Shown: positions 1 through 64,000 of the stretch, one piece after another
Layout: each line of letters begins with the position of its first letter
How positions within the stretch are numbered: the stretch's first letter is position 1
NCBI GenBank assembly: GCA_963841435.1
Contig: CAWJCS010000003.1
Location: 288,001 to 352,000, forward strand
Direction of reading: 5' to 3'
Length of the DNA: 64,000 nt
Origin: an uncultured delta proteobacterium
GTDB lineage: Bacteria > Myxococcota_A > Polyangia > Polyangiales > Polyangiaceae
The notes under the pieces: generated by a model
What the model was told of the DNA's origin: nothing
The model's database searches: none
Seen by the model: the letters and a program-made list of their open reading frames with translations, nothing else
Translations under genes and position numbers: made by a program

Positions 1-1
1 C

Positions 2-700
2 GAGCTCACCCTCGACAACGGCGTCATGGAATACCAGGGGATCAACGTTCTGGAGACCAGCGCGGGCCGGATCTTCGTGCGCAGCTGCGGCGTAGCTCGC
101 GACAAGGACTCGGACGCTCGCATCATCCCCGATTTCGAGGCCACCACGAGCGGAGCCAACGCCTTTCTCAACACGGGGAAATGGGTGGCGACCCGCGAGC
201 TGACGAGCGGGATGATGAAGCTCGACGTCTACGACGTCTCTTCCGTGACGCCGGGCGAGCCGCTCGTCGAGCTCAAAAAGCCCACTGGGGTGCCTCCACA
301 GCCGTGGGAATGCAACCTGACCAAGGGCACTCAAGGCGCGCAGGTGTTCACCGAGAACGTCTCCCTGGGAGGGTCCTACGGCATCAACAACGCCAAGTAC
401 GGATCCCGCAACATCATCCCCATCACCGGTGGGACCACCACCGGCAAGGTCACCGGTATGATCCTCAACGGCGGTGCCGACTATCAGCTCTCTGGCTCAC
501 TGGACGCCTGGTACACCCTCGCTCCGGACAATGGCGAATTCATCCTGGTCAGGAATTGCGGCGCCACAGGGGGGCTCATCCCGTGGTTCGAGGCCAAGGT
601 CAACGGCGCCTACGACTTCCTCAACACTCAGGCCTACCTGAGCTCCCCCCCAGGGGTCGGCGGCGGGGGTGTGTCCATTACGTTCTACGACCGAAAATGA
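2..700 (+). CDS. DUF3237-like protein, apparently two tandem domains (5' partial)
   Basis: Frame is open from the window edge. RNIIPITGG..G.ILNGGADYQ...WFEA...YDFLN resembles DUF3237, and an earlier half repeats the pattern (VRSCG..PDFEA..AFLN). Confidence 0.6.
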   Translation, partial: ELTLDNGVMEYQGINVLETSAGRIFVRSCGVARDKDSDARIIPDFEATTSGANAFLNTGKWVATRELTSGMMKLDVYDVSSVTPGEPLVELKKPTGVPPQPWECNLTKGTQGAQVFTENVSLGGSYGINNAKYGSRNIIPITGGTTTGKVTGMILNGGADYQLSGSLDAWYTLAPDNGEFILVRNCGATGGLIPWFEAKVNGAYDFLNTQAYLSSPPGVGGGGVSITFYDRK

Positions 701-763
701 CGAGCCGGGTCCGGGCTCATCGAGCGCGAGGACTCGCGCGGGCGCCGCCACGACGGACGTAGG

Positions 764-1507
764 TTATCCCGGCAGAACCCCGAGCTCCCGGAGCCCAGGC
801 AGGATCACCCCGTCGATCGCCTCGTCCACGGCTCCGCCGACGACCTCGGACGAAAGGTACCCGAGCGCATGCAGCGCGGGATCCCCCACCCGGCTCGTGG
901 ACTGCCACACCAAACGGACGAGCCGCGTCATCTCCGGAACGTAGCCTGCGAGCATCGATCGGTCCCGCGCGCCGAGCCCCGGCCAACCGAGCAGCGCCCA
1001 ACCGAGCCGCGAATGCCCGACTTCTTCCGACAGGTGCTGCTGGTTCAACCGCCGCGCGCTCGGCACCGTGATGAGCTGATGCGAAGCCCTGAGCACGTGC
1101 ACGGCCACGGTCTCGCTGAAACAACAGCCGAATACCGTGCGCAGCAGGCGATTGTCGTGCGCCGACGCTCCCTCGAGCTCGAGTGGCCGCGTGCCGGTGA
1201 GCTCCGGCAGCACGGAGCGCTCCCCGTCCACGAGCCGCGCCCAGCGCTGACAGTAGTCAACGTGCCGGTGCTCGTCCGAGATCGCCTTCTCGGCGAGCGC
1301 CGTCAGCTCGGCTGGAGCGCCCTCCACGTGCAGATCGTCCAGCATGAACTCGAACGTCAGGGCCGTCGTCAGCTCCCCACTCGCGCGGTCAACCCAGTAG
1401 GCGTGGAGCTTGTCTCGCTGAGCGGAGGAGAGCCCAGCCAAGGCGTCGCGCGTCTCGGGCTTCTCGAGCTCTCGATCGATCTGCCGGTAGACGGCAGGCA
1501 AGCTCAC
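764..1507 (-). CDS. Ferritin-like (diiron carboxylate) domain protein
   Basis: E / DEHRH / E / EEVGH ligand pattern. GTG start at 1507 overlaps the upstream TGA (GTGA). Confidence 0.75.
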   Translation of the reverse strand: MSLPAVYRQIDRELEKPETRDALAGLSSAQRDKLHAYWVDRASGELTTALTFEFMLDDLHVEGAPAELTALAEKAISDEHRHVDYCQRWARLVDGERSVLPELTGTRPLELEGASAHDNRLLRTVFGCCFSETVAVHVLRASHQLITVPSARRLNQQHLSEEVGHSRLGWALLGWPGLGARDRSMLAGYVPEMTRLVRLVWQSTSRVGDPALHALGYLSSEVVGGAVDEAIDGVILPGLRELGVLPG

Positions 1508-2118
1508 TTCAAGATCCCGGTGAAGGCGCAGGGACACAGCGTGACGCCTTCGTCGCAGCGGATCGCGCTGACCTTGGTGCCGGACGAAAGGCTCACGCAC
1601 GGGCCGCACATGGATTCGTCCACCACGCATTCGCAGTTCACCGGGAGCTGACTCCCGCGGGCCGTCACAGCGAGCTGACAGAGAAACTGGGCGCCCGGCT
1701 CGCAGTCGTCGGGGCCCCGAGGGCGAGACGGATCGACCGGACAGCTTTCCGCGACCTCGACCCCGTAGCCGTAGCCCGCGAGCGGGCCGCTCGTGTAGTC
1801 GCACGACATGACGAGACCCCGGCAGTCCCACTGCGCCGTGACGCTGGCATCGGGCGGGATCTCGCCACCGCCGGCTCCCGCAGCCCCACCCGCGGCGCCG
1901 ACGCCGGTTCCGCCGCTGAGAGCGATGACGCCGCCGCTTCCGGCACCGGAAGAGCCGCCGCCCGCCCCGCTGCTCCCACCCGTCGGTTGGGGACCGCCCG
2001 CGCTGCCGGCGTCGTCCGTCTCGCCGTGCGTGACCGACTCACCGCCGCAGTGCGCTGCGGCGAGGCCCGCGCCCACCACGACCAGGGTGTGAAAGAGGCG
2101 GGAGCTTTGGCGTGTCAT
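1504..2118 (-). CDS. Cys-rich putative lipoprotein (12-Cys domain), paralog A
   Basis: Signal peptide with lipobox-like AAHC, Gly-rich linker, 12-Cys C-terminal domain ending CPCAFTGILK. ATGA overlap with paralog B. Confidence 0.8.
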   Translation of the reverse strand: MTRQSSRLFHTLVVVGAGLAAAHCGGESVTHGETDDAGSAGGPQPTGGSSGAGGGSSGAGSGGVIALSGGTGVGAAGGAAGAGGGEIPPDASVTAQWDCRGLVMSCDYTSGPLAGYGYGVEVAESCPVDPSRPRGPDDCEPGAQFLCQLAVTARGSQLPVNCECVVDESMCGPCVSLSSGTKVSAIRCDEGVTLCPCAFTGILK

Positions 2119-2702
2119 TTGGGGATGAGGATGCCGGTGATGGCGCAAGGGCAGACCTTGCTGGCGCCGTCACAGAACCCCTCGATCGGTCTGGGCGTGA
2201 AGGGGCTCACGCACGTGCAGTCTGCCGCGACGGGCTCGCAGCTGCAGTTCACGAGCAGGGGCTCATCGGAGACCGTGACGACCAGGTGGCAAGTGAAGCG
2301 CTCGTCGGACGCGCAGTCGGACGCGTCGCGGGGGCGGTCCAACTCGACCGGGCACGCATCGGCGAGCAGCTGCCAGGCCGAGGGCGGGGGGCCGCTGCAA
2401 GCGCCAACGAGATCCGTGCAATTCCATTGAGCCTCGGAGCCAGGCTCGGGGATGCCCGCGCTACCCGCGGCGCCACCGGGCGCGGGCTCCCCGGCACTTC
2501 CCGCGCTGCCGCCGGCCGTTCCCGCGCTTCCGCCGGCCGTTCCCGCGCTCCCGCCGGCCGTTCCCGCGCTCCCGCCGTCGCCGGCACCTCCGGCGGGGGT
2601 GCCCTTGCGATCCGAGCGGCCCGCGCAAGCGGCCACGGAAAGGCTCGCGCCGACGACGACGAGGGCGTGGAAAAAATGCGCCATGGATTTTGCCTGCCGC
2701 AC
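2115..2702 (-). CDS. Cys-rich putative lipoprotein (12-Cys domain), paralog B
   Basis: Signal peptide with VAAC lipobox, GGSAGTA repeats, 12-Cys domain ending CPCAITGILIPK. Alternative start at ATG 2684. Confidence 0.8.
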   Translation of the reverse strand: MRQAKSMAHFFHALVVVGASLSVAACAGRSDRKGTPAGGAGDGGSAGTAGGSAGTAGGSAGTAGGSAGSAGEPAPGGAAGSAGIPEPGSEAQWNCTDLVGACSGPPPSAWQLLADACPVELDRPRDASDCASDERFTCHLVVTVSDEPLLVNCSCEPVAADCTCVSPFTPRPIEGFCDGASKVCPCAITGILIPK

Positions 2703-2958
2703 CTAGTGTCGGCCCCAACTCCCTTCCGTCGAAGGAAATCCGCAGGGGCCCCGGCGAGGACCGCGAAAGAACGTGGGCCGAGGGACTCGGCCGCTCGGAC
2801 GACTAGCGCGGGCAAAGTTCCCCTGATCACGCGCGGCGATCGAGCTTCCGTCCAAGCACACCGCGCTCCTGGAGTGGCCGAGGCTCAGTGGGGCAACGCA
2901 GCGTTGGTGTGGCCGTCGCGCGACGAGATCGGCCGCGCGCTGCAGCGGGCCGACCGCG

Positions 2959-3927
2959 TCAACCGCGCGGGGCAACCCTCGCCGCGAGGCGATCGAACAC
3001 GGTCCAGAATTGGGAGCGATATCCGTCGACCTCCATCAGGATCTCGTGGAACGCCGAGGGCACCTCGGCGTAGGTGCCGTCCTTTAGGCGCGCCGCGAAA
3101 CGACGGATCGGACCGTTGTTCACGACGTGGTCGTCGCCCGCCGCCACGACCGAAACCGGGCACGACAGGCGCTCGGCCGCAAAAGCTTCCGAGAGGCGCC
3201 CGCGGAGCTCGAGGCCAAACTTCAACCAGCGCCAGGTTGGCTCGCCGAGGCGAAGCTCGGGGTGAGCGCGGTAGAGTGCCAGCGCTTTCTCGTAGCGGGC
3301 CCGATCGTGCGTGAGAACGTTGTCTTCGAACGGCACGCCCAACGGATCGCTCTGCTTTCTCGCCAGATTCGTGCCGCGGCCGAGCGCGACGGCGACGGCG
3401 ACCACCGGGCGAGCCAGCCAGACGGGGATGCTGCCGGTCGAAAACTCCATCATCGGCGCGCACAGCACAGCGCCGTCGAAGTGGGCGATCCCGTCCGAAA
3501 GCGCCAGCGTGGTGAGCGCTGCGCCCATGGAATGCCCCATCGCGATCCAGGGTCGCGGCAAGTGCTCGGTTTGTGACGCCACAACGTCCGCGAAGTCCGA
3601 AAGGAAAGCGCCACAGCCCCCGACCACGTCACCGCGCAGGGGGTCGTCGAGAAAGCGCGTGGAGCACCCCTGCCCTGCCCAGTCGTGGAGCACGACGACG
3701 AAGCCGCGCGCCACGAGGTCGCGCGCCACCTCGCCGTACTTTTCGATCGGCTCGGTTCGACCAGGGCTGAAGACGACGGCCCCCCGCGGCAGCCCGCGCG
3801 GCGTGAAGCGCGCCACGCGCAGGCGTTAACCGGAGCTCGCGAATAGCCACTCCGCGGACCCTTCGGGCAGCTCGAACGCCCCCTGCACATGCCGGAGCGG
3901 CGCGGGCTCGGTTCGGAGCACGAGCAT
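2959..3927 (-). pseudogene. Lysophospholipase-like alpha/beta hydrolase with in-frame TAA at 3826-3828
   Basis: PGRTEPIEKY, DWAGQG, GHSMG and FHEILME motifs. The upstream segment (MLVL..AEWLFASSG*RLRVARF) is in the same frame across a single stop. Confidence 0.7.
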
Positions 3928-4200
3928 CCTCAGGGCCGCGCAGCACGATCCAGGCGCACGAGGAACACGCCGGGGCCATCTGCTCGCAGGAGATTGTCGT
4001 GGCCGAAGTCGGCAAGAAAGCCAATTGCCCTCACCGCGCCAGTGTATCGCGACTCGACGCCGACGCCCGGCGACTTGCTTCACGGCGTTTTACGACTCGG
4101 GTGGTTCCGTCGCGACGACCAGGGGGTTCTTCGCTTTGGTTGGACAGCACGCTCGCGGCGTGGAACGTCGACACGAGCACTTTTCCCGCGATTTCAAATC

Positions 4201-5745
4201 ATGCGCAGACTTATCGTTCCTGGCGTGCTGTTGGCGTCGCTCGCCATCGCGTGCGGTGGGACCGAGCCTGCTTCGTCGACGGCGAGCGGCGGAAACGGCG
4301 CAGCGGTCGGCGGCACGGCGAACGCTGGCGCGAGCGCGGGCACTTCGGCGCAGAGCGGCGGCGCGACGCAGAGCGGCGGCGCGGGCGGCAGTGCGGGCGC
4401 TGGTGCCACCCTTGGCGGAGCGGGGAACGGCGCGGGAGCGCCAGGTGGTAGCGGGGCGGGCGGAGCAGGAACGGGCGGCACCGAAACGGGCGGGGCCGGC
4501 ACGAGCGGCGCCGGAAGCAGCGGCGCTCCTTTCGGCAGTGCGGGCGACGCCGGAAGCAGCGGATCTCCGAGCGGCGGCGCGGGCGGCGACGCGAGCGGGG
4601 GGACGCAGAACGGCGGAACCGCGGGCGGAAGCGGAACCGCGGGCGGAAGCGGAACCGCGGGCGCCGGTGGCGCGGATCCCGGTAACCCGTGCACGAGCGG
4701 GACGGGCGGCGCCGCGACGAGCCTGCGCGACAAGTACGCGCCTTGTTTTCCGGTCGGCGCTGCCGTCGATGCTCAATCGTACATGACGCACGCGGCCTTG
4801 CTGACGAAGCACTTCAACAGTGTCACTGCCGAAAACGACATGAAGTTCGACGCGCTCGAGCCCAACGAAGGGCAGTTTACCTATGGGACGGCGGACAACA
4901 TCGTCAGCTTCGCGACGAGCAACGGGATGAAGGTCCGCGGCCACGCCCTGGTCTGGCACCGACAGACCCCGGCGTGGGTGTTCGCGAACGCCTCGAAGGA
5001 CGTGCTCCTACAGCGGATGCGGAATCACATCGACAACGTGATGAAGCATTTCAGCGGGAAGGTCTACGCCTGGGACGTCGTCAACGAAGCGATGATGGAG
5101 GACGGCGACTATCGTAAGGGCGACGAGACCAACGACGATCAGAAGAGCCAGTGGTACGCGCTCGCCGGCGCCGACTACATCGCGGAAGCGTTTCGCGCCG
5201 CGCGCGCGGCCGACCCCAACGCCAAGCTCTTTTACAACGACTACTACAACTACCTGCCGATCAAGCAGCAGGGCATCCACGACATGCTCAAGGGCCTCCT
5301 CGACCAGGGCGTGCCCGTCAACGGCGTCGGTCTGCAGTGCCACCTGAACATCGAGCCTTCCACGGACTCGACCAATCAGGCCTACTACCAAGCGGTCAAC
5401 CACCTCGAGGACGCCATCAAGCTCTACGCTTCGTTGGGCCTCGAAGTTCAGATCACCGAGCTCGACGTGTCGCTCTACATTCCCGGCATTACTTACACGT
5501 CGAGCCAGTTCTACACCGAGGCGACGTTCACCGACGCTCTGAAGACCCAGCAAGCAGCACGCTATCAGAGCTTTTTCGAGCTCTTCCGCAAGTACGCGGG
5601 CGTCGTCACGGGGGTGACGTTCTGGGGCGTCGCCGACGACAACACCTGGCTCTCCGAGTTCAGCTCCGGTCGCAAGGATTTTCCGCTGTTGTTCGACACG
5701 AGCCACCAGCCCAAGAAGGCCTACGACGCGGTCGTGAATTTCTGA
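4201..5745 (+). CDS. GH10 endo-1,4-beta-xylanase, lipoprotein with Gly-rich linker
   Basis: LAIAC lipobox; AENDMK, RGHALVWH, WDVVNE, LFYNDY and ITELDV motifs. Confidence 0.93.
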   Translation: MRRLIVPGVLLASLAIACGGTEPASSTASGGNGAAVGGTANAGASAGTSAQSGGATQSGGAGGSAGAGATLGGAGNGAGAPGGSGAGGAGTGGTETGGAGTSGAGSSGAPFGSAGDAGSSGSPSGGAGGDASGGTQNGGTAGGSGTAGGSGTAGAGGADPGNPCTSGTGGAATSLRDKYAPCFPVGAAVDAQSYMTHAALLTKHFNSVTAENDMKFDALEPNEGQFTYGTADNIVSFATSNGMKVRGHALVWHRQTPAWVFANASKDVLLQRMRNHIDNVMKHFSGKVYAWDVVNEAMMEDGDYRKGDETNDDQKSQWYALAGADYIAEAFRAARAADPNAKLFYNDYYNYLPIKQQGIHDMLKGLLDQGVPVNGVGLQCHLNIEPSTDSTNQAYYQAVNHLEDAIKLYASLGLEVQITELDVSLYIPGITYTSSQFYTEATFTDALKTQQAARYQSFFELFRKYAGVVTGVTFWGVADDNTWLSEFSSGRKDFPLLFDTSHQPKKAYDAVVNF

Positions 5746-5818
5746 GCCTGCAGCTCTCTCACTGCCGAGCTGCAGGCGTCCCGCTCGGGTGCTGGACGCC
5801 AGAGGAGGCGCGAGCTAC

Positions 5819-6523
5819 ATGCCCGCCATGCGGATCTCGGACCCCAAGCTCGAGAAGCAGTTCATCAAGCGTATTCTGGCCAAACCCCTGGCCAATCGCG
5901 TCGTCGAGCTCGCGACGCACCCTCTCGCTTCGCTGAGAAAGGTGCGAGATCGTTGGTACGAGACCTCCCATCCGGGGTACCCGCTGCTGACGCCCGGCGC
6001 GAACGAGTTCCTCGAGCGGAATATCACCGGTGAAATGGTCGGCTTCGAGTGGGGGAGCGGCGGGAGCACGCTCTGGTTCGCGCGCCATAGCAAGCGCCTG
6101 ATCAGCATCGAGCACGACGAGCGCTGGCATCGCGAGATCGGTCGGCAGCTGCAAGCGCTGGGCCTCACCAACGTGGACTATCGGCACGTGCCACTCGATC
6201 ACGAGGAGTCGGCGCCGACCGTTCCCGTGTACGAGGTACAGCCGCGCTATGTGGCCGAGATCGCGGCGATGCCCGACGAGAGCTTCGACTACTGCCTGAT
6301 CGACGGTCACTACCGACAGGCCTGCCTGCTGGCGGCGTTGCCCAAGGTCCGTGTGGGCGGGCTGCTCGTGGTGGACGACACGCACTGGATGCCGCTCGAG
6401 CGCTGGGGAGTCCCCGCAAGCTGGGAGATCGCCGCCCAGAAGCCGAGCAGCATGAAGACGACGACCATCCTGAGAAAGCCCGCACCGACCACGGCGAGGG
6501 TGGCAGCCGACTCGGCTCGCTGA
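5819..6523 (+). CDS. Class I SAM-dependent methyltransferase-like protein
   Basis: FEWGSGGST, SIEHD, IDG..R and GGLLVVDD motifs; GAGGAGG RBS before ATG 5819. Confidence 0.75.
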   Translation: MPAMRISDPKLEKQFIKRILAKPLANRVVELATHPLASLRKVRDRWYETSHPGYPLLTPGANEFLERNITGEMVGFEWGSGGSTLWFARHSKRLISIEHDERWHREIGRQLQALGLTNVDYRHVPLDHEESAPTVPVYEVQPRYVAEIAAMPDESFDYCLIDGHYRQACLLAALPKVRVGGLLVVDDTHWMPLERWGVPASWEIAAQKPSSMKTTTILRKPAPTTARVAADSAR

Positions 6524-6691
6524 GCGAACGCCAGCCTGCAAATCCAGCTCGCGACGCGTTCGATCGGCTTGAGGCGAGCGCTCACGCGCCCCTGCAGCAG
6601 GCGTGACCCGGTCGGTGGTCCTGGCTCACTCGTGAGCGGAGCTCGGCCTCAACTGGCGAAGATGCGCGGGCACACGAGCCCGGCTCCTGCT

Positions 6692-7705
6692 CTATCGGAC
6701 GGCCCGGCGTCGCCGCCCGTGCCCCCATCGCGCCAGCATTGCCGCAGCAAAGAGCGCACCAATCGCGCCGTTCGGCCTTGCGCCCGTGCTCACGGTGCAA
6801 CCCGCGGCCTGCCCGGATGAGGTTCCAGCGGGCTCGCGCTCTTCGACGGGGGTCGCGCCGACGGCGACGAATGCACGGCGCACGAGTGCGGCGTAGGGCG
6901 CCACTTTCACGAAGAGGTGGCGCTGTCCCGCTTCCTCGCACGCGTCGGCGACCGTTCCCCTCGAGTAGACGCCGACGACGGCCCCGCTGTCCGCGGCGAA
7001 CGCCGGGCCTCCCTCGTCGCCCGCGCACGGGCCGTCATCGGTCACGAACATGCGCGGCGTGATGACCCCTGTACCCTGGGTGGTGTCGTCGGGCCCGACG
7101 CCGAGCACGCGAACGCCGTCCCGCCGTGCGCGAACGAAGGGGCCAGGCGTGGGTGGCCCCTCCCCGTAACCCATGACCGTCAAGGTTTCGCCGAGCGAAA
7201 CGTCCCGCTCGAGACGCAGTGCCGCTGGCGGCGCGGGCAAATCGCGATCGAGGGCCACGAGCGCTATGTCATCGATGCAAAGCTCGGTCGAGCCGGAGCC
7301 GAAGATCTCCATGCCGTAGGCCGCCGGTTCCATCTGGGCAGCGCTGGGACCGAAATACGCCGCGACGTCACTCGGGGGAACCGGCTCGGCCAGCCACCCG
7401 CTGCCGTCGTCAGGGGGACTGAGGCTGCCATCGGATTCGCATCGGAACGGCTTGGCCACGGATGGCGCCACGCAATGCAGGGCCGTGAGCACGAGGTTCG
7501 GCGCGACCAGAGTACCCGTGCAGACCCGACCCACATAAGGCATGGGGGCCGTCATCTGGATCTGAACGACCGCATTGTCAGCCTCTCCGGATAGCTCGCC
7601 GCCGGCGATGGCGGTGCGCTCGGTCGCCGTGGGGAAATCCGACGGCGCGCCGCAAGCCGCGAGGCTCAGGCCGAGAACGGACGCGAGTCGCACCGAGACG
7701 CTCAT
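6692..7705 (-). CDS. Trypsin-like (S1) protease homolog, lipoprotein with MYXO-CTERM-like tail; catalytic Ser replaced
   Basis: LAAC lipobox; CTGTLVAPNLVLTALHC and DIAL; GDEGGP in place of GDSGGP; C-terminal GC..hydrophobic..RRRR. Confidence 0.8.
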   Translation of the reverse strand: MSVSVRLASVLGLSLAACGAPSDFPTATERTAIAGGELSGEADNAVVQIQMTAPMPYVGRVCTGTLVAPNLVLTALHCVAPSVAKPFRCESDGSLSPPDDGSGWLAEPVPPSDVAAYFGPSAAQMEPAAYGMEIFGSGSTELCIDDIALVALDRDLPAPPAALRLERDVSLGETLTVMGYGEGPPTPGPFVRARRDGVRVLGVGPDDTTQGTGVITPRMFVTDDGPCAGDEGGPAFAADSGAVVGVYSRGTVADACEEAGQRHLFVKVAPYAALVRRAFVAVGATPVEEREPAGTSSGQAAGCTVSTGARPNGAIGALFAAAMLARWGHGRRRRAVR

Positions 7706-7751
7706 CCGTTTGGCCCTGGCACGCGGCCGCGCGCGCGGCAATAAAGTCCTC

Positions 7752-8249
7752 TCAGGGATTGGTCCCAATACGGCCAAGCTTGCGCCGGGCCCGCGTGACG
7801 GTCGTCGAGACGGTCGAGATCGCGACGCCCAGGGTGGCGGCGATGACTTTGTTCGCCTGGCCTTGCTCGACCAGGGACAGGACCTCGACCTCGCGCGGGG
7901 AAAGGCTGCAGCCGCTTCGGCGCGGCGCGGCGCGGCCGACTCCCAGGACGGCCCGAAGCTCCCGACGACTCGCCACACCGAGCTTCCGGTACGCGGCGTG
8001 GAGCTGGTTGGCGGTGGTATGCAGGGACGTGCCGCGGAGCTCCGCCACGTGCTGGTTGGAGAAACCACGCGTGGCAAGCTCCACGGCTTGGCGCTCCGCC
8101 GGAGTGAGGACGTTCGTCGCAGAGGCTCGCTCGCCGTCGGGGTCGACCGTGTCGAACATGGGGGCCGACAGCCCGAAGAGCACAGGGCGTGCCGCCCCGT
8201 TGGTGGCCAAGAAGCGGCCGCGCGCGTGCACCGAGCGTGTGCGCCGCAC
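7752..8249 (-). CDS. Regulator with two tandem LuxR-type HTH domains
   Basis: LTPAE..GFSN..VA...YRKLGV and LSPRE..GQANKVIA...RRKLG. Start is uncertain. Confidence 0.8.
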   Translation of the reverse strand: MRRTRSVHARGRFLATNGAARPVLFGLSAPMFDTVDPDGERASATNVLTPAERQAVELATRGFSNQHVAELRGTSLHTTANQLHAAYRKLGVASRRELRAVLGVGRAAPRRSGCSLSPREVEVLSLVEQGQANKVIAATLGVAISTVSTTVTRARRKLGRIGTNP

Positions 8250-8309
8250 AGGTCATGGTGCCCCGCAGCGGTGTGACGTCCGCCGCGAACCCGGGTGGGA
8301 GACGACGCG

Positions 8310-9950
8310 TCACGGGAAGGGGAAACAGGGGAAGTCGCCCACCAGGTGGCCCTCGCCATCCAGTCTCAGCACGTCCGCGTGGTCGACGCTGGCCGAGTCG
8401 ATGCAGAACACCGTACCCGGTGAAACCCTGGCGCCGGTGTCCGGGTCGAAGTCCGGCGGGCCCATGGTCCCGTTCAACGTGATGCTGCTGTTGGGAGTCT
8501 GCAGTGCCACATAGGCCCCGGGTAGATCATCGGGTCCAACGTCGAACTCCAATCGCCCCGCGAGTAGCCGCCGCATGCCCTGCGCGAGGTCAGCCCCAAT
8601 CAACGGCGAAACGGGCCCAGCTGCAGCGGCGGCGTAGATTAGGTGGTAGGCGGCGTCGTAGTAGTTCTCGTAGCCTTGCATTCCCGCGGAGGCCGGATAG
8701 GCCGCATCGAAACGGGCCAGGTAGGCGTCGTAGAGCGCCGGGTCGGCGGCGGCGGCGTAGTTCACGCCGATCATGCGGGTCTTGACGTTGCAGCTCGGTG
8801 TGACCTCTGCGTCGCACTGCATTGGAGCGCGGGCGAGCGTCGTATCGATGAAGTAGTTGTAGTTTCCCAGCGACAGGAGGTAGGTGGGCGGGTGCGTCGA
8901 CATGGAGGACTCGAGCGCAGGGATGAAAACGTCGAAAAATTCGCTGGCTGCCGCGCTGATCACCACGTGTGGCGCGAAGTCGCGAAGACCCTGAATCGCC
9001 TCGGAGTAGTCCGGAGCCTTCGTCGCGGGCGCGGCAGACGAGATCGAGAAAGCACGAAAATAGTCCGGTGCGTTGTCCTGGGCGGATTTCCCGTTGAACT
9101 CGATGACGCTGGTGACGGCTGTGGCCAATTCGGCGAGCACGACGTAGTCGTCGGCCCTCACCAGCGCGACCCGGACCTTCTCGTTGTCTCCGAGCGCTCC
9201 CGTGTTGTGCAGGTGCTCGATGGTGAGGTCGAGCAGGGGTGCATAGGTGGGTGCGAGCGCTGCTCCGCCCGGGAGCTCGGCCCAGATCAGCCCATCGTCC
9301 GTCAGGTCGGCCACCGCTTGCTCCGAGCCGAGCGCGCTCATGAAGAAGACGTGGCGACGGTGCCCAGCGCGTTCGAAAGCATGCAGGAGGTTGACCGTGT
9401 CCAGCATGGAGAGGATGCCGGGAACCCCGAGGTCGTCGATCAAATGATCGACGGCGGCATCGAAGAGCTCGGGGGCCTCATAGTGATTTTTGCACACCAC
9501 CGCCAAGATCGGACGCCGCTTGCCATTGGCGCCGGGTAGCCCTCCCACGGCGCGCGTGACTTCGGTGAACGCCAGGTCGATGTTGCGCGCTCGGTCGCTG
9601 TAAAGCGACGCCGGCACGTCCGAGAAAACGCCGAAGATCACGGGGTCGGGGTCGCTGCTTCGCAAGTTCTTCAGCCAGTTCGATCCGGTCTGCGGCAAAA
9701 GGAGAGGGCAATCCGGCGTCAGGAGCTTCACGCAGCTACCACTGACACACGCGGACGGGTCGTATTCGCCGGTCTCCGCGAGGCACTCCGCGTTCGTCGT
9801 GCACGCGGGATAGGCGTCATTCCCGACATTGCCGGTCGCCTCCGGGCGAGGCGTGGCCTCCTCGATGCCGAGAATCGAGTTGCACGCGGACAAGGCCCAG
9901 AGGAGCGCGAAGCGTGGCACGCAACGCTTGCCTCGCTCAGAACCGAACAT
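8310..9950 (-). CDS. Lipoprotein with Cys-rich N-terminus and periplasmic-binding-protein type I-like domain
   Basis: LSAC lipobox, Cys cluster, then ENYYDAAY and GTMGPPDFD patterns typical of LivJ-like folds. Confidence 0.6.
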   Translation of the reverse strand: MFGSERGKRCVPRFALLWALSACNSILGIEEATPRPEATGNVGNDAYPACTTNAECLAETGEYDPSACVSGSCVKLLTPDCPLLLPQTGSNWLKNLRSSDPDPVIFGVFSDVPASLYSDRARNIDLAFTEVTRAVGGLPGANGKRRPILAVVCKNHYEAPELFDAAVDHLIDDLGVPGILSMLDTVNLLHAFERAGHRRHVFFMSALGSEQAVADLTDDGLIWAELPGGAALAPTYAPLLDLTIEHLHNTGALGDNEKVRVALVRADDYVVLAELATAVTSVIEFNGKSAQDNAPDYFRAFSISSAAPATKAPDYSEAIQGLRDFAPHVVISAAASEFFDVFIPALESSMSTHPPTYLLSLGNYNYFIDTTLARAPMQCDAEVTPSCNVKTRMIGVNYAAAADPALYDAYLARFDAAYPASAGMQGYENYYDAAYHLIYAAAAAGPVSPLIGADLAQGMRRLLAGRLEFDVGPDDLPGAYVALQTPNSSITLNGTMGPPDFDPDTGARVSPGTVFCIDSASVDHADVLRLDGEGHLVGDFPCFPFP

Positions 9951-10968
9951 GGAGTGTCACCTCGGGGAAGCGGCCTCGATCGCGACCGGTGGTGACGCTG
10001 AGCGCCGCTGACTGCTTCGTGCGCGACTCCGAACTTTCGATCAAGTACAGAGTCAGCCCGGCGCCGAGAGCCACGGCGCCTCCGAGGAGGCAACCCGTGG
10101 CCCAGTTGCCGTCACGAAGGGCTGCGGCGCGCAGCCTCAGGCCCTCCGCATCGCAACCGCTGTCGTCGCAATGGTCGTCGCGCTTCGAGGCTCGGTTCAG
10201 GCGGTTGGCCTCTAGGCTAAAAATGGCGCCCGCCACCAGCGCCGCGCCGCCCACGCCCGAAAGGCTCAGGCCCACCACACCCCGAGTCGAGACCCCCGTC
10301 GGCGTTTCGCTCTTCCAGGACGAACGCGAATCAGCTCGGGTCGGCACCGGGGAGGAAGATGTCGGCGGCGCGGGTCGTGCGTTCACGGCGCCGTTCGCCG
10401 AGAGCGGTTCCAGCTCGAGGCGTGCGTGAATCTCCCCGCCGGCCACCACGTTGACGTTGGCGATGCTGGGCTTGCTGTCCGCTCGCGTCGCAACCAGCAC
10501 GTGTCGTCCTGCGGCCAGGCGCAGGCTGCCCGACAGCGTGAGGTCGGCGGGCGAACCGTTGACCTCGAGGCGCGCGTCGGGGGGAACGAGCTCTACGACG
10601 AGCGTTCCGATACGTCGCGCGTTGAAGTCGATCAGCGCCTCGACCTCCGCGACCCGGGTCGCATCCGTCGGTAGCGGCTCCGTCAACAGGTAGAGGCGCA
10701 AGGCACGTTCCGCTTCCACCGGTAGCCCCAGCGCGCTGTAGGTTTGCCCGAGATTATAAAGGACGATCGGGTTGGGGCTCAGTGCCTGGGCCGCTTCGAA
10801 ATGTTCTGCGGCCTCGGAGAGCTCGCCGCGTTGCACGGCGTCGATACCCTCCTGAAATTGCGTGCGGGCGCGTTCCTCGGCGCTCGGCTCTTCGGCGCCC
10901 GCGGTCGCACCGGTGGCAAAGAAAAGGAGCGCGAGACCGAGAATTCGAAAGCGTTGCCTAGCGCGCAT
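9937..10968 (-). CDS. TPR + PEGA domain membrane protein
   Basis: Signal peptide, TPR (VLYNLGQTY), PEGA-like (PPDARLEVNG..LAAGRHVL), two TM segments flanking HCDDSGC. Confidence 0.8.
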   Translation of the reverse strand: MRARQRFRILGLALLFFATGATAGAEEPSAEERARTQFQEGIDAVQRGELSEAAEHFEAAQALSPNPIVLYNLGQTYSALGLPVEAERALRLYLLTEPLPTDATRVAEVEALIDFNARRIGTLVVELVPPDARLEVNGSPADLTLSGSLRLAAGRHVLVATRADSKPSIANVNVVAGGEIHARLELEPLSANGAVNARPAPPTSSSPVPTRADSRSSWKSETPTGVSTRGVVGLSLSGVGGAALVAGAIFSLEANRLNRASKRDDHCDDSGCDAEGLRLRAAALRDGNWATGCLLGGAVALGAGLTLYLIESSESRTKQSAALSVTTGRDRGRFPEVTLHVRF

Positions 10969-12343
10969 ACGGGTTTTGGAGCTCGAAACGGATGTTCGGA
11001 AGCGGCGCCGCGGAGGATCCTGGCGCGCTCGCAGGCCCCGTGCGCGTGCCCGAGGGAACGACGCGCGGGCTTGCCACGGGCACCTCGACGGACCTGCTCG
11101 TGGGGCTCGCTGGTCGGGCGAGTTTCGCGGGAACCTTGGCGCTAAGCTCGTGGCCAGGGAGCGGTGACGGTTCCGGAGCGTGCGATTCCGTCGCGCGCGC
11201 GCGCGCGGCCGCAGGCGGTGCGGCGGGTCCAGGCGGAGGCTCTGCCGCGGCCCCGTCGTCGGTCACCCGCGGGGTGTGGGAGACGGCTCCTTTCAGCATC
11301 GAGAGGGCGAGCGCGGCCACGGCGATCGCTGCCGCCGCGAGGCTCAATTGCACCCTGCGCCGGCTCCGCAAGCGGGAGTGAGGCACCGATGCGGGAAACC
11401 CTTCGCGTAACGTCGGACCGAGAGCAGCGTCAGCAGAAGGGCTCGAGAGTCGCAACGCGTCGGCGAACTCGAGGGCACTCGCGAACCGGCTCGACGGATT
11501 GCGGGCCAGAGCGCGCTGGATGGTCTCATCGAGCTGGCCGGTCACGTCCGGCCGCAGCGTGGGGACGGGCACGGGTGTCGCGGTCAGGATCTTGAACAGG
11601 AGGCGCTCGACCGAATCGGCTTCGTGCGGCGGGCGGCCGGTCAGAAGCTCGTACAAAATCGCGCCGAGCGAGTACACGTCGGCGCGCGCGGTCACCGTGC
11701 CCGCACTCTCGACCTGCTCGGGAGCCATGTACGCGACGGTACCGATCAACGCGCCGGCCTCCGTGGTGGCGACGCTCCCGCCGCCCCCCTTCGAGACCCC
11801 GAAGTCCAGCAGCTTGCACAGCTCCTCGCCGCTGTCGCGACGGGTGATGAACAGATTCTCGGGCTTGAGATCGCGGTGCACCAACCCGGCCGCGTGTGCC
11901 ACCCCGAGACCGACGCAAGCATCGCAGACGATCTTCACGGCGCGTGCCACGGAAAACTCGCCGCTACTTCGCAGGAGTCCCCGCAGATCCCGTCCGTGGA
12001 GGAGCTCCATCACGTAAAACGGATCCTCCTGCTCGTCGCCGCTCACGTCCACGACGCGCACGATGTGGTCGCTGCTCAGGCGCGCGAGCAGGCGGGCTTC
12101 GCGGAGGAAGCGCCGAACCGCGGCGTCTCGGTCGTCGCGACCCGGGCGCAGGATTTTGGCGGCGAAGCGCGAGCCCAGCCGCACGTGCTCCACCTCGTAC
12201 ACGTCGCCCATACCGCCGGACCCGATCTTGCGGACGCGCCGATACGTCGCCCCGAGGTAGTCACCGAGCCCCTGGGGTGCCGACTGGCTCGGAGGGTCCA
12301 CTGCTCGGGCCGGGGTCTCGCGAGTCGAGCGCGCCTGGCTCAC
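10958..12343 (-). CDS. Ser/Thr protein kinase with TM segment
   Basis: GSGGMG, AAK, HRDLKPEN, DFG and APE motifs; C-terminal TM and Pro-rich tail. Confidence 0.95.
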   Translation of the reverse strand: MSQARSTRETPARAVDPPSQSAPQGLGDYLGATYRRVRKIGSGGMGDVYEVEHVRLGSRFAAKILRPGRDDRDAAVRRFLREARLLARLSSDHIVRVVDVSGDEQEDPFYVMELLHGRDLRGLLRSSGEFSVARAVKIVCDACVGLGVAHAAGLVHRDLKPENLFITRRDSGEELCKLLDFGVSKGGGGSVATTEAGALIGTVAYMAPEQVESAGTVTARADVYSLGAILYELLTGRPPHEADSVERLLFKILTATPVPVPTLRPDVTGQLDETIQRALARNPSSRFASALEFADALRLSSPSADAALGPTLREGFPASVPHSRLRSRRRVQLSLAAAAIAVAALALSMLKGAVSHTPRVTDDGAAAEPPPGPAAPPAAARARATESHAPEPSPLPGHELSAKVPAKLARPASPTSRSVEVPVASPRVVPSGTRTGPASAPGSSAAPLPNIRFELQNPYAR

Positions 12344-13347
12344 GGCACATCCCCGCCGCCCGGCTCCGATCCCGGCGTGCGCTGCCGGGCGGCCCCCGGC
12401 GATTCGAGTAGTCGATAGGCGCGCCGGCGCGAGATGCCGATGGCCTCCGCCGCGGCTTTGAGGTTGCCGCCGTTCCCTTCGAGCACCTGCTGTAGGCGGT
12501 GAAGGTCGCTCGCACGCCGGTCGGAAAATCCGAGCGTCACGGGCGGTGCCGATGAGGAACCCTCGGGTCCCCCTTCCGCGAGCGCCTGAGCGAAGCTGAC
12601 GCGGAGCAGCGGCTCCGCGGGGTGGAGAGCGAGCAGCTTTCGCACCGTTAGCTCGAGCTCACGCACGTTACCGGGCCAGTCGCGCAAACAAAACCACTCG
12701 ACCAGCGCCGGTGCGACGCGAGGGACCACCCCCGTCGAGTGTTTCTCGAGCAGGTGCAGCAGGAATCCAGGGATCTCCTCGCGTCGCCGTCGCAGCGGAG
12801 GCACGTCGACCACGAAGCCTGCGAGGCGTGCACACAGGTCTGCTCGGAATCGCTTCTGCTCCACGAGGATATCGAGTCGCTCGTGCGACGCCGCGACGAT
12901 GCGAACGTCCGCCGGCGTCGAGGCGGTTCCGCCGAGGGGAACGACCTCACCCTCCTCGACGGCGCGCAGCAGCTTCGCCTGAACGTCGAGGGATAGGTCC
13001 GAGATCTCGTCGAGGAACAGCGTGCCGCCGTGCGCAGCCTGGAAGTGCCCCCCGCGCGCTCGCTCGGCGCCGGTGAACGCACCGCGCTGGTGACCAAACA
13101 GCTCGGCTTCGGCGAGCGGAGCAGGGACGGTCGAGCAGTTGATCGCGTTGAACCGCCCGCTGCGCCCGCTAAGGTGGTGGATCGCGCGCGCGATGCGCTC
13201 TTTACCCGTGCCGGTTTCACCGACGATGACGATCGGTACGTTGCTCAGCGCCGACGCCCTGGCTTTCTCGATCGCACGGGCCAGCGTGGGGCCTCCCCAA
13301 AGCCCGGGAGCCAGGCTTCCGAACTCCCGGCTCACTACTTCTGCCAC
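12340..13347 (-). CDS. Sigma54-dependent transcriptional activator (AAA+ and Fis-type HTH), no obvious N-terminal sensor
   Basis: GETGTGKE, GAFTGA, TLFLDEI, WPGNVREL and C-terminal HTH. Start uncertain (GTG 13347 chosen). Confidence 0.88.
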   Translation of the reverse strand: MAEVVSREFGSLAPGLWGGPTLARAIEKARASALSNVPIVIVGETGTGKERIARAIHHLSGRSGRFNAINCSTVPAPLAEAELFGHQRGAFTGAERARGGHFQAAHGGTLFLDEISDLSLDVQAKLLRAVEEGEVVPLGGTASTPADVRIVAASHERLDILVEQKRFRADLCARLAGFVVDVPPLRRRREEIPGFLLHLLEKHSTGVVPRVAPALVEWFCLRDWPGNVRELELTVRKLLALHPAEPLLRVSFAQALAEGGPEGSSSAPPVTLGFSDRRASDLHRLQQVLEGNGGNLKAAAEAIGISRRRAYRLLESPGAARQRTPGSEPGGGDVP

Positions 13348-13454
13348 GATGCATATTGGGCTTGGATAGCCTGCGCAAGCTCGCCCCACGACTGAGCCTT
13401 CGTGCGGGTGGCTGCCGCCAGAAGAACGCCATGCCCGCCCGGGCGCCCGTGCCG

Positions 13455-15105
13455 TCAGCGGCGGCGGCTGCGGAGGTCCACGGCGATGGCGGTGGCGTCG
13501 AGCGGGCCCACCTCTTGTGTCGAGCGCAGCCTCGGTCCGTATTCCTCCCACCAGCGGCCGGCGTCGCTCGGTGACCACGAGCCGTAGTCCGCGCACGCCT
13601 CGAGGGCGCGACACAGCGCCGCGGCCGAAGGTGGGCGGGACTCCACACTCTTCGCGAGGAGTTTCAGCACCAGCGCTTCGAGGTCGCCTGGAACCGGTGC
13701 GCCAAGACGCTTGGAGGGCGGCTCCGGCTCCGCCTTGAGGTGAAGCGCAAGGACCTGGACCAAAGACTCGGCGATGAACACGTGCTGACCCGTCAGGAGG
13801 TAGTAGGCGACGCAACCGAGGGCGTAGAGATCACGCGCCGGACCTTCCTTGCCATGACCGAGGATGGCCTCGGGGGCGACGAACTGCGGGGTGCCGACCA
13901 ACGCATTGTCGGCGGTTTGGTTCGGATCGTCCGTGTCCTCGACGGTCTTGACGAGTCCGAAGTCGACCACTTTTGCCAGGTCCGCGATGCCGCCCTGCTG
14001 CGTGAGCATGATGTTCGCGGGCTTGATGTCCCGGTGGATCAGGCCAAGGCCGTGAGCCTCCGTGAGAGCGCCGGCCACCTGGTAGAGGATGTGAATCGCG
14101 CGTGCGGCAGGCATTGGGCCCGAGAGCTCGATGACCTTGTCCAGGCTTCCCCCGTTCAATAGCTCCATGGCGTAGTAGAGGAGCCCATCCGCGGTGCGGC
14201 CGTAGTCGAAGATGGTGACGGTGTTCGGGTGGGCGAGTCGTGCGGTGGCTTGCACTTCGCGCTCGAACCGGGCGAGACCAAGCTCGCCGACCTTCTCGGG
14301 CAGGAAGACCTTGACGGCGGTCGGGCGGCGCAACATCGCATGGCTCGCAACGTAGACGACCGCCATGTTGCCTTCGCCGAGCTTTCGCTCGAGCGTGTAT
14401 TGGCCGAGCCGGCTGGCTTCTCGGAACGTCTCGACGCAGTCCGTAGATCACGGCCGACGCCGTGGCGGCCGTGGTGGAGATGACGAGCCACCAGGTCACG
14501 ACGCTCGCCATCCCGATGGCGATCATGCTGGCCGCCGTGCGCTGAACGCTCCCGGGCGCCGCCGCGGAAGCCGCGACGAGGCGCGGATCCATGGGATTTA
14601 GGATGTTAAAGGACGCGACGACCAAAGGAACGGCGAACGCGGTTGCCAAGAGGGCGGTGCGGCGCCAGGTGCTGGGCACGTGGACGGCGTGTGCCAGCAA
14701 GAAGACTGCGAACGCCAAGAGCAGCGTCATCTCCGGGCGGAACGCCTGCGGGATCTGGGTCACCGTGACGCCGTACAGGCCGCAGATGGTCGTCAGCCCG
14801 AAAAGCTCGATCGCATACACCGAGCTCGCAACCGGATTCGTAAAACGGCACGCAAGCCACATCGAAAGGGTGACCGCGACACCGCCGTAGTGGGCGAGCA
14901 TGGAGGTCGAGGTCAGGTATCCCTCACTGCCGACGACCAGCACCGTGACGATACGCATCACCAAGAAAGTGACCCCGATGAGCGCCACGACCAGCGCCAC
15001 ATTCCCGACCCGCTGCCGGAGCAGCTGGCTATCGACGGTGTCCAGTGGCGTGGTGGTCGAGAGGCGCGCCGCCATGACGGAGAGCGTAGACCACGTCGAG
15101 CGCAT
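13455..15105 (-). CDS. Membrane Ser/Thr kinase with multi-TM N-terminal domain; frameshift near 14424
   Basis: Removing one base joins the TM ORF (..GLRRDV) to REASRLGQYTLERKLGEGNMAVVY. HRDIKPAN, DFG and APE are present. Confidence 0.85.
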
Positions 15106-15207
15106 GGCTCCAAAAACACGCGGAACGCCGAGAATACCCCGGCGGCCTGCGCGTCGTCGGACCGCCGTGAGTTTGCGTCGTAGACGCCGTTCGGCCGTGC
15201 GCGAGCG

Positions 15208-16693
15208 CTACATTCCCGACGGTGCGTATCCGCGCCACGCCCAGACGAGCGCATCGGCGAGGGTGTTGTTTTGGACGCCACCGTCGCAGTGACCGACGCC
15301 CTGGCCAAACACGAACTTGTAGTGGTAGCTCTTCGCCTTGAGCGCGGCCGCCGTGCGCTGATTGGCCATGACCCAGTTGTGGTGCGTCAACTCCGCGTCG
15401 GTGGAACGGAGGTCGTTCTCGTTCACGTTCAAGAAGACGCGGATCTGCTTCTCCTTCATCGTGGCATCGTTCTTGATGAGCTCGAGGCTCGAGTGGTACT
15501 CCCAAGCCCCGAGCGGATACAGCTGGGCCTCGGGCGCAGCCGGATCCTGCTGGGCGACCAGGGTCGTGGAGTAGGCGATGACGCGACTGAAGAGATCGGG
15601 CCGAAACCAAGCCATCGTGAAGGCTGCCGCGCCGCCCGAGCTGCAGCCGAGCGTCGCTCTGCCGCTCGGATCCTTCGTGAACTTCAGGTTCGGATACGCC
15701 GCCTTGACCGCTGCGTTGGCCTGGACCGCCGGCATGACCTCCGAATCGATGAAGCGAGCGTAGCGATCCGACAGCGTGTCGTACTCGAGGCCTCGTTCGC
15801 TCCCAATCGCGTCGTTGCCCCCGTTTTGCACGGCGATGGCGATGAAGGGCGGGAGCTTTCGGGCGGGATCTTGCGAGATCGTCAGGTTGTCGAGGGCGTT
15901 CTTGACCTGCCCGAGCTCTCCCGGTCCATCTTGGATGATGAGAACGGGGGCGGGATCGCCGTCCATGTACTGTGCCGGCACGTAGACCGAGATGGAGCGC
16001 GTCGCGCTCACTTTGGCGGGGTCGAGCGTGGGGTCCTTCCCGTCGAAGATCGTGCTGTTGGCGAGCGACATCGAAAAGCTGAAGCTCTTCCCCTGGGGGT
16101 TCTGGTGACTCGTCAGGTCCGATTGAGTCGGGTAGCTCGGCCCCACCATGGAGTCGCCGTCGCCATCGCTCCCGGGGTCGGGAAGCGGAGCAATACCGCC
16201 TGCGCCGCTCATCCCGGCCGAGCCTGCGAGCGCGCCGGCGCCGCCGCTCCCCGCCCCGGCCCCCGCGTCGCCGGCGCTGCCACCGGACGGGCTACCACCA
16301 ACGCCGCCGGTTGCTCCGCCCGACGAGATCGAGCCCGCGGCCCCGCCCAGCGTGCCCCCGCTGCCGCCGCCGGCGCTTCCTCCCGCCGCCATCGAGCCCG
16401 CGGCCCCGCCGCCGCCCGTGGTGCCGCCCGTCGAACACCGAGCCCGCTGCGCCGCTCGTCGCGCCGGATTGTCCACCCACACCCCCGGGCATCCCGCCAC
16501 TCGTGCCACCGGATCCGCCGCCGCTCACCCCACCCGAGCCGGACAGCCCGAAGGCTCCGGCGTCGCCGCCTGACGCGTCTGCCACGGGGCCCGCGGGCCC
16601 GTTGTCGGAAGAACAAGCGCACGCGAGTAGCACCGTGGCCACCAGTGGGACGGCGCGAAAAGCAACCCCCCGTCTCGACGAGAGTGGGTTCAT
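15208..16693 (-). CDS. Enterochelin-esterase-like alpha/beta hydrolase lipoprotein; frameshift near 16436
   Basis: The signal/lipobox (MNPLSS..LACAC) is in another frame from the catalytic domain (VYVPAQY, ERGLEYD, GCSSGG, GVGH). Confidence 0.75.
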
Positions 16694-16737
16694 CCTGGCG
16701 GCCTCGGAATCATTCGGGGTGGATGCCTTCGAAGCTT

Positions 16738-18138
16738 TCAGCTCAGTCCCGAAAGCGTGCCTTTGAACTGAGTGGCCCCGAAGGTGTCGGTCGGTGAACC
16801 GAACATCGTCATGAGCGAGGAAAAGAGCTGGTTGGTCGTCGGCGAGTTGCTGTACTGGACACTGCGCCCGGTGCGGATGGCGCCGTTGCCTTGACCAGCG
16901 ATGATCCAGCCGAGGCCGCGACGGTTGTGGATGTCGCCGTCGGAGAGCTCGTTCGCCCACAGCACCACCGAGCTGTCGAGCAGCGGGCCATCGGCGTCGG
17001 ACTGTGACTTCAGCGCATCCAAGAGGTAGCTGAATCGCTCGGAGTACCAAGTGTCGATCTTGATGAGATCGTTTCGGTTCCCCGTCGCGTCGTGCGACAT
17101 CAAGTGGTGCTCGCCCGCGACGTTCAGCCACTTGAAAAAGACGGTACTTTCCGCTGTCGACCACTGGAGCGTCACGACGCGCGTCAGGTCGCACGCAAGC
17201 GACAACACCAGCAGGTCCATCTGTGCTTTGCCCAGCGTCTCGAAGTCACCGTAGCACTTGCCGGGGCGCCCATCCTGCACGCAATCGACCGGGTCCAGAT
17301 TGACCGAGGGCGGCGCCGTCGGAACCTGGCAGGCGAGGCCCCCCGTGAGCTTGTCGAGCGAGTCCTCGAGCTCGCGCACGGTGGTCGCGTGGCGGTCGAG
17401 CTTTTGCCGGTCCTCGACCCCGACTTTCGCGCCCAGCCGGTTGAAGTCACGCAGGACGAAATCGAGCACGCTCCTGCGTTGCTGCTTCAGTGCGTCGATG
17501 GCCCCGGTTGACGAACCGGCATCCATGAACAACCGGGTGAACACCTTCTGGGGGTCGTCCTCGGGAGGCACCGATTTGGCATTGCCGGGAGTACCCCGGT
17601 AACACATCCTGACGACCATCGGCTCGAGGATGGTCGTGGTGGACTGCACGCCGAGCTCGAGTGACGAGAGACGCGTCTCGCCGCCGATGACGCGCGCGAT
17701 CTCCTGGTCGATCGACGGGCCGGCCGCGGTACCGTCGAGCACGTGCCCCGCGCGCCCCGTGCCACTCGGGCCGACCAACAGCTTGTTCGCAGTCAGCATC
17801 GTGGTCATCGAGGTGTCGTGCGCGTTCGGGTCGTACAGGTACGAGGCCTCGTTGTTGAGCCCGCGCATGATCAGAAGGTCGCTCTTGTGTGCCTCCAGTG
17901 GCTGGAGGATCGGCGACAACGTGAAGTCGGTCTCGGTCCCCGTGGGCTGCCACTGGTCCTTGATCATGCCGTTCGCGCTGAAGAACACCACGAACCGTTT
18001 GGGCGCGGTCGCCGCTTTGGCGACGCGCGGGCGCATCGCATCGAGGAACGGCAGCGCCAGGGCAACACCCGCGCCGCGCAGCACCGTGCGGCGCGAGAGC
18101 GGCTTTTTGGGAATGCAGAAGACGGGTTGCTTCGTCAT
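16738..18138 (-). CDS. DUF1552 domain protein with Tat-like signal
   Basis: LSRRTVLRGAGVALALPFLDAM, SIDQ.IA, SLELGV, ACDLTRV and HHLMSH. ATGA-coupled to the upstream gene. Confidence 0.88.
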   Translation of the reverse strand: MTKQPVFCIPKKPLSRRTVLRGAGVALALPFLDAMRPRVAKAATAPKRFVVFFSANGMIKDQWQPTGTETDFTLSPILQPLEAHKSDLLIMRGLNNEASYLYDPNAHDTSMTTMLTANKLLVGPSGTGRAGHVLDGTAAGPSIDQEIARVIGGETRLSSLELGVQSTTTILEPMVVRMCYRGTPGNAKSVPPEDDPQKVFTRLFMDAGSSTGAIDALKQQRRSVLDFVLRDFNRLGAKVGVEDRQKLDRHATTVRELEDSLDKLTGGLACQVPTAPPSVNLDPVDCVQDGRPGKCYGDFETLGKAQMDLLVLSLACDLTRVVTLQWSTAESTVFFKWLNVAGEHHLMSHDATGNRNDLIKIDTWYSERFSYLLDALKSQSDADGPLLDSSVVLWANELSDGDIHNRRGLGWIIAGQGNGAIRTGRSVQYSNSPTTNQLFSSLMTMFGSPTDTFGATQFKGTLSGLS

Positions 18139-19967
18139 GGCGTGGTTTCCTGGGCGAGGTATCGGAAATCGGGCGTCTGCGTCAGTGCCACGAGCAGCTC
18201 GCGGACCTGCCCGTTCGCGTTGCCAAAGCCGCTGGCGATCGTGGCGATGCGTGGATCGTCCGCGACGGATTCTCCCCGGCCGAAGGCGAAGCGGAACCAC
18301 TGCCTCACGAAGCACTCCGAGACCATGGCGCTCTGCCCGAGCTTCGCGGCCATTTCGACGACACCGTCGAACGCCCCCTCGACGTCGGTCTCGGTCAGAT
18401 TTCCCGAGGCGTCGATGGGCACGCCTTGCTCCGTGTCACGCCACTGTCCGATCGGATCGTAGTGCTCGAAGGCCAGCCCCACGGGGTCGAGTAGCGTGTG
18501 GCATCCGGCGCACACCGGGTTTGCCTCGTGCTCCGTGAACCGCTGTCGTGTCGTCGTGCCGGGAGTGATGGTCGGCGCCGTAACCATGAGGTCGGGGGGC
18601 GGGGGGTCGATGCCCTGGCACAAGATTCGCTCGCGCACGAATTTGCCGCGGGAGACCGGATCCGTTTGGATCTCCTTCGAGTGCGCGGCCAGAAACGAGG
18701 CTTGTGTCAGCAGACCGGCACGCCGCGCGGGCGGCAGATCGATGCGCGCGATGCCGTTTTGCACCTGTCCAGCGGTGCCGCCGTAGTACGCCGCCAGGGA
18801 CGGGTCGCCGTACGTGAAGGGGGCGGTCAACAGCGTCTTCAGATCTCCGGCCCCGTCGAACACGACGCTGGTCGCAAAGGTGCGCGTTTCGTCCGAGAAG
18901 AGCCCCGGGAGCGAGCTATTCCAGCTGGGGAACTGCGCGGTGTCGCGCTGCAGGCGCGGCAGGGCGCGCAAGTCCAGCCAGCCGGCGAAGAAATCCGCGA
19001 CCTGCGCGCGCGCCGCGGGTGTGGCGAGCAGGCGCCCGGCTTGAGCGGCGATCCCTTCTGCGGTGCTCAAGCCGTCGGCTTCGGCCGCGGCGAAAAGCTC
19101 GTTGTCCGGCATCGTACCGGTGAGGAAGTACGAGAGGCGCGAAGCCAGCTCCCACGAGGTGAGCGCCGCGTAAGGCGCTCCGGCGACCGGAACGCCGATC
19201 TCGGTGCGGTACAGGAAGTTCGGTGACACCAGCATGGCTTCGAGCAACAACTTGACGCCGGTCGTCGCGTCGAAGCCGTCACGTCCGGCGATGAACACAC
19301 TGAGGAGATCGGCCTGCTCCTCGGCCGTCACTGGGCGGCGCCAGGCGCGTTTGCCGAAGCGGCCGGTGAAATCGTTGATGCACGCCTCGCCGTCCGTGAG
19401 CTTGCACCCGAGCAGCGTGTCCGCATTCTGAGCCGCCTTTTCGGCGATCTGCTCGGCGGCAACCAAGTACTGCTCGGCCAACGCCGGGCCGACGTCCTGG
19501 ACGTCGCTGTTGTTGGTGAACCCATTGACGACCGTGTCCGAGGGGAACCCCGCAGCGTAATCGTTCGCGTCGCCCAGCAAGGTCTCGATGGTGGCGTCGT
19601 ACTCGACGTTGGACAGACGCCTGACCAGCGCCCGGCCGGGCAAACCATTGTCTATGACCGATTGACCCCCGGTGCCGGCCGTACTGCTCGCGCCGGCGCT
19701 GCCGGCGCCGGCACCGCCGGCACCGCTGATGCCAGCGCCGCTCCCACCGGCCCCGCTACTTCCCGTTGTCCCACCGGCACCGGGGGAGGTGCCACCTCCG
19801 GCCCCAGGCGAGCCAGCGTTGACACCGCCTCCGGTCGCCGACGACCCACCAGGTGGCTCGGTCCCGTCGATCTGGCCCGTGCAGGACGAGAGAATCAGAC
19901 CCAGGGGCGCGGCAAGGATGGTACTGCTCAGAAGCCGTAGCCAAGAGCGTTCGCGCTTGCTCGTCAT
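18135..19967 (-). CDS. DUF1587/1595/1592/1588/1585 (PSD/PSCyt) domain lipoprotein with CxxCH
   Basis: RRLSNVEY, SPNFLYR, ELASRLSYFL, RAGLLTQ, CAGCH and FEHYDPIG motifs. Confidence 0.88.
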   Translation of the reverse strand: MTSKRERSWLRLLSSTILAAPLGLILSSCTGQIDGTEPPGGSSATGGGVNAGSPGAGGGTSPGAGGTTGSSGAGGSGAGISGAGGAGAGSAGASSTAGTGGQSVIDNGLPGRALVRRLSNVEYDATIETLLGDANDYAAGFPSDTVVNGFTNNSDVQDVGPALAEQYLVAAEQIAEKAAQNADTLLGCKLTDGEACINDFTGRFGKRAWRRPVTAEEQADLLSVFIAGRDGFDATTGVKLLLEAMLVSPNFLYRTEIGVPVAGAPYAALTSWELASRLSYFLTGTMPDNELFAAAEADGLSTAEGIAAQAGRLLATPAARAQVADFFAGWLDLRALPRLQRDTAQFPSWNSSLPGLFSDETRTFATSVVFDGAGDLKTLLTAPFTYGDPSLAAYYGGTAGQVQNGIARIDLPPARRAGLLTQASFLAAHSKEIQTDPVSRGKFVRERILCQGIDPPPPDLMVTAPTITPGTTTRQRFTEHEANPVCAGCHTLLDPVGLAFEHYDPIGQWRDTEQGVPIDASGNLTETDVEGAFDGVVEMAAKLGQSAMVSECFVRQWFRFAFGRGESVADDPRIATIASGFGNANGQVRELLVALTQTPDFRYLAQETTP

Positions 19968-20114
19968 GGTTCTCTCGCTATTGCTTCGAGCGCGCTCCGA
20001 TTGTCACGGCATGCGCCCGGGCCGGCCCACGCAGCACGATCTGCGGCAATCACCGCGCTGTTCCACCCACGTCGAAGAAATACGGGCGGAGCGCTACTGC
20101 AGCAGGCAGCCCGA

Positions 20115-21155
20115 TCAGAGCGTGTGACGCGCGAGCAGCGGCCAGGCGATGCTCGGGTCGCCGGGCTCTTCGCGGCCGCCTTGCTTGGTGCAAAGCATGA
20201 CCTCGGCGCCACCGTCACAACCCGAGTAGAGCGAGCAGCCGTTCGCATCCGCGGGCGTTGCGGCGCCGATGCAGCCGTCGATCTCGGCCCACTTCTCGAA
20301 GGTCGCCTGCGCACCCAGGAAAGTGAGGGGCATGCCGGGAACCAGCGACGACGGACCACCGGCGTACGGGACGCGCGAGTCCGCCGTGCCCCGGAAGGAA
20401 ACGACCGTGATCGGCCGCACCGGCACGCAGTCGTCGACGTTCTCCGCCAACAGATCGAAGGCGGCCGGCGCCGCGGCGGCGTACAGATCGGCCGCGTGAC
20501 AGGCAACGTAGTTGGCCATGCCGCCCCCCGTAAGCACACCGACGGCGTACACGCGCTTCGGATCGACGCAGGCGAGCGTCTGGACGTGCGCGACGAGCGC
20601 CCGCGCAAAGGCCACGTCGTCCACGTTGGCCACGCAGCACGGCCCAACGTTCCAACCGGTGCCCGCCGGCCCCCGCAACCCGTCGGGAAACGCCATCACG
20701 ACGCCTTCGGGATCGAGCGCGGCCGGATACGGCGAGCTCGTGCGTTCGCTCGAGCCTGTCTCGCCGATGCCGTGGAAATCGACGACCAGCGGCACGGGGC
20801 GGAGCCCGTCGTAGGCGGCCGGGACGTGCAACACGTACTTTCGCATCACGGAGTCGACCAGCAGGGTCTGGCTCGAATCGCCCGGCGAAAGGGCAGGGGC
20901 CGCGCAGCCGGCAACCAACGCCGTTCCGCCGCTTCCACCCGCGCCGAAAGCGCCAGCGCCCCCACCCGCACTGCCGGCGACACCCCCTGCGCCGTTGCTG
21001 CTCACCCCGCCAGTGCCGCTGCCTGCACCCGAGCTCGCGTCGCCGGCGCCGCCCGAAAGTGCGGCATCGCGCGTGATCGGATAAAGGTTGACGCTCGAGC
21101 AGCCGAGCGCGCCGGCCAAGCCTGCGAGCACCGCGAGCCGCACGCACCGGGTCAT
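20115..21155 (-). CDS. PHB-depolymerase/LpqC-like esterase homolog lipoprotein, nucleophile motif degenerate
   Basis: PLVVDFHG, WNVGPCC, DDVAF, DPKRVY and FRGTAD; GVLTGG where GxSxG is expected. Confidence 0.75.
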   Translation of the reverse strand: MTRCVRLAVLAGLAGALGCSSVNLYPITRDAALSGGAGDASSGAGSGTGGVSSNGAGGVAGSAGGGAGAFGAGGSGGTALVAGCAAPALSPGDSSQTLLVDSVMRKYVLHVPAAYDGLRPVPLVVDFHGIGETGSSERTSSPYPAALDPEGVVMAFPDGLRGPAGTGWNVGPCCVANVDDVAFARALVAHVQTLACVDPKRVYAVGVLTGGGMANYVACHAADLYAAAAPAAFDLLAENVDDCVPVRPITVVSFRGTADSRVPYAGGPSSLVPGMPLTFLGAQATFEKWAEIDGCIGAATPADANGCSLYSGCDGGAEVMLCTKQGGREEPGDPSIAWPLLARHTL

Positions 21156-22234
21156 AGCAACGCCCCGACGGTGAGATTCACGAGCACGTTGGGACGACCC
21201 GTGCTGCCGACCTCGGCGTCAACGGCGTGGATCGCGACGCGCGGCGCGGCAAGCTGCGCGTGCGCCGTGAGCGTCGCGTAATACCTGTCCGGCAGGCGCA
21301 GCCGGGCGCCGAGTCCCGCGTCGAGCAGGAAGGACCATTGTTCGACGATGTGCCCGCGCTCCGGAAGGTCCGCGCGGCCGTCGAGCGCGGTGCGAAGCGC
21401 GCCCGCCGAAAGGCCGAAAAAAGGCTTCGGCCCGGAGCCCGACAGCGGGCAATAGCAGAGCCCGAACAGTCCGTAGCTCTGAGCGACCTCGACCGTGCCG
21501 ACCGACGTGGCGAGCGTCGGACGGGTTCCGAGACCCGACAGGGTCGCTTCGACGACGAGCCACGACCGCGCGGCCCAGTCGAGCCTCAGGAGCGGCAAGA
21601 GCGCCGGACCGACGCCGTCGAGGCTCGTGAGCACGCCCGCACCGAGCTCGACTCCCACGCGTCCCGCGGCGTCGGACGAGCGTGCGCTCGAGCGGTCGCC
21701 CGGCGGTTGGACCGTGTCGCCGTTTCGTGGTGGGGGACCCGCAGCAGGGTCTTCTGGTGGGGGCTCGGCGCCGGGGCGCCGCCGCGCTCGCGCAGCCAGA
21801 TCGATCTCGAGAAAGTAGGATCTCAAGACCTCGATGGCGCGGATCGCCAGCGTCTCCGAGGGATTGGGTGCGCCCGGCTCGACGACCACGCGCGCCACCT
21901 GCGAGCGAGGGGGAGAGCGCTCGAAGATCCAGAGGTCGACCGCGCTCGGCGTGCTCTCGCCGACGATGTCGAGGATGGCGTCGATGCCGCGCGCGGCGGC
22001 CGTGCGCTCGAGCCAGGCACGCGCATCGAGGGCCGCCGCGTCACGGGGGGTCGGCCGACCGAGGAGCTGAACCTCGATCCCGAGCGCCGAGAGCTCGCCA
22101 CGCAGCCGAAATGACGCTTCAGAAAGCGCGGGCGACGAGCCGGCGGGCTCGAGGATGGCGATGCTCGCGGCGTCGGCGCTCGCCGCCCAGAGCCACGCGC
22201 AAAGGACCAAAAGAACGAGCCGCGAGCGAGCCAC
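21152..22234 (-). CDS. Hypothetical exported protein with C-terminal amphipathic beta-strands (possible OM barrel)
   Basis: Signal peptide; alternating hydrophobic strands in the C-terminal half; in operon with ECF/FecR. Confidence 0.55.
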   Translation of the reverse strand: MARSRLVLLVLCAWLWAASADAASIAILEPAGSSPALSEASFRLRGELSALGIEVQLLGRPTPRDAAALDARAWLERTAAARGIDAILDIVGESTPSAVDLWIFERSPPRSQVARVVVEPGAPNPSETLAIRAIEVLRSYFLEIDLAARARRRPGAEPPPEDPAAGPPPRNGDTVQPPGDRSSARSSDAAGRVGVELGAGVLTSLDGVGPALLPLLRLDWAARSWLVVEATLSGLGTRPTLATSVGTVEVAQSYGLFGLCYCPLSGSGPKPFFGLSAGALRTALDGRADLPERGHIVEQWSFLLDAGLGARLRLPDRYYATLTAHAQLAAPRVAIHAVDAEVGSTGRPNVLVNLTVGALL

Positions 22235-22242
22235 CGCGCCGC

Positions 22243-23541
22243 CTAGGGAAGCCGCAGGAGGGCTCGCGCCGCGCCGGCGTAGCTCCCGTCCGGAAAGCGC
22301 CGCAGGTACTCCTCGGCGATGGGGCGCGCGATCGACGGCCCGCCGAGCTCGTTCGACAGCGTCATCTTGCGACCGAGCGCCTCGGCGGCGTAGGTGCCCG
22401 TCGGCGCGTGGGCAAGGTACTCGTCGTAGCGCGCGATGGCGACCGTTCGCGAAACGTCGCGCAGCTCCTCGACGCGACCCAAGAGGAAGATCGCGTCCAC
22501 CGAGCGCGGCGAGCCCGGGAAGCGGCGCAGCTCCGCGAGCAGCGCGGCGCGCGCCAAGTCGGTGCGCCGACGGTAGCGGGCTGCGTTGGCCAGCGAGAAC
22601 AGGTCGTCGCTCGACGCCGTTTCGAGCGTCGCTTGGACGCCGTCACGCTCAACGTCGGCGAGAATGTGGTCCCACTTGCCGCTCGCCAAAGCTTCCCGCC
22701 AGCGGCGCTCGGTGGTGGCCCCGGACGTGGCGCCCGCCGCCTCCGGCTTGTCGGAACGCTTCGGCTCGTCGGGCGGCACCGTCGCGCTCGAGCTCGAAGC
22801 ACTGGGGGCGGGGGCGAAAGGAGCAGTCGATCGGACGGCGAGCGGCGTGGGTGGCTCCTCGGTGATCACGGTCTGGGCCTTCGGCAGGCTCACGGTGAGC
22901 TTCTGACCGGGTCGCAGCGCGAAGCCATCGCCCACCACTGGACCGCTCACGACCACGCGCCCCCGGCGCAACGTGAGCTCGAGCTCTTCGCTGGCCGGAT
23001 CCCACTCGACCGTGAAATCCGTCCCCTTCACCCTCACCAGGAAGGGCCCGGCCTCCACCGCCCAGCGACGCTCCCGGCTCGGCGTGATGCGCAACGCCAC
23101 CGCGCCGTGCTCGAGCGCGAGGCTCGCTCCCTTTTCGGCTCCGACGCGCAATCGACCGCGAGCACCCGGCGTCAGCTCGAACCGACTCCCCTCGTCGAAG
23201 AACAGTTTGATGCCCGCGTGGCCGGACTCCGACAGGTACCCGCCCGAAAGCAGCCGGCCCCCTTCGACCCGGCTCACGCTAGCGGGACGCTCCGAAACGC
23301 TCGCGTCCGAGCGCAGCCTCGGAACGAAGACCGCCGCGACCAGGACGAGCGGCAGCGCGACCGCGACCAGCACGACCCACCGGCGCCGCTCGAATCGCGA
23401 CGCGCCGCTCCCGGCAATCCGCGCGCGAAACGCGAACAGCCCCCGGTCGAGCTCCGCCTGGCTCGGCTTCTTGACGGCACCGCGCAAGAGCCCGGTGAGC
23501 GCGCCGAGCGTGGGGGAATCCGTGGGCTCCGGAGGCATCAT
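22243..23541 (-). CDS. FecR-domain + TPR protein (putative anti-sigma factor)
   Basis: TM segment, then LEHG..VEAGPFLVRVKGTDFTVEW..GRVVV, and C-terminal TPR (YLRRFPDGSYA). Confidence 0.85.
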   Translation of the reverse strand: MMPPEPTDSPTLGALTGLLRGAVKKPSQAELDRGLFAFRARIAGSGASRFERRRWVVLVAVALPLVLVAAVFVPRLRSDASVSERPASVSRVEGGRLLSGGYLSESGHAGIKLFFDEGSRFELTPGARGRLRVGAEKGASLALEHGAVALRITPSRERRWAVEAGPFLVRVKGTDFTVEWDPASEELELTLRRGRVVVSGPVVGDGFALRPGQKLTVSLPKAQTVITEEPPTPLAVRSTAPFAPAPSASSSSATVPPDEPKRSDKPEAAGATSGATTERRWREALASGKWDHILADVERDGVQATLETASSDDLFSLANAARYRRRTDLARAALLAELRRFPGSPRSVDAIFLLGRVEELRDVSRTVAIARYDEYLAHAPTGTYAAEALGRKMTLSNELGGPSIARPIAEEYLRRFPDGSYAGAARALLRLP

Positions 23542-24170
23542 CCTTGCCCCCGTGGCAGACGCTCCAGAAGCCCCGCGAGCTCGGGATCGGAATCGACCCA
23601 GCGCGACAGCCGGCTCGAGGCATGCGCCATCGACCGCTTAACCGTCGATACCGAAAGCTCCATCGCCGCGGCGATCTCGTCCACGGTCATCGCTTCCACG
23701 CGCCGCAGCACGAACACCAGCCGATCGCGCGTCGAGAGCCGATCGAGCAGCACGTACAGCTTTCGCAAGAGATCCCGCGACTCAACGTCGACCGTCGAGT
23801 GCCTGAGATCAACCAGTGCCTCGGGCCTCTGGAACGTGAGCCACGCTCTCACGCGCCGGTGGCGAAGCTGAGTTTTGAGCACGCGGATCGCGACCGAGTA
23901 AACGAAGCTGCGCAGCGCGCTCGGATCACGCACGGTGGGCGCCAGCCGATACACCCGATGAAAGACCTCTTGCGTCAGGTCCTCCGCCTCGGCCCTCGAC
24001 CCGAGCGCTCGCTCCGCCGTCGTCATGACCATCGGCGCGAAGCGGTACCAGACCTCGGTCGCCGCCCACGGCTCGCCCGTGCCCAGACCCAGGGCGAGCT
24101 CTGCATCGCTCTTGTCCCGTCGGGCGGGGCTTACCACCAGGGAAAGGGGGGCGCGCGCGGGGCTCGTCAT
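23538..24170 (-). CDS. ECF RNA polymerase sigma factor
   Basis: EAEDLTQEVF and LRSFVYSVA (region 2); TVDEIAAAMELSVSTVKR (region 4). Confidence 0.92.
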   Translation of the reverse strand: MTSPARAPLSLVVSPARRDKSDAELALGLGTGEPWAATEVWYRFAPMVMTTAERALGSRAEAEDLTQEVFHRVYRLAPTVRDPSALRSFVYSVAIRVLKTQLRHRRVRAWLTFQRPEALVDLRHSTVDVESRDLLRKLYVLLDRLSTRDRLVFVLRRVEAMTVDEIAAAMELSVSTVKRSMAHASSRLSRWVDSDPELAGLLERLPRGQG

Positions 24171-24388
24171 GGTGCGGTTGCGGTTTGGGACGCCGAGCAG
24201 TTGCGGGCGCGAGGGAAACTGGTCCACCCGGCGGCGTTTTCGTGGGCGACCCTCCACGCAAGCGCAATCGAGGTCGCGTGTCACTGGGCCGATCGGCCTA
24301 TGGGGCTCGGCGCCCTCACTGCCGTCCGCCACGGGCGCGTGAGCGGGACCGCGGGAAAGATGCGCCCAATTGAGGCGGGTCGTGGCGC

Positions 24389-25441
24389 GTGGCATGCTCC
24401 TTCGCGGTGGTGGAGGTAAGGACATGGCTCTCGCTCGTCGCTGTCGCGGGCGCGTTCGCCGTCGCCTGCGGTGGCAAGTCGACGGTCGAGCGAGCCGGCG
24501 CGGAGCCGGGCGTCGGCGGCACGACGCCCGGCAGCGGCGGCACCGCGCAACCCGGCAGCGGTGGCGCGAGCGGCACGACGCCCGGCAGCGGCGGCAGCGC
24601 GCAACCCGGCAGCGGCGGCGCGAGCGGCACGCCGCCTGGCAGCGGCGGCACCGCGCCGGTGGACACGGGCGGCACCGGTTTCGTCGGCGGCGACGGTGGC
24701 GCCGGCACGGGCGGCCGCAGCGGCGCGACGGCGGGTGGCGCGAGCGGCGCGACGGCGGGTGGCACGAGCGGCGACGGCGGAGCCGGCACGCCTGGCGGGT
24801 CAGGCGGCATCGGAGCGAGCGGCGGCGAAGCACCAGGGTCGTGCGACGAAGTCGTGCCGTGCGGAGGCGACTTGGACGGCGCCTGGACCGTCATCGGCTC
24901 GTGCCTCGACGTGCGAGGCCTTTTGGACGTTTCCGTGCTTGGGTTCGGCTGCAGCTCGGCGACGGTCACCGGATCGCTCGTGGTGAGCGGCACCTTCATC
25001 GTGGAAGCCGAGACCGAAACCGTTGCGGACTGGACGACGACGACGGGCACAGAAGACATCGAGCTCGCGCCCGAATGCCTCCTCATCTCGGGAACCACCA
25101 CCACTTGCGAACGGGTAAGTGGTCCGCTCCAGGCGCTCGGCTACGCCGCCGTCGTTTGCGACGACGCCGACGGCGGCGGGTGCACGTGCTTGGCCACCGT
25201 CGACCAGGAAGGCGGCATGGCGTACGTCTCGGTCAACCCGACCACGCGCCCGAGCTACATCGCCGGGGACGGCGTGCTGACGACCTCCGACGGATTTTAC
25301 TCCCAGGGCTACGAATACTGCGTCGCCCAAGACTTCATGCTGCTGTCTCCGAAGGACGAGGGCCTCGTGGGGACCGCGACCGGCGCGATCGCGATGGAGC
25401 CGTGCTCGCCGCCCGAGTGCGCCAGCGCCCCCCTACGGTAG
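24389..25441 (+). CDS. Gly-rich lipoprotein with Cys-rich beta domain
   Basis: AVAC lipobox, PGSGG repeats, CGGDLDGAWTV..C..GCTC..YEYCV. The start may be GTG 24410. Confidence 0.7.
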   Translation: MACSFAVVEVRTWLSLVAVAGAFAVACGGKSTVERAGAEPGVGGTTPGSGGTAQPGSGGASGTTPGSGGSAQPGSGGASGTPPGSGGTAPVDTGGTGFVGGDGGAGTGGRSGATAGGASGATAGGTSGDGGAGTPGGSGGIGASGGEAPGSCDEVVPCGGDLDGAWTVIGSCLDVRGLLDVSVLGFGCSSATVTGSLVVSGTFIVEAETETVADWTTTTGTEDIELAPECLLISGTTTTCERVSGPLQALGYAAVVCDDADGGGCTCLATVDQEGGMAYVSVNPTTRPSYIAGDGVLTTSDGFYSQGYEYCVAQDFMLLSPKDEGLVGTATGAIAMEPCSPPECASAPLR

Positions 25442-26698
25442 GTTCATCGACTTCACTTCCCAGGCGCTGTCGCTGCAGTACGTGCAGCCCGCACCGACGA
25501 GCACGCCCTTGCCTGTTGCCGTCTCGTCGCCTTTCAGCCACCAGTTGAGCCATGCGAGGTCGATCTTGGTGAAATCCCCGCCACGGCTCGAGAACAGATC
25601 CCCGCCGTGCCCGAGCGCCTTACTAAAGAGCATGATCGGAATCCCGAGGGCGGCGATGTTGTCGTAGTCCCGCTCGCCGTTGTCGTAGGCAATGTCGCCG
25701 GAGCCCCCGAGCACGACCAGCACCGGCGTGTGCACCGTCTTGAAGAAGGCCTGGTTCGCGCTGAACATCCCGCTGCTATTGATCCCCCAGGTCGTGATGC
25801 GCGGATCGCCCGCGGTTCCCTCGGCCATCAATCCGCCGCACGAAAACCCATTGGCCGCGATCTTCGTCGTATCCAGGCTCTGGTAGTACGCGCTGCACGG
25901 CTTCGCGTTCTCCGCGATGACCCAGTCGATGTACGCGATCAGCGGCTTTCCCATCGAGACAACGTCGCTCGTCTGCGAGCGCGAGCTGCTCCCGTTCGGC
26001 GTCCCGTCCGCGACCACGAAGTACCCGTACGAGGCGATCTCCGCCATCGCCGCCTGGTTCGAGAGCCCGTTCTGCGAGCACCCGCCCTCTGCCCACACGA
26101 AGATCGGGTACTTCTCGCTGCCCCCCAAATCCGTCGGTCGAAAGATCGTGCCCTCCTTGATCCCGTCGTCCGAGTTCGTTTCGACCGTCACCTTGTGTGG
26201 CCCGCTGCCCGAAGCATTCGTTCCCGTTGCCTTCGACGCCGTGCACGGGCCCGGGTTGTCCCCACCGCTGCCCGCCGCACCCCCCGTCGCGCCGGCGCTT
26301 CCCGCCGCGCCACCCATCGCGCTCGAGCCACTGCTTCCCGCGGTTCCGCCCGCGCCTCCGCTGCCGGCCGCGCCACCGGACGCGCTCATACCGCCCGTGG
26401 CCGCTCCACTCGATCCCGCTTCTGCTCCGCCCGTTCCTCCGGCTCCTCCCACGGCCGATCCTCCGATCCCTGCGCTACCGCCCGTGCCGCTCGTCCCGCC
26501 GCTCGCGGCTTGTCCCGCCGTGCCGCCAGTCCCGCCCGTCAAAAGTGACCCCGCCGTTCCGCCAGTGCCGGTGCCACCCGTGCTCGGTGTGCCACCCGTG
26601 CCGACGTTGGTTGCTGCGTCATCGCCGGCGCTGCTGCAGCCCCAGAGGGCGATGCCCAATGCTCCCGCGATGAAGATGTTCCGCGACGGCTGCTCCAT
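25433..26698 (-). CDS. Alpha/beta hydrolase lipoprotein with Gly-rich linker
   Basis: LWGC lipobox; EIASYGY, GFSCGG nucleophile, GGSGD, GHGG, AWLNWWLKGD. Confidence 0.8.
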   Translation of the reverse strand: MEQPSRNIFIAGALGIALWGCSSAGDDAATNVGTGGTPSTGGTGTGGTAGSLLTGGTGGTAGQAASGGTSGTGGSAGIGGSAVGGAGGTGGAEAGSSGAATGGMSASGGAAGSGGAGGTAGSSGSSAMGGAAGSAGATGGAAGSGGDNPGPCTASKATGTNASGSGPHKVTVETNSDDGIKEGTIFRPTDLGGSEKYPIFVWAEGGCSQNGLSNQAAMAEIASYGYFVVADGTPNGSSSRSQTSDVVSMGKPLIAYIDWVIAENAKPCSAYYQSLDTTKIAANGFSCGGLMAEGTAGDPRITTWGINSSGMFSANQAFFKTVHTPVLVVLGGSGDIAYDNGERDYDNIAALGIPIMLFSKALGHGGDLFSSRGGDFTKIDLAWLNWWLKGDETATGKGVLVGAGCTYCSDSAWEVKSMNLP

Positions 26699-26800
26699 GT
26701 GCTTTCCTGCTCCTCGGCGTCGGCGGAGCCCGAAGCTCCGCCTCCGCGCGGCAGTCGCGGCGGCTGCGGAAACTGGTTCAGGGAAGTGGAGGCGGGCGGC

Positions 26801-27826
26801 TCACTCCGGCCGGCAACCAACGCACCCATCGCCCGCCCGGTCGTTCCCGTCGTCGCAGACCTCGCCGGGATCCAGCACGGCGTCGCCGCAGCGGGGAACG
26901 GTGCAGTTGCCGCGGCAGGCCGTGGTGTGGTCGGAGGCAACGAGCTCGACCGGCAGCGTCAGGTCGAGTGACAGCTCGGCGCCGACCTCGAGATCCGAGC
27001 CTTGCCCGGAGAGGAAGATCCACTGGCTGATGCCCGCGCGGAGTGACGGCGTGATCGTCAGATGCCACGTACCGGGAAAGGACAATCCCTGGATCATGCC
27101 GCCGTCGGTGTTGCGAACGCAGTCCCACTCGGCGTGCGCCGTCGTCGGTGTCGTCCGCGCGAATTCGACATCGTCGTCCGAGAACAAGACGGCCGTGTCC
27201 GGCAGTCCCTCGATGTCGAAGACGATGTCCGACAACGGCTGGACGATGCCGGTCGAATCCTCGTCGATACCGTTGAGGAGGACGACGGTCACGGCCGATT
27301 CCGGGCTCCAACGATAAAGATAGAGGACGCTCGTCTCTGCCGCCTCGAAGCCCGTATGGCTGCTTCTCGAGCGATAGTCGAAATGAGCCGCGGCCGATGC
27401 GGGGCCGACGATGGGCTCGACCGCCACTCGCGTTGCTCCCTGCCGGAGCTCGAAGGCCGGCAGCGCCGGCTCGGAGCCTGGCTCGCAGGCTTCGCCCGGC
27501 CCGAGGACGCCGTCGCCACATTGGACGGGAGCCAGGCCGCCGGCACCCGCCATACCTGCCCCGCCGCTGCCGGCCACGGCCTCACCGCCGACGCCCGCCG
27601 CGCCAGCCCCACCGCCGCCGACGCCCGCCGCGCCAGCCCCACCGCCGCCGACAGCGGGCTCACCGCCACGGCCCGCCATCGGCTGCCCACCGCCGCCCGC
27701 CGCCGCTCCGCCACTGCCGCCCTCGCCTGCAAGCGCATCGGGCTCGAAAGACCCACCGTCGAGCTCCGACCGCCCACACGCGGGAGCGAGCGCCATCGAA
27801 ACGAGTAGAAGCGGTGCGAGCCTCAC
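26801..27826 (-). CDS. Lipoprotein with Myxococcus Cys-rich repeats (DUF4215-like)
   Basis: APACGRS; CGDGVLGPGEAC and CGDAVLDPGEVCDDGN..GDGC. Confidence 0.75.
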   Translation of the reverse strand: MRLAPLLLVSMALAPACGRSELDGGSFEPDALAGEGGSGGAAAGGGGQPMAGRGGEPAVGGGGAGAAGVGGGGAGAAGVGGEAVAGSGGAGMAGAGGLAPVQCGDGVLGPGEACEPGSEPALPAFELRQGATRVAVEPIVGPASAAAHFDYRSRSSHTGFEAAETSVLYLYRWSPESAVTVVLLNGIDEDSTGIVQPLSDIVFDIEGLPDTAVLFSDDDVEFARTTPTTAHAEWDCVRNTDGGMIQGLSFPGTWHLTITPSLRAGISQWIFLSGQGSDLEVGAELSLDLTLPVELVASDHTTACRGNCTVPRCGDAVLDPGEVCDDGNDRAGDGCVGCRPE

Positions 27827-27884
27827 AGGGTCTCTGCTCGTAGCACGACGACCTCGAAAGGTGCTTCGCGCGCCGGTCGTAACG

Positions 27885-29201
27885 CTAGAGTCCGCTGAAG
27901 AACGACCAAATGTTCCCGGCCGCGGTGCCGGTGATGGTGTGGTCCCAGTTTCCGACGCAGTAGACGACTGGGCTCCCGTCTACGCAGCCGCCGTAGGACT
28001 GACACCCGGTGAAGGACGCGGTGGTCATCTGGTTGCAGCCGTTTTGCTGGAGCCAAAAATCACGAGTCGCCTCGCCCCGGTCGGGCGTGACCAGCGTGTC
28101 GGCGGTCCCTTGATGGACGATGACCGCGGGCTTTGCGTTCGCGTTCGGACACGAGTCTGGACCCAGCCCCTCCACGGGCGCGAAGCCGCGGAACCAGTCG
28201 CTGTGGGCGCAGGCGATGGAGTTGGTGAACATGCCGCCCATGCTGAAGCCCGTGATGAACACGCGACTCGGATCGATGCAGAAGCGATCCTCGAGATCGG
28301 TCATCAACGACTGAATGAAGGTGTAGTTTGCATCGTTGGCCGTCCAGGTCAACTTGAGGACCTGATCGCCCCAGTGCGACGTGTTGCCGGGGGCTGGGCC
28401 TTCTCCCTGCGGGAACACGGTGATGGCCTTGCCGTTCGAGCGTGACGTGAAATTGTACAGACCCACGACGGCGACGTTGTTCATGTCGTAGCCGTGCAGG
28501 GCGAAGACCAGCGAGAGCGGCGTCTTGTTGTCGGTGTTGGTCGGAACGTCGAGCAGGTAGTAGCGGGTCGTTCCGCCGATATCCATGGTCTGTTGGACCT
28601 TGGGATCCGGTCGAGCGAGAGCCGTGCCGCAGCCGGGCGAGCTCGTCGCCGCACCGGCGGCACCGCCGCTGCCACCGCCCGAGCTACCGCCTGCGCCAGA
28701 AGCGCCGCCCGAAAGCGAGCCGCCTTCCCCTGCGCTGCCGCTCGAGCCGGCCGTCGTCCCACCCGCGCCCGCCGTCATGCCGCCCGCGCCGCTCATCGCG
28801 CCACCCGAACCGCTGGTCGCACCGCCGGAGCTCAGCGTGCCACCCGACCCGCTGCTCGCGCCGCCCGACCCGCTGCTCGCGCCGCCCGACCCGCTGCTCG
28901 CGCCGCCCGACCCGCTGCTCGCGCCGCCCGACCCGCTGCTCGCGCCGCCCGACCCGCTGCTCGCGCCTCCGGAGCTCATGGTGCCGCCGGACCCGCTCAT
29001 CGCTCCGCCGGACCCGCTCGTGGTGCCGCCAGTTCCGGCACCGCTTTCTGCGGCAGAACCGCCCACGGCACCCGACCCGTCACCACCGGCGCTCTGGTTC
29101 ACTGACGACGTTGCGCCATCCGAGCACGCTGCACAGAAGGCAACGAGAGAACAGACCGCGACCGAACGCGGAACGAGAGAAAAACGAGCTCGAGGATTCA
29201 T
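27885..29201 (-). CDS. PHB-depolymerase/feruloyl-esterase-like (CE1-like) lipoprotein
   Basis: CAAC lipobox, long Gly/Ser linker, SPGCG, LVFALHG, GFSMGG, HQGTAD, WDH. Confidence 0.8.
   Translation of the reverse strand: MNPRARFSLVPRSVAVCSLVAFCAACSDGATSSVNQSAGGDGSGAVGGSAAESGAGTGGTTSGSGGAMSGSGGTMSSGGASSGSGGASSGSGGASSGSGGASSGSGGASSGSGGASSGSGGTLSSGGATSGSGGAMSGAGGMTAGAGGTTAGSSGSAGEGGSLSGGASGAGGSSGGGSGGAAGAATSSPGCGTALARPDPKVQQTMDIGGTTRYYLLDVPTNTDNKTPLSLVFALHGYDMNNVAVVGLYNFTSRSNGKAITVFPQGEGPAPGNTSHWGDQVLKLTWTANDANYTFIQSLMTDLEDRFCIDPSRVFITGFSMGGMFTNSIACAHSDWFRGFAPVEGLGPDSCPNANAKPAVIVHQGTADTLVTPDRGEATRDFWLQQNGCNQMTTASFTGCQSYGGCVDGSPVVYCVGNWDHTITGTAAGNIWSFFSGL
28843..28967. repeat. 21-bp tandem repeat, ~6 copies, encoding (ASSGSGG)n
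   Basis: CCCGACCCGCTGCTCGCGCCG repeated essentially perfectly within the linker. Confidence 0.95.
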
Positions 29202-29280
29202 GATGGTCACTCCCTGCCTTTCTGTCCTCTGCCCCGCGACAACCGTTCGTCTGAAGCAGCAGTTGTCGCTCCCTTTCGAA

Positions 29281-31083
29281 CTACGGCGTGTAGCGGATCG
29301 TTGCCCAGCCGCTCGGCATCGAAAACTGCAGCTTCTTGCCGCCGATGGCGACGACGTAACTGCCGTTCGCCGCGCCGCTGTTGTACATGACGGCCACCAG
29401 GCTGCCGTCGGGGTTCTTGAACGCGACGGCATCGCCGCCCATGGCATCGATGCGCTTCGCCCCCGGGACCACGAACTGAGCGAAATGCCGGAAGACGTAG
29501 TAGGCGGGCGTCTTCGTGAGCTGTCCCGAGTCCGCTACCAGCAGCGCGTTTTGCGCCCACACGCGGGTGTTGTCGATGCCCTTGCCGCCCTTGTCGAGCA
29601 CCATGTTCCACGAGTTGTAACCGGTCACGCCGTTGTTGATCGCGCTGCGGATCTGGTTCCAGCTGTCCTTGCCGTAGGCGAGATCGTTGGGCGCCGTGGC
29701 GACGTTCGCGCCGGGTTGGCCGCCGCACTTGTGCTCGGTGACCCAGATCGGAATGCCGGGGCCCCGGCTCTTCAGGTTGCTCAGCTGATTCGCGTCCGAC
29801 ATGCCCCACTGCACGCCGATGACCTTGGAGTAGGCCTTGGCGGTGGCGTCCGCCAACACGGCATTCGCGACGGCGACGTCGGCACTGCCGCCGGCGTTCG
29901 ACATCGTGGCGAGCATGATCTGCGCCGTCGGATTCGCGGTATCGAGCGCCGGCCCGAGGTACTTGCTGACGAACGTCGTGAACGTGCTCGCCGACCAGAT
30001 GCACGACGGGTAGTTCTGCGAGTAGTTCGGCTCGTTCTGTGGCGCAACGTAGTCGACCTTGATGCCCTCACCCGCGTAGGCCGCGATGAATTTCACGAAG
30101 TAGAGGGCGTGCGCCTTCAGGGTCTGGTCGTCGCTCTTCATCGAGCCGCCGTCGAAGGCATTCACGGGATTTCCCGGGGTCTGATAGGGGCTCGACTTCA
30201 TCCAGGTGGGCGGCGTCCATGGGCTCGCCCAGAAGCGGAGATCGGGGTTCACCGCCTGCGCCGCCTTGACGTACGGGATGAGCTTTTGCTTGTCCCGGTC
30301 GATGGAGAAATTCGCCATCGTGTAGTCGCCGGCCGTCTCGTCGAGCGTGTAGCGGTCCACGGCGTAGTCGCTCGCGCCCATCGGAATGCGACCCCACGCG
30401 AAGTGGCAGCCGTCCACGCCGAAGAGCAACTGAAGCGCTTCGTCCTTCATCGCCTGCGTGGTGAGGTAGCTCCAGCCGAGCTCGTTGAACGCGCCGCCGA
30501 AGCCGTCCCACGTCTGGTACGCGGTGGCGTCGTTCACGGTGACGGTCGCGTTCCCGGTCGCCTCGACCCAAGTCCCCGTCTGCCAGAACGCATCGGATGC
30601 GGAGGTGATGAGGACGTCCGCGGGAGGCTCGCCCATTCCTGCGGCCCCGCCGCTCCCCTGACCGCCGCCGCCCTGAGCGGCCCCCGCCGTTCCACCCTCA
30701 CCGGCGCTGCCGCCCGACGACTGCGAGCCACCCAGGCCGCCCGTGTCCCCTCCCGCCGTGCCGGCCTGGCCGCCGCCGCTCGTGCCCCCCGTGGTGCCTG
30801 CGAACCCGCCCGACCCGCCGCTTTGTCCAGCGCTTCCGCCGGACTGACCCGCTCCGCCGCTCTGGCTTCCCCCGGTCGCGGCGCCCCCGGCGCCGCCGCT
30901 CGTGGCACCCCCGACACCCGTTGCTCCGCCCGTCCCCGCAGCGCTCGTCCCCCCGGTCTGGCCCACACCACCAGACGGCGCGCCACCCGCGTTGCTGGTG
31001 CCGTCACCGGTGCCAGCGCACGCGGCCAGCAAAAGCGCCGTGGTCGAAATGGAGAGCGCAAGGAAGACGAGTCGAGTCCGCAT
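29281..31083 (-). CDS. GH30 glycoside hydrolase lipoprotein (glucosylceramidase/beta-1,6-glucanase-like branch)
   Basis: GFGGAFNE, RIPMGASDY, ASPWTPPTWMK, PQNEP, WVTE, WNMVLD, AFKNPDG. Confidence 0.9.
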   Translation of the reverse strand: MRTRLVFLALSISTTALLLAACAGTGDGTSNAGGAPSGGVGQTGGTSAAGTGGATGVGGATSGGAGGAATGGSQSGGAGQSGGSAGQSGGSGGFAGTTGGTSGGGQAGTAGGDTGGLGGSQSSGGSAGEGGTAGAAQGGGGQGSGGAAGMGEPPADVLITSASDAFWQTGTWVEATGNATVTVNDATAYQTWDGFGGAFNELGWSYLTTQAMKDEALQLLFGVDGCHFAWGRIPMGASDYAVDRYTLDETAGDYTMANFSIDRDKQKLIPYVKAAQAVNPDLRFWASPWTPPTWMKSSPYQTPGNPVNAFDGGSMKSDDQTLKAHALYFVKFIAAYAGEGIKVDYVAPQNEPNYSQNYPSCIWSASTFTTFVSKYLGPALDTANPTAQIMLATMSNAGGSADVAVANAVLADATAKAYSKVIGVQWGMSDANQLSNLKSRGPGIPIWVTEHKCGGQPGANVATAPNDLAYGKDSWNQIRSAINNGVTGYNSWNMVLDKGGKGIDNTRVWAQNALLVADSGQLTKTPAYYVFRHFAQFVVPGAKRIDAMGGDAVAFKNPDGSLVAVMYNSGAANGSYVVAIGGKKLQFSMPSGWATIRYTP

Positions 31084-31290
31084 CGTGATGACTTAAGGCG
31101 GCTGACGGGGTCCACGACGTCAGAAAACTGCAACTCGGAGCGCTGATACGCCGGAGCGACGCAGGCGAGAGGCAGCTTTACAGGTGTCGCAGGTCCGAAC
31201 GTCGGAATTGGAAGTAGAACTGATCCGATCGGCTGTCACTCGGGAATACACGGCCAGGCATCGAGAGTGGTCGAACCGAGGTCCAGCGAC

Positions 31291-33057
31291 GTGAATGCGA
31301 AGTCCATTTCCGGAATTGGGTTTGTCGTCATGCTCGCCCTCGCGGGCTGCTCGACGCAAAACAGTGGATCAAACGATCCGAATGCCAACGGCGGGGTCGG
31401 TGGCGGGACGGGCGGCAGCGGCGCGCTCGGTGGCGGCGGCGCCACGAGCGGAGCGGGAGGCAGCGCGGGAGTCGTCACGGGTGGCGGTGGCGGTACCGCT
31501 GGCGCTCAGGCAGGCACGGGCGGCGGCGCGGGTTCCACGGCGGCAAGCGGTGGAACGGCCGGGATTGCAGAGGCGGGCACAGGTGGTGACGCAGCGGGCG
31601 CGGCAGCCGGTGGCGTGGCGGGAGCGGGTGACGGGGGCACGGCGGGAAGCAACTTGGGTGGTGCGGGCTCGGGCGGCGACGCGGGCGCATCCGGCGCGGG
31701 GGCCGGCGGCGCAGGCGGGGTCTCGACGGCCGTCACCGTGCGGCTCGACATGCCAAAGCAGACGATGGCCGGCTTCGGCATCAACAACAACTGGGCGCCG
31801 GCCATGTCGGACGCGGACGCGGACGCGATGTTCGACGTGACCAAAGGCATCGGCCTGTCGATTCTGCGCGTCGGTATGGCGTCGAGCGGCGAGCCGTTCA
31901 ACGGCGCCTCCTGCTGGCAGGACATCCAGAAGGCGAAGGCACGCGGCGTCACCACCTTCATCGGGACGCTCTGGACCCCGCCCGCAAGCTACAAGACGAA
32001 CAACAACGAGAACAACGGCGGGCACCTGAAGCCGGCAAACTACGAGCAGTGGGCCAACACCATTGCGGCGTTCCCCGCCAAGGTGAAGACGAATGCCGGG
32101 GTCGATCTCTACGCGATGTCACCGCAAAACGAGCCGGATTTCGCATCGTGCGGCACCGCGGAGCCGTGCAACGGCAGCTACCCGACGACGCTCTTCACGG
32201 CTTCGGAGATGGTCGATTTCGTCAAGGTGGTGGGCCCGAAGCTCCGCGCCTTGAGCCCGCCGGTCTTGCTCATGGCGCCCGAGGCGTCGGAGTGGCTCCA
32301 CAACTGGAGCAACGAGTCCGCCTGCTGTTCGGAACCCGGGGGCAAGCAAAGCTCGGACCCCTTGATGTGCGGATTTCCACCGACTGGCTGCGCCGCGGGC
32401 GCGGGCTACGACTACGGCCACGCTCTGTTCGCCGACAAGACGGCGTGGGGCCTGCTCGACATCATGGGGGTGCACCAGTACGACACGCAGGTCGCCGAGC
32501 CGTGGCCGAGCGACGTTCCCGAGAAGCGGCCCGTCTGGGAGACGGAGATGTCTGGCGTGAAGTGGTGGCCAGAGCAAGGCCCGAGCAGCGACATCAACAA
32601 TGCCGTCGCCGTCGCCGGGTGGATCCACAACGCGGTCACCGTCGGAGAAGCCTCGGCCTGGCTCTGGTGGTGGTGGAAGGCGCAGGGCAGCACCAACGAG
32701 GGCTTGCTGCTCTCGACCGGCGGCGACACCAAGCGTCACTACTCGCTCGGCAACTACAGCAAGTTCGTCCGGCCAGGTTACGTGCACGTGGACGTCACCG
32801 GGGCCATCCCGACGGACGTGCTGCTCGCGGCGTTCAGCGGCCCGGACGGCACGCTCGTCGTCGTGGCGATCAACAAGGGCAGCGCCGCCGCCAGCGTGCC
32901 GATCTCCATCGCCGGTGGGATGGCGCCGGCCATGCTGACGCCGTGGGTCACCTCCGCGAGCGATAACCTGGTCTCCAAGGCTGCGATCGCCGTGACCGAC
33001 GGCACCTTCACCGCCGCCCTCCCCGCGACGACGGTGACGACCTTCGTCGGCAAGTAG
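31291..33057 (+). CDS. GH30 glycoside hydrolase lipoprotein (glucuronoxylanase XynC-like branch)
   Basis: LAGC lipobox; GLSILRV, WTPPASYKTN, PQNEPD, VWETE, SAWLWWW, NYSKFVRPGY. Confidence 0.88.
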   Translation: MNAKSISGIGFVVMLALAGCSTQNSGSNDPNANGGVGGGTGGSGALGGGGATSGAGGSAGVVTGGGGGTAGAQAGTGGGAGSTAASGGTAGIAEAGTGGDAAGAAAGGVAGAGDGGTAGSNLGGAGSGGDAGASGAGAGGAGGVSTAVTVRLDMPKQTMAGFGINNNWAPAMSDADADAMFDVTKGIGLSILRVGMASSGEPFNGASCWQDIQKAKARGVTTFIGTLWTPPASYKTNNNENNGGHLKPANYEQWANTIAAFPAKVKTNAGVDLYAMSPQNEPDFASCGTAEPCNGSYPTTLFTASEMVDFVKVVGPKLRALSPPVLLMAPEASEWLHNWSNESACCSEPGGKQSSDPLMCGFPPTGCAAGAGYDYGHALFADKTAWGLLDIMGVHQYDTQVAEPWPSDVPEKRPVWETEMSGVKWWPEQGPSSDINNAVAVAGWIHNAVTVGEASAWLWWWWKAQGSTNEGLLLSTGGDTKRHYSLGNYSKFVRPGYVHVDVTGAIPTDVLLAAFSGPDGTLVVVAINKGSAAASVPISIAGGMAPAMLTPWVTSASDNLVSKAAIAVTDGTFTAALPATTVTTFVGK

Positions 33058-33364
33058 TCGCCGCGAGCGCAGGCCCGCCCCCGTCACAGCTCAGGCGCGC
33101 GCGGCGAGCCTCCAGGAGGCTCCGGGAGGCTCGGGGAGCTCCGGGGCGCGGGGACTTGTGCCCGCACCAAGCGCGCGACCGCCCTCTCTCCGGGGGGACT
33201 TGCTTTTCGGGGAAAATCGTGCCACATTGATAAGTCACCAGGCGGCGTGCGCCGACTCCCGTCGGCACGGACCGTCGAAGATGGCCTGGCCGGGCTCGCA
33301 CGCCCGGGTCTTGCCTTGCGCGGTGGTGCGCGCTGCCGCGAAAGCGCTCGAAAGGGAACGCAAA

Positions 33365-34370
33365 ATGATCGAGTCGAGCAGACCTTTGGAGGAAACACCG
33401 CCGGTCTTCCAGCACGCAAAGCGCGTGGAGTGGGGTTTGGCGGTCGTGGCCTGGGAGGCGGACGGCAAGCGCGGCTACCTGTTCTCCGACGGAGAGCTGC
33501 GCGTCGTGGCGAGCGACTACTACGACTTGATGCGCGAGGTGGTTCGCCCGCTGGACGAGATCCAGCCGCTCTTGGAGCAGCTCGCCAGGACGTTCTGGCG
33601 AACGGGCGCAAGCTCCAGCGACGAACCCCAATGGTTTCACGTTCGACGACCAACTTCACTACTTCCTGTCGCAATACCCGGGTGGCTTCACCGCACCCGC
33701 CTGGCAAGAGGAGCGACGCGGCAAGGGCGCGCCCGGACGCTTGAAGCGCCACCGCGACGCCGCCATCGGCCAGGCGCAGACGGTGCTGGCGGCAGCTTCG
33801 ATCGAAGGCATGCTGAGCGAGCACCGATACAAGGAGCTCTGGCAGAGCCTCCGCCAGGTGGCGAAGGACACCGACCTCGTCAGCCCGAAGTGTCTATCGA
33901 CCATCTCGACGGACGATCCGGCACGCCTGAGCGAGCTGGCCAAGGCGCTGCGTCACGTGCTGTACGGCGAAGGCTCGTTCGACACGCGCATGCAGCGCTT
34001 CATCAGCGCTTGCCGCGGCGCGTCCAGCGCGGACGTGAGCTGGCAGCTCGTGACGTTCGCGCTGGCGCTGGTCTTCCCGAACGAGCACATCTGCATCCAC
34101 CCCGCGAGCTTTCGAGAGCAGGCGCGCTGGCTCGTCCCGCGTCTCTCGCGACTGCAATCGCCCACGGCCGCCGCGTACCGTCAGTTGTCGGAGATGGCGC
34201 GTCTCATCTCGAAGAAGCTCACGGAAGCCAGCGCACCGCCCCACGACATGCTGGACGTTGCGGATTTCATCCGAGTCACCACGAGCCCGAGCGCTCGCAA
34301 GGCGATGCTGGCGCGCAAGCGCGACCAGGGCAAACCAACGTCCTCTCAGGGAAGCGCCGAAGCGGCCTGA
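33365..34370 (+). CDS. Hypothetical protein (DUF3553-like N-terminus + helical domain); frameshift near 33580-33630
   Basis: MIESS..HAKRVEWGLAVV..GKRGYLF frame switches to TFDDQLHYFLSQYPGGF..WQLVT..DMLDVADFI. Confidence 0.55.
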
Positions 34371-34637
34371 GAAGGAAGCCGTCACCCGCGATTGCTGCTT
34401 GGGGGGCGTTCGCGGCATTCGACGACGGCGCGACCGATCTCGTCCCAAGGCGTGAGGACGACCGTGGATTCGTGGTTGAGGTCCCACGGACCACCGGGAC
34501 GGACGAAACACGAGTGAAACCGGCCGCTGGTCTGCGCGCCTCGGCCCGTCCGCCCTCGACCTCGGAAACGGGCCGTTCTCTGCGGCCGGCGCTCGTCCGC
34601 CCTTGACCTCGCGGGCGTGCCGTTCTCTACGGGCTCC

Positions 34638-35333
34638 GTGAGCCACATGCATTTCGTCGGTGGGGAGAAGGGCGGCGTCGGCAAGAGCGTCGTCGCGCGT
34701 CTCCTCTCTCAGCGTTTCATCGATCGCGCGGTTCCGTTCGCGGGGATCGACGGCGACCTGTCGTCGGGAGCGCTGCTGCGCTACTACGGCGACTTCACGC
34801 AGCAGGTGGATCTCGGCGTGACGGACAGCGCGGATCAGATCATGGATCGCGCGCTGGGGGCCGACCGCCGCGTGCTCGTGGACCTGCCGGCGCAGAGCGC
34901 TCGTTCGCTCTGGACCTGGCTTTCGGGCGCGAACGTGTTCGCGTTTGCGCGCGAGATGGGGGTCTACGTGACCTTCTGGCACGTGACCGACGGCGGTTTT
35001 GCCTCCGTCTCCGAGATCGAGCACGCGCTCGACCTTTTCGGTGGGGAAGCCCAGCACGTCGTGGTCAAAAACCAAGGACGCTCGAGAGACTTCAGCCAGT
35101 TCGAGGAGTCGACCGCCCGGCGACGCCTGACCGAGCTTGCCGGCAGGGTGATCGAGCTTCCCGAGCTCGATGCGAGCGCGATGTACGCGATCGATCGCTT
35201 CGGCTCGAGCTTCTGGGCGGCGATCCACCGCACCGACGGCGAGGCCGCGCTCAAACCCCTCGACCGGCAACGCGTCCGTCTCTGGCTCGATCGCTGCTAC
35301 GCCGAGCTCGATCGGCTCGACGGCGTGCTCTAG
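34638..35333 (+). CDS. ParA/MinD-class P-loop NTPase ('mobilization protein'-like)
   Basis: GGEKGGVGKS deviant Walker A, IDGD, LVDLPAQ. Confidence 0.75.
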   Translation: MSHMHFVGGEKGGVGKSVVARLLSQRFIDRAVPFAGIDGDLSSGALLRYYGDFTQQVDLGVTDSADQIMDRALGADRRVLVDLPAQSARSLWTWLSGANVFAFAREMGVYVTFWHVTDGGFASVSEIEHALDLFGGEAQHVVVKNQGRSRDFSQFEESTARRRLTELAGRVIELPELDASAMYAIDRFGSSFWAAIHRTDGEAALKPLDRQRVRLWLDRCYAELDRLDGVL

Positions 35334-35389
35334 CTACGCCGAAAACGCCTGCACCCAACGTGGGCGCGCGCTCATCGGCGTCCACTCGC

Positions 35390-38042
35390 TCACCGGAGCT
35401 CGACGAGCAACGCCGAAAACGCCGGCACGGCCAGCGTGACGCGCCCGCGCTCCGCCTTCACCGCCTGCTCGAGCAAACGCGGCCCGAGCGACTCGGCGAG
35501 CGTGAAGGTCCGCACGGCGTGAGCACCAGCGGGTAGCGCAACGTGCACGTCGAGCGGCTGCACGTGGTTTCGATTGACGAGCACGAGCGTCGTCACCGTG
35601 CCCCGGCGGGCCGCGAAAGCGTAAAGGTCGGGATTGTCCGCCTGCGCGGGGACGAAGCGGCCCGCAAAGCGCGAGCCCTTGCCGTCGTAGTTACCGTAGA
35701 GCTTCTGCGCGAAATACGTGAACGAGTCGGGGCCCGTCTGGTGCCAGTTCTGCGCCATGAAGAGATCCTGCTCGGCGAAGATGCCGAGCGCGGCCGCGCG
35801 GAGCAGCGCACCGTGGTAGTGCTCGGGGCTTCCGGTGTCGTACTCGTTGATGGCGAGGCGCGTGCCGGGGTAATGCGTCTCGATCAGGCGCTTGAGGGCC
35901 GGGATCACCGGGTGGTACGGGCGCCAGAGCCGATCGGCCGCGGGGTCGGCGGCGTACGTCCACGACTCGAGCGGCGGCTTCGGGAAAAATGAAGGGTCCC
36001 ACCATTCGCGCAGGGCCTCGAACTGCAGCGGCGCGAACACGGGATCGTAGGGTAGGTCGTTCAGCGAACGCTGCTTCTGCCCGTGTGAGTCGTTCGCGTA
36101 GAGCTCGGGGTACCAGTGCACGTCGATCGCGTCGATCAGGCGCTTTCCGGCGCGCGCCTCCGCCTTTTTCGCCTCCTTCAGGAAGTAGACGAGCTCAGAG
36201 TCGCCGCCGTGCGCCTTCACCTCCTGCATGCTCGCCTCTTCGGGAATGTCCTCGGGGTTTTTGGCGCCGGGCTTGAAGTAGTCGATGTTCGAGCCGGCGA
36301 GCTCCTTCGGGCCCCATGCCGCGAAGCCGATGACCTTCGCCGTCGGATCGGCGGCTTTGACGGCTGCCGCGTATTCCAGATTGCGTCGCACGAGCTCCTC
36401 CGCGCTCACGCCGCGCGGCATCGTGTCGCGGTGGGTGTACATCCAGAGTCCGGGCTCGTTGTCCATCGTGTAGAACGCGACGCCGCCGCGCGCGCCCGGT
36501 CCGAAGAGCTCGACGAGCTTCTTCACGAACTCGCGCTGCAGCTCCGGGCTGTTCTGCGTCATGCCGAGGTTCGGATCGTTGCCGCGGATGGGACGACCAT
36601 CGGGGGTGTTCCCATTGCCGCAACCCTGACCGTCGGTGCGCTCCTGCTTGGGGTAGAGGCTCGTCGGGAAGCTGCAATAGCGCTGGCCCTTGTCGGGGTG
36701 TTTCTTGGCGATGAACGGCGTGATCGGAAGGGTGAAGTTGACGGGCACGCCCGCGTGGCGCGTGTCCTCGATGAACCGAAAGTAGCTCTTCTGCGTCTCG
36801 GGCGTGCCGGGCTCCACGCCGGAGCCGTTCAGGAAGAACCAGTCGCTGCCGGCGCTGTCGATGTCGTCCTTCCAGTTGTACTTCGTGGTGCGGTTGCCGC
36901 CCCAGCGGTTGATGCTCGCGCCCATGTCGGTGAGCGCCGTCGCCGAACCGAAGTTCGTGCCGAAGACGTACGGCGAGATTGCGTGCGCGGGCTTGCCCAG
37001 CGTGACGGTCGCCCCGAGCGGCGTGGCGCGCCCGACGCGCGCGCTGAGGTGCACCGGCTCCGAGGTCTCGCTCTTGCCGACGACCCGGACGTCGAGCTCG
37101 ATGGGTTCCGCGCCGAGCGTCGAGAGCGGCAGCGAGAGTGCACGCGCCGTCGCCGGAGCCGTTCCGACGACGGTGCCCGCGCGCCGGATCTCGAAATGCT
37201 CGAATCTTTTCCGTGGGATCCTTGTCCCATTCGAGCAAGAGGTTGTCGGCCGTCACCAGGTAACCGAGGTTCGAGACGGGCGTCACGAGGTCGGCATTCG
37301 TCAGGTAAACGTCGTCGACGCTCACGCTCACCGTGTCGTTCTCGACGCCGCCCGACTTCACCGTGAACATCACCTGCTGCAGCGTCAACAGGTCCACGCG
37401 GCCCACGTCGGGGAACGAGGCGACGGGGATGACCGCGCGCCTCCAGGTCGTATCCAGGCGTCCACCGGAGACGTGACGCGCAAGGCTCAGGACGCCCGTG
37501 TCCTCGAGGCCCTTCGTCTTCTTGGCCGAATGAAGGCGCGCCTCGAGGTCGACGTTCGGGTGCGAGGCCTTCACCCAGAGCACGAGATAGCGCGCGTCGC
37601 TTGCGTCGACGACCATCCAGGAGGGATTGAACGCGACGCCGCCGCCGCCCCACGTGCGGCCAAAGAACTTGTCGTCGCTCGTCGTCACCCAGCGCCAGCG
37701 CAAGGTGACGCTCTGCCCGTCGCCGTGGAAAAGGAGCCAGTCGGCGCGCGCGCTGGTGACGGCATCGCCGCGCCGCGCCGGGTCGAAGCCGGCGGCGACG
37801 AGCGGCAGCCTCCCCTCGCCGTTCACGACGAGCGCGGTACCGCCCTTGCCGTCCTTGCCCGACGAGTCACCCCAGGTGGGCGCGAAGTAGCCGGCGATGT
37901 CGCTCGGCGCCGCGGGCGGTGCGGCGGCGCCCGACGCTTTTGCGATATCGCCCGCAGCGGGCTTTGGTGGAGGCGCGGCGCTGCAACCCAGCGTGCAGGC
38001 GGCAACGAACGAAGCGAGGCGGCGAGTCGAAGAGCCGAGCAT
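35390..38042 (-). CDS. GH44 endoglucanase/xyloglucanase lipoprotein with N-terminal CBM-like domain; frameshift near 37195
   Basis: TLGC lipobox and galactose-binding-like domain. Removing one base gives KIRAFEIRR.. into the GH44 frame (NRWGGNRTTKYNW, MDNEPGLW, THRD, DVHWYP, INEY). Confidence 0.85.
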
Positions 38043-38193
38043 GGCGTCGGCATACCACCGGGAGCGCTCGCAGGTCCCACCCCGAGTCCGTTGCCACCCC
38101 ACCCGGCCGCATCGAAAGGGCACGGAGGCGAGCGCGCCATCCGGCCCCGAGCCCGATGATGGATTGGGGGAGGTCACGCCACTGCCCACTGCA

Positions 38194-39855
38194 ATGATTC
38201 ACCCCAAGCGTCTCGCCTATCAGGGCATCGAAAAGTTCTGCCGGCAGCACACGATCGTCGCCAGTCTGGCGCTCTACTCGTTTGCAGCGATCGGTTGCAG
38301 CGAGGCTGATTCTCCGACGAACACCGCGGGCACGGGCGGCGCGGGCGCGGGCGGGGGCAGCACAACGGGTGGCTCCAGCGGGTCGTCAACTGGCGGAATG
38401 ACGACGGGTGGTACGTCCGGGGGGGCCGGCTCGAGCGGGGGCGTGAGTGCGACGGGAGGTTCGTCGGCAGGGCTCGGAGGCTCGAGCGGGACAGGCGGGA
38501 CCTCGGGGGTTGGCGAAACATCCGGGGGCGGCACGGCAGGCTCCGGAGCGGGCAGCTCGGGAACCGGCGGCGGCGGCGACGCTGGAATGGGCGCCGCGGG
38601 TGCGGGTGGGGCTGGAGCGGGTGGGGCTGGAGCGGGTGGGGCTGGAGCGGGCGGCGCGGGAACGGGCGGGGCTGCCGGCAGCCCCATGGCGGGCTCTGGC
38701 GGTATGCCGTTGGTCTACAACGTCGAAGACACAGGCGCCGATTGCCCCGCGCCCCCGGCCCCGCCCGCGTTCAACGCTCTGACGGCCATCCCGAATCTGC
38801 CCGACCCGTTCCTGATGACGAACGGCATGCGCATGACGAGCAAAGAAGAGTGGCGCTGCCGCCGCGCCGAAATCAAGGCGTCCATGGAGCATTGGGTTTC
38901 AGGTCCGAAGGGCGAGCCTCCGAGCAGCCTCACCGCCACGTTCGCGAGCAACAAGCTCACGGTGGTCTCGACCGAAGGCGGCGCGTCCATCACGTTGAGC
39001 GCAACCCTCAGCACGCCGAGCGGGCCGGGCCCGTTCCCGCTCGTCATCGGGATGAACACGGCGACGGGCAGCCTGCCCTCGTCGATCTTCACCGGTCACG
39101 GCGTCGCGACGCTGACCTTTCAGAGCTCCCAGCTCGTACCGGACGCCTTCAACGTCCCCCGTGGCGGTGGCACTTACTTCCAGATGTACCCCGACACCAA
39201 CGCGGCCGCGATGATCGAGTGGGCGTGGGGTGTGAGCCGCATCATCGATGGGCTCTACGAGACGGTCGCCCAGAACAAGATCGACCTCGAGCACATCGCC
39301 GTCACCGGCTGCTCCTACCAGGGCAAGATGTCGCTCTACGCCGGGGCCTTCGACGAGCGCATCGCGCTCGTCATTCCCGAAGAATCGGGCGGAGGCGGCG
39401 AAGCATCCTGGCGCTTCATGGCAACGCAGACCGGAACGGAGGATCTCGAAGCCGCCCAGGGCACGGCCTGGTACGCCTCCAACCTCAAACAATTCAAGAA
39501 CGCGGATGCGCCCAAGCTACCGGTCAACATGCACGAGCTCGTGGCCATGGTCGCACCCCGCGCGATTCTCGCCATCGAGAACACCGGCATTGACCGTCTG
39601 GCGAGCCAGGCAGGCTCCGTTTCGATGAGGGCCGCGGCCGAGGTTTACAAGGCGCTCGGGATCCCCGATCGGATTGGCTACACGCAGGCGGCCGCCTCGG
39701 GACACTGCGTCTTCCCGAGCAGCCAAACGTCGGACGTGCAGGGGTTCGTCAACAAGTTTCTAAACGGGGACATGGGCGCCAATACGGCGATTGCCAAGGA
39801 CTCGTACAACACCGACCTCACGAAGTGGGTCACCTGGTCCACGCCGACGCTCTAG
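38194..39855 (+). CDS. CE15 glucuronoyl-esterase-like lipoprotein
   Basis: AIGC lipobox; LPDPF, EWRCRRAEI, WAWGVSRIID, GCSYQGK, EESGGGG, HEL, GHC. Confidence 0.88.
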   Translation: MIHPKRLAYQGIEKFCRQHTIVASLALYSFAAIGCSEADSPTNTAGTGGAGAGGGSTTGGSSGSSTGGMTTGGTSGGAGSSGGVSATGGSSAGLGGSSGTGGTSGVGETSGGGTAGSGAGSSGTGGGGDAGMGAAGAGGAGAGGAGAGGAGAGGAGTGGAAGSPMAGSGGMPLVYNVEDTGADCPAPPAPPAFNALTAIPNLPDPFLMTNGMRMTSKEEWRCRRAEIKASMEHWVSGPKGEPPSSLTATFASNKLTVVSTEGGASITLSATLSTPSGPGPFPLVIGMNTATGSLPSSIFTGHGVATLTFQSSQLVPDAFNVPRGGGTYFQMYPDTNAAAMIEWAWGVSRIIDGLYETVAQNKIDLEHIAVTGCSYQGKMSLYAGAFDERIALVIPEESGGGGEASWRFMATQTGTEDLEAAQGTAWYASNLKQFKNADAPKLPVNMHELVAMVAPRAILAIENTGIDRLASQAGSVSMRAAAEVYKALGIPDRIGYTQAAASGHCVFPSSQTSDVQGFVNKFLNGDMGANTAIAKDSYNTDLTKWVTWSTPTL

Positions 39856-40056
39856 CACTACTGTCAGAGATTCGCGTTTCCTTCGAGAAATTCGCAGATT
39901 GGCGAGCGGCGAACTTTTCGGACGGCGGCGCCCACGTCTTGCGTCCATTTCCTGCTCGAAGACGGCCGCCCGCTGGCCTCGCCAGTTGCTTTCGTGGCTC
40001 ATGTTCTCTCTGCCGGATCGTGATCTGTTCCTCCAAGACTCTGACAGTAGTGCTAG
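39852..40056. mobile_element. MITE-like element: 14-bp perfect TIRs flanked by CTAG
   Basis: CTAG|CACTACTGTCAGAG at 39852-39869 and CTCTGACAGTAGTG|CTAG at 40039-40056; no transposase inside. Confidence 0.75.
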
Positions 40057-40222
40057 GCCAGCCGCGACCGACAGCGCGGCACGCCTCTCGGCAGCGCAAA
40101 GAGCCCGCCCGGCAACGACGCCCTGCGCAGCGGATATCAATGACCGCCCCGTGATCGCCCGGCGGGGCCGCGCCGCGCCGCCGGCTGCCCTTCTCGTGCG
40201 TTTTTGGGCGGGTTCGCGAGCG

Positions 40223-40540
40223 ATGCGCGCCAACTTCGAGGAGCAAGCTCGTCTGACAAAGTTGGAAGCCCGACGACGCCGAGGCGAGCACGCTGCCACT
40301 ACCCGAGGCGTGGCCGCACCACGCGTACGTGACGAGCAACGTCTGCGACAGCGATACGATCCTGGCGCTCTTCGGGCGCGAGGGCTGGCGTGCCGAGAAG
40401 GTGCGCAATGGCCGCCGCACCTCGGCTTCGAGCTCGTGCGCGGCTGGGTCGAAAATCAGATGCCCATCGAGCTCGGTGGTCGCGACATGCGCGAGCAGTA
40501 CGAGCGCTTCTTTCGCCAGGTCTCCGGAGGTGCCGCATGA
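40223..40540 (+). pseudogene. Probable fragment of a VOC/glyoxalase-like hypothetical protein with two compensating frameshifts
   Basis: Joining frames gives ..PHHAYVTS..ILALFGREGWRAEKVRNGPPHLGFELVRGWVENQMPIEL..QYERFF. The N-terminal half is not evident. Confidence 0.35.
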
Positions 40541-40735
40541 AAGCGCTCGCCGGCCCGAAATGGATGCTGCAGGCTCCGGCGCGCGATTTGCGACGAGCAT
40601 GCAATTAGTCTTCGCCGCTGGAATCGGCGGCCTATGTACGCGAATCCGACGGAGGTCTGGCCGGCGCGGTTACTGTAGGGGCCTCGGCGTCCCAGTCCAT
40701 GGGCCGTCGAGGTCCCCGCTGACTCACGTGAATTC

Positions 40736-41530
40736 ATGACCCTACCGAACCGTTCGATGCTCGCCCTGCTCTCCGCTGGTCTCGGCCTTTTCATCGCGTG
40801 CGGCGATGGCACCCAAAGCTCGGACAAGCCTGGCACCTCCGCGGCCGCTGGTGATGCCGGCACCGCCGGGTCGTCCGGCGGCAGCCTCCCTGGCGTGGGA
40901 GGATCCACGAGTGGCGTCGGCGGCTCGAGCGGCGGGACGGCGGGAGCGGCCAGCGGCGCTGGAGGCTCATCGGGCGCGCTTGGCGGCTCGGCCGGCAGCG
41001 CGGGGCAAGGCGGTGCTGGCGGCAGCACCGCGGGCGGCATCGGCGGCACGCCAGGCGGGAGCGCTGGATCCGCCGGCAGCGCAGGTGCCGGCGCTGGGTC
41101 GGCGGGCGCATCGGGCCTCGGCGGCGCGGGCGCTTCGGGTGCGGGCTCGGGCGGTGCGGGGCTCGGCGGCGCCGGTGCCGGCACGGCAGGCGAGGACGCA
41201 GGCGGCGCGGGCACGACCTCGGGCGGTGCCGGATCGAATGCCGGGGATAGCTGGGACAGCTACGCCAGCACCTTCTTCGAGACGTACTGCGTGTCGTGCC
41301 ACAACGACGACAACACGGGGACGGCGACACGCGACTATCACCAGCTCGCGCGGGTGACGGCGGAAAAGGACGCCATCGCCTGTGGCGTCAGCAAGTCTCA
41401 GTCCGACTGGAGCGCGCGGGGTTGCACGGGAACGCCGGCCGCGCGGCAATTCCCGGCGGGCAACGGCGCGAAGCCGACCGACGACGAGCGCGATCGCCTG
41501 ATCGCCTGGCTCGACGCCGGAACGCCCTGA
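40736..41530 (+). CDS. Gly-rich lipoprotein with C-terminal c-type cytochrome domain
   Basis: FIAC lipobox; FFETYCVSCH; C-terminal PTDDERDRLIAWLDAG helix. Confidence 0.75.
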   Translation: MTLPNRSMLALLSAGLGLFIACGDGTQSSDKPGTSAAAGDAGTAGSSGGSLPGVGGSTSGVGGSSGGTAGAASGAGGSSGALGGSAGSAGQGGAGGSTAGGIGGTPGGSAGSAGSAGAGAGSAGASGLGGAGASGAGSGGAGLGGAGAGTAGEDAGGAGTTSGGAGSNAGDSWDSYASTFFETYCVSCHNDDNTGTATRDYHQLARVTAEKDAIACGVSKSQSDWSARGCTGTPAARQFPAGNGAKPTDDERDRLIAWLDAGTP

Positions 41531-41557
41531 CACCAGCACTCGGCGACGGCGCGTTCG

Positions 41558-42490
41558 TCAGTCCACACCGAGAGCGCCCACGAGCAGCTCGCTCACGGGC
41601 GTCACGGCGCCTGCGACGTGCGCCAGCTGTTCGCTCGCGGGGTGCGAATCGGTACCGTGAATGGAAGTGAACACGCCGGACCCCTCGAGCTTCTCGAGCG
41701 AATTACCGGGTAGCACGAGGTGGCTCGCGATGGCGTGCACCCGTGCCGCGCCGGCGTCGAGATAGGCCCGACCGGCCTGCAAGAGCGATGCCCCCGTGCG
41801 GATCATGTCGTCGTACACGACGACCTCGACGCCGCGTACGTCGGCGTTCACGCCCGTGACCTGGAGCGCGCCGCTCGTCGGGTCGCGGACCTTGTACACG
41901 AAGGCGGGCTCGACCCCGAGCGTCTTGGCGAGGCTCTGCACCCATTTCGCGCGTCCGGCGTCGGTGGCACCGAGCACGAACTTCCGGCCCTGCGTCATGT
42001 CGCGCACGGCGCGCGTGATGAGGGGCGCGCCATACACGTGTCGCGTCAGGTGACTGTCACCGAAGTAAAATTCGATGCCGTCGGTGTGCAGATCGAAGAG
42101 CACCACGCGCGTGCCGCCCTCGCACGGGGGAATCGACGAGATGAGCCGGGCCCGCGTCTTGGCCGTCACCACCTCGCCGGGAAGCACCGCGCGCTCCATA
42201 GTCGCGTAGCCGAAGTACGGCATGACGATGGAGAGCGAGCGCGCGCCGGCGCGCGAGATGGCAAACCCGAGATCGTAGAGCTCGAGCCAATCGAGGTCCG
42301 TGGGCGTGCCACCGAGCAAGACGACGTCACTGCCGCGCACTTCCTCGACGAGCCTCAGATAGCGCTCACCGTCGGGAAACGCCCTGCGCTCGACCGCCAC
42401 GGGCCGAAAATCACCGGCGGCGACGAAACGCGGCTCGAGGTACGCGTAGGAGGCGATCGTCACCAGCAGGCGCTTCTTCGAAGTGCTCAT
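41558..42490 (-). CDS. prs: Ribose-phosphate pyrophosphokinase
   Basis: FPDGE, MPYFGYATMER, DLH, DAGRAK and VVVYDDMIRTG PRTase motif. Confidence 0.9.
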   Translation of the reverse strand: MSTSKKRLLVTIASYAYLEPRFVAAGDFRPVAVERRAFPDGERYLRLVEEVRGSDVVLLGGTPTDLDWLELYDLGFAISRAGARSLSIVMPYFGYATMERAVLPGEVVTAKTRARLISSIPPCEGGTRVVLFDLHTDGIEFYFGDSHLTRHVYGAPLITRAVRDMTQGRKFVLGATDAGRAKWVQSLAKTLGVEPAFVYKVRDPTSGALQVTGVNADVRGVEVVVYDDMIRTGASLLQAGRAYLDAGAARVHAIASHLVLPGNSLEKLEGSGVFTSIHGTDSHPASEQLAHVAGAVTPVSELLVGALGVD

Positions 42491-42557
42491 GGGAAGGTCA
42501 TAGCGGGCTCGACGCGTGCTTGGATAGGGTCTCGATTGCGGTGGCGACCCGAGCGTC

Positions 42558-43463
42558 CTAGTTCTGCTCGATCCGCACGTCGCGAATCCCCAGTCGGAGC
42601 TGTTTCGTACGCGGTCGGCGCTCGATGATCGTCGCTGCCTCTTGGAGGCCGTGACGTGCAAAGTGCTTTCGCACGCGGAACACGTCGCCGTCAACCTGCT
42701 CGGGTGACATGCGCAAGCCTCGGGCAAGCTCGTCCTTGTCCATCCAACCGCAAGCGGTCGGCTCGAGCCCGCCGGCGAGGTCTGCGAGGTAGGAGCGAGC
42801 GAGCGTGAGTAAAAGGAAGTTGTGCCCGCGGGCCCCCAGCGAGATACGTCGGATTGGGTACTCGAGGGTTAGCTCGACGTACTCCTCGTCGGACGACACG
42901 ACGAACCGGAGCGCGGGGGTCGGGCCCTCTTCCAGGGTCGCCGTCGCCTCGCTCGCGAGGGGCAAGGAGAAGCGAAAGCAACGTCCCGAGACCTCGAGCG
43001 TCTCTCCATCTTGCAGCGACCGCACGCCGCCGTCCGTCATTTCGATGGTCCACGACCCGTCCGCATTCCGGAACGCCGTACATTCCGGATGGGCCGCCGT
43101 AGGGATCCCGATGAGGCCCGAGCTCCCAGGAAGGATCTCGCCGTCGTCGAGGGCGAGCGCCAATGGCTCTGGTTCGGCTGCGTCGACGAGGAGCCACGTC
43201 TCGTCGGGATGGCCGAAGCTCATCGTGGCGCCCTTCGCCAGCGGGTAGGGGCGCCCCGGCTCGACAATCTCGCCGTTGAGCCGCGTTCCGTTGCGGCTGC
43301 CACGATCGATCAGCTCCCAGCCGCCTCGCCAGCGGATCAACGCGTGCTGGCTCGAGACGTAGCTCTCCGACAACCTGAGGGCACATTCGGGACCACGACC
43401 GACGAGATGCTGGCTCAGCAGCCGCTGTGGTTCAGACGCAGTTTCGCGGCGAATGTCGCCCAT
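42558..43463 (-). CDS. FHA domain protein with C-terminal winged-helix-like domain
   Basis: VGR..VSSQHA..DRGSRNGTRLNG; C-terminal GWMDKDEL..VFRVRKHF..IIERR. Confidence 0.85.
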   Translation of the reverse strand: MGDIRRETASEPQRLLSQHLVGRGPECALRLSESYVSSQHALIRWRGGWELIDRGSRNGTRLNGEIVEPGRPYPLAKGATMSFGHPDETWLLVDAAEPEPLALALDDGEILPGSSGLIGIPTAAHPECTAFRNADGSWTIEMTDGGVRSLQDGETLEVSGRCFRFSLPLASEATATLEEGPTPALRFVVSSDEEYVELTLEYPIRRISLGARGHNFLLLTLARSYLADLAGGLEPTACGWMDKDELARGLRMSPEQVDGDVFRVRKHFARHGLQEAATIIERRPRTKQLRLGIRDVRIEQN

Positions 43464-43650
43464 CGGTGGATCCGACGAGTAGACCACTCTCCGATGAGTT
43501 GCGAGGGAGTGCGATGGACCGGCCGCGGTTCGAGGAGTACGAGGGGGAAAGGAAGAGCCCCGCGAAGGCCTGGCCGTCGCCAGACCCTGGGTCAAACGCT
43601 CCCATTTCGACCTCTCGCCCAGCCGCCAGAACCGAGGTAGCAGTCCAGCC

Positions 43651-44634
43651 ATGACAGGAAGCGGGGTCGTCGCGTTCTGTACCGCGCTCCTCGTGCTTGC
43701 CGCCACGGGGTCTGCGCACGCTGGGAACGTCGATCACGCGGAGGAAGCATTCCAGCGGGGTCGTACCTTTCTCGGGGAGGGGCGGTACGCCGAGGCATGC
43801 CAGAGTTTCGAGGAGAGTCAGCGCGAAGATCCCGCTTCCGGAACGCTCTTGGCGCTTGCCTACTGTCAGGAGCTCTCGGGCCTTTTAGCGAGCGCCTACA
43901 AGAACTACCGCGCCGCGGCGGAGCTCGCACAGACGGAGGGAAAATCGGAGCGCCGTGACGCGGCTACGCAGCAATCCAAGGCGCTCGAGCAGCGGGTTTC
44001 AGTGCTGACGATCCTCGTGCCACCGAATCTCGCCGGCAATCCCGCCCTGCGCGTCATGCTCGACGGCGCCGAGGTTGGGCGCGCAAAATTCGGGACGCCC
44101 ATCCCCGTCAACGGCGGTAACTATCGCGTCGAAGCCGTCGTCGGCGGGGCATCGTGGTCGACGAACGTCGCCGTGAAAAAGGAGCGCGATGCGAAGACCC
44201 TCATCGTGGAGCTCGCCGTGGCGCCACCCGAGCCCGCGCCGCCCGCCGCCGTCCCTCCGGCGCGCTCGCCGCCGCGCGATCGCGGGCGTGCGCGAACCCT
44301 CGAAGTCGTCAGCGCCGGGCTCGCGATCGGTAGCGCCGTTTCGCTGGCCGGCGGGGCTGCGTTCGCTTTGCGAGCGGATGCCAAGAACAGAGCCTCGAAC
44401 CGCGACGGCCACTGCAACGCGACCGGCTGTGACGAACGCGGCGTCGCGCTGAGAAATAATGCGTTTTCCGCCGCCCACACCGCCACCTGGTTGGTCGTGA
44501 CGAGCGGCATCCTCGCCGCCGGTGCCGCGGGGCTCTACGTCGGAACGACGCTCGGCCTGGGCGAGCACTCGGCCCGCATCGACGCGAGCGTCGCGCTCGG
44601 CGGCGTGAGGGTGCTCGTCACGGAGCCCCTTTGA
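43651..44634 (+). CDS. TPR + PEGA-like membrane protein
   Basis: Signal peptide; YAEAC..FEES..DPASGTLLALA.C TPR; PEGA-like domain; TM pair around HCNATGC. Confidence 0.8.
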   Translation: MTGSGVVAFCTALLVLAATGSAHAGNVDHAEEAFQRGRTFLGEGRYAEACQSFEESQREDPASGTLLALAYCQELSGLLASAYKNYRAAAELAQTEGKSERRDAATQQSKALEQRVSVLTILVPPNLAGNPALRVMLDGAEVGRAKFGTPIPVNGGNYRVEAVVGGASWSTNVAVKKERDAKTLIVELAVAPPEPAPPAAVPPARSPPRDRGRARTLEVVSAGLAIGSAVSLAGGAAFALRADAKNRASNRDGHCNATGCDERGVALRNNAFSAAHTATWLVVTSGILAAGAAGLYVGTTLGLGEHSARIDASVALGGVRVLVTEPL

Positions 44635-44667
44635 GGTGTCCGTTCGGGTGAGGGCGCGCCCGGGGCG

Positions 44668-45102
44668 TCAGGTACAGGGGCCCCACTTCGTCTCGGACGC
44701 GCTCACCGAAACGCAGGTCTTCGTCAACCCGTCCAAGCACATCCTCTTGTCGCCGACGTAGCAGCGGCAAGCTCCCGAAAGGGTCGGCCCGTACTCACAG
44801 ACCTTGGGCCCGCCTCCCGGCGGCGCGATGCAAGCGGCTGCCGTGCAGGCGTGCTGGCCGCTGAGGCAGCCGGGGACCGAACAGGCGCCCGGGCCCGGAG
44901 TCGCTGCCGTGCCGGCCGTGCCCGCCGTGCCCGACTCGGGCGGCAATGCGGTCGTCGTCGTGGAGGCAGACGCCGCTGGGATACTCACGCTGACAGCAGG
45001 GCAAGGACTCGGGCAGGGGCTCGGGCAGTCGGGGCATTTGCAAGCGCCCGAAAAGCCACCGAGCAAAGTAGCAGCCAGCATGCCAAATCGCGGATGGTTC
45101 AT
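44668..45102 (-). CDS. Small Cys-rich putative lipoprotein
   Basis: GAGGGAG RBS, signal ending SGAC, CKCPDCPSPCPSPC, and a 10-Cys C-terminal domain. Confidence 0.65.
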   Translation of the reverse strand: MNHPRFGMLAATLLGGFSGACKCPDCPSPCPSPCPAVSVSIPAASASTTTTALPPESGTAGTAGTAATPGPGACSVPGCLSGQHACTAAACIAPPGGGPKVCEYGPTLSGACRCYVGDKRMCLDGLTKTCVSVSASETKWGPCT

Positions 45103-45115
45103 GGGTCGATCTCCC

Positions 45116-46618
45116 TCACTGTTCGGTGGATGAATCTCGTGCACATCGGAAGCCATAGAGATTGTCAACGTTGTAAGCAACGGACGAGCTCCGCGCCCCC
45201 GAGCGCAGATATTGGGAAACGAGTGGGAATCCACCACCGCGCACCACGCGTTCGTCGTCCAGATCCGGCCAGGGAACCATGCAGTCCGTGCCGCAGGACG
45301 CAGGCGGCGCATCGCTCCATTGATCGGCCACCCATTCCATTACATTTCCGGCCAGGTCCTCGTGGCCCTGCCCCGTGTTCCGGTAGTAGCCGCCCTGGCC
45401 ACTCGGGTGGCTCCCGACCGGTGACGGCAGAAGCGGAACCGGATCCGGCGGAGCGTGGTAGCTGGCGCGCGACGTGTCGATCGTGACGTCCGCAATGGAT
45501 TGGGACCAGGGGTAGGGCCGTTGGTGGTCACCAAAGGCAGCCGCGTAGTTCCACTCTGCCTCGGTCGGGAGCCGCCCCCCGTCGAAGACGCAGAATGCGA
45601 ACGCAACGTACCAGTTGACGCAGTTGATGGGCAGCGTCTGATCGTTCTCTCGGTAAGTGCTGCTCTCTTTGCAATGCGAGAGGTCACCCACCTGCGCCTC
45701 GAGCGCATCGCTCGTCGGCGGCACCGCCGTCTCCCCGCTATGGTCCCAGTCAGGAAGGCTCTCCCAGCTTTTGCGCCAACCCGACATGGGGATTCGCGGG
45801 TGCGCACCGACGCCTTCCTGAGGCAGCGAGTATGCGGTGATGAAGGCCTCGAAGCGCCCGACCGTGACCTCGAACCGATCCAGATAATAGTCACCGACCG
45901 TGCGCGGGTACGAAAGGTCCGGATCTTCAACGTCGCCCTTGCCCATCTCGTACGTCCCACCCGGGATCCAAATCGTGTCACAGCAGCTCGCGTTGCTCGC
46001 GCAAGGGGTCGTCGTGGTGCCGGGGGCGCAACTCCTGGCTTCCTTGCAAACGCCGTCTTGGCAGTAGCCGGTGCACTCGTCGCCCGCGTCGCTCCAGACG
46101 CCGTCGTTGCATTGCTCCGGTTGATACGCGTTGCAGCGCAGAGCTCCGGGCTCGCAGGCGGTCGCGTCGCCGCCGCTGGAGCCCGCGGTGCCGGCGTTCG
46201 TGAAGCCGCCGCTCGCGCCCGCGCCGCCTTCATCGCTATCGCCGGCTTCACCGCCCGTGCCACTCGAGCTCCCGCGGCCTGCTGTCGCCGATCCGCCGCG
46301 GCCCGATCGGCCGCTTTGCTGCCCTCCCTCGCCAGGAGCACCGCCGTCGCGATTGCCTCCGGTGCCGCCGAGCTCGTCAGCCGTAGCCGCCGTGCCTCCA
46401 CTCGCCGCGCTTCCGCTCGCCGTGCCTCCCATCGTGCCCGCTTCACCTCCGGCACCCGCCTCGGAGCACGACGCCTCCAGGCATTCGGAACGCGGAACCG
46501 GCTGCTCCAAACCGAGCACGGACTCGCAAGAGACCATCAGCAGCAGCACCCATGGCGCGCCGCGCAGGGCGCGCCGCCTCGAGTCAGCGGTTGCCACGGG
46601 GCTGCGGTACCACGGCAC
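45116..46618 (-). CDS. SUMF1/FGE-sulfatase (C-type lectin-like fold) domain lipoprotein
   Basis: MVSC lipobox; IPGGTYEMG, LDRFEVTV, PINCVNW, GGRLPTEAEW, DLAGNVMEW, RGGGF, GFRCAR. Confidence 0.9.
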   Translation of the reverse strand: MPWYRSPVATADSRRRALRGAPWVLLLMVSCESVLGLEQPVPRSECLEASCSEAGAGGEAGTMGGTASGSAASGGTAATADELGGTGGNRDGGAPGEGGQQSGRSGRGGSATAGRGSSSGTGGEAGDSDEGGAGASGGFTNAGTAGSSGGDATACEPGALRCNAYQPEQCNDGVWSDAGDECTGYCQDGVCKEARSCAPGTTTTPCASNASCCDTIWIPGGTYEMGKGDVEDPDLSYPRTVGDYYLDRFEVTVGRFEAFITAYSLPQEGVGAHPRIPMSGWRKSWESLPDWDHSGETAVPPTSDALEAQVGDLSHCKESSTYRENDQTLPINCVNWYVAFAFCVFDGGRLPTEAEWNYAAAFGDHQRPYPWSQSIADVTIDTSRASYHAPPDPVPLLPSPVGSHPSGQGGYYRNTGQGHEDLAGNVMEWVADQWSDAPPASCGTDCMVPWPDLDDERVVRGGGFPLVSQYLRSGARSSSVAYNVDNLYGFRCARDSSTEQ

Positions 46619-46750
46619 CTACGGGACGTCATGTTCAATTCTGTGCGCGCCCGACGTGGACTAGTCATTTTTCGACTCGTGTCGATCGACGCTAGGCGCG
46701 AGGCTCGGCGCGTAGGTAGCATCCACCGCGAGCGCGTCAGCGGAAGACCG

Positions 46751-47539
46751 ATGTCATCACTCCGTCGCACACATCGGGTGATCTTCAGCCTCGCTCTTCT
46801 CGCGAGCGGTTGTACGTGTACGCCCGAGCCCCCGACGGACGACACGGACGTCGAGCCCGGGCCTCTCGAGGCGACGCCGGGAGGGACCGCAGGCGTCACG
46901 GAGGGCGGCAGCGGTGTCGCGGGCAGCAGCGGTATGGCGGGCAGCAGCGGTGTCGCGGGTAGCGGTGGGATGACGTTCAGTGGAGCGCCGGCCGGCGGAA
47001 GCGGCGGCGGGACCTGCGTGCCAGCGGCATGGGACAGCCTGTCGATCGCGGTCTTTCCCCAGCAATCGAGCCAATTGTGCTGGGCAGGCGTCACGCAGAT
47101 GATCGCGGCGTTCTTCGGGGTCAACGTCCCGAGTCAGTGTCAGCTGCTGGGCACCGAGTGCCCCACGTGCGTCGGATGTCCCGAGTCCGCGGTCGCGGCG
47201 GAGGGCCCCTGCAATCACGGGGGGTGGCCGGCCTTCTCGGTGATTGGGCTCGAGGCGAAGCGCACCGAGGGCACGGCGTTGGCGCTCGATGACCTGAAGC
47301 GGGAGATCAGTTGCTTCAGGCGACCGGTGGCCTTCACGTGGCATCTCGGCTCGCCGTTCGTCGGTCACATCATGCTCGCTTTCGGCTACGACGGCGACGT
47401 GATTTCGATCGCCGATCCCCTGAACGAGTGCGAGGGATCGACTCGAGACATCCCCTACGAGACGTATGTCGAAGGGCACGTCCCGGGAACGACGACGCAT
47501 TGGGACGATTTTTACGGCATCGAGAAGGTGGAGCCCTAG
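46751..47539 (+). CDS. Papain-like cysteine peptidase (C39/C70-like) lipoprotein
   Basis: ASGC lipobox; PQQSSQLCWA (Gln/Cys), GHIMLAFGY (His), IADP (Asp). Confidence 0.75.
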   Translation: MSSLRRTHRVIFSLALLASGCTCTPEPPTDDTDVEPGPLEATPGGTAGVTEGGSGVAGSSGMAGSSGVAGSGGMTFSGAPAGGSGGGTCVPAAWDSLSIAVFPQQSSQLCWAGVTQMIAAFFGVNVPSQCQLLGTECPTCVGCPESAVAAEGPCNHGGWPAFSVIGLEAKRTEGTALALDDLKREISCFRRPVAFTWHLGSPFVGHIMLAFGYDGDVISIADPLNECEGSTRDIPYETYVEGHVPGTTTHWDDFYGIEKVEP

Positions 47540-47541
47540 TG

Positions 47542-48402
47542 ATGTTGCCTCGCCCGTCGATTCCAGTCCTGGTTTTGGTGATGCTCGCCACCGTCTTCTC
47601 GTCCGGGTGCCGTGATCGGAAGAACACGCAGAAGGATGCCGGTTCCGGAGCGTCACGCGATGCCGCGGTCCCCGCCGATGCCGCGGTCCCCGCCGATGCC
47701 GCAATTCCCGCCGATGCCGCGGCCCCCGTGAATGCCGGTGCAGGGATTCTCGGAGAGGGCGTCACCGTACCGGACGATGTCCTCGAGCTCGAGCAGTCCA
47801 ACGCGGCCCGGGAACCGTGGCTGAAGGCACGCGATCAGGCGGTCGCACGGCTCGCCGGACTGGCGCTTCACGGCGATCCCCGCCGGTTGGGCTTCCTGAC
47901 CGCGCCGGACCCGAAAGTGCTGAAGGCGCTCGACCCATTTCCGACCGCCACGGTGTATCTCGACGAGCTAAAGACGTACGTTGCCGCGACGGATCCGGCG
48001 CGCTTGATCAAGCCAGACCGGAGACTCACCTTTCCGATTCTGATCGGAAACGTCGTCGTGAGCTCTGTCACGTTGCAAAGCTCCGACAACGAGTGGAAGG
48101 CCGCAGCCTACGGCGATGCCAACACCATCCGCGCCGTCATGCGTACGCGCATCGCTGCCGCCCACCCCGCGGGGCACGTGCCAGCCCTCCTGGAGGGGAA
48201 GAGCGCGCAATATGCCATCGTCAGTGTGGCCGGGCTGAATCAGCTGTTCTTGGCGGCCCGGGGGCGATCGAAACAGCTTTACCTGGTCCCCGTCTTCTCG
48301 AAGAAGAGCCTCGACTTCTCGGCGGGGGTACCCGTCCTCGCGCAGGAGGTCCTCCTCAAGCTTCGACCCCTGGCGCGCGCTCACGGCGGCCTGCCGACGT
48401 GA
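47542..48402 (+). CDS. Hypothetical lipoprotein coupled to the cysteine peptidase
   Basis: SSGC lipobox; DAAVPA repeats; begins 2 nt after the peptidase stop. Confidence 0.7.
   Translation: MLPRPSIPVLVLVMLATVFSSGCRDRKNTQKDAGSGASRDAAVPADAAVPADAAIPADAAAPVNAGAGILGEGVTVPDDVLELEQSNAAREPWLKARDQAVARLAGLALHGDPRRLGFLTAPDPKVLKALDPFPTATVYLDELKTYVAATDPARLIKPDRRLTFPILIGNVVVSSVTLQSSDNEWKAAAYGDANTIRAVMRTRIAAAHPAGHVPALLEGKSAQYAIVSVAGLNQLFLAARGRSKQLYLVPVFSKKSLDFSAGVPVLAQEVLLKLRPLARAHGGLPT
47659..47730. repeat. 18-bp tandem repeat x4 (DAAVPA)
   Basis: GATGCCGCGGTCCCCGCC and variants. Confidence 0.85.
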
Positions 48403-48422
48403 TGTCGAAAGCCGCGTTCGGC

Positions 48423-49907
48423 TCAACGCCTCGTGGTGATGAGTCGCTCGATGAGCGGGGACCGTCCGTCGGGCGAGAGCTCGGCTGACTTCACGGGCGC
48501 GTCGTCGGGCGAGCGAGCGCTCTCGCTTTCAGGTGCTGCCGCCGCTGCCGCTGGCTCGGGAGCTTTCGTGCGCGCGACACGGGCCGCGGGCTTCGGCCTG
48601 ACCTGGGGCGCGAGCGGCGGCGCGGGCGCACGTTGCTCTGCGGCGGGCTCCGTCACTCGTACCGTGGTCATCTCCTCCAGGCTCGCGCCCTCGACCTCGG
48701 GAATCTCGTTCTTCGCCTCGGCGGGCGCCGCCGGCTCCGTTTTCGTCGGTCGAGGTAAAGGTGGCTCGTCGCCCCGTCAACTCAACGCGAAACCGACCAG
48801 CGAGAGCGTCGTGAGCGCTCCGACGACGACGGCCGCCGCGAAACGTCTGGACCGAAGCGGCTCGCGCCCGCGGTCCGAGCTCGGGGTGCTGCGATCCAGG
48901 TCAGTCCCGGGAAGGGTGGTCGTCACGTCGAGGGGCTCGTCCCCCAATCTGGACGTCAGCCCCCGGATGCGCTTGAACGAAGCACGCCCCTCCTCGCTTC
49001 CGAACGGTGCGAGGGCCGCAGCAACCTCGCGAACCGTGGCATAGCGCTGACTCTTGGCTTTGGCGAGACAGCGCAGGACGACGCGATCGAGCTCCGGAGA
49101 CAGGCCGGGGTCCGGCCGCCGCTTGCTCGGCGGCTCGGGCTCGACGCTGCGAATCAAATACACGAGATCAGGGTACGTGTTGGCGCGAAACGGATGACTC
49201 CCGCAGAGGAGCTCGTAGAGCGTCACGCCGATAGCCCAAACGTCCGAGCAGACATCAACGTCGCCCGGGTTCTGCAGCTGCTCGGGGGACATGTAGGCCG
49301 GAGACCCGAGTCGCGTTTCGTCGGAGGCCATGGTGGTGACCATGTCGGCGTCGTTGGGCTCGAGCGTCTTGGCGATGCCGAAATCCAGCACCTTCACCAG
49401 GGGAGTGCCGTCGGCACGCCGCGTCACGAACAGATTTCCCGGCTTGAGATCACGGTGGATGACACCGCGCTGATGGCCCTCGGCGATGGCTTCGAGCGCC
49501 TGTAAGAGATAGTCAACGGCACGTTCCCGCGGCAGGAAGCCGCTGTCGGCCAGCATCGCGCCCAGGTCGTGCCCCTCGAGATACTCCATGACGAAAAACG
49601 GAGTTCCGTCCGAAAGTGTCGAGATCTCGAGAAGGCGCACGACGTGCTCGCTCGTGATGCGGCTCGCCGCGCGCGCCTCGCGAATGAAGCGCTGCACGGC
49701 GCGCTCGGAGTTGGCAAGGCTAGGGAGCAGGAACTTGATGGCGACCTGTCGATCGAGGAGCTGATCCCTCGCCGCGATGACCACCCCCATACCGCCCACG
49801 CCGAGCTGGCGGCCGGCGACGTACTTGCCCTCCAGGAGCTCGCCCTCGGAGACGGGTGCGAGTTTCTGGCCGTCGCCGCTCTCGGAATCCTCGCTATGGA
49901 TGGTCAT
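48423..49907 (-). CDS. Ser/Thr protein kinase; in-frame TGA at 48777-48779 after the TM helix
   Basis: GVGGMG, AIK, HRDLKPGN, DFG and SPE motifs. The same frame continues as a Pro/Ala-rich tail to 48423. Confidence 0.9.
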
Positions 49908-50258
49908 CGCCTGCGCGCGGGGCGCCCTCGGGTCAGCGCCCGGAACGATACCAGCGCTGAACCAGCTGCAACAGCGGGCAGCGTACGCCCCAAATCGTGC
50001 GGGTTCCAAGCATAGGCTCCGCGAGCTCCGGCGCATTGCCGTCCGGGCGTGCCCATCGCGCCGGGACCCGCGCGCGATGCCTTGGACCGCGGCGACGGAC
50101 TCTCCGGGGCTCGACTGTGTCAATCCGGCGTCAACTCGTGCGAGGCACATGCCCGGGGCGACCAGACCCGACGAAGCGGTCGCCGAGGAGCGACATCGGA
50201 ACCTGCGCAACGGAGCGCACGTGAGACGGAGTCGATCATCTGCTATCGTCACCCGCTC

Positions 50259-50844
50259 ATGAAGCACCTGAGTCGTTGGGTGTCAGGACGGGCAGCGCCG
50301 CTCTTCGCCTTCCTGACGCTCGGTTGCTCCTTCGCGATGACCACGGCGCCGAGCCACCCCAGCCAGCGGACGCGGCGTGCCGCAGAGCAATGCACGAAGA
50401 GCATGATGGTGCCCGTGCTCGACGTTCTGGCCGCCGGGGTTGGAGCCTACAACGTCACCATTTCGGCAACGGCGAAGGATCAGGTCGAACATCTATGGTG
50501 CAACTGTCGACAAGAAGGTCGGTCTCACACTCGGCATTGCCCAGCTCGCTCTGTACGGCGCCGGCGCGGCGTACGGCTTCGTCCAGATGGGGCGCTGCAG
50601 CAAGCTCAGAGTCGAGACCGGTTTGGCTCGCAGTGCCACCACGCCGAAGGCCCCGACGCCGAAGGCCTCGCACGCGCTGATCGCCGGGGAGCACGCACCT
50701 GGCTCGGAGGACGACCACGAGACCCCCCCGTCGGCACCCGGCGCGGCGACCCCCGAACCACCGCGCGAGCTTCCCGACTGGTCTGCGTTTCGGCGCGTTC
50801 CGCTCGGCCCACCCGGCGTGTCGGCCACGCCCGCCCACGAGTGA
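50259..50844 (+). CDS. Hypothetical membrane lipoprotein; frameshift near 50490
   Basis: TLGCSF lipobox, C..P..D hydrophobic helix, continuing in another frame as IYGATV..AYGFVQMGRC. Confidence 0.55.
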
Positions 50845-51335
50845 TGTCTCGGCCAGCCCCCGCTCGACGGCTCGCGTGGCGCGTTCTCGGCGTCTCGCTC
50901 GCGCTCGCGACGGCGTCACTCGGGTGCGCGGGGCCGCGCTGGCTCGAGCGCAGAAAACTCGGTCCCATCGAGATGCCGCGGCACCTTTCGATCATGGTGT
51001 TCAAGAGCCAACAGGTGCGCGAGGTCGATCGCGACGGCGTGAGCGACGCCGTCGCCGAAGCGTTGAGCCAGGAGCTCCACGATTGGGGCATCGAAACGGA
51101 GGTCGTCAACCTTTCGGGCGAGCCGCGGCTCCCCAGGATCGAGCTCGCGTTCTGGACCTATTACGCTGCGGGTGGCTACGGTGGGGCCAGCATCACCGCG
51201 GACTGCGCCTTCGTCTCGCACACCGATCACGTGGTGTTCGTCGGCCGCATCAACGCGCCCCGCAAGGACGGTGACATAGACGCGAGCGCCAAGGTCATGG
51301 CGAAAGCCATCGCCGACGTGCTGACCGAGCGCTGA
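50844..51335 (+). CDS. Hypothetical lipoprotein
   Basis: SLGC lipobox; TGATG coupling to the upstream gene. Confidence 0.6.
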   Translation: MSRPAPARRLAWRVLGVSLALATASLGCAGPRWLERRKLGPIEMPRHLSIMVFKSQQVREVDRDGVSDAVAEALSQELHDWGIETEVVNLSGEPRLPRIELAFWTYYAAGGYGGASITADCAFVSHTDHVVFVGRINAPRKDGDIDASAKVMAKAIADVLTER

Positions 51336-51406
51336 GCCCGGCACCTCGACGCGAAGCTGTAAGCTCCGGGGCGGGCCACGCGTTGTACCTGAGAAAGGCA
51401 GGGAAA

Positions 51407-52300
51407 ATGGCCCAGCGCGCGTTGCTCGTCACGGTGCTCGGATGGTCGTGCGTCGTGTCGGTGTTGGTGGCTTGCTCGCGGGGCGCCCCGGAGCCGTCGG
51501 GCGCCGGGGCGCCGAGCCCGCCCCCCGTGGCACAGGCGGCGGTAAACCCCGGGGGTGCCGACGCGAAGGGCGACGCCGCTCCCGCGACCCTGCGCCGCGT
51601 CGTCCAGCAGGCGTCGCTCGGGCTCGAGGTCGTCTCGCCCCCCGACGCAGAGGCCCAGGTTGCTCGCATTGTGCAGCGTGCCGGTGGTTACGTTGCGAGC
51701 GCCGAGCGAAGCGCGTCGGAGGCCGAAGGCGAGCGCGCAGCGAGCTCGGTGACGGTAACGCTGCGCGTGCCGTCCGCGGCGTTCTCGACGGTGCTGGTCG
51801 AGCTCAGGCGACTCGGAGAGGGCTCCGGCTCGGAGCGCATCACCACCGAGGACGTGACGGAAGAGTTCATCGACCTCGAGGCACGCCTGCACAACCAGGA
51901 GCGCCTCGAGCAGCAGTTTCTCGTGATCCTCGGACAGGCGAAGAAGGTCGACGAAGCCCTCGGCGTGCAGCGCGAGCTCGCGACGGTCCGCACCGAGATC
52001 GAACGGCTCGAAGGGCGGCGGAGGTTTCTCGAGCACGAGACGGCGCTCGCGACGATCACGCTATCGCTCACCGAAAAGCGGCCGTTCGTGAGCGCATCGT
52101 TCGCCGACCTCGGCCACGCGGCACGCCGCGCCGGCTCGGACGCCATCGAGGTGAGCGCGTCGGTCGTCACGGGCAGCCTGCGGTTCGTCGGCGTGACGTT
52201 GCCGCTCGTCCTTTTCTTCGGCCTGCCGGCGGCCGGGCTCATCCGCGCGGCCAGGGCGCGGCGCCGCCGACGCATGGGGCCCGTCACGGAGACTGGCTGA
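51407..52300 (+). CDS. DUF4349 domain lipoprotein
   Basis: LVAC lipobox; GGYV..TLRVPS, EDVTEEFIDLEARL, EIERLEG, ATITL and a C-terminal TM. Confidence 0.88.
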   Translation: MAQRALLVTVLGWSCVVSVLVACSRGAPEPSGAGAPSPPPVAQAAVNPGGADAKGDAAPATLRRVVQQASLGLEVVSPPDAEAQVARIVQRAGGYVASAERSASEAEGERAASSVTVTLRVPSAAFSTVLVELRRLGEGSGSERITTEDVTEEFIDLEARLHNQERLEQQFLVILGQAKKVDEALGVQRELATVRTEIERLEGRRRFLEHETALATITLSLTEKRPFVSASFADLGHAARRAGSDAIEVSASVVTGSLRFVGVTLPLVLFFGLPAAGLIRAARARRRRRMGPVTETG

Positions 52301-52534
52301 AGCCGTCCATCGCGACGGGGCCGCGCGGGGCGCCATTTTCGGCCCCGGCGTCGCCCCCGGCAACGCGTGCGCTCCCTGCCCCCGCAGCCAGGCGCCCCAA
52401 AAAGCAGCACTCCCGCAACGCACACCCAGCTCTTTCCCACGTGCATTCAGTCTCGGGTGTCGCCGACCGTCGGAAGTGGCTCAGCGACCGCGAGCCGATC
52501 GGGGACGTCGGGTACACTTACCGAAGGAGGACCA

Positions 52535-53599
52535 ATGCGACACGCAGCGCTCTCCATTCTCATCGTTGCCGTCGCCTGCGGCGGGAGCTCGCGGCACCTG
52601 GAGTCGAGTGACCCCGGCAGCGGTGGCACGACGGCGTCGGGCAGCGGTGGCACGACGGCGTCGGGCACCGGTGGCGGGGCGGCGACGGGCGGCTCGCTCG
52701 CCGGTTCGGGAGGCGGCGGGGCGACCCTCTCCGTCGGGGGCGCCGTCTCGGGCACGAGCGGCGTGGGCGGCAAGGGAGGGCCGTCGGTGACGGGCGGCAG
52801 CGCGGGTCGCGGCGGCAGCAGCGCAGAGGCCGGCGCCCCCGATTCGATGGGTGCGACGGGCGGCTCTCGAGCGGGCACCGGCGGAAGCATCGGCGAGGCA
52901 GGCATGGCGGGCACGGCGGGAATGCCTCTGCCGACCGTCACGCCCATCACGAGCTGCAACGACGAGTTTCCCTTCAGCGGCAGGTGGGTCGGTAGCGTGC
53001 TCGACTTTTACTTCGAGGCCCAGGAGTCGCTCACGCTCGTGATCAACGCCGACGGGAAGGCAGGCACGCTCACCTGGGGCGAGGGTGACCCGCCACCGGC
53101 TCCCGAAGGCGCCGACATCCCCTACCCACCCGGCTACTGGGACAACGTGGGCATGGAAGGTGATCCCCTGCGCGCCGACCCGTGGCCCGGCTTCGCTTAC
53201 ACGATCGTTCGCGGCGCGGGCTGCGACAGCACCTTGAGGCTCGCCGTCTCGACGAGCGAGCTGTTCAGTGATTGGTGCGCGCTACAGACTCCGAAGTTCA
53301 CGCCCGAGATCGGCTGGGGCTGCACGCTCCAGGGTGGCGGTAGCTCGGACGGCGTCACCTGCAACGTTCAACCGCAGGGCGTCACGCCCGAGTCGTACCC
53401 GATGTGGAAGTGCAGCGCCTGCGGCGCCTTCTGGCCAGGGGGAGGTGTTTGCGCATGCGACGAAAGCGCTTGCACCGGAAACCTCACGCCAACGCACACC
53501 TTCGATCTCACGCTCATCCAGTCGGGCGGCAAGGACGTGCTCACGGGCGCCGACCCGACGTGCGGCGACTGCACCGTGCGGCTCGAACGGCAAGACTGA
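52535..53599 (+). CDS. Gly-rich lipoprotein with Cys-rich C-terminal domain
   Basis: AAGGAGG RBS; AVAC lipobox; Gly linker; DWCALQTP..VCACDESAC. Confidence 0.75.
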   Translation: MRHAALSILIVAVACGGSSRHLESSDPGSGGTTASGSGGTTASGTGGGAATGGSLAGSGGGGATLSVGGAVSGTSGVGGKGGPSVTGGSAGRGGSSAEAGAPDSMGATGGSRAGTGGSIGEAGMAGTAGMPLPTVTPITSCNDEFPFSGRWVGSVLDFYFEAQESLTLVINADGKAGTLTWGEGDPPPAPEGADIPYPPGYWDNVGMEGDPLRADPWPGFAYTIVRGAGCDSTLRLAVSTSELFSDWCALQTPKFTPEIGWGCTLQGGGSSDGVTCNVQPQGVTPESYPMWKCSACGAFWPGGGVCACDESACTGNLTPTHTFDLTLIQSGGKDVLTGADPTCGDCTVRLERQD

Positions 53600-53619
53600 G
53601 GAATTGCGGACTCGAGGCG

Positions 53620-54561
53620 CTAGCCCTCGGAACGCACCGAGAGCGAGCCGCCCACGGGAAGCACGTGGTACGCGCGCGCGTCGAGCCCGCGCCGTTGCCA
53701 CTCGGCATGCAGGCGTGCCTCGGGCTCCTCTCGCGGCTCGTCGGTAAGCTGGAACGTGCCGAAGTGCATCGCGACGAAGCGCCGCGCGCCGAGGTTGACG
53801 AACGCCTGGATGGCCTCCTCGGGGTTCATGTGCTGGCGGCCCATGAACCAGGCCGGCGCGTAGGCACCAATGGGCAGGAGCGCTGCGTCGATCGGACCCA
53901 CGCGGCGGCCGATTTCCGAAAAGCCCTCGAAGTACGCCGTGTCACCCGAGTGGTAGAGGCGCGCCGACGAGCCCTCGATCACGAACCCGCCCCACAAGGT
54001 TTCGTTCATGTCGTTGAGGCCGCGGCGGCTCCAGTGCTGCGACGGAACGAAGCGGATCGTCACGGAGCCGAGCTTCGTCTCTTCCCACCAACCGAGCTCG
54101 GTGCACGCGAGACCCTTTCGCGCGAAGAACCCCGCCATGCCGCTGCCGGAGACGACGGGGCTGCCCACGGCGCGCACGGACGGCAGATCCAGATGGTCGC
54201 GGTGGTTGTGCGTGACGAGTTGGCCATCGATGGGCGGCAGGGCACTCGGCGTGACGGCGACGGGAACGTGCCGGTCGATGCCGGGCCCGATGCTCTCGGA
54301 AAACACGGGATCGAGCAGCAGGGAGACGCCGTCGAGCTGCACGAGCCAGCTCGCGTGGCCGAGCCACGTGAGGCGCGCGCCCTCCCCGCGCGCCGGTGGC
54401 GTTTTCAGTGCCTCGATGTCCGGGGCAACCGACGCCGTCTTGCCGACCCAGGGGCTCGGCGAGCGCCGTCCGCCCAGCCGGTCGAACACGGCCCATTTGA
54501 GCACGGCGGAAAGCGGCTGCGGCCCGGAGCCGTCGAGATTGACGAAACGAAGGCGCGCCAT
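53620..54561 (-). CDS. MBL-fold metallo-hydrolase (NAPE-PLD/RomA-like)
   Basis: WLGHAS, THNHRDHLD, PSQHWSRR, HSGDT, PIGAY, MHFGTF. Confidence 0.9.
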   Translation of the reverse strand: MARLRFVNLDGSGPQPLSAVLKWAVFDRLGGRRSPSPWVGKTASVAPDIEALKTPPARGEGARLTWLGHASWLVQLDGVSLLLDPVFSESIGPGIDRHVPVAVTPSALPPIDGQLVTHNHRDHLDLPSVRAVGSPVVSGSGMAGFFARKGLACTELGWWEETKLGSVTIRFVPSQHWSRRGLNDMNETLWGGFVIEGSSARLYHSGDTAYFEGFSEIGRRVGPIDAALLPIGAYAPAWFMGRQHMNPEEAIQAFVNLGARRFVAMHFGTFQLTDEPREEPEARLHAEWQRRGLDARAYHVLPVGGSLSVRSEG

Positions 54562-54756
54562 CCGAGGTCGCGATCTCTAGTGATCACGCGCCTGCGCCGC
54601 AACCCTCGGGGGGCTCGAGGCAGGAGGACGGCGAGGTAGGCGCTCTCCTCACATCTCGCTCCGACGCTGAAACGCGTGACGTGCGGGCATCATGCGGTGA
54701 CGGACATGCGACTGAAAGCTTCTCGTAACGTGGTAGCGAGTACGTTTTTAAAGAGC

Positions 54757-55518
54757 ATGTCGGAGCCGGCGACTCGCTCGGGATCACACCAGGGCACTTC
54801 GGTTGAGGCGTTCCGGAACGCCATGCCGAAGTCGTACGCCGAGCTCTATTCGACCGAGGAAAGCGGCGAGCACGCGGCGATCGTCGCGCGCCGCGGACGT
54901 TGGCTCACGAACGTCGAGGTGTGGCGGTCGCTCCCGGGCGAGGGGGCCATTCTGTGCGTCGTCGCCGAGGATCATCCCGGCTTTCTGTCGCTCGTGAGCA
55001 CCGCGCTCTACCTGCACGAGATCGACGTGACGACGGCACAGATCTACAGCCGCCGCAGCGACGCGGGCGAGCTCGAAGCCGTCGATTTTTTCTGGGTGCG
55101 TCAAAACGGCGCGGGCATGGCGCTCGACGCCGAGCGCGTGGCAAGCCTGCGCCGCGTCCTCGACGAGCTGGTGCTCCGGCAAGCCTGTCCCGATCCGATG
55201 CGAGATGCGCGGCCCGACGCGAGCGCGACGGAACCGCTGCCGCCCCCGCGCGCCTTCTTCGAGACCCAGCCGCTGCGTCAGGGTCGCTACGTGCTCGTGA
55301 TCGAGGCGTTCGACTTCCCCGGCCTGCTCATGACGGTGGCGCGCGCGCTGCACCGCGAGGAGCTCGACATCGTCGCGTCGTCGATCCAGACGAACGGCGC
55401 CAGGGTCCACGATCGCTTCACGGTGCGCGACACGCGCGGCGCGCCGCTCGGACCCGTGCGCCTCGCCGCGGTCCGCGCCGCCGTGGCGTCGGCGTTGCGG
55501 GCCGGGTCGGGCAGCTGA
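54757..55518 (+). CDS. Stand-alone tandem ACT-domain protein (GlnD C-terminus-like)
   Basis: DHPGFLS..DVTTAQIYS..AVDFF and DFPGLL..DIVASSIQTNG..VHDRFTV. Confidence 0.7.
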   Translation: MSEPATRSGSHQGTSVEAFRNAMPKSYAELYSTEESGEHAAIVARRGRWLTNVEVWRSLPGEGAILCVVAEDHPGFLSLVSTALYLHEIDVTTAQIYSRRSDAGELEAVDFFWVRQNGAGMALDAERVASLRRVLDELVLRQACPDPMRDARPDASATEPLPPPRAFFETQPLRQGRYVLVIEAFDFPGLLMTVARALHREELDIVASSIQTNGARVHDRFTVRDTRGAPLGPVRLAAVRAAVASALRAGSGS

Positions 55519-55599
55519 GCATCCACCGCGCGGACGACCGGGAAGATAGACTGCGAATTAACGCCCGGCGGCGCGGGGCGTTGTAAAAGGCTCGACCAC

Positions 55600-56472
55600 A
55601 TGCCCTTCCCCTCGAGACCCCGCGAGCGTTCGCTCTTGGTGCTCGCGCTCGTCCTGTCGAGCGCGCTCGGTTGTGCCCGCGCGGCCCCACCGCCGTCAGC
55701 GGCGGACGCGCTCCGCGTTTCCAACGAGCCGCCGGCTCCGGGTGCCGTGTCGCTCGGCCCGGTGCGCGCGGTCGACGGCGAGGGCTGCGGCGTGTTCGGG
55801 ACGATGGGTAGCGAAAAGCGGGCAATGAGCGCGCTCAGGCACGAGGCCCAGGCGCTCGGCGCCGACTACGTGCGCATCACGAAGCTGACGAAGCCGTACG
55901 CCGACCACGCGTGCGTGCACAAGGAGTACGCCGTCGAGGGTGTCGCCTACCGGTCGCGGTCGCCCGAAGCCCCGACACCGCCGGCCGAAGCGGCCCCGGC
56001 ACCGGCCCCACGTGGGGGAGCCGCGACCGACACCGCAACGCTGCCCGCGCACGGGCTCTCGATCGGGCCGTCGGGCTGTAGCCTGCGCGCATCGGGCGGC
56101 ACCGCGAGCCGCTCGGTGTCGTTCTCGGCGCGTCTCACGGCGACGGCCGCATTCGGCCTATGGATCGATCGCGAGCTTCGCGATGGCAAGCCCGTCGGTC
56201 TCGAGCTCCAGTACGACGCAGCGACGGGCCGCCTCTCGCTCGCCCAGTACCCGGACGGCGTGACGGTGACCATCGCGAGCAGTCCCCTGCCGCCCGACGA
56301 AAAATGGCATGAGTTTCGCGTACTCCGCGCGCCGGACCGCGTGAGCGCCTGGGTCAACGGCAAGGTCATGCTGCTCTACGCGGCGGCCACCCCCACGGGG
56401 GAGGGTAGCTTCACGCTCGAGGGTGATTCGCTCGAGGTCCGCCGCCTACTGCTAGACGCAGCCGGGGACTGA
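55600..56472 (+). CDS. Hypothetical lipoprotein (DUF4156/YbjQ-like N-domain + ConA-like beta domain)
   Basis: ALGC lipobox; LRHEAQALGADYV; KWHEFRV..AWVNG. Confidence 0.5.
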   Translation: MPFPSRPRERSLLVLALVLSSALGCARAAPPPSAADALRVSNEPPAPGAVSLGPVRAVDGEGCGVFGTMGSEKRAMSALRHEAQALGADYVRITKLTKPYADHACVHKEYAVEGVAYRSRSPEAPTPPAEAAPAPAPRGGAATDTATLPAHGLSIGPSGCSLRASGGTASRSVSFSARLTATAAFGLWIDRELRDGKPVGLELQYDAATGRLSLAQYPDGVTVTIASSPLPPDEKWHEFRVLRAPDRVSAWVNGKVMLLYAAATPTGEGSFTLEGDSLEVRRLLLDAAGD

Positions 56473-56501
56473 GCGCGACGCCCATCACGTGTGGCGCGCG
56501 C

Positions 56502-57110
56502 TCAGCGCCGTCCTGCGCCGCGCATCAGCACGCGCACGATCGGGTCCACCAGGTCTTCGAGTGACTCACGCCGCGACACCCCCTGCATCACGCTGCCGCG
56601 GACGAGCCCGAGGATCATGCCGGGCAGGTGCCGCGCGTCGCCCGAGCGCAGGACCCCCGATTCGACTCCCTCTTCGACCAGGCCGCCGAGCCGTGCGACG
56701 AGCTTTTGCGCCCAGGAACGACGCGGGCCGCAGCGCATCGCGTGCAGCTCGTCCTCGAGTGCGAGCGTGAACAGCGAGCGGTGCGCCTCGAAGTGGCGCA
56801 GCAGCACCCGCAGAAGGGCCTCGAGGCGCTTTTCGAAGCTCGAGTTCGACGTGCCCTCGATGGCCTCGTCGATACGATCGGCGAGCTCGTCGCGCATCGA
56901 TTCCAGCAATGCTGTCACGAGCTCTCGACGATCCGCGAAGTAGTTGTAGACCGTGCCGACGGCGATGCCGGCCGCTTCTGCGATATCCTCCATCCGGGCG
57001 GCCTGGGCACCGTGGCGGGCCAAAACACCCTCCGCTGCAGCAAGAATTGCACGCCGGGTTTCCTTGCGAACCCGGGTTCTGAGTCGATTTTCAGTTCTGT
57101 GAGGCTGCAT
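56502..57110 (-). CDS. TetR/AcrR family regulator
   Basis: AILAAA..ARMEDIAEAAGIAVGTVYNYFADR HTH. Confidence 0.92.
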   Translation of the reverse strand: MQPHRTENRLRTRVRKETRRAILAAAEGVLARHGAQAARMEDIAEAAGIAVGTVYNYFADRRELVTALLESMRDELADRIDEAIEGTSNSSFEKRLEALLRVLLRHFEAHRSLFTLALEDELHAMRCGPRRSWAQKLVARLGGLVEEGVESGVLRSGDARHLPGMILGLVRGSVMQGVSRRESLEDLVDPIVRVLMRGAGRR

Positions 57111-57185
57111 TCACCGGGTGCAAGGTGGAGTCAAAAGATGGGGCGCTTCACCCCCGCCGGCAAGGCCTTCACCCCCCGTGCAAGG
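57110..57185. promoter_or_regulatory. Three imperfect direct repeats TTCACC-Nx-GCAAGG between tetR and ino1
   Basis: Copies at 57110-57125, 57147-57165 and 57168-57185. Confidence 0.35.
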
Positions 57186-57267
57186 GCTGACTCGTTGACG
57201 ACATGCAGACGAGACCTTGACGACGGGGCAACAGGCCATAAGGACTGGGAAGTTCTTAGGCGGCACC

Positions 57268-58578
<1,311 letters not shown>

Positions 58579-58591
58579 GCAGAGGTACGGC

Positions 58592-60001
58592 ATGGAAGCT
58601 GTAGGGTCTATTCTAGGTGGCGACTTGACGGCCTCGGAGCGCGTCTGGAGCGCGCTGGCGCCCGCCGTCGTGCTCGTGGCGGTGCTGCTCGCGGCGTTGG
58701 TGGCCTACTTCGTGCGCTCGCTGCTGTTCGGCCGCTTCCAGGACGAAGAGATGGAGGGGCGAGGGCTCGGAGGTCTCACGACGGCGCGGGCACGGCACTT
58801 CTTTGCCTGGCTAATGCGCCCGCTCTGGCGCGCCCTCGCTGCCGCGCGGGTTCCGCCCAACGCCATCACGACGCTCTCGGTCGCTCTGTCGATCGCTGCT
58901 GGCCTCGCGGCAGGCATCGGTCGCTTTTCGCTCGCGGGCTGGGTCTTTCTCGCGGCCGGCGCCCTCGATTTCCTCGACGGTCGCGTCGCCCGCGTGACGG
59001 GGCGCGCGTCGCAAAGCGGCGCCGCCCTCGATTCGGTGCTCGACCGCTACTGCGAGTCCGCGCTGCTCGTGGGGCTCGCCTGGTACTACCGCGACTCCTG
59101 GGCGCTCATCGCGGTGCTCCTCGCCCTCACCGGCTCGCTGTTCGTGCCCTACGTGCGCGCGCGCGGCGAGGCGCTCGGCGCCAAGCTGAGCGACGTGGGG
59201 TTCATGCAGCGTCCCGAGCGCATCATCGTGCTCGGCCTCACCGTCGCACTCGCGCCCGTGCTCGAAGCCCTGCTCGTCCCGGACAATCCGCACCCGCCGC
59301 ACCGGCTTGCGATCGCTGGCCTCGTGCTGCTGGCGATCACGTCGCACAGCACGGCGCTCCAGCGCCTCGTGCACCTCGTCCGCTCGCTCGGCGCCGCGCC
59401 GCCCGTTCGTTACCGGCTCATGCCGCGCGCCATCGTCGTGAGCGTCACGGCGACGCTCACGGACTTCTTGGTGATGCGGGCTCTCGTTGCCGGCACACCC
59501 GTCTCGCTGCCGTTCGCGACCTTCTGCGGGTGCCTCGTGGGCGGCGTCATCGCGTTCTTTCTCTCCCGGCTTTGGGTCTTCCAGGCCGAGCAGTCCGAGC
59601 TCAGGACGCAAATCGGCCGCTTCACGTTCGTCTCGGGGTCGAGCGCTCTCTTGAACGCGGGCGGCGTGGCGCTCCTCTTGCTCGGCCCCACGCTCGGCCC
59701 CACGCTCGCCTGGGTGGTCACGCGCGTTCTGGTGTTCGTCTGCTGGAACTTCCCGCTGCTCAGCGAGTGGGCGTTCGCCGACAATCCGCGCACCGAGGGC
59801 CCGCACGACGGGCCGAGCCCCGAGCTCCATCCGGACGATTCTCGGAGGCAAGAGTGCCCCCGGAACTCCCTGAGCTGGCCCTGCCAGACCACGACTCCCC
59901 TCGCGATCCTGCCGCGCTCCCCGTCGACCCCGTCGCGCGGCTCCGGGTCCTGTGGGGTTGGACCTTCTTTTTGCCGCTCCTGCCGACGGGCTATCTGCTG
60001 A
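58592..60001 (+). CDS. CDP-alcohol phosphatidyltransferase fused to a GtrA-like domain
   Basis: PNAIT; DFLDGRVAR..GAALDSVLDR signature; YVRARGE, QRPER; C-terminal 4-TM GtrA-like (RLWVF, WNFPL..WAF). The 3' end overlaps the next gene and is uncertain. Confidence 0.85.
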   Translation: MEAVGSILGGDLTASERVWSALAPAVVLVAVLLAALVAYFVRSLLFGRFQDEEMEGRGLGGLTTARARHFFAWLMRPLWRALAAARVPPNAITTLSVALSIAAGLAAGIGRFSLAGWVFLAAGALDFLDGRVARVTGRASQSGAALDSVLDRYCESALLVGLAWYYRDSWALIAVLLALTGSLFVPYVRARGEALGAKLSDVGFMQRPERIIVLGLTVALAPVLEALLVPDNPHPPHRLAIAGLVLLAITSHSTALQRLVHLVRSLGAAPPVRYRLMPRAIVVSVTATLTDFLVMRALVAGTPVSLPFATFCGCLVGGVIAFFLSRLWVFQAEQSELRTQIGRFTFVSGSSALLNAGGVALLLLGPTLGPTLAWVVTRVLVFVCWNFPLLSEWAFADNPRTEGPHDGPSPELHPDDSRRQECPRNSLSWPCQTTTPLAILPRSPSTPSRGSGSCGVGPSFCRSCRRAIC

Positions 60002-60849
60002 TCCTGTTCCTCGCGCATGGGGACCTGCGCGCAGAGCACGTGGGGCTGGCCCTTTATGGGATCGTGTTCGGCTTGTGGGGGCGTCGCACCGTGGCGCTCT
60101 ACCGCGACATCTTGCCGTTCATGCTCGTGGGGCTCGGCTACGACGTGGTCCGCTATGCGCGCGCCTTGTGGGTGGGTCCCGAACGCGTGCTCGGCTGCGA
60201 GATGCTGCACGCGGAGACGGCGCTGTTCTCGGTCGGCGGTACGACGCTGCCCGCCTGGTTCGGACGCCATCACTTCGCGGCCGCCGATCTCGTGGCCTCG
60301 GTGCCCTACGCAGCCTTCATCTACATCGCGCTCGGCTATTCGGTGTGGCTCTGGTTCAAGGACAAGCCGCGCATGCGTCGGTTTCTCTGGGCCTTCGCCA
60401 TTGCGAACGTCATCTCGTTCACGACTTGGATCGCCCTGCCTGCGGCGCCGCCCTGGTACGTTGCGTCCCACGGCTGCACCATCGACATGAGCGCCGCCCC
60501 GAGCGCCGCGGGGCTCGTGCGCGTCGATCAGCTGCTCGGAATCGACTATTTCGGACGCTTTTATTCGCGCGCGGCGAGCGTTTATGGCGCGCTACCGTCC
60601 ATGCACTGTGCTTATCCCGTGCTCGGTCTGCTCACGGCCTGGCCGGGCGCGCGGCTGCGTACGCGGGCGATCCACGGGCTTTATGCGGTCTGGATGGCGA
60701 GCGCCGCCGTCTACCTGCAGCACCACTGGGTGATTGACGTCCTGGCCGGCTGGGCCACGGCGGCCGCGGGCGTGTATCTCGCCCGTCGTATCGTCAGCGA
60801 CGCACCCACGGTCGCGCGCGCCGAGCTCGCGACGGGAGCGCAGGCATGA
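59854..60849 (+). CDS. Aur1/inositol-phosphorylceramide-synthase-like PAP2 membrane protein
   Basis: GGAGG RBS before GTG 59854; PAAPPWY, ALPSMH, YLQHHWVIDVLAG. Confidence 0.85.
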   Translation: MPPELPELALPDHDSPRDPAALPVDPVARLRVLWGWTFFLPLLPTGYLLILFLAHGDLRAEHVGLALYGIVFGLWGRRTVALYRDILPFMLVGLGYDVVRYARALWVGPERVLGCEMLHAETALFSVGGTTLPAWFGRHHFAAADLVASVPYAAFIYIALGYSVWLWFKDKPRMRRFLWAFAIANVISFTTWIALPAAPPWYVASHGCTIDMSAAPSAAGLVRVDQLLGIDYFGRFYSRAASVYGALPSMHCAYPVLGLLTAWPGARLRTRAIHGLYAVWMASAAVYLQHHWVIDVLAGWATAAAGVYLARRIVSDAPTVARAELATGAQA

Positions 60850-63332
60850 CGAGCGCTACCTTCGTCCGCTTCCTGTTGCGTCACTCGCGCGCGATCACCG
60901 TTTGCCTCGTGCTGCTCGCGGTGGTGTCGGGCGTTCGCACGGTGCGCACCTATGCGAACCTGCGGAGCGACCTCGAGGAGCTCCTGCCGGCAAACGCGCC
61001 CGCCGTGGCGGCGCTCGCCGAGGCCAGGGCGCGCTTGCCGGGCCTGCGTCATCTGGGCGTCGTCGTCGACACGGGCGGCCCCGAGCACGCGAAGGCGGCG
61101 CTCACATTCCTGAGCGATCTCGAGCGGCGCGTCCTGCGCTACCCGGGCAACCTCGTGAGCGGCGTCCGCAGCGGCATCGCCGAGGAGCGTCGCTTCGTCG
61201 AAACGCACGGGCTACAGCTCATGCGCCCGGCCGACGTGAAGGAGCTCCGGGAGGCGGTCGAGGCGCGGCACCGCTGGGAGGTCGCCCACGCCACGGGGCT
61301 CAGCCTGTTCTCGGACGAGGAGGAACCGCCGCCTCCGATCCCCGTTGACGCGCTCGAAAAGAAGTACGTCGCGCGTTTCGGGCGACCGCACCCCTTCCCC
61401 GACGATCGCTTCCTCTCGGACGACGGCAAGACCGCCGTGCTCGTGATTCGTGTCGGCTCCCAGGCGACGGGCATCGCTGAGGACGAACGGCTGCTCGAGC
61501 TCGTCCGAACCGACGTGCAAGAGCTCGGCTTCCCCGCGGCGTACGCGGCCGGAATGCGCGTCGGCTACGCGGGCGACGTTGCGACGCGCGTCGAGGAGGC
61601 GCGCGGGCTCGCCGCGGATCTCGGCACCTCGGGCGCCGTCGTGCTCGCGCTGGTGCTCGCGGCCATCGCCTGGTTCTATCGTTCGTTCGCCGCCGTCCCC
61701 GTGCTCGCGCTGCCCGTGGTGTTCGGTGCCCTCTACACGTTCGGACTGGTCGCGCTGCCGCCCCTCGGCATCGTGGAGCTGAACTCGAACACGGCGTTCC
61801 TCTCGTCGATCATCGTCGGCAACGGCGTCAACAGCGGCATCATCCTCTTGGCGCGCTTTCGCGAGCAGACGCGGCTGGGGGACGCGCTCGAGCCCGCGCT
61901 CGTCACCGCCGTGCGCGAAACGTACCGGCCGACCCTCGGCGCGGCCGTCGCGGCGTCCGCCGCGTACGGGTCGCTGCTGCTCACCGATTTCCGGGGGTTC
62001 GCGCAGTTCGGGTGGATCGGGGCGCTCGGCATGCTCGTCTGCTGGGCGACGACGTTCGTTTTCGTGCCGCCGCTCGTTCGGACTTTCGGCAGGTTCCTGC
62101 GCACGAAGGCGTCCCACGGGACTGCCGGGATTTCGCCGCGGCTCACGGCGGTGGTCCTCGGGCGGCCCCGCTGGGTGCTCGGCGTCGGCGTCGCGCTCGC
62201 CGCCATTTGCGTGCTGGGGCTCGCCCGGCGGCGCTCGGACTGGCTCGAGACCGATTTTTCACGCCTGCGGCGGGCGGATTCGTTCGAGCATGGCGAGCGT
62301 TACTGGGGAAAACGCATGGACTCGACCCTCCGCACCTACCTCACGCCCGCCGTCATGCTGACGGACTCCAAAAAGGACGCCGAGCGCGCCGCTGCGGCTC
62401 TGCGCGGACTCCAGCGGGACGGCCGCGCCGGTGGCCTCATCGCAAGCATCCGGACGTCGGAGGCCGTCTTGCCTTCCACGCGTGCGGAGGCGCTCGAAGA
62501 GGCGAAGAAGCTCCGGCAGGAGCTCACACCGACGATGCTCGCCGCACTCTCACCTCCGGACCGCGCGCGCGTCGAACGGCTGCTCTCCGACGAAGCGCTC
62601 ACGCCGCTCACCGACGCCGACGTGCCCGCGGCGCTCGCCGCCGGCCTGCGAGACAAGAAGGGGCACATCGACCGGAACGTGCTCGTCTTCCCGAAGCTCG
62701 GCGCGGGCACCTGGGACGCCGGACGCATGCAGGCGTTCACGCGTGGTCTTCGGCGCGTCGCCCACGACGAGGGCAACAACGCCGTGGTCGTGGGAGCGCT
62801 CCTGCTCTCGACCGACATCATCGATGCCATGCGACGCGACGGTCCAATCGCCACGGGGGCGGCCATGGCGTTCGTGCTGCTCGTCGCCGTGCTCGCGTTC
62901 CGCTCCTTCGGACTTTCGCTGGCGGCCATGGCGAGCCTGTTGTTCGGCGTGCTTTTGATGCTCGGCACCGCGGCGTGGTCGGGCCAGCGCTTGAATTTTT
63001 CGAACCTCATCGCGCTCCCCATCACGTTCGGCGTCGCCGCCGACTATTCGATCAACGTGCTGCGGCGCTATCAGGCGGGGGGCGACCTCGCGGCGGCGAT
63101 GGCGAGCACAGGCGGCGCCGTCGCGCTCTGCTCCGCGACGACCGTGATCGGATTCGGGTCGCTGCTCATCGCGCAGAACCGCGCGCTGTCGTCGTTCGGG
63201 GCGCTCGCCGTGACCGGGGAGCTTGCCTGTCTCGGCACGGCGGTCCTGGTTCTGCCCGCACTGCTCGCGTGGTCGGGCGACCGCCGGGCGCCGGCCGGCG
63301 CCACCCATGGCGCGGAGGAGCACGCGACATGA
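60846..63332 (+). CDS. MMPL/RND family transporter
   Basis: Two repeats of TM + periplasmic loop + 5 TM; DLEELLP, GNGVNSGI, FGVAADYS, TTVIGFGSL. Confidence 0.9.
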   Translation: MTSATFVRFLLRHSRAITVCLVLLAVVSGVRTVRTYANLRSDLEELLPANAPAVAALAEARARLPGLRHLGVVVDTGGPEHAKAALTFLSDLERRVLRYPGNLVSGVRSGIAEERRFVETHGLQLMRPADVKELREAVEARHRWEVAHATGLSLFSDEEEPPPPIPVDALEKKYVARFGRPHPFPDDRFLSDDGKTAVLVIRVGSQATGIAEDERLLELVRTDVQELGFPAAYAAGMRVGYAGDVATRVEEARGLAADLGTSGAVVLALVLAAIAWFYRSFAAVPVLALPVVFGALYTFGLVALPPLGIVELNSNTAFLSSIIVGNGVNSGIILLARFREQTRLGDALEPALVTAVRETYRPTLGAAVAASAAYGSLLLTDFRGFAQFGWIGALGMLVCWATTFVFVPPLVRTFGRFLRTKASHGTAGISPRLTAVVLGRPRWVLGVGVALAAICVLGLARRRSDWLETDFSRLRRADSFEHGERYWGKRMDSTLRTYLTPAVMLTDSKKDAERAAAALRGLQRDGRAGGLIASIRTSEAVLPSTRAEALEEAKKLRQELTPTMLAALSPPDRARVERLLSDEALTPLTDADVPAALAAGLRDKKGHIDRNVLVFPKLGAGTWDAGRMQAFTRGLRRVAHDEGNNAVVVGALLLSTDIIDAMRRDGPIATGAAMAFVLLVAVLAFRSFGLSLAAMASLLFGVLLMLGTAAWSGQRLNFSNLIALPITFGVAADYSINVLRRYQAGGDLAAAMASTGGAVALCSATTVIGFGSLLIAQNRALSSFGALAVTGELACLGTAVLVLPALLAWSGDRRAPAGATHGAEEHAT

Positions 63333-64000
63333 AGCGGCGCGCCGTGCGGGCCTGGCTCGCCGCCGCTCTCTTCGTGACCGTCGCCGTGCCCGCGGCAGCC
63401 GAGCCCCGGCGCGTGAGCCTCGTGCAAGCCGTGGGCAGAGCGCGGCAAAATCCCCTCGCGCGAGCGGCGCTCGAACGCACGCGAGCGGCGCAGGCGCAGG
63501 CAGACGAGGCGCGCGGCGCTCGCTGGCCGCGCCTCGTCGTCACCTCGTTCATCGCCCCGAGCCCCGACATCCGCTGCCAGAACGCCGACTGCACGCGCAC
63601 GGAGCCCAAGGATCCGCAGTTCGGCGTCGCGGGGCTGTTCGGCGGCGTGCGCGCCGAGCTCTATCAACCGCTCTTCACCTTCGGCAAGATCGACTCCACG
63701 ATCGACGCTGCTGCGAGCGCGGCGCGCATGCAGGAGGCGCTCGCCGAGGGCGTGGCGCGCGACCTGGGCGTCGACGCGGCCCGGGCCTATCTCGGCGTCA
63801 AGCTCGCGCGCGAGGTCGCCGCGATGCTCGAGGACGGCCGGCAGCGCCTCGTCAAGGGCAAGGCGACCCTCGAGGAGCGGCTCGAGCAGGGTGATCCCGA
63901 CGTGACCGTGCAGGATCGCCTGCGGCTCGAAACGTTCGACGCCGAAATCCGTGCGCGCGCGAGCGAGGCGCGCGAAAACGAGGGCATCGCCCTCTCGGCG
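63329..64000 (+). CDS. TolC family outer-membrane protein (3' partial)
   Basis: Own translation: MKRRAVRAWL.. signal, SLVQAV..ARQNP, ARWPRL, QPLFTFGKI, ARAY. ATGA-coupled to the MMPL gene. Confidence 0.85.
   Translation, partial: MKRRAVRAWLAAALFVTVAVPAAAEPRRVSLVQAVGRARQNPLARAALERTRAAQAQADEARGARWPRLVVTSFIAPSPDIRCQNADCTRTEPKDPQFGVAGLFGGVRAELYQPLFTFGKIDSTIDAAASAARMQEALAEGVARDLGVDAARAYLGVKLAREVAAMLEDGRQRLVKGKATLEERLEQGDPDVTVQDRLRLETFDAEIRARASEARENEGIALSA

What the first reader, a model, noticed from the sequence alone, without database searches (positions are those of the whole stretch)
764..2702. Two paralogous 12-Cys lipoproteins translationally coupled to a diiron ferritin-like protein: possible new modification or metal/redox system
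Seen: three genes linked by ATGA/GTGA overlaps. The two small proteins share 12 aligned Cys (AQWxC..C..CPV..RPR..DC..FxC.L..VNCxC..C..C..C..CPCAxTGIL) and an unusually conserved signal region (FH[TA]LVVVGAxL). The third gene has a full E/ExxH/E/ExxH set and no signal peptide. Established: ferritin-like and related diiron enzymes can act as oxidative tailoring enzymes. Inference: the conserved leader and CPCAxTGIL tail could be recognition and modification sites, giving a RiPP-like maturation of surface lipoproteins, or the trio could form a metal-handling module.
Basis: partly seen in the sequence, partly recalled or inferred. Interest (0 to 1): 0.75.

Follow-up and report, generated by a model that had tools for sequence, protein, structure and literature searches.

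The report
Tagged lipoproteins with dedicated diiron enzyme
Two small cysteine-rich proteins, predicted to be membrane-anchored lipoproteins, are encoded back-to-back with a predicted iron-oxygenase in a gene unit that recurs across soil myxobacteria, and the enzyme likely recognises a tag in their export signal and would chemically alter their tail before export, though no such change has yet been shown.

Summary
In detail: three coupled minus-strand genes, two 13-Cys lipoproteins (A, B) and a signal-less diiron protein (C; 3His/4Glu pattern, oxygenase-type fold). The pairing is tight: 28 of 30 informative close C loci have an A/B-type gene directly upstream; 40 of 47 Cys-domain hits abut a C-type gene. 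In the wider C family, 50 of 51 loci have an adjacent lipoprotein. What these partners share is not the Cys domain (14 intact partners have no mature Cys; counts are even in 69 of 70, suggesting disulfides) but a signal-peptide tag, (L/F)F(H)x(I/L/V)VVxG, and a short hydrophobic tail whose type follows the enzyme tree. A tag profile trained on other partner types ranks B and A first among 2185 genome windows. Of four enzyme-less Cys-domain genes, three have a decayed tag. Best reading (0.55): cytoplasmic oxidation of the tail before export, as in DAG-RiPPs but by a ferritin-like enzyme; cysteines are probably not the target. No modification or binding is shown. The doubling is local. The scan noted this kind of cassette before on other DNA; nine literature searches found no description.

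The parts
2115..2684 (-). Gene A: predicted lipoprotein, 189 aa (tagged signal peptide, Cys20, Gly/Ala/Ser linker, 12-Cys domain, tail AITGILIPK)
   Evidence: AF2 model: residues 6-76 largely unstructured, about 81-180 beta-rich with block pLDDT 67-96; no Pfam or NCBIfam match
2649..2675 (-). Signal-peptide tag of A (residues 4-12, FFHALVVVG), putative enzyme recognition motif
   Evidence: score 26.5, rank 2 of 2185 windows with a profile trained on 38 partners of other types; best window elsewhere 10.4
2625..2627 (-). Lipobox Cys20 of A (V-A-A-C), predicted diacylglyceryl site
   Evidence: invariant in 23 of 23 aligned partners
2145..2435 (-). 12-Cys domain of A, predicted disulfide-bonded; no structural match found
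2118..2144 (-). C-terminal tail of A (A-x-T-G-I-L...), putative modification site
   Evidence: A181, T183, I185 invariant in 23 of 23; mean column conservation 0.79 for residues 178-186 against 0.45 for the Cys domain and 0.44 for the linker
1504..2118 (-). Gene B: paralogous predicted lipoprotein, 204 aa; ATGA overlap with A
2071..2097 (-). Signal-peptide tag of B (residues 8-16, LFHTLVVVG)
   Evidence: score 26.8, rank 1 of 2185; rank 1 of 783 in a first version of the test
1528..1833 (-). 12-Cys domain of B
1507..1527 (-). C-terminal tail of B (AFTGILK), putative modification site
764..1507 (-). Gene C: ferritin-like diiron oxygenase-type protein, 247 aa, no signal peptide; putative ligands E45, E79, H82, E132, H158, E162, H165; GTGA overlap with B
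   Evidence: AurF Pfam E 6e-4, below cut-off; pLDDT 96.7
699..721 (-). Terminator-like hairpin after C, between C and the convergent DUF3237 gene
   Evidence: 3 such sites found against 1.0 +/- 1.1 in shuffles: weak

Best explanation
C is a predicted cytoplasmic diiron oxygenase that likely binds the not-yet-exported lipoproteins A and B by the conserved tag in their signal peptide and would oxidise a residue of their short C-terminal tail (A-x-T-G-I-L-K/R) before the proteins are exported, lipidated at the lipobox Cys and, as predicted, locked by six disulfides. Shown: the gene coupling, the pairing across genomes, the tag, the tail conservation, the ligand pattern. Predicted: the two folds, localisation, disulfides. 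Inferred: binding, order of events, the target. My guess for the chemistry is oxygenation or desaturation at the aliphatic Thr/Ile/Leu end of the tail or its backbone, because sister clades with the same 3His/4Glu site pair with tails such as DAMVLIL that offer no Cys, amine or aromatic side chain; electrons would come from general cell reductants, as no reductase gene is linked. The product would be a membrane-tethered, disulfide-knotted domain on a flexible stalk that displays a modified tail; what that tail binds (metal, cell or matrix) is open.
For: Enzyme-first, close clade: 28 of 30 loci with readable upstream DNA carry an A/B-type gene directly upstream (33 fetched, 3 without upstream DNA; some rows are near-duplicates). 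Partner-first: of 47 Cys-domain hits in 35 of 383 family genomes (profile without leader and tail), 40 abut a C-type gene, 3 are cut by a contig end, 4 stand alone. Wider family: 50 of 51 examined loci among the 55 best enzyme hits in 401 genomes have an adjacent lipoprotein with the tag or a variant (15 loci read by eye). Partners share only tag, lipobox Cys and a short tail; some are about 65 residues with no mature Cys. Tail type follows the enzyme tree: 11 label changes (minimum 10) against 59.5 for shuffles, with types spread over several families. The tag profile trained without any A/B-type sequence ranks B and A first among 2185 windows. Of 4 enzyme-less Cys-domain genes, 3 have a decayed tag (scores 0.0, 0.9, 3.4 against 11-23 for nearly all partnered ones) and one has also lost its tail; the fourth, with both intact, lies in a genome whose same-clade enzyme has no neighbouring partner. 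C's nearest folds are O2-activating diiron enzymes (PaaC-like 4mud Z 17.3, rmsd 3.1, 208 aligned; ToMO 17.0; sMMO 16.5; ADO 16.0), above Dps and bacterioferritins (Z about 9.5-11). H158-x-x-E-E-x-x-H165 matches the HxxDExxH motif of AurF and CylC (PMC12101540, passages). Precedent for cytoplasmic iron enzymes modifying the C-terminal motif of lipoprotein precursors: DAG-RiPPs (PMC13056109).
Against: No modification, binding, metal content or expression has been observed. Tree concordance also follows from simple co-inheritance of a two-gene unit, the type labels were assigned by me from the tails, and the tree is the quick version. Two close enzymes (L014, L019) and one distant (L096) have no neighbouring partner. 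One partnered lipoprotein (L138) scores low on the tag profile (-2.6), so a low score is not unique to orphans, and n = 4 orphans is small. The training leaders were collected with a pattern that I derived from the motif, so their scores are partly circular (the genome-wide ranking of A and B is not). Tails differ widely between clades, so no single target residue can be named. In a sub-clade the tail Gly is replaced by Cys together with a second new Cys, which suggests that the tail can be disulfide-tied to the domain and may be structural. Distant paralogues are fused behind a lipoprotein signal peptide, which fits an exported enzyme as well. In bufferins the signal peptide was dispensable for modification (PMC11626156).
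Confidence: 0.55

Rival explanations
1. Anchor or carrier: the lipoprotein is not a substrate but a tether. Its tail binds C, and the pair is the split form of the fused lipoprotein-enzyme proteins; the enzyme would work at the membrane or outside on some other substrate.
For: Distant paralogues in this genome (e.g. C5:16026-17933) and P0267 are single chains of lipoprotein signal, linker, Cys-rich part and ferritin-like domain. Minimal partners are only signal, linker and a hydrophobic tail. Tail type follows enzyme clade, as a binding interface would.
Against: C has no signal peptide. Carrying a folded partner needs Tat (own knowledge), and a twin arginine precedes the tag in 1 of 62 partners. 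After Sec export the two proteins lie on opposite sides of the membrane. It does not explain a conserved tag in a peptide that is cut off.
Confidence: 0.15
2. The signal peptide is the substrate or the product: C oxidises the tag itself (or a residue near the lipobox), or the released signal peptide becomes a small signalling peptide; the mature lipoprotein is a by-stander.
For: The tag is the only sequence common to all partner types and is not in fixed register with the lipobox (14-19 residues apart in 37 of 38 training leaders). Peptide signals cut from lipoprotein signal peptides are known in enterococci (recalled, no call).
Against: The tail is as conserved as the leader within the clade (0.79 and 0.72) and differs between enzyme clades while the tag stays alike; pocket-near enzyme positions (44, 48, 127, 155, 158) change with tail type. 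The tag His is replaced by R, S, Q and others in 21 of 72 leaders.
Confidence: 0.12
3. Metal or redox module without covalent modification: C stores iron or removes peroxide in the cytoplasm while the Cys-rich lipoproteins bind metal or buffer redox outside; the coupling is only co-regulation.
For: Ferritin-like four-helix core; 12 Cys per partner; translational coupling.
Against: The fold groups with oxygenase-type proteins, not ferritin, Dps or bacterioferritin. 14 intact partners have no mature Cys, and counts are even in 53 of 54 that have any. No transporter, regulator or reductase recurs in 19 flanking regions. Co-regulation does not explain the tag or its decay in orphans.
Confidence: 0.1
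4. Cysteine-directed chemistry as in bufferins or chryseobasins: C converts some of the 12 Cys (e.g. the C-P-C pair) into heterocycles or cross-links to make a membrane-bound metallophore.
For: CPCAxTGIL recalls the C-terminal CPxCGxG motif of ChrH/DybH substrates (PMC13056109); bufferins carry two modified Cys plus a disulfide, which also gives even counts (PMC11626156).
Against: Sister enzymes with the same seven putative ligands pair with partners without mature Cys; C is not an MNIO; the residue between the two Cys varies freely; a tag-less, enzyme-less homologue keeps the Cys pattern.
Confidence: 0.08

Closest known systems
DAG-RiPPs / RiPP-lipoprotein hybrids (DybA/DybH, NedA/NedBC; also MelA1/MelH) - PMC13056109 (abstract, search passages and part 4 of 7 of the text read; supplements not opened)
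   Different: Their enzymes are MNIOs (DUF692, TIM barrel) acting on Cys motifs; the words 'ferritin' and 'diiron' do not occur in the main text. Here the enzyme is a ferritin-like helical diiron protein, no partner protein gene is linked, many partners lack mature Cys, and the signal peptide carries a family-wide tag. Modification is shown there, not here.
Bufferins (BufA/BufB/BufC) - PMC11626156 (search passages read)
   Same: Small Cys-containing folded precursors with Sec signal peptide, modified by a cytoplasmic iron enzyme, disulfide formed after export; a BUF_6/12Cys class exists.
   Different: MNIO plus DUF2063 partner; Cys to thiooxazole; signal peptide dispensable for modification under overexpression. 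A and B matched no Pfam or NCBIfam family.
AurF/CmlI N-oxygenases and CylC-type halogenases (ferritin-like diiron oxygenases) - PMC12101540 (search passages read)
   Same: DExxH and HxxD/EExxH motifs giving a possible 3His/4Glu site; weak PF11583 match (E 6e-4, 19.5 bits against a cut-off of 29.6); structural match AurF Z 12.0 (rmsd 3.8, 216 aligned), CmlI Z 11.2.
   Different: Below the family cut-off, 13-16% identity, not the top structural matches; known substrates are arylamines or carrier-bound acyl chains in natural-product clusters, none of which is linked here; H158 is missing in three sister clades.
PaaC-like SSO1313 (4mud), toluene/methane monooxygenase hydroxylase subunits, aldehyde-deformylating oxygenase, R2lox
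   Same: Best structural matches (Z 17.3-14.7, about 200-228 residues aligned, rmsd 3.1-4.1; Foldseek E above 1e-3).
   Different: 11-14% identity; no partner subunits or reductase genes nearby; a shared fold shows no function.

Membership tests
DAG-RiPP | Precursor with lipoprotein (SPII) signal peptide and lipobox Cys | tested here: inconclusive
   Hydrophobic stretch plus invariant Cys; A fits the strict lipobox, B has His at -1; 19 of 70 strict, 63 of 70 with G/A/S at -1; no SignalP, no lipidation data
DAG-RiPP | Signal-less modifying enzyme encoded with the precursor | tested here: met
   28 of 30, 40 of 47 and 50 of 51 pairings; no hydrophobic N-terminus in C; that it modifies is inferred
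DAG-RiPP | Conserved core motif in the mature part | tested here: met
   C-x-C-A-x-T-x-I invariant in 23 of 23; tail conservation 0.79
DAG-RiPP | Enzyme-dependent covalent modification of the core | not testable with these tools
   needs co-expression and mass spectrometry
DAG-RiPP as described (MNIO-type) and bufferins | MNIO (DUF692) TIM-barrel enzyme | tested here: not met
   C is all-helical in a pLDDT 96.7 model and matches ferritin-like oxygenases; no DUF692 match
Bufferins | DUF2063 partner gene and DUF2282 or BUF_6/12Cys precursor | tested here: not met
   No family match for A, B or 23 aligned partners; no third gene recurs across the loci; genes flanking the window unit are DUF3237 and a lysophospholipase
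AurF/CmlI N-oxygenases | 3His/4Glu ligand pattern (ExxH ... HxxD/EExxH) | tested here: met
   E45, E79, H82, E132, H158, E162, H165 by sequence (motif from PMC12101540); coordination itself not shown
AurF/CmlI N-oxygenases | Pfam PF11583 above the gathering score | tested here: not met
   19.5 bits against 29.6; several homologues carry the precomputed PF11583 label
AurF/CmlI N-oxygenases | Arylamine N-oxygenation | not testable with these tools
   no assay; no linked pathway seen
Ferritin / bacterioferritin / Dps (iron storage) | About 150-180 residue four-helix subunit as the whole protein, nearest fold among storage proteins | tested here: not met
   247 residues, nine helices; storage proteins align over only 134-151 residues at Z 9.4-11.1, oxygenases over about 200-230 at Z 12-17
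Tat hitch-hiker pair | Twin-arginine motif in the carrier's signal peptide | tested here: not met
   RR directly before the tag in 1 of 62 partners

The most novel reading that the evidence does not exclude
This is one clade of a very large, undescribed myxobacterial maturation system in which ferritin-like diiron oxygenases, an enzyme class for which I found no report of acting on ribosomal precursors, use a motif inside the lipoprotein signal peptide as the leader and oxidise unactivated aliphatic residues or the backbone at the C-terminus, yielding hundreds of different lipid-anchored modified peptides and proteins on the cell envelope.
Probability: 0.4. Interest if true: 0.87.

Novelty: new variant of a known kind. 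Interest (0 to 1): 0.7.

Why it matters
If right, it adds a new enzyme class, and probably new chemistry, to ribosomal peptide and protein modification. The enzyme family is large (3978 clusters at 50% identity with E up to 1e-3, 683 up to 1e-10; 232 of 401 genomes of this order) and its members are annotated only as hypothetical, ferritin-like or diiron oxygenase. It would also show a signal peptide doubling as an enzyme-docking leader, which bufferins did not need, and give a two-gene, single-enzyme system that is easy to test and, with 65-residue natural partners, easy to engineer for surface display. It would explain a frequent unexplained feature of myxobacterial genomes: small low-complexity lipoproteins glued to ferritin-like genes.

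Tried and rejected
Complex prediction of C with full-length A and two Fe: no answer (score 0.02, mark 0.32; neither support nor evidence against). RNA runs: no RNA holder listed. Pfam and NCBIfam: nothing for A, B or 23 partners; only a sub-threshold AurF match for C. Sequence search of solved structures with the C profile: 3 chance hits at E 1.1-2. Foldseek of C: no match at E up to 1e-3, though R2lox, PaaC-like and ADO chains lead. Foldseek of the A model: no match (best E 3.3); the domain was not folded alone or searched with VIA-align, so a known fold is not excluded. ESM Atlas: only a homologue of C could be searched; nearest clusters are unnamed Myxococcota proteins at 0.95; the Cys domain could not be searched. 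No sigma-70-like promoter. No conserved third gene: in 19 flanking regions other shared ORF groups occur in at most 4 loci, mostly pairs of near relatives. Tat export rejected. 'Two paralogues are needed' rejected: close loci show one partner; two occur at a few other loci (L041, L048, L068). The careful tree did not finish; the quick tree was used. Literature searches without a description of this system: (library limited to open PMC and bioRxiv; of the listed papers only three were opened; supplements not read, and the SI tables of PMC13056109 cover MNIO-linked lipoproteins that I did not see).
Full report
1. What is in the sequence. Three genes lie on the minus strand: A (2684-2115, 189 aa), B (2118-1504, 204 aa) and C (1507-764, 247 aa, GTG start). 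A's stop overlaps B's start as ATGA and B's stop overlaps C's start as GTGA. A and B each have a hydrophobic N-terminal stretch ending in a Cys (20 and 24), a Gly/Ala/Ser linker, a 12-Cys domain whose Cys all align, and a tail A-x-T-G-I-L. C has no such stretch. Upstream lies a lysophospholipase-like gene, downstream a convergent DUF3237 gene and a weak terminator-like hairpin. The genome (68.7% GC, 7.78 Mb) is unnamed; named relatives of C are Polyangiaceae and other Myxococcota.

2. The enzyme. C has no family above cut-off; PF11583 AurF scores 19.5 bits against 29.6. Its close clade has at least 126 clusters (120 listed, 54-71% identity apart from C itself), the wider family 3978 clusters at 50% identity with E up to 1e-3; 232 of 401 sampled genomes of the order hold a member at E up to 1e-10 (this tally and that include genomes marked unpublished, G314, G123, G396 and G387, on which nothing else here rests). 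In 135 broad-family sequences E45, E79, H82, E132 and H165 are kept in 134-135 and position 162 is E or D in 134. The AF2 model (pLDDT 96.7) aligns best with O2-activating diiron proteins: PaaC-like 4mud Z 17.3 (rmsd 3.1, 208 aligned), toluene monooxygenase 17.0, sMMO 16.5, ADO 16.0, R2lox 14.7, AurF 12.0, CmlI 11.2; Dps and bacterioferritins reach about 9.5-11 over only 134-151 residues. Z of this size among helical bundles shows a fold class, not a function. C also has H158, giving H-x-x-E-E-x-x-H, the counterpart of the HxxDExxH motif of AurF and CylC; PMC12101540 (passages) calls the 3His/4-carboxylate mode largely unique to N-oxygenases among these enzymes. H158 is present in our clade (23 of 23), its sister (11 of 12) and two further clades (10 of 10 each), and absent in three others.

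3. Pairing, both ways. Enzyme first: 33 close loci were fetched; 3 lack upstream DNA; of the other 30, 28 have an A/B-type gene directly upstream (two seen only as tails, one frameshifted), and 2 (L014, L019) do not. Several rows are near-duplicates, so these are not 30 independent events. They show one partner each: the doubling in the window is local. Partner first: a profile of the Cys domain alone, without leader or tail, found 47 places in 35 of 383 genomes of the family; 40 abut a same-strand C-type gene (upstream or downstream), 3 are cut by a contig end on the relevant side, and 4 have none in the 9-12.5 kb regions fetched around them.

4. What the wider family shares. Of the 55 best enzyme hits I examined 51 (4 near contig ends or short contigs were left out; one of them was fetched later, and starts at its contig's end); 50 have an adjacent small lipoprotein, L096 has none (15 loci read by eye). 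The partners fall into types by their ends: ours (CxC-AxT[G/C]I), a sister type (CGC-xxxxL), repeat-Cys (CxC-xxI), PPC-xxI, DAMVLIL, GWPTTK, FPGISP. Among 70 distinct partners, 16 have no Cys after the lipobox (2 are frameshift fragments, 14 intact) and 53 of the other 54 have an even number, from 2 to 20; in our clade a 13th and 14th Cys appear together. I read this as disulfides formed after export (inference). All types share a motif at the start of the hydrophobic stretch, (L/F)-F-(H)-(A/T/S)-(I/L/V)-V-x-x-G. A profile trained on 38 partners of other types, none with our Cys domain, ranks B (26.8) and A (26.5) first among 2185 lipobox-like windows in six frames of this genome; the next scores 10.4 (an earlier version that missed A ranked B first of 783). 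The motif is thus not ordinary signal-peptide hydrophobicity. It is not a Tat motif: RR precedes it in 1 of 62. Within our clade, column conservation is 0.72 in the leader, 0.44 in the linker, 0.45 in the Cys domain and 0.79 in the last Cys pair plus tail. On a tree of 80 enzymes and 4 outgroups the 11 labels need 11 changes (minimum 10; shuffles 59.5), and types such as DAMVLIL or GWPTTK span several families. This shows that enzyme and partner travel together; it does not by itself show contact, and the tree is the quick one.

5. Natural controls. The four enzyme-less Cys-domain genes: G390:C74 has an ordinary signal peptide (score 0.0) and ends at C-G-C-G-V without the tail; G514:C572 has a degenerate tag (3.4) and an altered tail; G502:C8 has a partly decayed tag (0.9) with the tail kept, in a 72%-complete genome where no enzyme was found; G517:C236 keeps both tag (21.5) and tail, and its genome holds a same-clade enzyme (E 2e-59) without a neighbouring partner, which fits a pair split in trans. 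Partnered copies with a readable N-terminus score 11-23 except L138 (-2.6). The numbers are small but point one way: the Cys domain can live without the enzyme, and tag and tail tend to decay when it does.

6. How it most likely works. A and B are made with a weakly hydrophobic, tagged signal peptide. C, in the cytoplasm, likely docks on the tag and would oxidise the tail, after which Sec export, lipidation and disulfide formation follow. The order is forced by topology if C touches A/B at all. The target is unlikely to be Cys, since sister enzymes with the same seven putative ligands serve partners without mature Cys. The tails have in common aliphatic or beta-branched residues two to three positions from the end, so oxygenation or desaturation there, or backbone chemistry at the C-terminus, is my guess; the AurF-like third His leaves N-oxygenation open. 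No reductase, protease, transporter or regulator gene recurs in 19 flanking regions. Confidence 0.55. Rivals: the partner as anchor or carrier of the enzyme, as the fused paralogues in this genome suggest (0.15); the signal peptide as substrate or product (0.12); a metal/redox module (0.10); Cys-directed chemistry (0.08). Nothing here shows binding, modification or expression.

7. Comparison with what is known. It works like the DAG-RiPPs of PMC13056109 (abstract, passages and one part of seven read): lipoprotein precursors modified at a C-terminal motif by a signal-less iron enzyme before export. It is not a member of the described MNIO-type systems: the enzyme has another fold, and that paper does not contain 'ferritin' or 'diiron' in its main text. 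Bufferins differ further in that the signal peptide was dispensable (PMC11626156, passages). C resembles AurF and CylC in ligand pattern but fails the Pfam cut-off and is not nearest to them in structure. Nine searches of the held library listed no paper on ferritin-like enzymes paired with lipoprotein precursors; subscription papers and supplements were not covered.

8. Earlier notes of this scan. Reports on other DNA describe the same kind of cassette with other partner types, including a paralogue in this genome. I had reached the modification reading before consulting them (stated); they gave me the DAG-RiPP paper. They are not independent evidence.

9. Verdict. A real, tightly conserved, apparently undescribed unit; a new variant of a known kind (RiPP-lipoprotein logic with a different enzyme class), cheap to test. 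Interest 0.70.

Noticed in passing
window 2959-4083 (-): Lysophospholipase L2-like gene (NF008019 E 3e-43, below cut-off) just upstream of A; its frame is interrupted by an in-frame TAA at 3828-3826 after ...AEWLFASSG: a broken gene or a sequencing error.
   Followed up: partly
G000 C4:729035-730498 (+) and the ORF just before it: Distant paralogue of C preceded by a lipoprotein without mature Cys built of repeats such as TVFLAGFGG / VAAGAFGG, a different leader; matches earlier scan notes e1-7425174 and e1-7425168.
   Followed up: partly
G000 C6:779058-777766 (-): Distant paralogue of C directly after a Cys-rich lipoprotein ending CSPWGPPVPPALVIA, with another leader type.
   Followed up: partly
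G000 C5:16026-17933 (+), C3:76367-77674 (+), C2:202116-203333 (+): Paralogues in which the ferritin-like domain sits at the C-terminus of a longer chain; C5 has lipoprotein signal, Gly-rich linker, Cys-rich part and a C-G-R-P junction. Self-modification in cis or an exported enzyme: open.
   Followed up: partly
L083, L095: Partners carrying repeated or internal D-T-F-P-G-I-S-P motifs instead of a terminal tail: multi-core precursor-like.
   Followed up: no
L004, L005, L018, L020, L022-L026, L029: Sub-clade with an extra Cys inside the signal peptide (LVVCGAG), an added Cys pair, and in some members D, E, Q or H at lipobox -1.
   Followed up: partly
window 3889-5745 (+) and window 1-700 (+): GH10 xylanase with a lipoprotein-like Gly-rich N-terminus (PF00331 E 4e-101) and a DUF3237 protein convergent with C; neither is part of the unit.
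   Followed up: partly
L138:2986-3999 (-): ORF convergent with the enzyme gene that looks like a radical SAM/SPASM protein (label recalled from motifs, no family scan).
   Followed up: no

What the first reader, a model, noticed from the sequence alone, without database searches (positions are those of the whole stretch)
56502..64000. Inositol (sphingo)lipid synthesis operon coupled to an MMPL-TolC exporter, opposite a TetR gene
Seen: tightly coupled ino1, CDP-alcohol transferase-GtrA fusion, Aur1-like PAP2 protein, MMPL and TolC, divergent from tetR. Established: the Bacteroides thetaiotaomicron BT_1522-1526 cluster uses MIPS, a CDP-alcohol transferase and an Aur1-like enzyme to make PI and inositol-phosphoceramide, and ceramide phosphoinositols have been reported in myxobacteria. 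Inference: this is a myxobacterial inositol-lipid pathway with a dedicated envelope-spanning lipid export route. No phosphatase for PIP was seen in the window.
Basis: partly seen in the sequence, partly recalled or inferred. Interest (0 to 1): 0.75.

Follow-up and report, generated by a model that had tools for sequence, protein, structure and literature searches.

The report
Inositol-sphingolipid operon with borrowed lipid route
A myxobacterium in which no lipid A (LPS) genes were found keeps enzymes predicted to build an inositol sphingolipid in one operon with an inner-membrane lipid pump, a periplasmic lipid carrier and a TolC-like outer-membrane protein, which likely form an undescribed route for moving such lipids to the cell surface.

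Summary
The genes are there. The operon runs past the window and ends with mlaC: ino1, PIP-synthase-GtrA, Aur1-like, MMPL, tolC, mlaC. The enzymes match the Bacteroides BT_1522-1526 pathway, with catalytic motifs intact. The 'missing' phosphatase is a PgpA-family gene, inside the cluster in 12 of 20 relative loci and elsewhere in this genome. The genome has spt/cerS/cerR-like genes; lpxB, lpxC, MlaA and squalene cyclase were not found.

The MMPL is a true core member (17 of 20 Aur1 loci). TolC is not (1 of 20). tolC-mlaC is a mostly single-copy pair across many Myxococcota families. Here it is foreign (AU p=5e-7), the native tolC and mlaC sites are empty, and the operon holds the only MMPL of its subfamily, the only MlaC and the only TolC of this family. 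Three more genomes carry the same cassette as their sole tolC/mlaC, and other lineages link the trio separately.

Best reading: an inositol-phosphoceramide pathway plus a shuttle-type MMPL-MlaC-TolC route that is probably shared, not a dedicated direct tunnel. Main rival: TolC-MlaC serve an Mla system (mlaEFD-tolC-mlaC operons exist). No binding or transport was shown.

The parts
56502..57110 (-). TetR-family regulator, divergent; link to the operon not conserved
   Evidence: PF00440 E 8e-13; TetR near 1 of 20 Aur1 loci; absent upstream of the same cassette in L192-L194; no clear operator palindrome in the 157-nt gap
57268..58578 (+). ino1, myo-inositol-1-phosphate synthase (436 aa)
   Evidence: PF07994/PF01658; best PDB match 7NWR, E 6e-156, which is BT_1526
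58592..60001 (+). PIP synthase (CDP-alcohol phosphotransferase) fused to a GtrA domain, equal to BT_1523 + BT_1524; the last ~45 codons overlap the next gene and may be read-through or an assembly indel
   Evidence: PF01066 + PF04138; best NCBIfam matches AIP/PIP synthases and PIPSynBT1523, all below cut-off; best PDB matches are PIP synthases, E 3e-20; motif DxxDGxxAR...GxxxDxxxD at residues 126-151; 422 aa with a 20-nt overlap in L192
59854..60849 (+). Aur1/BT_1522-like phosphoinositol transferase (predicted IPC synthase, 331 aa)
   Evidence: Only PDB matches are yeast Aur1, E 8e-15; NF052609 E 9e-41, below cut-off; H251, H290/H291, D295 and P-x-A-P-P-W invariant in 26 of 26 aligned homologues; no KxxxxxxRP
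60846..63332 (+). MMPL/HpnN-like RND lipid transporter (828 aa); the only member of its subfamily in the assembly
   Evidence: PF03176 twice; best family HpnN, 192 bits against a cut-off of 752; model pLDDT 86.8 best matching MmpL4 and HpnN; beside the Aur1-like gene in 17 of 20 loci; single copy
63329..64000 (+). 5' half of a TolC-like outer-membrane factor (450 aa, ends at G000:C3:352681, 681 nt past the window); foreign copy that stands in for the family's native gene. It is followed, outside the window, by mlaC (201 aa, G000:C3:352692-353297), the last gene of the operon and the only MlaC of the genome
   Evidence: TolC: PF02321 twice; model pLDDT 94.1 with TolC fold; groups with genomes of other orders, not with 17 family TolCs; AU p 5e-7; native site holds another gene. 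MlaC: PF05494 E 6e-32; 1 match in the genome; tree parallels TolC; native site empty

Best explanation
The six-gene operon likely makes inositol-phosphoceramide and likely moves it to the outer membrane by a shuttle route: MMPL pump, MlaC carrier, TolC-like outer-membrane port. Inferred steps: Ino1 makes inositol-phosphate; the PIP synthase makes phosphatidylinositol phosphate; an unlinked PgpA (C6:320513-320926) removes the phosphate; the Aur1-like enzyme moves phosphoinositol from PI to ceramide made by the spt/cerS/cerR-like cluster (C3:1062729-1068043). The MMPL would extract the lipid from the inner membrane, MlaC would ferry it, and the adaptor-less TolC-like trimer would receive it, in the place that MlaA/HpnS holds in other systems. 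Shown by sequence: gene content, motifs, synteny, foreign origin of tolC-mlaC, and that all three transport genes are sole copies here. The route is therefore probably shared with other envelope lipids of a cell without detected lipid A genes, not reserved for one lipid.
For: Enzymes: read against the knock-out results for BT_1522-1526 (PMC9246714 passages). PgpA, the family of BT_1525, lies in the cluster in 12 of 20 loci and once in this genome. Ceramide genes: SPT is the best NCBIfam match (E 1e-134, above BioF and Kbl, below cut-off); the next-but-one gene matches YghO/'dATP pyrophosphohydrolase'-annotated proteins over its length; a cerS-like gene was found in 20 of 22 Aur1-positive genomes, 16 at E<1e-90. 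MMPL is a core gene (17 of 20; 55 of 80 MMPL loci have an inositol-lipid gene). No squalene/oxidosqualene cyclase found, so not a hopanoid pump. tolC and mlaC are neighbours in 30 of 33 loci outside this family and 48 of 61 metagenome loci. Both came in together from another order while the two unlinked native genes are gone. The three other genomes with this cassette also hold it as their only tolC and mlaC, and two of them as their only MMPL of the subfamily. Separate linkages of the trio: L042, L162, L181 (MMPL-mlaC-tolC), L179/L180, and L285/L286/L289/L315 (tolC-mlaC-MMPL). G192, G124 and G072 keep a second, unlinked tolC-mlaC besides the cluster copy. No MlaA/VacJ, LpxC or LpxB found in this 95% complete genome.
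Against: TolC and MlaC are beside only 1 of 20 Aur1 loci and together beside 3 of 80 MMPL loci; most clusters do without linkage. The five cassette copies (this one, L192-L194, L280) form one MMPL clade, so they are one event. In most of this family tolC and mlaC are unlinked (0 of 7). mlaE-mlaF-mlaD-tolC-mlaC operons exist (4 of 130 loci) and this genome has five MlaD loci, so MlaC has another possible partner. A close SPT (E<=1e-100) was found in only 4 of 23 Aur1-positive genomes; a divergent SPT-like gene accounts for six more, and six genomes of this order show only unclassified ~34% relatives, so ceramide may not be the acceptor everywhere. No protein reaches its NCBIfam equivalog cut-off. 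TM4 of the MMPL has Asn329 where 9 of 24 aligned homologues have Asp, so proton coupling is uncertain. Lipid A gene loss is genus-wide (LpxB 0 of 13) and does not track the cassette. No lipid, transport or direction was measured.
Confidence: 0.55

Rival explanations
1. The enzymes and MMPL form the inositol-lipid unit, but tolC-mlaC are the outer half of an Mla-type system (TolC in place of MlaA) that works with MlaFED. They landed behind the MMPL by transfer and do not take lipid from it; the MMPL only flips or extracts the lipid at the inner membrane.
For: mlaEFD-tolC-mlaC operons in L352, L353, L354, L356. Five MlaD loci, several MlaE genes and no MlaA in this genome. The pair follows bamA-skp in 8 of 40 loci. 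Linkage to the MMPL is rare (1 of 20; 3 of 80) and the cassette is one event.
Against: The trio is linked in at least three other arrangements in other lineages, with cluster-borne paralogues beside a housekeeping pair. None of the 50 Myxococcota genome loci had mlaE or mlaD near the pair. All 6 metagenome TolCs at 50% identity or more with at least 400 nt upstream have an MMPL in the locus. The two readings can both hold if the TolC-MlaC end is shared.
Confidence: 0.25
2. The Aur1-like enzyme moves phosphoinositol (or an amino-inositol phosphate) to an acceptor other than ceramide, such as an ether lipid or diacylglycerol, or acts as the PIP phosphatase; the product is an inositol glycerolipid.
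For: Close SPT in only 4 of 23 Aur1-positive genomes. Many close MMPL loci have PIPS/PgpA but no Aur1-like gene (38 of 80 have it). Oxidoreductase plus aminotransferase genes sit in 22 of 80 loci, so head groups vary. The protein is far below the BT_1522 family cut-off (140 against 480 bits).
Against: The only solved relatives are yeast Aur1. The phosphatase role is filled by PgpA, which sits near the Aur1-like gene in 12 of 20 loci. This genome and the three other cassette genomes have close spt and cerS-like genes. Ceramide phosphoinositol is reported for Myxococcus xanthus (cited in PMC9246714; original not read).
Confidence: 0.12
3. MMPL and TolC form a direct, dedicated envelope-spanning exporter for the inositol lipid, like a tripartite efflux pump.
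For: Overlapping stop/start codons between MMPL and tolC; the same order in L192-L194, L280-L282, L284 and L313.
Against: No membrane-fusion-protein gene in the operon. The MMPL model matches HpnN and MmpL proteins better than the AcrB-type MexY (TM 0.69 against 0.52). The conserved neighbour of this TolC is MlaC, not MMPL. It is the genome's only TolC of this family, so it is unlikely to be dedicated.
Confidence: 0.07

Closest known systems
Bacteroides thetaiotaomicron inositol-lipid cluster BT_1522-BT_1526 (Heaver et al. 2022, PMC9246714; passages read)
   Same: MIPS, PIP synthase with the same motif, GtrA protein, Aur1-like PI-ceramide synthase; PgpA-family phosphatase inside the cluster in 12 of 20 relatives; SPT elsewhere in the genome.
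   Different: PIPS and GtrA are fused; PgpA is unlinked in this genome; an MMPL is a core member; tolC and mlaC are appended. The paper's main text has 0 occurrences of 'transport', 'MMPL' or 'RND'.
HpnN-HpnM-HpnS hopanoid trafficking (HpnN solved, 5khn; shuttle route proposed in PMC12324291, preprint; passages read)
   Same: HpnN-like RND plus a MlaC-family carrier, read as pump, shuttle and outer-membrane acceptor.
   Different: The outer-membrane partner is a TolC-fold protein, not the MlaA-like HpnS ('TolC' occurs 0 times in that paper). No squalene cyclase was found here, the HpnN and HpnM cut-offs are not met, and the neighbours are inositol-lipid enzymes.
Mla system MlaFEDB-MlaC-MlaA (PMC10665443; passages read)
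   Same: MlaC-family carrier; MlaE/F/D genes elsewhere in the genome; tolC next to mla genes is reported for Negativicutes.
   Different: No MlaA found; the inner-membrane neighbour is an RND. The Negativicutes operon lacks MlaC and has a long MlaD and tamB.
Caulobacter phosphosphingolipid cluster with proposed LptC2/F2/G2 export (PMC11324152; passages read)
   Same: Sphingolipid head-group genes linked to candidate envelope transport genes; the paper states that the route from inner to outer membrane is not known.
   Different: Entirely different transport proteins (RND, MlaC, TolC against Lpt paralogues) and an inositol head group.

Membership tests
BT_1522-1526-type inositol-lipid cluster | myo-inositol-phosphate synthase | tested here: met
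   PF07994/PF01658; BT_1526 structure is the best match, E 6e-156
BT_1522-1526-type inositol-lipid cluster | PIP synthase with DX2DGX2AR...GX3DX3D | tested here: met
   motif at residues 126-151; PIP synthases are the best PDB matches
BT_1522-1526-type inositol-lipid cluster | PgpA-family PIP phosphatase in the cluster | tested here: not met
   absent from this operon; one unlinked PgpA in the genome; inside the cluster in 12 of 20 relative loci
BT_1522-1526-type inositol-lipid cluster | GtrA-motif membrane protein | tested here: met
   PF04138 fused to the PIP synthase
Aur1 / BT_1522 IPC synthases | His-His-Asp catalytic positions aligned with Aur1, no PAP2 C1 motif (roles of these residues recalled) | tested here: met
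   alignment to 9vj3; invariant in 26 of 26 homologues; KxxxxxxRP absent
Aur1 / BT_1522 IPC synthases | NCBIfam NF052609 cut-off (480 bits) | tested here: not met
   140 bits
Aur1 / BT_1522 IPC synthases | ceramide-pathway genes in the same genome | tested here: met
   spt-X-cerS-like-cerR-like at C3:1062729-1068043; the cerS and cerR names rest on context and on recalled annotation of that family, and SPT is below its cut-off
Aur1 / BT_1522 IPC synthases | transfer of phosphoinositol from PI to ceramide | not testable with these tools
   needs an enzyme assay or lipidomics
HpnN hopanoid transporter | TIGR03480 / NF052374 cut-off | tested here: not met
   192 against 752 bits; 110 against 1100 bits
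HpnN hopanoid transporter | hopanoid synthesis (squalene-hopene cyclase) in the genome | tested here: not met
   PF13243 not found in G000, 95% complete
HpnN hopanoid transporter | MmpL/HpnN-type RND fold | tested here: met
   model pLDDT 86.8; TM 0.68-0.69 to HpnN
Tripartite RND efflux pump (AcrAB-TolC type) | membrane-fusion adaptor gene with the pump | tested here: not met
   no such ORF between or after MMPL, tolC and mlaC; adaptors elsewhere in the genome were not searched
Tripartite RND efflux pump (AcrAB-TolC type) | TolC-fold outer-membrane factor | tested here: met
   PF02321 twice; Foldseek TM 0.70 to TolC
Mla system | MlaA lipoprotein | tested here: not met
   own profile of 8 VacJ/MlaA-like proteins found nothing in the six-frame genome at E<=1; Pfam PF04333 itself was not run on the genome
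Mla system | MlaC carrier and MlaFED in the genome | tested here: met
   one MlaC; five MlaD loci and several MlaE-like genes, none in this operon
Mla system | MlaC exchanges lipid with MlaD | not testable with these tools
   needs binding and transfer assays

The most novel reading that the evidence does not exclude
Myxococcota, above all lineages without lipid A genes, use an undescribed trans-envelope lipid route in which an adaptor-less TolC-fold protein is the outer-membrane port for a MlaC shuttle. The port can be fed by an MMPL pump or by MlaFED, and in this genome it delivers yeast-like inositol-phosphoceramide to the surface in place of LPS. The swap of native tolC, mlaC and MMPL copies for one cassette marks the three as one machine.
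Probability: 0.35. Interest if true: 0.88.

Novelty: new variant of a known kind. Interest (0 to 1): 0.64.

Why it matters
How bacteria move sphingolipids to the outer membrane is stated to be unknown (PMC11324152), and TolC proteins are normally exit ducts opened by an adaptor (established knowledge). This locus names three testable transport proteins tied to a defined lipid pathway in a diderm without detected lipid A genes. It also adds evolutionary evidence that TolC and MlaC act as a pair: two unlinked native genes were replaced by one linked foreign pair. A cultured relative, Minicystis rosea DSM 24000 (L199), has the Aur1-MMPL pair. The biosynthetic half alone is only a new member of the Bacteroides pathway.

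Tried and rejected
Complex prediction of TolC monomer (residues 26-446, 73 rows) with MlaC (28-201): 'no answer', score 0.31 against a mark of 0.32, controls not folded; not used either way. Sequencing runs: no RNA holder listed; the one DNA run covered only short pieces, and none of the 8 pieces listed (of 43) spans the PIPS/Aur1 junction. The search for related loci with the single Aur1-like protein found nothing, and the 26-row alignment was too diverse. The Atlas look-up of the cerS candidate was unavailable; no PDB relative of it. No Rfam match in 20 kb; no sigma-70 site and no clear TetR operator. Three of the six TolC hits among the 80 MMPL loci (L198, L201, L205) were dropped from the count: they are outer-membrane factors of an upstream adaptor-AcrB efflux operon. 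The in-frame OEP-MMPL fusion in L201/L173 is absent from L198 and L205 and is probably a lost stop. The idea that the cassette came in when lipid A genes were lost is rejected: LpxB is missing in 13 of 13 genus genomes. Hopanoid or sterol cargo is unlikely. My recalled label 'HAD' for BT_1525 was wrong; the paper gives PgpA. Literature searches: (MlaC/TolC/RND/HpnN; MlaC+MMPL+TolC) returned 0 papers; searches listed none describing this module (listings and abstract starts only); one search returned 0. Lorenzen 2014, Keck 2011 and Stankeviciute 2022 are not held. PMC5561183 and PMC10191378 passages gave nothing on this module. No supplements were opened; gene-neighbourhood tables there could mention tolC-mlaC.


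Full report
1. What is there. The window is G000:C3:288001-352000 of a 7.8-Mb, 95% complete assembly. The closest named relatives of its MMPL are Polyangiaceae, phylum Myxococcota. The genes are tetR (57110-56502, minus), then on plus ino1 (57268-58578), a CDP-alcohol transferase-GtrA fusion (58592-60001), a PAP2_3 protein (59854-60849), an MMPL (60846-63332) and tolC from 63329. Past the window, tolC ends at C3:352681 and mlaC follows after 10 nt. There is no adaptor gene and no phosphatase in the operon. The 148-nt overlap of the fusion gene with the PAP2 gene is longer than the 20 nt in L192. The assembly has frameshifts elsewhere (bamA), so this may be an error; reads did not settle it.

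2. The enzymes. Ino1 matches BT_1526 (7NWR, E 6e-156). The transferase carries the PIP-synthase motif quoted for BT_1523 and best matches solved PIP synthases; its GtrA half equals BT_1524. The PAP2 protein matches only yeast Aur1 in the PDB; H251, H290/H291 and D295 are invariant in 26 of 26 homologues and it has no KxxxxxxRP motif. Heaver et al. show by deletion that BT_1522 makes PI-dihydroceramide and that BT_1525, a PgpA-family protein, is the likely PIP phosphatase (passages). None of the proteins reaches its NCBIfam equivalog cut-off, so activities are inferred.

3. Ceramide supply. C3:1062729-1068043 holds an SPT-like gene (best match SerpalmtaseCFB, E 1e-134, below cut-off), an unknown gene, a YghO-like gene and an NAD-dependent reductase. 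Calling the last two cerS and cerR rests on context and recall. A cerS-like gene was found in 20 of 22 Aur1-positive genomes tested. A close SPT was found in only 4 of 23. Family f18 has a divergent SPT-like gene, next to an ACP and the cerS-like gene in four loci and found in two more genomes. Six genomes of this order show only unclassified ~34% relatives. So ceramide is a good acceptor for this genome and less sure for the whole cluster family. LpxC, LpxB and a squalene cyclase were not found here; LpxB was missing in 13 of 13 genus genomes but present in 12 of 15 other family genomes.

4. The MMPL is a core gene. The Aur1-like gene was found in 24 of 201 genomes of the phylum. I fetched 20 loci from 19 of the 23 other genomes; G147, G169, G194 and G214 were left out. 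Within 7.5 kb: MMPL 17, PIPS 17, Ino1 13, GtrA 12, PgpA 12, TolC 1, MlaC 1, TetR 1. Of the best 80 of 511 MMPL-anchored GTDB loci, 55 have an inositol-lipid gene nearby (Aur1 38, PIPS 40, PgpA 33) and 3 have both TolC and MlaC; some of these loci repeat genomes fetched before. The model (pLDDT 86.8) is closest to MmpL4 and HpnN, yet far below the HpnN cut-off. TM10 keeps D733-Y734, while TM4 has N329.

5. tolC-mlaC is a separate, older unit. This TolC family was found in 92 of 201 genomes at E<=1e-25, nearly always once, and more distant members sit beside MlaC in six of six f18 loci. In 40 fetched TolC loci, mlaC is adjacent in 30 of 33 outside this family and in 0 of 7 inside it; 8 loci read bamA-skp-tolC-mlaC. 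In metagenomes mlaC follows in 48 of 61 loci with enough DNA. At family level the TolC and the MMPL subfamily often occur together (f1 15/15 and 15/15, f9 13/13 and 11/13, f28 11/11 and 11/11) and are both missing in f24, f27, f31 and f32, which mostly have LpxC. G163, 99% complete, had no match for any of the three. These tallies are confounded by kinship to the query and are only a lead.

6. In this genome the pair is foreign and alone. The TolC is 31-34% identical to those of ten genus mates but 47% and 40% to genomes of other orders. In a 40-row tree it joins those at 100/100 while 17 family TolCs form a clade at 99/97. On a 25-row subset, holding the four cassette TolCs with nine family TolCs is rejected (AU p 5e-7, quick tree, LG+G4). 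MlaC shows the same pattern. Genus mates carry tolC after a sigma-54-type response regulator (9 of 10 loci, one cut short); here another gene stands there. Family members carry mlaC after pilS (4 of 4 loci); here that site is empty. The operon also has the only MMPL of its subfamily, whereas Minicystis has five. The same cassette is in L192 and L280 (same gene order) and in L193 and L194 (shuffled); the genomes of L192-L194 hold it as their only tolC and mlaC, have close spt and cerS-like genes and showed no LpxB or LpxC (completeness not given). These five MMPLs form one clade, so this is one acquisition.

7. Other linkages. MMPL-mlaC-tolC occurs in G192 and G124 beside inositol-lipid genes and in G035 without them; tolC-mlaC faces tetR-ino1-MMPL-oxidoreductase-PIPS-gtrA-aminotransferase-pgpA in G072 and G051; tolC-mlaC-MMPL occurs in four metagenome loci. 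G192, G124 and G072 also keep an unlinked pair, so there the cluster copy looks dedicated. Against a single partner: four distant metagenome loci carry mla genes directly upstream of tolC-mlaC, with mlaE-mlaF-mlaD confirmed by Pfam in L353. This genome has five MlaD loci and no MlaA by my profile. The simplest reading is that the TolC-like protein is the outer-membrane partner of MlaC, in the place of MlaA/HpnS, and that either an RND or an ABC pump can feed the carrier.

8. Mechanism and odds. Shown: gene content, motifs, synteny, foreign origin, sole-copy status. Inferred with high confidence (about 0.85): PI synthesis by way of PIP. Inferred (about 0.75): phosphoinositol transfer to ceramide. 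Inferred (about 0.75): the MMPL handles the product. Inferred (about 0.55): MlaC and TolC carry it outward. Rivals: an Mla-type outer half appended by transfer (0.25), a non-ceramide acceptor (0.12), a direct dedicated MMPL-TolC tunnel (0.07).

9. Comparison and novelty. The enzyme set works like BT_1522-1526 and differs by fusion, an unlinked PgpA and a core MMPL. The transport set works like the proposed HpnN-HpnM-HpnS route (PMC12324291) but is not a member: cut-offs are not met, no cyclase was found, and TolC replaces the MlaA-like protein. Searches of the held library found no paper with MlaC, MMPL and TolC together and none describing the module; subscription papers and supplements were not seen. 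Thirteen earlier notes of this scan hold the words MMPL, TolC, MlaC and operon (eight shown, from other genomes, unchecked); they are leads and mean the architecture is not new within this scan. New here are the Aur1-type cluster with a core MMPL across Myxococcota and the replacement evidence. Verdict: new variant of a known kind, interest 0.64.

Noticed in passing
L015:10575-13824, L041:11805-15080, L038, L017, L179; 22 of 80 loci L192-L271: A common variant of the cluster adds a Gfo/Idh/MocA oxidoreductase and a class III aminotransferase around the PIP synthase. This suggests an amino-inositol head group on a membrane lipid.
   Followed up: partly
L112-L122 (for example L114:4318-10370, L119, L120): In 11 of 11 fetched loci of families f24 and f31 an SPT-like gene (45-49% to this genome's SPT) lies divergent from vacJ(mlaA)-hpnM(mlaC), with hpnN beside it in 3. 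No cerS-like match in the two genomes tested: a possible second lipid pathway with its own shuttle.
   Followed up: partly
L352, L353, L354, L356: Operons reading mlaE-mlaF-mlaD-tolC-mlaC with a short MlaD and no mlaA gene beside them, in metagenome contigs of 42-58% GC.
   Followed up: partly
L057, L061, L062, L069, L152, L154-L156: tolC-mlaC directly follows bamA-skp in families f8 and f9, which places it among outer-membrane assembly genes.
   Followed up: partly
L140:4738-8895, L142, L143, L145; G169:C29, G094:C16, G194:C61, G192:C71: Family f18 has a divergent SPT-like gene with an ACP beside cerS-like and cerR-like genes; four genomes instead show an AOS domain in an open frame of about 2200 aa, possibly a polyketide-synthase fusion.
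   Followed up: no
G000:C6:647664-648803 (-): A second, distant Aur1/PAP2-like ORF in this genome (profile E 3e-11).
   Followed up: no
G000:C3:1064445-1065809 (L092:4446-5810): A 454-aa ORF with no Pfam or NCBIfam match between spt and the cerS-like gene; not present at that place in L148 or L151.
   Followed up: no
G000:C6:607550-610438: bamA is split over several frames, a sign of indel errors in this assembly.
   Followed up: partly
L045:10742-13320: Two Aur1-like genes flank a pgpA in one cluster of G042.
   Followed up: no
window 54676-55518 (+): A stand-alone protein with two ACT-like domains, resembling the regulatory tail of GlnD (recalled); unrelated to the operon.
   Followed up: no
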